From Nitrospinota bacterium (GTDB taxonomy: Bacteria; UBA8248), in NCBI GenBank assembly GCA_046581755.1, contig JAYGFR010000341.1:1-17625 (forward strand): a stretch of DNA of 17,625 nt. Reading direction: 5' to 3'. Numbering within the stretch: the stretch's first letter is position 1; each line of letters opens with the position of its first letter. This document shows, one piece after another, positions 1 to 17,625 of this stretch. A program made the position numbers and the translations under genes. The notes beneath the pieces were generated by a model, which saw nothing but the letters and a program-made list of their open reading frames with translations, was not told the origin of the DNA and ran no database searches.

Positions 1-69
1 GTAAGGCCTTCTAAATTAGCTAATTAGGCCGTCATAGGCGAACAAACAACAAAAACAGACCCATATTTT

Positions 70-2025
70 CTATCCGCCCGGCCGGTAAAAGTCCTGTCCG
101 GCCAGCCGGTAAAGGAAGATAGTGGTCCTCTTGCCGGAAAAAAATCTTCCGCTTCCCACGGAGACAACGATGAGATCGTTGACCCCATCGTTGTCGGCAT
201 CCCCGAAGGCGAAGTCCGAAACCCCGCCATCCAGCTTTTTCGAGCGCCAGATTTCAGAGAGCCCGCTTCCGTCCCACACGAGGCTCACGATCAGCCCGGT
301 GGAAATGCCCAGGCCGGGAACCAGGCGCGATCCGGAATATTCGTTCGCAACCGTGAGAAGCTCGCTCACCCCGTCATTGTCGGTGTCCACCACCAGGAGG
401 CGCGTGCTGATACGCAATACCGGATTGTCGACTTCAACTCCCCTCCCGGAGAGCTCGGTCTCGAATACATGAAGGGGAGCCCCGTAGCGGGATGCGCTCG
501 TAAAGCGCACCTCGCCGCGCCGCGAATAAACCCGCAAAAAATCGTCATTTCCAATTTCAACCACTTCGGGCGTACCGTCCCCGTCCAGATCCCATAGGGC
601 AAATCCGAGAATATCTAAATCCTGGGGAAGAGCATATTCCGCGGACCGGATTAGCTTATTGCGGCTCGACCAGCGGAAGCGGTAGACGGGCCCATCCAGA
701 GGGGAGTCGAATCCCGCGTATTGCCCCAGAAGGATGAAGGCGTCCTTATCGGAAAGCTTGACCTTCGCATTGGAACTGCGGGCGCGGAGGAGCCGGAAAA
801 AGATGTTCTGGTTGCTCGCCAGCTTCACGAATTTATTGCCTTGCATCTCGAGCACCATGGAAAAGAGCGAATCGCCGCGATAGTTGGTGACGTAAATCTC
901 GGGGAGGCCGTTTCCGTTCATGTCGCCGACGTCGAGCCATCTGAAATCGTTCCCGACGCCCTCGTCGAAGCGGGCCAGCTCGCGTATCCGGCTCCCGCTC
1001 AACTGGTAAACGATCACCTGGTGGGTGCCGATAACGACCACCTCGTTTTTACCGTCCTTATTCACATCGGCGATCGCAATTCCCCTGACCTCCAGATCGG
1101 AGAAAACAAATCTTCTCGCAAACCTGCTGGCCGAGGAGAATCCGCTCTGAGTCACGGTAAACGATTGATTTGGAGCGCTTTGGGGGCGTCTGTCCCCCTT
1201 GCGGCGCAACGCCTGCTCCTTGGGGGCCAATTGCTCGAACGGAAGGTCGCCGGCGATGGCCACCGCGGAGAACAACTCCCGGCCCTCCTTCAAGGAAAAC
1301 AGGCGGCTCGTCATCACTTTCTTGCCCCGAACGTCGCGGATGGTGCTCTGAATCACAAAGTCCCGGCGAATCTGACTTTTTAACTTGGCGGCATTTTTCC
1401 CTTTCAAAAGCTGGTCCACCGCGATGCCGCTCTCCAATAGCCAGACCTGGAGGCGGTCCACGTCATAGATACCGAACCGCCCCTTCGACAGGAGCAACCG
1501 GGAGAACTCCCTCGTCACGATCTCCGTGCTCAAGGGCTCTTTCGTTTGGTTGAGAAATGGCAGAACGGCGATTCGGATTTTCGCGGAAGAGAGGCGGACC
1601 TTATCCTTCACCCTCGGCGTCCGGTTCTTGCCAGAGGATATTTTCGTCATCCGCGCGATGGAAAATTTCTCCCGGACCTCGACGATCTCGGCCAAGCCGA
1701 TTTCCTCTTCAAGCGTTCCGAGAACCACCCCCGTAACGGGATGGCGGAACGGCGCCCCCTTGCGAAAGACGGTGAGCCGGTTTCCCTTGATGGCCCGGTC
1801 CGTCTTGCCGACACTGAGAAAAATATCCGCCCCTTTGACGGCGACAACCTCACCCTGAAGATAGGGGAACTTTTGGTGAAACTTGTCGCTGATGACTCCC
1901 AGCGCACGGCGAAAGTCGTTTTCCTGAGCGGTGGCGCCGCCAAATAAAACCAGGCCGGCGCAGACCGCCAAAATCGCCGCCTTTCGGAAGAACCGCCAAA
2001 ATATTCTGAAATTCATCAAGCCCAT
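70..2025 (-). CDS. Secreted FG-GAP/VCBS-repeat beta-propeller protein with N-terminal FlgT-C-like and TolB-N/CsgG-like domains
   Basis: 651-aa ORF. Signal peptide (RFFRKAAILAVCAGLVLFGGATA). FlgT-C-like segment (VFRKGAPFRHPVTGVVLGTLEEEIG), then RIAVLPFLN. Repeated Ca-binding DxDxDG motifs: ADVNKDGKNEVV, GDMNGNGLPEIY, WDLDGDGTPEVV, VDTDNDGVSELL, GDADNDGVNDLI. Confidence 0.8.
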   Translation of the reverse strand: MGLMNFRIFWRFFRKAAILAVCAGLVLFGGATAQENDFRRALGVISDKFHQKFPYLQGEVVAVKGADIFLSVGKTDRAIKGNRLTVFRKGAPFRHPVTGVVLGTLEEEIGLAEIVEVREKFSIARMTKISSGKNRTPRVKDKVRLSSAKIRIAVLPFLNQTKEPLSTEIVTREFSRLLLSKGRFGIYDVDRLQVWLLESGIAVDQLLKGKNAAKLKSQIRRDFVIQSTIRDVRGKKVMTSRLFSLKEGRELFSAVAIAGDLPFEQLAPKEQALRRKGDRRPQSAPNQSFTVTQSGFSSASRFARRFVFSDLEVRGIAIADVNKDGKNEVVVIGTHQVIVYQLSGSRIRELARFDEGVGNDFRWLDVGDMNGNGLPEIYVTNYRGDSLFSMVLEMQGNKFVKLASNQNIFFRLLRARSSNAKVKLSDKDAFILLGQYAGFDSPLDGPVYRFRWSSRNKLIRSAEYALPQDLDILGFALWDLDGDGTPEVVEIGNDDFLRVYSRRGEVRFTSASRYGAPLHVFETELSGRGVEVDNPVLRISTRLLVVDTDNDGVSELLTVANEYSGSRLVPGLGISTGLIVSLVWDGSGLSEIWRSKKLDGGVSDFAFGDADNDGVNDLIVVSVGSGRFFSGKRTTIFLYRLAGQDFYRPGG

Positions 2026-2051
2026 GCTCTCCGCGAAAAGGGGTGAAGAAT

Positions 2052-3761
2052 TTAAAGAGACGCCCGATAAATCACCTTCGTACCCGCCAAACGATCGCCC
2101 AACCCCCGGCCTTTTTTATCGATAACAATGAGAATTTGCCCTAGACCCGCGGGCAAGACAGCAATGAGGGTACCGAAATATCTGAGAACCGCCTGCATAT
2201 ATCCCACGGGTTGATCTTCCAGATCAACCACCACCAGCCCCGCGACACGGTGTCCTGGAGTTCCTCCCCAGCCGCCGATAAAATATACCGAATAAAAAAA
2301 TGTCAGCAGCAACAGACTCACCAGATTGATCGTGAGCACCAGGGGCATCGCCTCCATATTCGTATATATCGTGTCCGTGACCTGACTGAAAATAAAATGC
2401 GTCCCAACGACGAACAACATCTCTAAAAATCCCACCATGACACAATCGACAACGCCCGCAATCAATCGGTTTTGAACAGGAGCAACCATTTCTTCCCGGT
2501 GTCCCTGGGACTCTTCGGCGGCCGGCCCATCTTCGGGCTCCTGGGGCGCGTCCGCAGGCTCATCCTCCTCCTCATACGCCTCGATTTCTCCTTCGTCATC
2601 GCCAGACAGATCGGCCGCCCCCGGCGCGTCAAAATCCTCCTCTCCCACTTCCTCTTTATCCTTGCCCTCTTCCTCGTCCAGATCGATGCCGTCCCCGGCC
2701 CCGGTGAGCGGGGAGTCCAGTTCGTCCTGGCTGACGATGTCCCCGCCATCCGCCGGCAGTTCGGTGAAATCATCGTCAGATATTTCATCCCCGTCTCCGG
2801 CGCCTTCCTCGGAGGAGGATATATCGAGATCCGAATCGTCATCGCCGGAACTTTCCAGCGCATCATCCCAGATCTTTTCGAGATCGGAATCGTCAAGCTC
2901 CGCCAGATCGGCATCCTCATGGGAAGAATCGGCGTCTCCGGCGTCTCCGGCGTCTCCGGCGTCTCCGGCGTCTCCGGCGGATAACTCCTCTGAAACAGCG
3001 GTGGTTTCCGCCGCATCTTGCTCGGCAAACGCATCGTCCCACATGTTCGAAATATCATCTTCCGAGTTATCCGAATCGGCCGGCGCCGCAACGGCCTCGG
3101 CCTCGGTCTCATCCGCCGTGGCCCCGGCCTCCCCGGCATCCAACTCATCCAGCAGGGCCGCCGGGTCCTCGCTCGATTCACCGCCTAGATCACCGAGCTC
3201 GTCCTCTAGGCTCTCCAAAGCGGGTTCTTCCACCCCGCCGGCCTCCCCGGCGTCCAGGCCCGCGAAGGGGTCCTCCTCCTCCGCACCCGCTTCGGCAGGG
3301 GCTTCGGGTCCGGCGGAAGCCTCTTCCAGGATGGAGTCGAAATCCTCCAGCGCGGGATCCTCTGCGACGGCGGCATCCACTTCCGCGGCGGCTTCACTTT
3401 CCAGGCCGGAATCATCCTCGTCCCAGGAATCGCCGTCATCGCCTCCATTCGTTATGGTGGCGGCGGCCCCGGTCAGGGGCACATCCTTCACCGCCACTTC
3501 GGCCTCCAGGGATCCCGAGACGACCTCGAGGGCGACATCGCCCAGGAGGGAGATCACCTCGGGGTCGTTCTCGTTTCCGTAGAATCGAGGGATATGGCCA
3601 AACGCGAGGGAGGAAAGATAGGAAGACCCCCCGCTCTTTTTTCGGCGGGTCCGGGGGGTGATGGTCCGGACGATCGGATGGGGGACCGACTTGCCGCACT
3701 TCGGGCATCCATCGTGGATATCAAAGGTTACGAAACCACACTTCCGGTTCGGACAACGCAC
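2052..3761 (-). CDS. RDD-family membrane protein with N-terminal zinc ribbon and long acidic low-complexity linker
   Basis: Start reassigned from TTG 3791 to GTG at 3761, which follows GAGGTAGGA (RBS-like) and gives M-RCPNRKCGFVTFD...CPKCGK. The middle is D/E/A/G-rich. The C-terminal RDD signature is APVQNRLIAGVVD...GTPGHRVAGLVVVD...AVLRYF...GRGLGDRLAGTKV. Confidence 0.85.
   Translation of the reverse strand: MRCPNRKCGFVTFDIHDGCPKCGKSVPHPIVRTITPRTRRKKSGGSSYLSSLAFGHIPRFYGNENDPEVISLLGDVALEVVSGSLEAEVAVKDVPLTGAAATITNGGDDGDSWDEDDSGLESEAAAEVDAAVAEDPALEDFDSILEEASAGPEAPAEAGAEEEDPFAGLDAGEAGGVEEPALESLEDELGDLGGESSEDPAALLDELDAGEAGATADETEAEAVAAPADSDNSEDDISNMWDDAFAEQDAAETTAVSEELSAGDAGDAGDAGDAGDADSSHEDADLAELDDSDLEKIWDDALESSGDDDSDLDISSSEEGAGDGDEISDDDFTELPADGGDIVSQDELDSPLTGAGDGIDLDEEEGKDKEEVGEEDFDAPGAADLSGDDEGEIEAYEEEDEPADAPQEPEDGPAAEESQGHREEMVAPVQNRLIAGVVDCVMVGFLEMLFVVGTHFIFSQVTDTIYTNMEAMPLVLTINLVSLLLLTFFYSVYFIGGWGGTPGHRVAGLVVVDLEDQPVGYMQAVLRYFGTLIAVLPAGLGQILIVIDKKGRGLGDRLAGTKVIYRASL
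2931..2975. repeat. 9-bp tandem repeat (GGCGTCTCC)x5 in coding sequence, encoding (AGD)n
   Basis: Five perfect adjacent copies read directly from the sequence. Confidence 0.95.
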
Positions 3762-3865
3762 GAGATGTCCTACCTCATGGCTGGGCGGCAAAACAGTAAT
3801 AGATTTAATAGGTTTCGCACGGAAACTTCAATCCCTATTTTAGGATTTTCGATATTGGCGCCCGG

Positions 3866-5815
3866 CTACCGGGGCGGCAGGATTCCCAGCATCCGCATAA
3901 ATTCGGGCCGAAGGCGTATGCCCAGCCGGCCGGCCAGGCCCGCATGGCGGCGGGCACCTGCGATATCGCCCGATTCAAACAGGATCTGCGCCAGGATATG
4001 ATGAATGTCCCCTCTTCCGGGGGCGGCCGACAGCGCGGCCCGGTACTGCTCCTCCGCCCGCCGGATTTTGCGCTGCTTCAGGTAGAGATTGCCGAGCCGG
4101 AGCCGGGTCTCCACGTCCCCGGGGTAGAGGGAAACCGCCTTCTCCAGATGAAGGCCCGCCTCCTCCAGCCGTCCAGCGCCGATATAGAGGTCGCCGATGG
4201 CGAGGAGATTTTCCGAAGCGCGGGGATTCAGGCGGAGGGCTTCCTTGAGGGCGGCCTCGGCCTCCTTCCCCCTCCGGCTCCCCATGAGCGATATTCCCAG
4301 TTCCGTCCAGGCGGGATCGTATACCGGAAGAATCTCGGTCGCCTTTTTCAGCGGCGCGACGGCCTCCACGAATTTCCCCTTGCGGATGAGGGATTGCCCG
4401 TAGAGGCGAAGCGCCCGCGCGCTGTTCGGCGAAACGCGCGCCGCGCTCTCCCAGAAAACGAGATAGCCGGACCAATCCCCGTTCCGCTCCCAGCTCATGC
4501 CCCCGAATAAAAGCGCCGCCGCCGCCAGCGCGCCCATGAACACTCTTTTTTCCCGGCGGACCAAATAATCCGCCAGCGCGGGCGCGAAGGCGATCAAAAA
4601 ACCCGCCGAGGGAATGTACATGAGGCGCTCGGCCATGATCGTTCCGATCGGAAGGATGAGGTTGCTCGCCGGGGCATAGCTCGCCAGAAACAGGGCCAGC
4701 CCGAAGGCCACCTCGGGGCACCCCTGCCGCCAGCTCCAGGCAGCCCAGCCCCAGGCCGCGATGAGAAGACACCCCAGCGCTGCCCAGGCCAGGCTTGCGC
4801 CGCTCCAGGGGAGTATCTGTGCGTAGGAGTAGTCGATCGTGAGCGGCCGGGGCCAGACGAGGAGCCCCAGGTAGCGGCCCAGGACGCCCAGCGCGCCGGC
4901 AATCCGCCCGGCGAAACCCTCATGGGCCAGCGGATTGTCCAGAATCGAGGGCGGGCCCGGCCGCGACCACATGCCCAGCGCCCCGTAGCGCATGGCCAGA
5001 TAGAGGACCAGGACCACCCCCACCGCCACCGCGGCCCTCCCCAGCCCCTCGCGGTTCATCCGGAACCACTCCGCCGCCGGCCACCGGCACCATGCCCACC
5101 AGAGCGCCGCCCAAAGGAGAAAGGACACACCGCTCTCCTTGGAGAAAAGCGCCAGCGCAAACCAAAGGCCGATGAAGAGGGCCAGCCGGTTCATCTCCTT
5201 CGAATTTTCGGCGGCGGCCTCGGCCTCCTTTTTCGCGGAGCGCCTGCTCGCGGAGCGCCTCCTCCCGGCCTCCTCGCCGCCCTTCTCGCGGAGCGCCTGG
5301 CCGCTCTTTTCGCGAAGCGCTTGGATGGCCCCGCCCAGCAGACCGGCCGCCGCGAGCAGGTCCGCCCGGCCGACCACGGCCATCACCGCCTCTGTGTGCA
5401 CCGGATGCACCGCGAAGAGCAGCGCCGCCGCCCCCGCCCCCTCCGGCCGCAGCCCCAGGCAAAGCCCCAGGCGCAGGAGCAGCAGGCTCGCAAGGGCGTG
5501 GAGTAGGATATTGAGTGCCCGGTAGCCCCAGGGATCGTTTCCCCCCAGGGCGTGGTTGACGATCAGGGTGAGGGTGGTCAGGGGCCGGAAAAGGCGGTCG
5601 CGCGTGGACTCGTCCACCCGCATCCCCCAGTAGTCCTTCCGGAGGAGATCGAGGAGGGGCCCGTCGTTCTGGACGATGGGGTTCCGCTCGATCATCGTGA
5701 TGTCATCGTGCAGGAACGGGTAGGAGAGCGTCCCCCAGAAGGACAAAAGCACCGCCGCGAGGACCAAAACGGCCCAGAGCCGCACCGCCCGCCGCTCCGA
5801 ATTACCTGCCGTCAT
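3866..5815 (-). CDS. TMTC-like (DUF1736) GT-C glycosyltransferase with C-terminal TPR repeats
   Basis: Motifs typical of TMTC O-mannosyltransferases in the expected order: FLHDD..IERN, LFRPL, LFAVHPVHTEAV..VVGRADLL, FSKESG, DNPL, LTIDYS, MAERLMYIPSAG, RNGDW. Multiple TM segments, then several TPRs. Confidence 0.85.
   Translation of the reverse strand: MTAGNSERRAVRLWAVLVLAAVLLSFWGTLSYPFLHDDITMIERNPIVQNDGPLLDLLRKDYWGMRVDESTRDRLFRPLTTLTLIVNHALGGNDPWGYRALNILLHALASLLLLRLGLCLGLRPEGAGAAALLFAVHPVHTEAVMAVVGRADLLAAAGLLGGAIQALREKSGQALREKGGEEAGRRRSASRRSAKKEAEAAAENSKEMNRLALFIGLWFALALFSKESGVSFLLWAALWWAWCRWPAAEWFRMNREGLGRAAVAVGVVLVLYLAMRYGALGMWSRPGPPSILDNPLAHEGFAGRIAGALGVLGRYLGLLVWPRPLTIDYSYAQILPWSGASLAWAALGCLLIAAWGWAAWSWRQGCPEVAFGLALFLASYAPASNLILPIGTIMAERLMYIPSAGFLIAFAPALADYLVRREKRVFMGALAAAALLFGGMSWERNGDWSGYLVFWESAARVSPNSARALRLYGQSLIRKGKFVEAVAPLKKATEILPVYDPAWTELGISLMGSRRGKEAEAALKEALRLNPRASENLLAIGDLYIGAGRLEEAGLHLEKAVSLYPGDVETRLRLGNLYLKQRKIRRAEEQYRAALSAAPGRGDIHHILAQILFESGDIAGARRHAGLAGRLGIRLRPEFMRMLGILPPR
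5233..5322. repeat. Four copies of a 13-bp motif TCGCGGAGCGCCT within the TMTC-like gene
   Basis: Exact copies at 5233-5245, 5248-5260 and 5286-5298; variant TCGCGAAGCGCTT at 5310-5322. Confidence 0.85.
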
Positions 5816-5859
5816 ATCCGGGGACCGCCGGGCGGGGCAAAAGAGGGATCATGGCCCCG

Positions 5860-5889
5860 AGTATAGCGGGGTTGGGGGCGAGGCGGCAA
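5860..5889 (-). promoter_or_regulatory. Putative sigma70 promoter for the TMTC-like gene
   Basis: Minus strand TTGCCG-N18-TATACT, ending about 45 nt upstream of the ATG at 5815. Confidence 0.45.
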
Positions 5890-5974
5890 AACGGGGGGAG
5901 GCGGATTCATTCGCCGGGAAATTTTCGGACGCTGCAGGGGCGGGAAAACCGGAGGCGCAAAAAGGATATGGAAG

Positions 5975-6607
5975 CTACCCCAGCGGCCGCAGGATGGCGC
6001 GGACGGGGGCGGCGTCCCGGCCCCGGAACAGCGCGGGCAGCGCGATCAGCTCGTAGTCTCCCGGTGCGGCCTCCAAGAGGTTCAACCCCTCCAGCAAAAC
6101 CACCCCGGCCGGGAGGAGGGTCCGGTGGACCGGCTCCCCCTCGCTCTCCGCGCCGTCCACTGAAAGAGAGTCCACCCCGAGCAGCCGCACCCCCGCGTCC
6201 AGGAGCGCCCGCCCGGCCTCCGGGGTCATGTGGCAAAACGCCGGGTCGAAGGGCTTCTCCCCCCACCTCTCGGCGGAATTCCGGGTGCGGATCAATAGCC
6301 GGACGACGCCCGACAGATCGTGTTCAAGAAGCTCATCCGCGGTGATGCGCCCCGGGTCCTCGATCCGAATCACCCGCGCCGGGCCCGCCAGTGCCTCCAG
6401 CGGCACCGTCTCGATCCCCCCCGCGCCCTCGATGAAATGGCTCGGCGCGTCGATATGGGTCCCGGTGTGCAGCCCGATCCGCGCCACGCTCACGTTCACG
6501 CCGTCTCCCGCCGCAATCGAAAGATGAAGACGGATCTCCGGCACAGGATCGCCCGGCCAGACCGGCATCCCCTCTTGGATCGGAACCGTGATGTCGATGA
6601 TCGTCAT
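5975..6607 (-). CDS. Cyclase-family metal-dependent hydrolase (kynurenine formamidase KynB-like)
   Basis: Signature HTGTHIDAPSH, plus MPVWPGDP, LLGVDSLSVD, VHRTLL and LLEGL; 210 aa. Substrate cannot be assigned because no kynA/kynU is nearby. Confidence 0.9.
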   Translation of the reverse strand: MTIIDITVPIQEGMPVWPGDPVPEIRLHLSIAAGDGVNVSVARIGLHTGTHIDAPSHFIEGAGGIETVPLEALAGPARVIRIEDPGRITADELLEHDLSGVVRLLIRTRNSAERWGEKPFDPAFCHMTPEAGRALLDAGVRLLGVDSLSVDGAESEGEPVHRTLLPAGVVLLEGLNLLEAAPGDYELIALPALFRGRDAAPVRAILRPLG

Positions 6608-6762
6608 GGGAATTTTCCTTTAATGGTGGATATCGTCAGGCCGGAATTCTGGTGGAATCGGTGGGCAGTATAGGGAGAGAAGCGGATAACAGGGGGAGAT
6701 AGATTTTATACGGCGAGGGATTTTGCAGGAGCGCTCCCGGTCAAGTCCGGCACCGCCTTTGG

Positions 6763-8972
<2,210 letters not shown>

Positions 8973-8997
8973 AACCGCCTGGAACCCAAAAACCAGC

Positions 8998-9031
8998 CCC
9001 CGTCCGGAGCGACTCCGGGCGGGGTTTTTTT
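8998..9031 (+). terminator. Rho-independent terminator of thiC
   Basis: 12-bp stem CCCCGTCCGGAG-cga-CTCCGGGCGGGG followed by T7. Confidence 0.92.
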
Positions 9032-9142
9032 GTTCCCTCCCCCCCCTGCGCACCTCCCCGCATTTCCGGTGCGTCCCATTTGGCCCCTCCGGCGTATCTT
9101 CCCCATGCGCGCGCGGATTCACCGCGCGGAAAGGGAGGCAAA

Positions 9143-9785
9143 ATGGAACTGGAAAAGAGGAAAACGCGGGGGATGATGACGGGGCCCGGGGGGCGCAAGC
9201 ACCCGCCGAGCAAAATCGAGCGGGCCGGCGCCGGGGAGGCGGTGGGCGAGGTGCTCATGGGCGGCACCACATTGGAGGAGGCTTGCGGAAAGTTTCGGGA
9301 GATTGCGGGTGAACCTTTGAGTATCAATTCGATGAGCCGCTACCGGAAGCGCCTCTTCGAGCACACCGCGAAGATGGAGAAGCTCGACATCCTCGTGGAC
9401 CGGCTGCTGGACCGGGCGTCCGAGGCGCCCTCGAGCGACCCGTCGGCGATGGTGCGCGAGATGATGCTGGCGCTGGTGATCGAGGCGGCGGATACGATCA
9501 CCCCCGAGGCGATGGCGGCGATGCCGCCCGGGGAGCTCTCCCTCCTGGTCGCCCGGCTCGAGCGCTCCCGGTCCGCGCGCGACATGGTGCGCCTAGGCTA
9601 CATTCAGGCGGCGATGGCGGCCAAGCCGCGGGATACTGAGGGAGATGGCCGAGGAGATCGCCCACAACCCCATGCAGTTGAAGGATATCAGGCAGTCCAA
9701 CAAGGAGGTGGACGCACTGAATGAGGCCGAGGAGGAGGAGCTAAAAGCGGCCGCAAAGAGAGGCGGTCAGTCCCCGGGCCTGTAG
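9143..9785 (+). CDS. Mu-like phage Gp27/DUF3486-like protein, with probable +1 frameshift near 9626
   Basis: RBS GGGAGG, then ATG at 9143. The pattern SKIE...TLEE...LSINSMSRY..helical region..LSLLVARLERS resembles the Gp27 family. In frame it stops at 9724 after an unnatural tail; the +1 frame gives helical RGILREMAEEIAHNPMQLKDI... ending at TAG 9785. Confidence 0.5.
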
Positions 9786-10261
9786 GCCACCCGCGCGCCG
9801 GGAGTGAACCCGTTGCGTTCGAACCAGCCCCGGTTCACTTCGAGGGCGTACCGGACGGGCTCTTTCGATGGATAGGTGGGCGCATCGCCGCCGGCCCCGG
9901 GCGGGTCCATATGGCGAATTTCGTCGATGCGCCAGTTCGAGGCAATGTAGGCGATCGAAAGAGGGATGCGAATGTTCTTCATCCAGAAGGCCCGTGGGCC
10001 GCTCCTTGGATAGATGAACAGCATGCCCTCGCCCTCGGGCAGATGGCCCCGGAACATGAGGCCGCGCCTCCGGGCGGCGGAACGATCGGCGACCTCGACC
10101 TGGAGGGTGACGCTCCGCCCGCCCTGGGAGATCGTGACGGCGCCGCTCTTGAAGAGGATTGGGGGCGGTCCGGCTGGCGCAGGTACTGCGGTGGCCGGTG
10201 CGCCGGTGGCCGGTCCCGCGAAAACGAGGGCGGCCGCCAGGCCGATAATCAGCTTCCGCAT
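9767..10261 (-). CDS. DUF192-domain exported protein
   Basis: Signal peptide; signature VEVAD...RRRGLMFR..LPEGEGMLF...FWMKN..IPLSIAYI...YALEVNRGWF. Confidence 0.92.
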   Translation of the reverse strand: MRKLIIGLAAALVFAGPATGAPATAVPAPAGPPPILFKSGAVTISQGGRSVTLQVEVADRSAARRRGLMFRGHLPEGEGMLFIYPRSGPRAFWMKNIRIPLSIAYIASNWRIDEIRHMDPPGAGGDAPTYPSKEPVRYALEVNRGWFERNGFTPGARVAYRPGD

Positions 10262-10378
10262 GAACGCGTCTCCGAATTGCCGCGGCGCGCGTGCTGCCCG
10301 CGCATTTCATCCGGCCCCCACAGGAGGAATGATGGCGAATCCTGTCCATATCATAACCCGCAAAGGAGAATGCGCCTC

Positions 10379-10942
10379 ATGGAAAAACCCATCCCGTTCA
10401 GGAGAGCGAGCACGACGCCGGGCGAGCACCTCATCGACAAGCCCGAGCTTCCCCGGCAAGGGTTCGCCATGCACCTCGTGGCCGGCACCGAAACGCTGCC
10501 GGACGAGTATCAGCTCAAGGTCGGACGGTTCATGGACCACGAGATCTACTCGGACGAGCCCAGGCATATCGGCGGGACGGACAAATATCCCCCGCCCATG
10601 AGCTACATCGCGATGGGGGTGGGCTTCTGACTGCTTACGCAACTGGCGCGGTACGCGGCCATGATGAAGTTGAAAATCAAAAAGGCGAGCTGCCGGGTGG
10701 AGTTCGACTACGTGCTCCGGGGCTCAGTCCTGAAGGCCACGGTGAACACGACATGGGAGGGGGTGAAAACCCACATCGAGGTGGAATCGATTGAGCCCTC
10801 CGAAAAAATCGCCGCCCTCGTCAGAATCGCCAAGGGAGGCTGTTTCGCGGAGAACATGATTACCCAGGCGGTGCCGCTGACGAGCGAGGTGAAGCTGAAC
10901 GGCGAGGCGCTCGAAATCAAGGGGATCACGCCGGAGGGATAG
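10379..10942 (+). CDS. OsmC/Ohr-family peroxiredoxin-like protein, probable selenoprotein (Sec84 at TGA 10628-10630)
   Basis: ORF-track entries 9911-10630 and 10661-10942 are in the same frame, separated only by TGA plus 10 sense codons. Joined, they read SDEPRHIGGTDKYPPPMSYIAMGVGF-U-LLTQLARYA...AKGGCFAE, the OsmC DEP..GG...P.P motif with U at the first catalytic Cys and the second Cys at codon 10841. RBS AAGGAG precedes ATG 10379; 187 aa. Confidence 0.88.
10644..10661 (+). promoter_or_regulatory. Putative bacterial SECIS element
   Basis: Hairpin UGGC-GCG-[GUA]-CGC-(G)-GCCA. The apical loop begins with GU at +21/+22 from the UGA, within the spacing expected for SelB-binding SECIS elements. 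Confidence 0.65.
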
Positions 10943-11027
10943 GGAGATTTTCTCGATAAAAGTGGTTTATGATAGGATAATAGATCAAACGACTTTCCCG
11001 TCTCGAACAACCAAGGAGGCCCTCCCC

Positions 11028-12184
11028 ATGAAAAACCTTCTTTGCACCTTAATCGGAGCGGCGGCGTTCCTCGCGATATTCCCCGCCTCGGCGGGCGCCG
11101 AAATCCTGGCGATGGTGAACTACGAGACTCGCAAGGACCAGGCGTTTCGGAGAGAGGGAATCGCCATCATCGACGTAGACCCGAAATCCGGGAACTACGG
11201 CAAAATTCTCATGGACATCCCCCTTCCGCACGACCTGGCCAACCACCACATCTTCTACAACCATGACGCCAGCAAGGCTTACATCACCGCCCTCAGCACG
11301 GGGCGTCTCCTCGTCATGGATCTCAAGCGGGTCCCCTACCGGCTGAAAACCATCCGGGTTCCCGGCTGCGCCGTGGGCGAGGACATCGTGTTCTCGGACG
11401 ACAACAAGACCTGGTGCACAACCTGCATGGGCTCGAACAAAATCATCGGCGGAGACGCCGTGGCCGACAAGCCCGTCAAGACGCTCGCCACGACGGGCAA
11501 GGCCTTCATCAAATACCCCCACGGTATCGCCGTCCACGGCGGCATCGACCGCATGCTTGTGACATCCACGGTCCGCGCCTCGGACCTCGGCAATGCGGGC
11601 GGGACGGTGACGGAGATTGAAGCTAGCAGCGGCAAGGTGCTCGCCACCCACAAGGTGGCGGGCAACCCCGCCAAGGGAAAAGCCCCGGTCGAAATCCTTT
11701 TCCTTCCGCGCTCAAACCCGCCCAGGGCCTACATCACCAACATGTTTGGCGGGACGCTCTTGCTAGCCACCTGGAGCCCTGGGAAGAAGATTTTTTTGGT
11801 GAAGCAGGTGTTCGACCTCTCGCCCCACAAGGCTGGCATTCCGCTGGAGATGTACTTCAACGAGAAAGGAGACAGGCTCTACCTCACCACGGCCAACCCG
11901 GGAGCGTTTCACATCATCGACATCAAAAACCCGGAAAAACCCAGGATGCTGAAAACCATCCCGGCCGCGGGCGGGGCGCATCATGCGGCCTTCGACAAGG
12001 GGGGCAAGTACGCCTTCGTCCAGAACAACCTGCTGGCTTTCAAGGGAATGAACGACGGGTCCATCACGGTGATCGACATGAAAAAGGAAAGCGCATCGGG
12101 AGCATCGACACGTTCAAGAACCGGGGGCTTCTCCCGAACCTGATCGTCCTGCTGCCGGAGTGGAATTTAGAAGCGGGCCACTAG
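11028..12184 (+). CDS. Secreted YncE-type beta-propeller with SBP56/methanethiol-oxidase-like N-terminal motif; one base missing near 12081-12090
   Basis: RBS AAGGAGG, ATG at 11028, signal peptide ending ASAGA. Motifs IAIIDVDPKSGNYGKI...P..LANHHIFYN, YPHGI and GGAHH. Restoring one A yields GKRIGSIDTFKNRGLLPNLIVLLPEWNLEAGH* (TAG 12182-12184) instead of the tail ending at 12143. Confidence 0.75.
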
Positions 12185-12217
12185 CGGCTCCGGCCGGAAG
12201 TGGTTGAGCCTGAACCC

Positions 12218-13336
12218 CTAGGCCGCGGCGCGTTCGGCCTCGATGAGGGCCTTGATCCGGGGCAGGAGGTCGCTCGCCACGCGGCGGGCCTCCTCCATAT
12301 GGGGGTAGCCCGAGAGGATGAATTCGTCGATGCCGAGCCGCCAGTAGCCCAGAAGCTCATTAGCGATTTGATCCGGCGAGCCAACCAGGGCGGTGCCGCA
12401 GTTGACCCGGACGGTGGAGATACCGTTCCAGAGGTGGGCCCCCAAGCGGTGATTCTCGGCTTTTTGAATCTGCCCGCGCTGGCCCACCATCGCCGTTCCG
12501 GCGAAGAGCGCCTGGCGCTGGGTCTGAACGGTTTTCTCGGCGCGGGAGAGAAGCTCCTCGGAAGCCGCCCAGGCTTCCTCTTCGGTGTCGCGCATGACGA
12601 TGTGGGAGCGGAGCCCGAAGGCGGAGGGCCGCCCCGCTTCGGCGAACTGGGCGTTGGCGTTGTCGATGAATTTGGCGATTCCCTCCTGGGGGGCGATCCA
12701 GGCCAGGTAGACGTCCGACTGCCGGCCGGCGAGGCGAAGGGCGGCCGGCGAGGCGCCGCCAAGATAGAACTTGGGCCCCTCCCCCACTGGGCCCGGCGAG
12801 CAGTGGGCGCCGTTCAGGCGGACGTGCTCTCCCTCGAAGATGACCGGTTTCGGGGACTTCCATAGCTCGCGCAGGGCGGCGATAAACTCCTCGGCCCGCT
12901 CGTAGCGCGTGTCGTGGTCGATGTTCTCGCCCATCTTTTCGAATTCGCCCTGGATGCCGCCGGGAACGATGTTGATGTCGATCCGGCCGCCGCTGATCTG
13001 GCTGAGGGAGGCGGCCATCTGGGCGAAGAGGCCGGGCGATATGAAGCCGGGACGCACGGCGATCAGGAAGCGGATCCGGCTGCTGACGGCGGCAAGCGCC
13101 GTCACCATCGTCCACGTTTCGGCCAGGGGCTCTTCGCTCTCGAACAGGCCGTTGGCGAAACGCGTTGGAATCAGCATCGAGTAGTAGCCGCACTTCTCGG
13201 CGGCATCGACGATCTTCCGCAGGTTCTCGAATGTGGGTGGACGCTCGGCCTTGAGCGTTCCGATGTGCTCTCCGTCACCGTCGATGGGAATGAACCAGTC
13301 GAACCTGGGTTCGGGCCTTTCGGATACGGGTGTCAT
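12218..13336 (-). CDS. LLM-class flavin-dependent monooxygenase (SsuD/alkanesulfonate monooxygenase-like)
   Basis: WFIP..GDG, MLIPT, RFLIAVRPG..SP, SGGRIDINIV.G, HDTRYERAEEF, YLGGAS, LW.G...VR..CGTALVGSP, EFILSGYPHMEEA. Confidence 0.9.
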   Translation of the reverse strand: MTPVSERPEPRFDWFIPIDGDGEHIGTLKAERPPTFENLRKIVDAAEKCGYYSMLIPTRFANGLFESEEPLAETWTMVTALAAVSSRIRFLIAVRPGFISPGLFAQMAASLSQISGGRIDINIVPGGIQGEFEKMGENIDHDTRYERAEEFIAALRELWKSPKPVIFEGEHVRLNGAHCSPGPVGEGPKFYLGGASPAALRLAGRQSDVYLAWIAPQEGIAKFIDNANAQFAEAGRPSAFGLRSHIVMRDTEEEAWAASEELLSRAEKTVQTQRQALFAGTAMVGQRGQIQKAENHRLGAHLWNGISTVRVNCGTALVGSPDQIANELLGYWRLGIDEFILSGYPHMEEARRVASDLLPRIKALIEAERAAA

Positions 13337-13442
13337 GGCCGGTCCTCTATGCTCGAAACGCGGTTGGTGAAAATCCGGGATGCCCCATCATAGGACGATG
13401 GAGCGGCGGCGAAAAGCCGCTCCGGCGGAATTCGGAGGGGGG

Positions 13443-14327
13443 CTAATCGGGGACGCGGACGATCTTCATGTTGAAATCGAGCGGTGGGGCCGAGCGCACG
13501 AGGGAACTCGTGGACAGATAATCCACCCCGGTGCGGGCGATTTCGTCCAATTCGGCGCCCTTAATCCCGGAGGCTTCAAGGACGTAGCGCTTTCCGGTCC
13601 GCGAGGCCGTCCCGCGACCACGGGCCCTGGCCACGGCGTCCCGGAGGGTGGCGGCGTTCATGTTGTCGAGGAGAACCATGTGCACCCGCCCGTCGTCCAT
13701 GACTTCGTCGAGCTGTTCGAATGACTGGACTTCGATCTGAATGTCCACCATATAGCGCTTGCCCCACTGAGCGTCGATAGCCGCCCGGATGGAGCCCGCC
13801 ACGGCGATGTCGTTGTCCTTGATCAGATCGCCGTCGAACATCCCGAGGCGGTGGTTTTTCCCGCCGCCGATGCGGACAGCGTATTTTTCGAAATACATCA
13901 GGCCCGGACGGCCCTTCCGCGTGTCGAGGACACCCGCAAAACTCTCGGGGGGATCGCCCAGCTCGCGCAAGACGCGGGCCGTGTGGGTGGCGATCTCGGA
14001 GGTGTAGGAGAGAATGTTCAGCGCCGTCCGCTCTGTTTTGAGAAGAACTTGAGCGTGCCCGCGGACGGTGGCCACCAGACCGCCGGGCGCGAGGGCATCT
14101 CCGTCTTTTTTCTCCCACCGCCATTCGGCCGCTTCGGGCCGGTCCAGGGCGAGCAGGCGCTGGGTCTCGTCGAAAATAATTCCGAGGAACAGGCTACCGG
14201 CGAGGATGCCTTCGGACTTGGCCCGTATTTCCGCCTCGCACAGGGGGTCGTTTTTGGTTTCCATCTGAAACGGGGCGCTGCCCAGATCGTCGAGGAGCCA
14301 CTCCCGCACCTTCGCCCGAATGTCCAA
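13443..14327 (-). CDS. nadC: Quinolinate phosphoribosyltransferase (nicotinate-nucleotide pyrophosphorylase), divergent
   Basis: ERTALN, LDTRK, EKYAVRIGGGKNHRLG, LIKDN, IEV, LLDN and LEASG motifs; TTG start; directly downstream of nadA. Confidence 0.9.
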   Translation of the reverse strand: MDIRAKVREWLLDDLGSAPFQMETKNDPLCEAEIRAKSEGILAGSLFLGIIFDETQRLLALDRPEAAEWRWEKKDGDALAPGGLVATVRGHAQVLLKTERTALNILSYTSEIATHTARVLRELGDPPESFAGVLDTRKGRPGLMYFEKYAVRIGGGKNHRLGMFDGDLIKDNDIAVAGSIRAAIDAQWGKRYMVDIQIEVQSFEQLDEVMDDGRVHMVLLDNMNAATLRDAVARARGRGTASRTGKRYVLEASGIKGAELDEIARTGVDYLSTSSLVRSAPPLDFNMKIVRVPD

Positions 14328-14380
14328 TTGTCGGATCCTTTTCCGGTTCCGTTGTTGAGGTCCGCCGGTGCGAGGCCGTC

Positions 14381-15499
14381 CTAGCCGATGGAGATCATTC
14401 GCTCGATGGGAATTTTGGCCCGCTCCGCGAGTTCGGGGTCAACCGTCACTTCGTGCACGAGGTTGCGCAGCGAGAGGTAGAGATTCTGGAGGGTGTTCTG
14501 CTTCATGAAGCCGCAGATGGCCTCTGCGCTCGCCGGAATCAGCGTCTTCTCGGGCGCGGCCTTGGACATGGGATAGAGGTTCCCCACCTCGGTCGCCATG
14601 ATGACTGTATCCTGCGGAACCTCCCGGACCAGTTTTACCATCCCTTGGGTCGATCGGAACTGCAAAAGGTCGTTCGGTACCAGGCCCGTGTTCACCTGCC
14701 GCATGCAGGCGCTCGTACAGCCGCACTCGGGATGAACCACGACCGCCGCATCGGGATGAAGACGCATCTGTTCGCTGACGTGGTGTGGACGGATGGCCTC
14801 GTGCACGTGGCAGGCGCCCAGCATCAGCCAGAGCCGATCAAGCGAATGTCCCCGCTTTTCGATGTACTTTGCCGCGAAATAACCGAGGAATACGTCCGGA
14901 AGAAACAGAATCGGCTGATCGGGTTCGGAATGCTCGAGAACATGCTCGAGAATTTTTGCGGCGTTGGCCGAAGCGCAGCAATAATCGCTCTCGGCTTTAA
15001 CGTCGAGATAGGTGTTGACGTAGCTGATAACGAGCCCACCCGGGTGGTCATTTTTCCACTCTCGGATCCGGCCCGCATCGGCATGCGCCGCCAACGAGCA
15101 AAGCGCCCCCAGGTCCGGCGCGAGCACCGTCTGGTGAGGCTTCTTCATGGCGGCTAGAATCTGGTTCATGAACAGTACCGATGGCTCGATCAAATAATCG
15201 GCATCGGATTTGGCGCCCTCGCGCGCCAGGAAAAGGGAATCCCCCACTGCATCGGAGACATCCTGAATATCACGATGAACATAGTTATGGGAAAGAACAA
15301 TCGCCTTGCGTTCGGTCTTGAGGCGCAGGATCTCTTTCTTCAACCGCTCGCGCTCTTCGGACGGCGTAAATTCCGGATCGGCTTCGGCCGGAATGTCCGG
15401 AATCTCGATTGTCGGTCCCAGATCCACCTGGTCCAGAATCGCAATGGCTTCCCTGGCAGGTAGGATCTCACCGGCTACGACTTCATCAACACTCGCCAT
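14381..15499 (-). CDS. nadA: Quinolinate synthase NadA
   Basis: SHNY, GDSL, CSLA, YVNT, CHVH, HPEC, ST.GM and CGFMK motifs, including the three Fe-S cysteines. ATG 15499 chosen because GGGAG lies upstream; GTG 15517 is an alternative start. Confidence 0.93.
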   Translation of the reverse strand: MASVDEVVAGEILPAREAIAILDQVDLGPTIEIPDIPAEADPEFTPSEERERLKKEILRLKTERKAIVLSHNYVHRDIQDVSDAVGDSLFLAREGAKSDADYLIEPSVLFMNQILAAMKKPHQTVLAPDLGALCSLAAHADAGRIREWKNDHPGGLVISYVNTYLDVKAESDYCCASANAAKILEHVLEHSEPDQPILFLPDVFLGYFAAKYIEKRGHSLDRLWLMLGACHVHEAIRPHHVSEQMRLHPDAAVVVHPECGCTSACMRQVNTGLVPNDLLQFRSTQGMVKLVREVPQDTVIMATEVGNLYPMSKAAPEKTLIPASAEAICGFMKQNTLQNLYLSLRNLVHEVTVDPELAERAKIPIERMISIG

Positions 15500-15543
15500 G
15501 ATAGGAAGTTCTCCCACCCTTTTTTGAAAGGTATGAATAATAC

Positions 15544-15623
15544 GACCGGGAAATTACAGACACCTCGATTCACGGTGCAGGCGACATAAATGGATACGTC
15601 TTCAATAATCTATATTTACGGTC
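15544..15623 (-). promoter_or_regulatory. Candidate structured cis-regulatory RNA in the nadA 5' leader
   Basis: Hand-folded three-way junction: P1 GACCG/CGGUC plus AAA/UUU plus UAUAGA/UCUGUA; P2 GACGUA/UAUGUC; P3 CACC/GGUG. It starts about 5 nt after the predicted TSS. Confidence 0.4.
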
Positions 15624-15634
15624 AAACTTATTAC

Positions 15635-15663
15635 AGTATACGCAAACTAAAATTTATAATCAA
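15635..15663 (-). promoter_or_regulatory. Putative sigma70 promoter for nadA-nadC
   Basis: Minus strand TTGATT-N17-TATACT, with the same -35 hexamer as the thiC promoter. Confidence 0.7.
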
Positions 15664-15850
15664 TAACCACCCCTCCCCAAAAAACGGGTTATTTAACTAG
15701 ACCGTCCCGGATTCCTAAAAATCAAAACAGGGGAATTTCAAACAGGCACTGGAAAAAAACAGCCGGAACCCCTTGGAGGAAACGCTTTGAAATGATAAAT
15801 CAGCCTCATTCCCGAAATTTAGTTCTTTCTAAAAAACGGAGGAGTCCCAG

Positions 15851-16241
15851 ATGAAGGAATCCGAAAAATTTATGCCCATCAATACGGATGAAATCGAATG
15901 GCAGGACGGAGAGAAAAATCCTGGGACTCCCGCCCGGGCTTAAGGCGAAAATCATCGCCGAGGCCTACGATGAGGTTTCGGAGCGGGTCGATAAGTTCGT
16001 TCAGTTCCCCCCCGGGTACACCGAGCCGAGGCATGAGCACGACTACTACCACAGCACCCTGGTCCTCGAAGGGGAGATGCACGTAGCCGGGAAAGTGCTC
16101 AAGCGGGGTGACTACGTTTATGGCGGCGGCGCGGGAAACTGGCACGGTCCATACCACTACCCTGTCGGCTGCATGGTGTATTCGGCAGGCCGTGCGAAAA
16201 AAATGAGCCAGATTCACCGCCAGGACGGGGAAAATAAATAG
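15851..16241 (+). CDS. Cupin-domain protein (ChrR/DUF4437-like), with one extra base in A5 at 15914-15918
   Basis: RBS GGAGGAG, then ATG at 15851 gives MKESEKFMPINTDEIEWQDGEK. Removing one A joins it to ILGLPPGLKAK...PGYTEPRHEHDYYHSTLVLEG...GDYVY...WHGPY (cupin motifs 1 and 2). Confidence 0.78.
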
Positions 16242-16283
16242 TTCCGTCCCGCCACGGCCAAAACGCTATCCGGAGAAAGCAGC

Positions 16284-17108
16284 ATGCCATTCGCTCTCGT
16301 AAACGGGACTCGCCTGAACTATCAGATATGCGGAAAGGGTCCGCCCATCGTACTGACCCATGGCTTCCAAAGTTCGATGTTCGTGTGGACTCCCGTTTTG
16401 GATTCTCTCGCAAAACGCTTCCAGGTAATCTCCTGGGACCTTCGGGGACACGGCGATTCGGAAAAACCGGCCGGGCCCTACCGTATTCAGAATTTCTCGG
16501 ACGACCTTCTCGGCCTGCTCGATGCTCTGAAATTGGATAAGGCGAACCTCATCGGCCACAGTATGGGCGGGCGGACCAGCGTCCTTTTTGCGATGGAGCA
16601 CGGGGATCGCTTGGATCGCCTGATGCTGGTGGCGGCATCAGCGGGAGCCCCCTCAGGCGCCTACCGGGAGCGTTTCGAATCCCTCCTTCGAATCGCCCAG
16701 GAAGAAGGAATGGAAGCCGTACTCGCGCATCGACTGACCCAGGGATTCATACCGCCAGCGCTACGCGAGGGGCCGTTCGCGGAAGAATACCGGGAGCGCT
16801 ACCTGAAAAACACGCCGGAAACTTACGCCGCCACGGCCAACGCCTTGTTCACCATGCCGGACCTGACCGGCCGGCTCGGAGAAATATCGTCTCCCACCTG
16901 GATATGCTACGGGGAAAACGACGCGGGGCCCCTAACCTTCAATGAAATTTTCCTAAAACGGATCCCAGACTGTTCGGGAGCCATTATCCCCGGCTCGGAC
17001 CATTTTCCGATGTGGGACAATACGGACACCTTCCTTTCGAAACTCGATTCGTTTCTCGGCAAGGGGATGTCCCGTTCTGTGTTGAAATTGAAGGGCGGCC
17101 CCTGGTAG
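16284..17108 (+). CDS. Alpha/beta hydrolase (3-oxoadipate enol-lactonase PcaD-like)
   Basis: LTHGF oxyanion motif, WDLRGHGDS, nucleophile GHSMGG, acid GEND and His SDHF. The last ~14 codons appear IS-derived. Confidence 0.9.
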   Translation: MPFALVNGTRLNYQICGKGPPIVLTHGFQSSMFVWTPVLDSLAKRFQVISWDLRGHGDSEKPAGPYRIQNFSDDLLGLLDALKLDKANLIGHSMGGRTSVLFAMEHGDRLDRLMLVAASAGAPSGAYRERFESLLRIAQEEGMEAVLAHRLTQGFIPPALREGPFAEEYRERYLKNTPETYAATANALFTMPDLTGRLGEISSPTWICYGENDAGPLTFNEIFLKRIPDCSGAIIPGSDHFPMWDNTDTFLSKLDSFLGKGMSRSVLKLKGGPW

Positions 17109-17625
17109 CTATGCAGCCTCTTCCACTTTGAGTTTTCCGTCAATCCGCTCGTCATTGCGTTCAAGGGCAGCGCTGAGGCGGGCCATGCCCTGGTAGCCCC
17201 GCACCCGGCGGAATCCCTTTCCGGCTTCCATCAGGCCCGCCGCCATCCAGCGCAGGATCATCCCTCCTCCCCTCCAGCGCTTGACCCGGCGGCTCACCCC
17301 CCGGACCGTGCCTAGGAGGTTCTCGATGACGTTCGTGCTCGAGAGGGTGCGCTCCAAAGATGCCGGGAGTCCCATCCCCATGACGGTGAGCGTCTCATCG
17401 AGCCCCTCTCTGAGAGAAGCCGCAGCTCCCGGATAGGCGGCTTCGAGCTTGCGCGCGAGGCCAGGCCCAGCAGGTGCTTGCGGGCATCGGCGTCGATGCC
17501 CAGCGCCACCAGTACCACATGCTCCGCGAAGTGAAGCCCAACGAGCATGAGGACCTTGAGGTCGACCCCCTCGAGCGGTTTCGAGAGAAATTCCTCAAGC
17601 TGAGCCCGGGTGGCGGCGACGAGGC
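17063..17625 (-). mobile_element. IS256-family insertion sequence remnant (3' end; runs off the window)
   Basis: Transposase fragments, followed 3' by ...AATTTCAACACAGAACGGGACATCCCC, which resembles IS256-type terminal inverted repeats. The other end is outside the window, so IR pairing and target-site duplication cannot be seen. Confidence 0.75.
17109..17625 (-). pseudogene. IS256 (Mutator-type) transposase pseudogene with internal deletion and frameshift
   Basis: One frame reads LVAATRAQLEEFLSKPLEGVDLKVLMLVGLHFAEHVVLVALGIDADARKHLLGL. At ~17460 it switches frame to LARKLEAAYPGAAASLREGLDETLTV...LSSTNVIEN...RRVKRWR...WMAAGL.EA.KGFRRVRGY. Confidence 0.88.

Follow-up and report, generated by a model that had tools for sequence, protein, structure and literature searches.

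An intact OsmC-related gene with an in-frame UGA, predicted to encode selenocysteine, in a Nitrospinota-labelled genome

OsmC-like proteins with selenocysteine (Sec) in a UxxT motif were predicted, together with SECIS elements, from Sargasso Sea sequences by Zhang, Fomenko & Gladyshev in 2005 (PMC1088965); they were reported again in an Olavius symbiont study of 2007 and in the GOS analysis of 2008, and reviews published in 2022 and 2026 include them in their lists. In the papers of 2005 and 2022 the Sec-containing family is placed under COG1765/YhfA. Full-text searches of the literature brought up bioinformatic listings and no biochemical study of an OsmC-like protein with Sec. For the Ohr/OsmC proteins, a review (PMC8945050) describes a peroxidatic Cys that enters an intramolecular disulfide, which is reduced by lipoylated proteins, and a catalytic Glu that precedes the peroxidatic Cys; in the same review's account, YhfA-type proteins have both Cys residues but not the Arg and Glu adjacent to the peroxidatic Cys, and their biochemistry is uncharacterised. 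Metagenome-assembled genomes (MAGs) labelled Nitrospinota stand among the ten bacteria richest in selenoprotein genes in table 2 of a 2026 database paper (PMC13326102), and one of the Nitrospinota MAGs in that table has the same isolate name as the records of L068 and L091, two loci of the present analysis.

Here we examine a gene at positions 10379-10942 of a contig of 17,625 nucleotides (hereafter the window: the whole stretch of DNA that was analysed) from a Nitrospinota-labelled MAG. A preliminary description, made from the sequence, had presented it as a hidden selenoprotein gene of the OsmC/Ohr family. 'Hidden' does not hold, as NCBIfam NF041052, 'OsmC-related (seleno)protein', names exactly this family, which has been in print since 2005. 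With the family as described in PMC1088965 and modelled in NF041052 the window gene shares the Pfam domain, the U-x-x-T motif (here U-L-L-T) and a SECIS element with G in a small apical loop; measured against that description it differs in nothing essential, and is a further copy, from a Nitrospinota-labelled MAG. The features of the gene are as follows.

10379..10942, + strand: OsmC-related gene predicted to encode a selenoprotein, complete; 187 codons followed by a TAG stop
10628..10630, + strand: in-frame TGA, predicted Sec codon 84, in the motif U-L-L-T
10644..10661, + strand: SECIS-like hairpin; stem of 10644-10650 with 10654-10661, 7 bp with one bulged G; loop G-U-A at 10651-10653
10841..10843, + strand: TGT codon of Cys155 in KGGCFAEN, predicted resolving partner of Sec84

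The reading frame and its family

Read with translation table 11, the region is split into two ORFs, 9911..10630 and 10661..10942 (the latter of 93 aa). Translated with TGA as U, the frame 10379-10942 is a single run of 187 codons interrupted by one in-frame TGA, in the context GVGF-U-LLTQLARYA, which confirms that the two fragments are joined in frame through a single TGA. The frame begins with an ATG at 10379, with AAAGGAGA upstream at 10362-10369, and this start is supported by homologues whose N-termini (MEKPI..., MEEKPL...) agree with it. Conservation of the protein is strong on both the N-terminal and the C-terminal side of the TGA; U84-L-L-T87 and Cys155 are invariant in alignments A1 and A4, and the partner Cys noted earlier within GGCFAE is indeed intact. 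Standard annotation was expected to break up such genes, and public gene calls do deliver them as pieces of ~83 aa and ~90-100 aa.

The read-through protein matches NF041052 with 163.5 bits (cut-off 95), residues 37-175 aligning with positions 6-144 of the 144-position model, and also matches the Pfam OsmC domain (PF02566; 1.1e-13, 51.9 bits against 27.5). An AlphaFold2 model computed from a 25-sequence alignment has a mean pLDDT of 92.6. Compared with the PDB by Foldseek, this model gave 64 matches at E<=0.001 with OsmC/Ohr entries on top, the best being 2onf, 6mjn, 1lql, 1vla, 1n2f and 1qwi, all of the OsmC/Ohr family. The best solved relative by sequence, at 1.9e-14 in a profile search of PDB sequences, is 3cje, a structural-genomics entry titled 'OsmC-like protein', a title without a function. 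It resembles the window protein in having Cys at the columns of U84 and Cys155, the motif C-x-x-T-Q and no Glu before the first Cys, and differs in that it has Cys rather than Sec, is shorter (167 aa) and is without the conserved N-terminal stretch PGERxIDKPELP.

In five alignments (3cje, 2opl, 1vla, 9wo1 and 2onf) a Cys is aligned to the column of U84, and Cys155 is aligned to the second Cys of 3cje and 2onf. The proposal that the TGA falls at the peroxidatic Cys holds only in that the column aligns with a Cys of OsmC-family structures. With the lipoyl-dependent organic hydroperoxide reductases of the Ohr/OsmC type (1n2f, 1qwi, 1vla) the window protein shares the fold and the two Cys positions, on the long helix and the C-terminal helix, whereas identity in the structural alignments is 12-20%, Sec replaces the first Cys and the Glu is absent. 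In 1vla, 2opl and 2onf this Glu lies 9-10 residues N-terminal to the Cys, where the window protein has Met74 and Ser75. Among 113 Cys-containing relatives, 97 have L or M at position -10 from the Cys and one has E. The Ohr equivalog model NF052637 scored 13.1 bits against a cut-off of 240. Since the Ohr model is not matched at its cut-off and the Glu before the active Cys is absent, the window protein is neither an Ohr nor an OsmC proper.

Conservation of the TGA, the downstream hairpin and the Sec machinery

The preliminary description had anticipated Cys/TGA pairs at this column with conservation on both sides, and such pairs were found. Within the genome that carries the window, all six NF041052 matches above the cut-off contain exactly one TGA, each at the same column and within GF-U-LLTQ(L/V)(A/S)RY. 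A scan of related genomes, one per species, yielded 80 loci, all with TGA at that column (78 assigned by motif pattern and two by inspection). When metagenomes were scanned with two Cys-form proteins as seeds, 76 loci came back, of which 71 have TGA at the column and the other five are cut off or diverge before it; none of the 76 has a Cys codon there. Across the phylum, the family is present in 48 of 51 genomes, at 2-11 copies each, and every match among 150 listed of 177 has one TGA.

Database proteins present the other side of the pair. Among 213 relatives, 113 have Cys at both columns; a further 76 correspond to just one half of the protein, N- or C-terminal, as results when gene callers split a Sec form. 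Two Cys homologues, P0003 and P0004, share 56% and 54% identity with the window protein in alignment A1 and have the motifs GFCLLTQ and SFCLVTQ. The TGA was also recovered independently: contigs from two runs of different studies, X4 (covering the whole stretch) and X7 (covering 10300-10803), leave 10628-10630 unchanged, and differ from the window at 4-6 other positions. A contig from an RNA library (X17) covers just 10376-10631, may represent DNA carry-over and is too short for a claim of transcription.

A GU-loop hairpin 3' of the TGA had been proposed and is present at 10644-10661, its loop reading GUA and its stem starting 13 nt after the A of the UGA. Its folding energy as a single sequence is no better than that of shuffled sequences (z -0.09 and -0.11), so the case for it rests on comparison. 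Among 87 distinct 105-nt segments, the synonymous sites of the core GCG-CGG-UAC-GCG are G in 87/87, G in 87/87, C in 87/87 and G in 85/87, and the Arg codon in the hairpin is always CGG, never AGR or another CGN. We also measured codon entropy in 145 distinct full-length genes, at all 55 columns in which a single amino acid, one with synonymous codons, occurs in 90% or more of the genes. Arg91 (CGG in 145/145), Tyr92 (TAC in 145/145) and Ala93 (GCG in 138/145) have entropies of 0, 0 and 0.35 bits; at the other 52 columns entropy is 0.5-2.3 bits and synonymous codons are used freely, as at Arg17 (CGC 81, CGG 23, CGT 19, AGA 9) and Tyr76 (TAC 78, TAT 62). This codon-level test plainly points to selection on the hairpin at the RNA level. 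Cys forms keep R-Y too, so conservation of A-R-Y-A could in part be due to the protein.

Covariation in the stem adds to this comparative support. Of the outer stem pairs, 20-30 is C-G in 85 segments and A-U in two; pair 19-31 is G-C in 53, G-U in 14, U-A in two and unpaired in 18; and pair 18-32 is U-A in 41, G-C in 16, C-G in two and unpaired in 28. Compensatory changes, on both sides of the stem, occur in three of the six stem pairs. Over 72 distinct rows the stem is paired in 92.1% of cells, a value that none of 500 shuffles reaches, and controls in which the pairing was slid along the alignment give 10-72%. A scan of 10300-11050 against Rfam at E<=10 gave a chance snoRNA match and no SECIS match; the database seems to lack a model of this SECIS.

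The genome (4.22 Mb in 400 contigs) was searched for the Sec machinery, and all four genes that had been named for this check are present. The tRNA-Sec gene (selC) scores 73.8 bits and is called tRNA-SeC with anticodon TCA by ARAGORN; selA scores 498 bits; a 640-aa frame with a SelB wing domain lies on the selA contig, ~3 kb downstream of that gene; and selD scores 335 bits (contig C268, 4596-5561, - strand). The selD frame itself contains one in-frame TGA, and appears from this to encode a Sec-type selenophosphate synthetase.

Paralogues and genomic neighbourhood

In a FastTree tree with midpoint root, four of the five intact copies in the genome are nearer by patristic distance to a gene of another genome (0.13-0.25 substitutions/site) than to one another (0.8-2.6). 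The exception is the window copy, whose nearest tree neighbour is at 0.82 because its 80%-identical orthologue at L025 was absent from the tree set. On these distances, the copies within the genome are old paralogues. The Cys forms P0003 and P0004 adjoin a Sec form in the same tree. The sixth copy, on contig C381 (L022), is matched by NF041052 as two segments, 642-953 and 926-1069, that lie in separate frames, and looks like a gene with a frameshift in its N-terminal half, through either decay to a pseudogene or an assembly error.

Multi-domain and tandem arrangements also occur in the family. P0002, a database protein whose source name is that of a Nitrospinaceae MAG, is a 180-aa ORF in which the C-terminal half of one OsmC-like Sec protein runs on into the N-terminal half of another; it is free of stops between two Sec codons and ends at GVGF, which implies a natural two-domain fusion with two selenocysteines. 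Separate tandem copies of OsmC-like Sec genes are found at L033 and L181. P0099, P0106, P0112 and ~30 other relatives have lengths of ~380-416 aa and two profile matches each, that is, a double OsmC domain like that of PDB 9wo1 (400 aa).

By synteny and identity the closest relative of the locus is L025, from a MAG labelled Nitrospinota, in which ThiC is 93% and the OsmC-like gene 80% identical. The frame of the L025 orthologue starts at a Met equivalent to Met31 of the window protein and encodes 167 aa, with the TGA and the hairpin kept. At 1254-3010 of L025, thiC and the OsmC-like gene are separated by ~1.7 kb of other DNA, and the DUF192 gene is reduced to a 44-aa remnant. When the 14 window proteins were compared by tblastn with all fetched loci, no conserved operon partner was found beyond the syntenic L025. 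In the window, a divergent DUF192 gene lies on one side of the OsmC-related gene and a gene for a putatively secreted beta-propeller protein starts 85 nt downstream of it. The other features of the neighbourhood are these.

7013-7102, + strand: TPP riboswitch (69.7 bits; gathering score 54.3), inside the listed ThiC ORF 6909-8972
11028-12143, + strand: gene for the beta-propeller protein, its N-terminus like a signal peptide by eye
12218-13336, - strand: gene for an SsuD/SfnG-like flavin monooxygenase (290 bits, below its cut-off)

The beta-propeller protein resembles methanethiol oxidase/SBP56 weakly and over part of its length (38 bits against 650; Pfam SBP56 22.8 against 34). Judged by such likenesses, the stretch 11028-13336 may form an organosulfur context, one conserved in the closest relative L025 only. 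As the TPP riboswitch lies inside the ORF 6909-8972, the true start of thiC must lie 3' of the aptamer; at residue 130 of that ORF the Pfam ThiC-associated domain begins. Between thiC and the DUF192 gene, ORF 9080-9724 (+ strand) resembles phage Mu Gp27 at a score below the threshold (26.2 bits against 28), and no counterpart of it was found in L025. Two further frames of the window with one TGA each, 15792-16241 (+ strand) and 17109-17624 (- strand), were considered as selenoprotein candidates and judged implausible on inspection.

Decoding, chemistry and meaning for the family

Taken together, 10379-10942 is very probably an intact gene of the NF041052 family in which UGA 84 is read as Sec by means of the conserved hairpin, giving a 187-residue protein whose selenol/thiol pair likely serves to reduce peroxides or some other oxidised substrate. 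The selenoprotein reading itself is well supported by the comparisons above. By analogy with E. coli-type decoding, SelB carrying Sec-tRNA(Sec) would bind the G-U-containing apical loop at 10651-10653 while the ribosome stands on the UGA at 10628-10630. By analogy with Ohr/OsmC, the substrate would oxidise Sec84 to a selenenic acid, Cys155 would resolve the oxidised Sec84 to a selenenylsulfide, and a reductant would recycle the Sec84/Cys155 pair; the protein would probably act as a homodimer, like the solved OsmC-family structures. Given a Sec protein, we hold thiol/selenol peroxidase-like action, on this analogy, to be somewhat better than an even prospect.

Two readings would deny that Sec is inserted here. 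The TGA might have arisen by nonsense mutation or through an error of sequencing or assembly, with the locus a pseudogene or two fragments, as the table 11 split of the frame and the apparent N-terminal frameshift of the C381 copy could suggest; against this stand the TGA at the same column in every readable relative (the six copies of the genome, 80 genome loci, 71 metagenome loci and 150 listed phylum matches), the strong conservation of the protein on both sides of it and its retention in independent contigs, and we regard an accident of this kind as highly improbable. No more credence can be given to a genome-wide reassignment of TGA to Trp or Gly (codes 4 or 25) in place of local recoding to Sec, even with one database homologue, P0016, that has W at the Sec column. 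TGA is the ordinary stop of 4 of the 14 window ORFs and no internal in-frame TGA was found in the other 13; the residue at this column in homologues is Cys rather than Trp or Gly; and the genome has a complete Sec machinery. Moreover, among 152 full-length family genes (loci L025-L180), 51 end in a second TGA that is a true stop, so that a single mRNA has UGA as Sec and, ~100 codons later, UGA as stop.

What the Sec84/Cys155 pair does is the more evenly contested matter. A genuine selenoprotein that is not a peroxidase, in which the pair acts as a disulfide/selenenylsulfide oxidoreductase on a protein or a small molecule, or carries sulfur or selenium species, in the manner of the YhfA/COG1765 branch, is a serious contender that we consider to have roughly one chance in three. 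The published classification of the family under COG1765/YhfA and the review's description of YhfA-type proteins both lean this way; so do the Met/Ser at the position of the Glu and the 13 bits obtained with the Ohr model against 240. The genomes of the phylum hold 2-11 diverged copies each, and old, diverged paralogues such as those of this genome point to diversified substrates rather than to one housekeeping peroxidase. Yet in fold and in the placement of both Cys the family matches proven hydroperoxide reductases, and the neighbourhood offers no conserved gene that would point to another pathway, synteny being confined to L025. Our preference stays, with modest confidence, with a predicted peroxidase-like reduction by Sec84 and Cys155.

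A wider conjecture, which we put forward as unlikely but conceivable, is that the NF041052 clade is a selenium-preferring redox module, distinct from the classical Ohr/OsmC peroxidases, that has diversified into old paralogues with different substrates, gene and SECIS travelling together. In its favour are the 2-11 copies in 48 of 51 phylum genomes and the presence of Sec in every readable close relative. The SECIS core GCG-CGG-UAC-GCG is common to lineages labelled Nitrospinota, Tectomicrobia, Betaproteobacteria and Acidimicrobiia, and a core frozen across these lineages would mean that gene and SECIS have moved as one unit.

The gene is already known in kind, a further copy of a catalogued and NCBI-curated family that has been predicted since 2005, and it raises no new question. 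Its value for annotation is practical: the two table 11 fragments are to be merged into one selenoprotein of 187 aa, and the other copies in the genome are to be treated likewise. Public protein sets abound in 83-aa and ~90-100-aa pieces that are halves of genes of this type. For the biology of the family, the window gene is one more instance of a biochemically uncharacterised group, in a lineage that table 2 of PMC13326102 lists among the most selenoprotein-rich bacteria.
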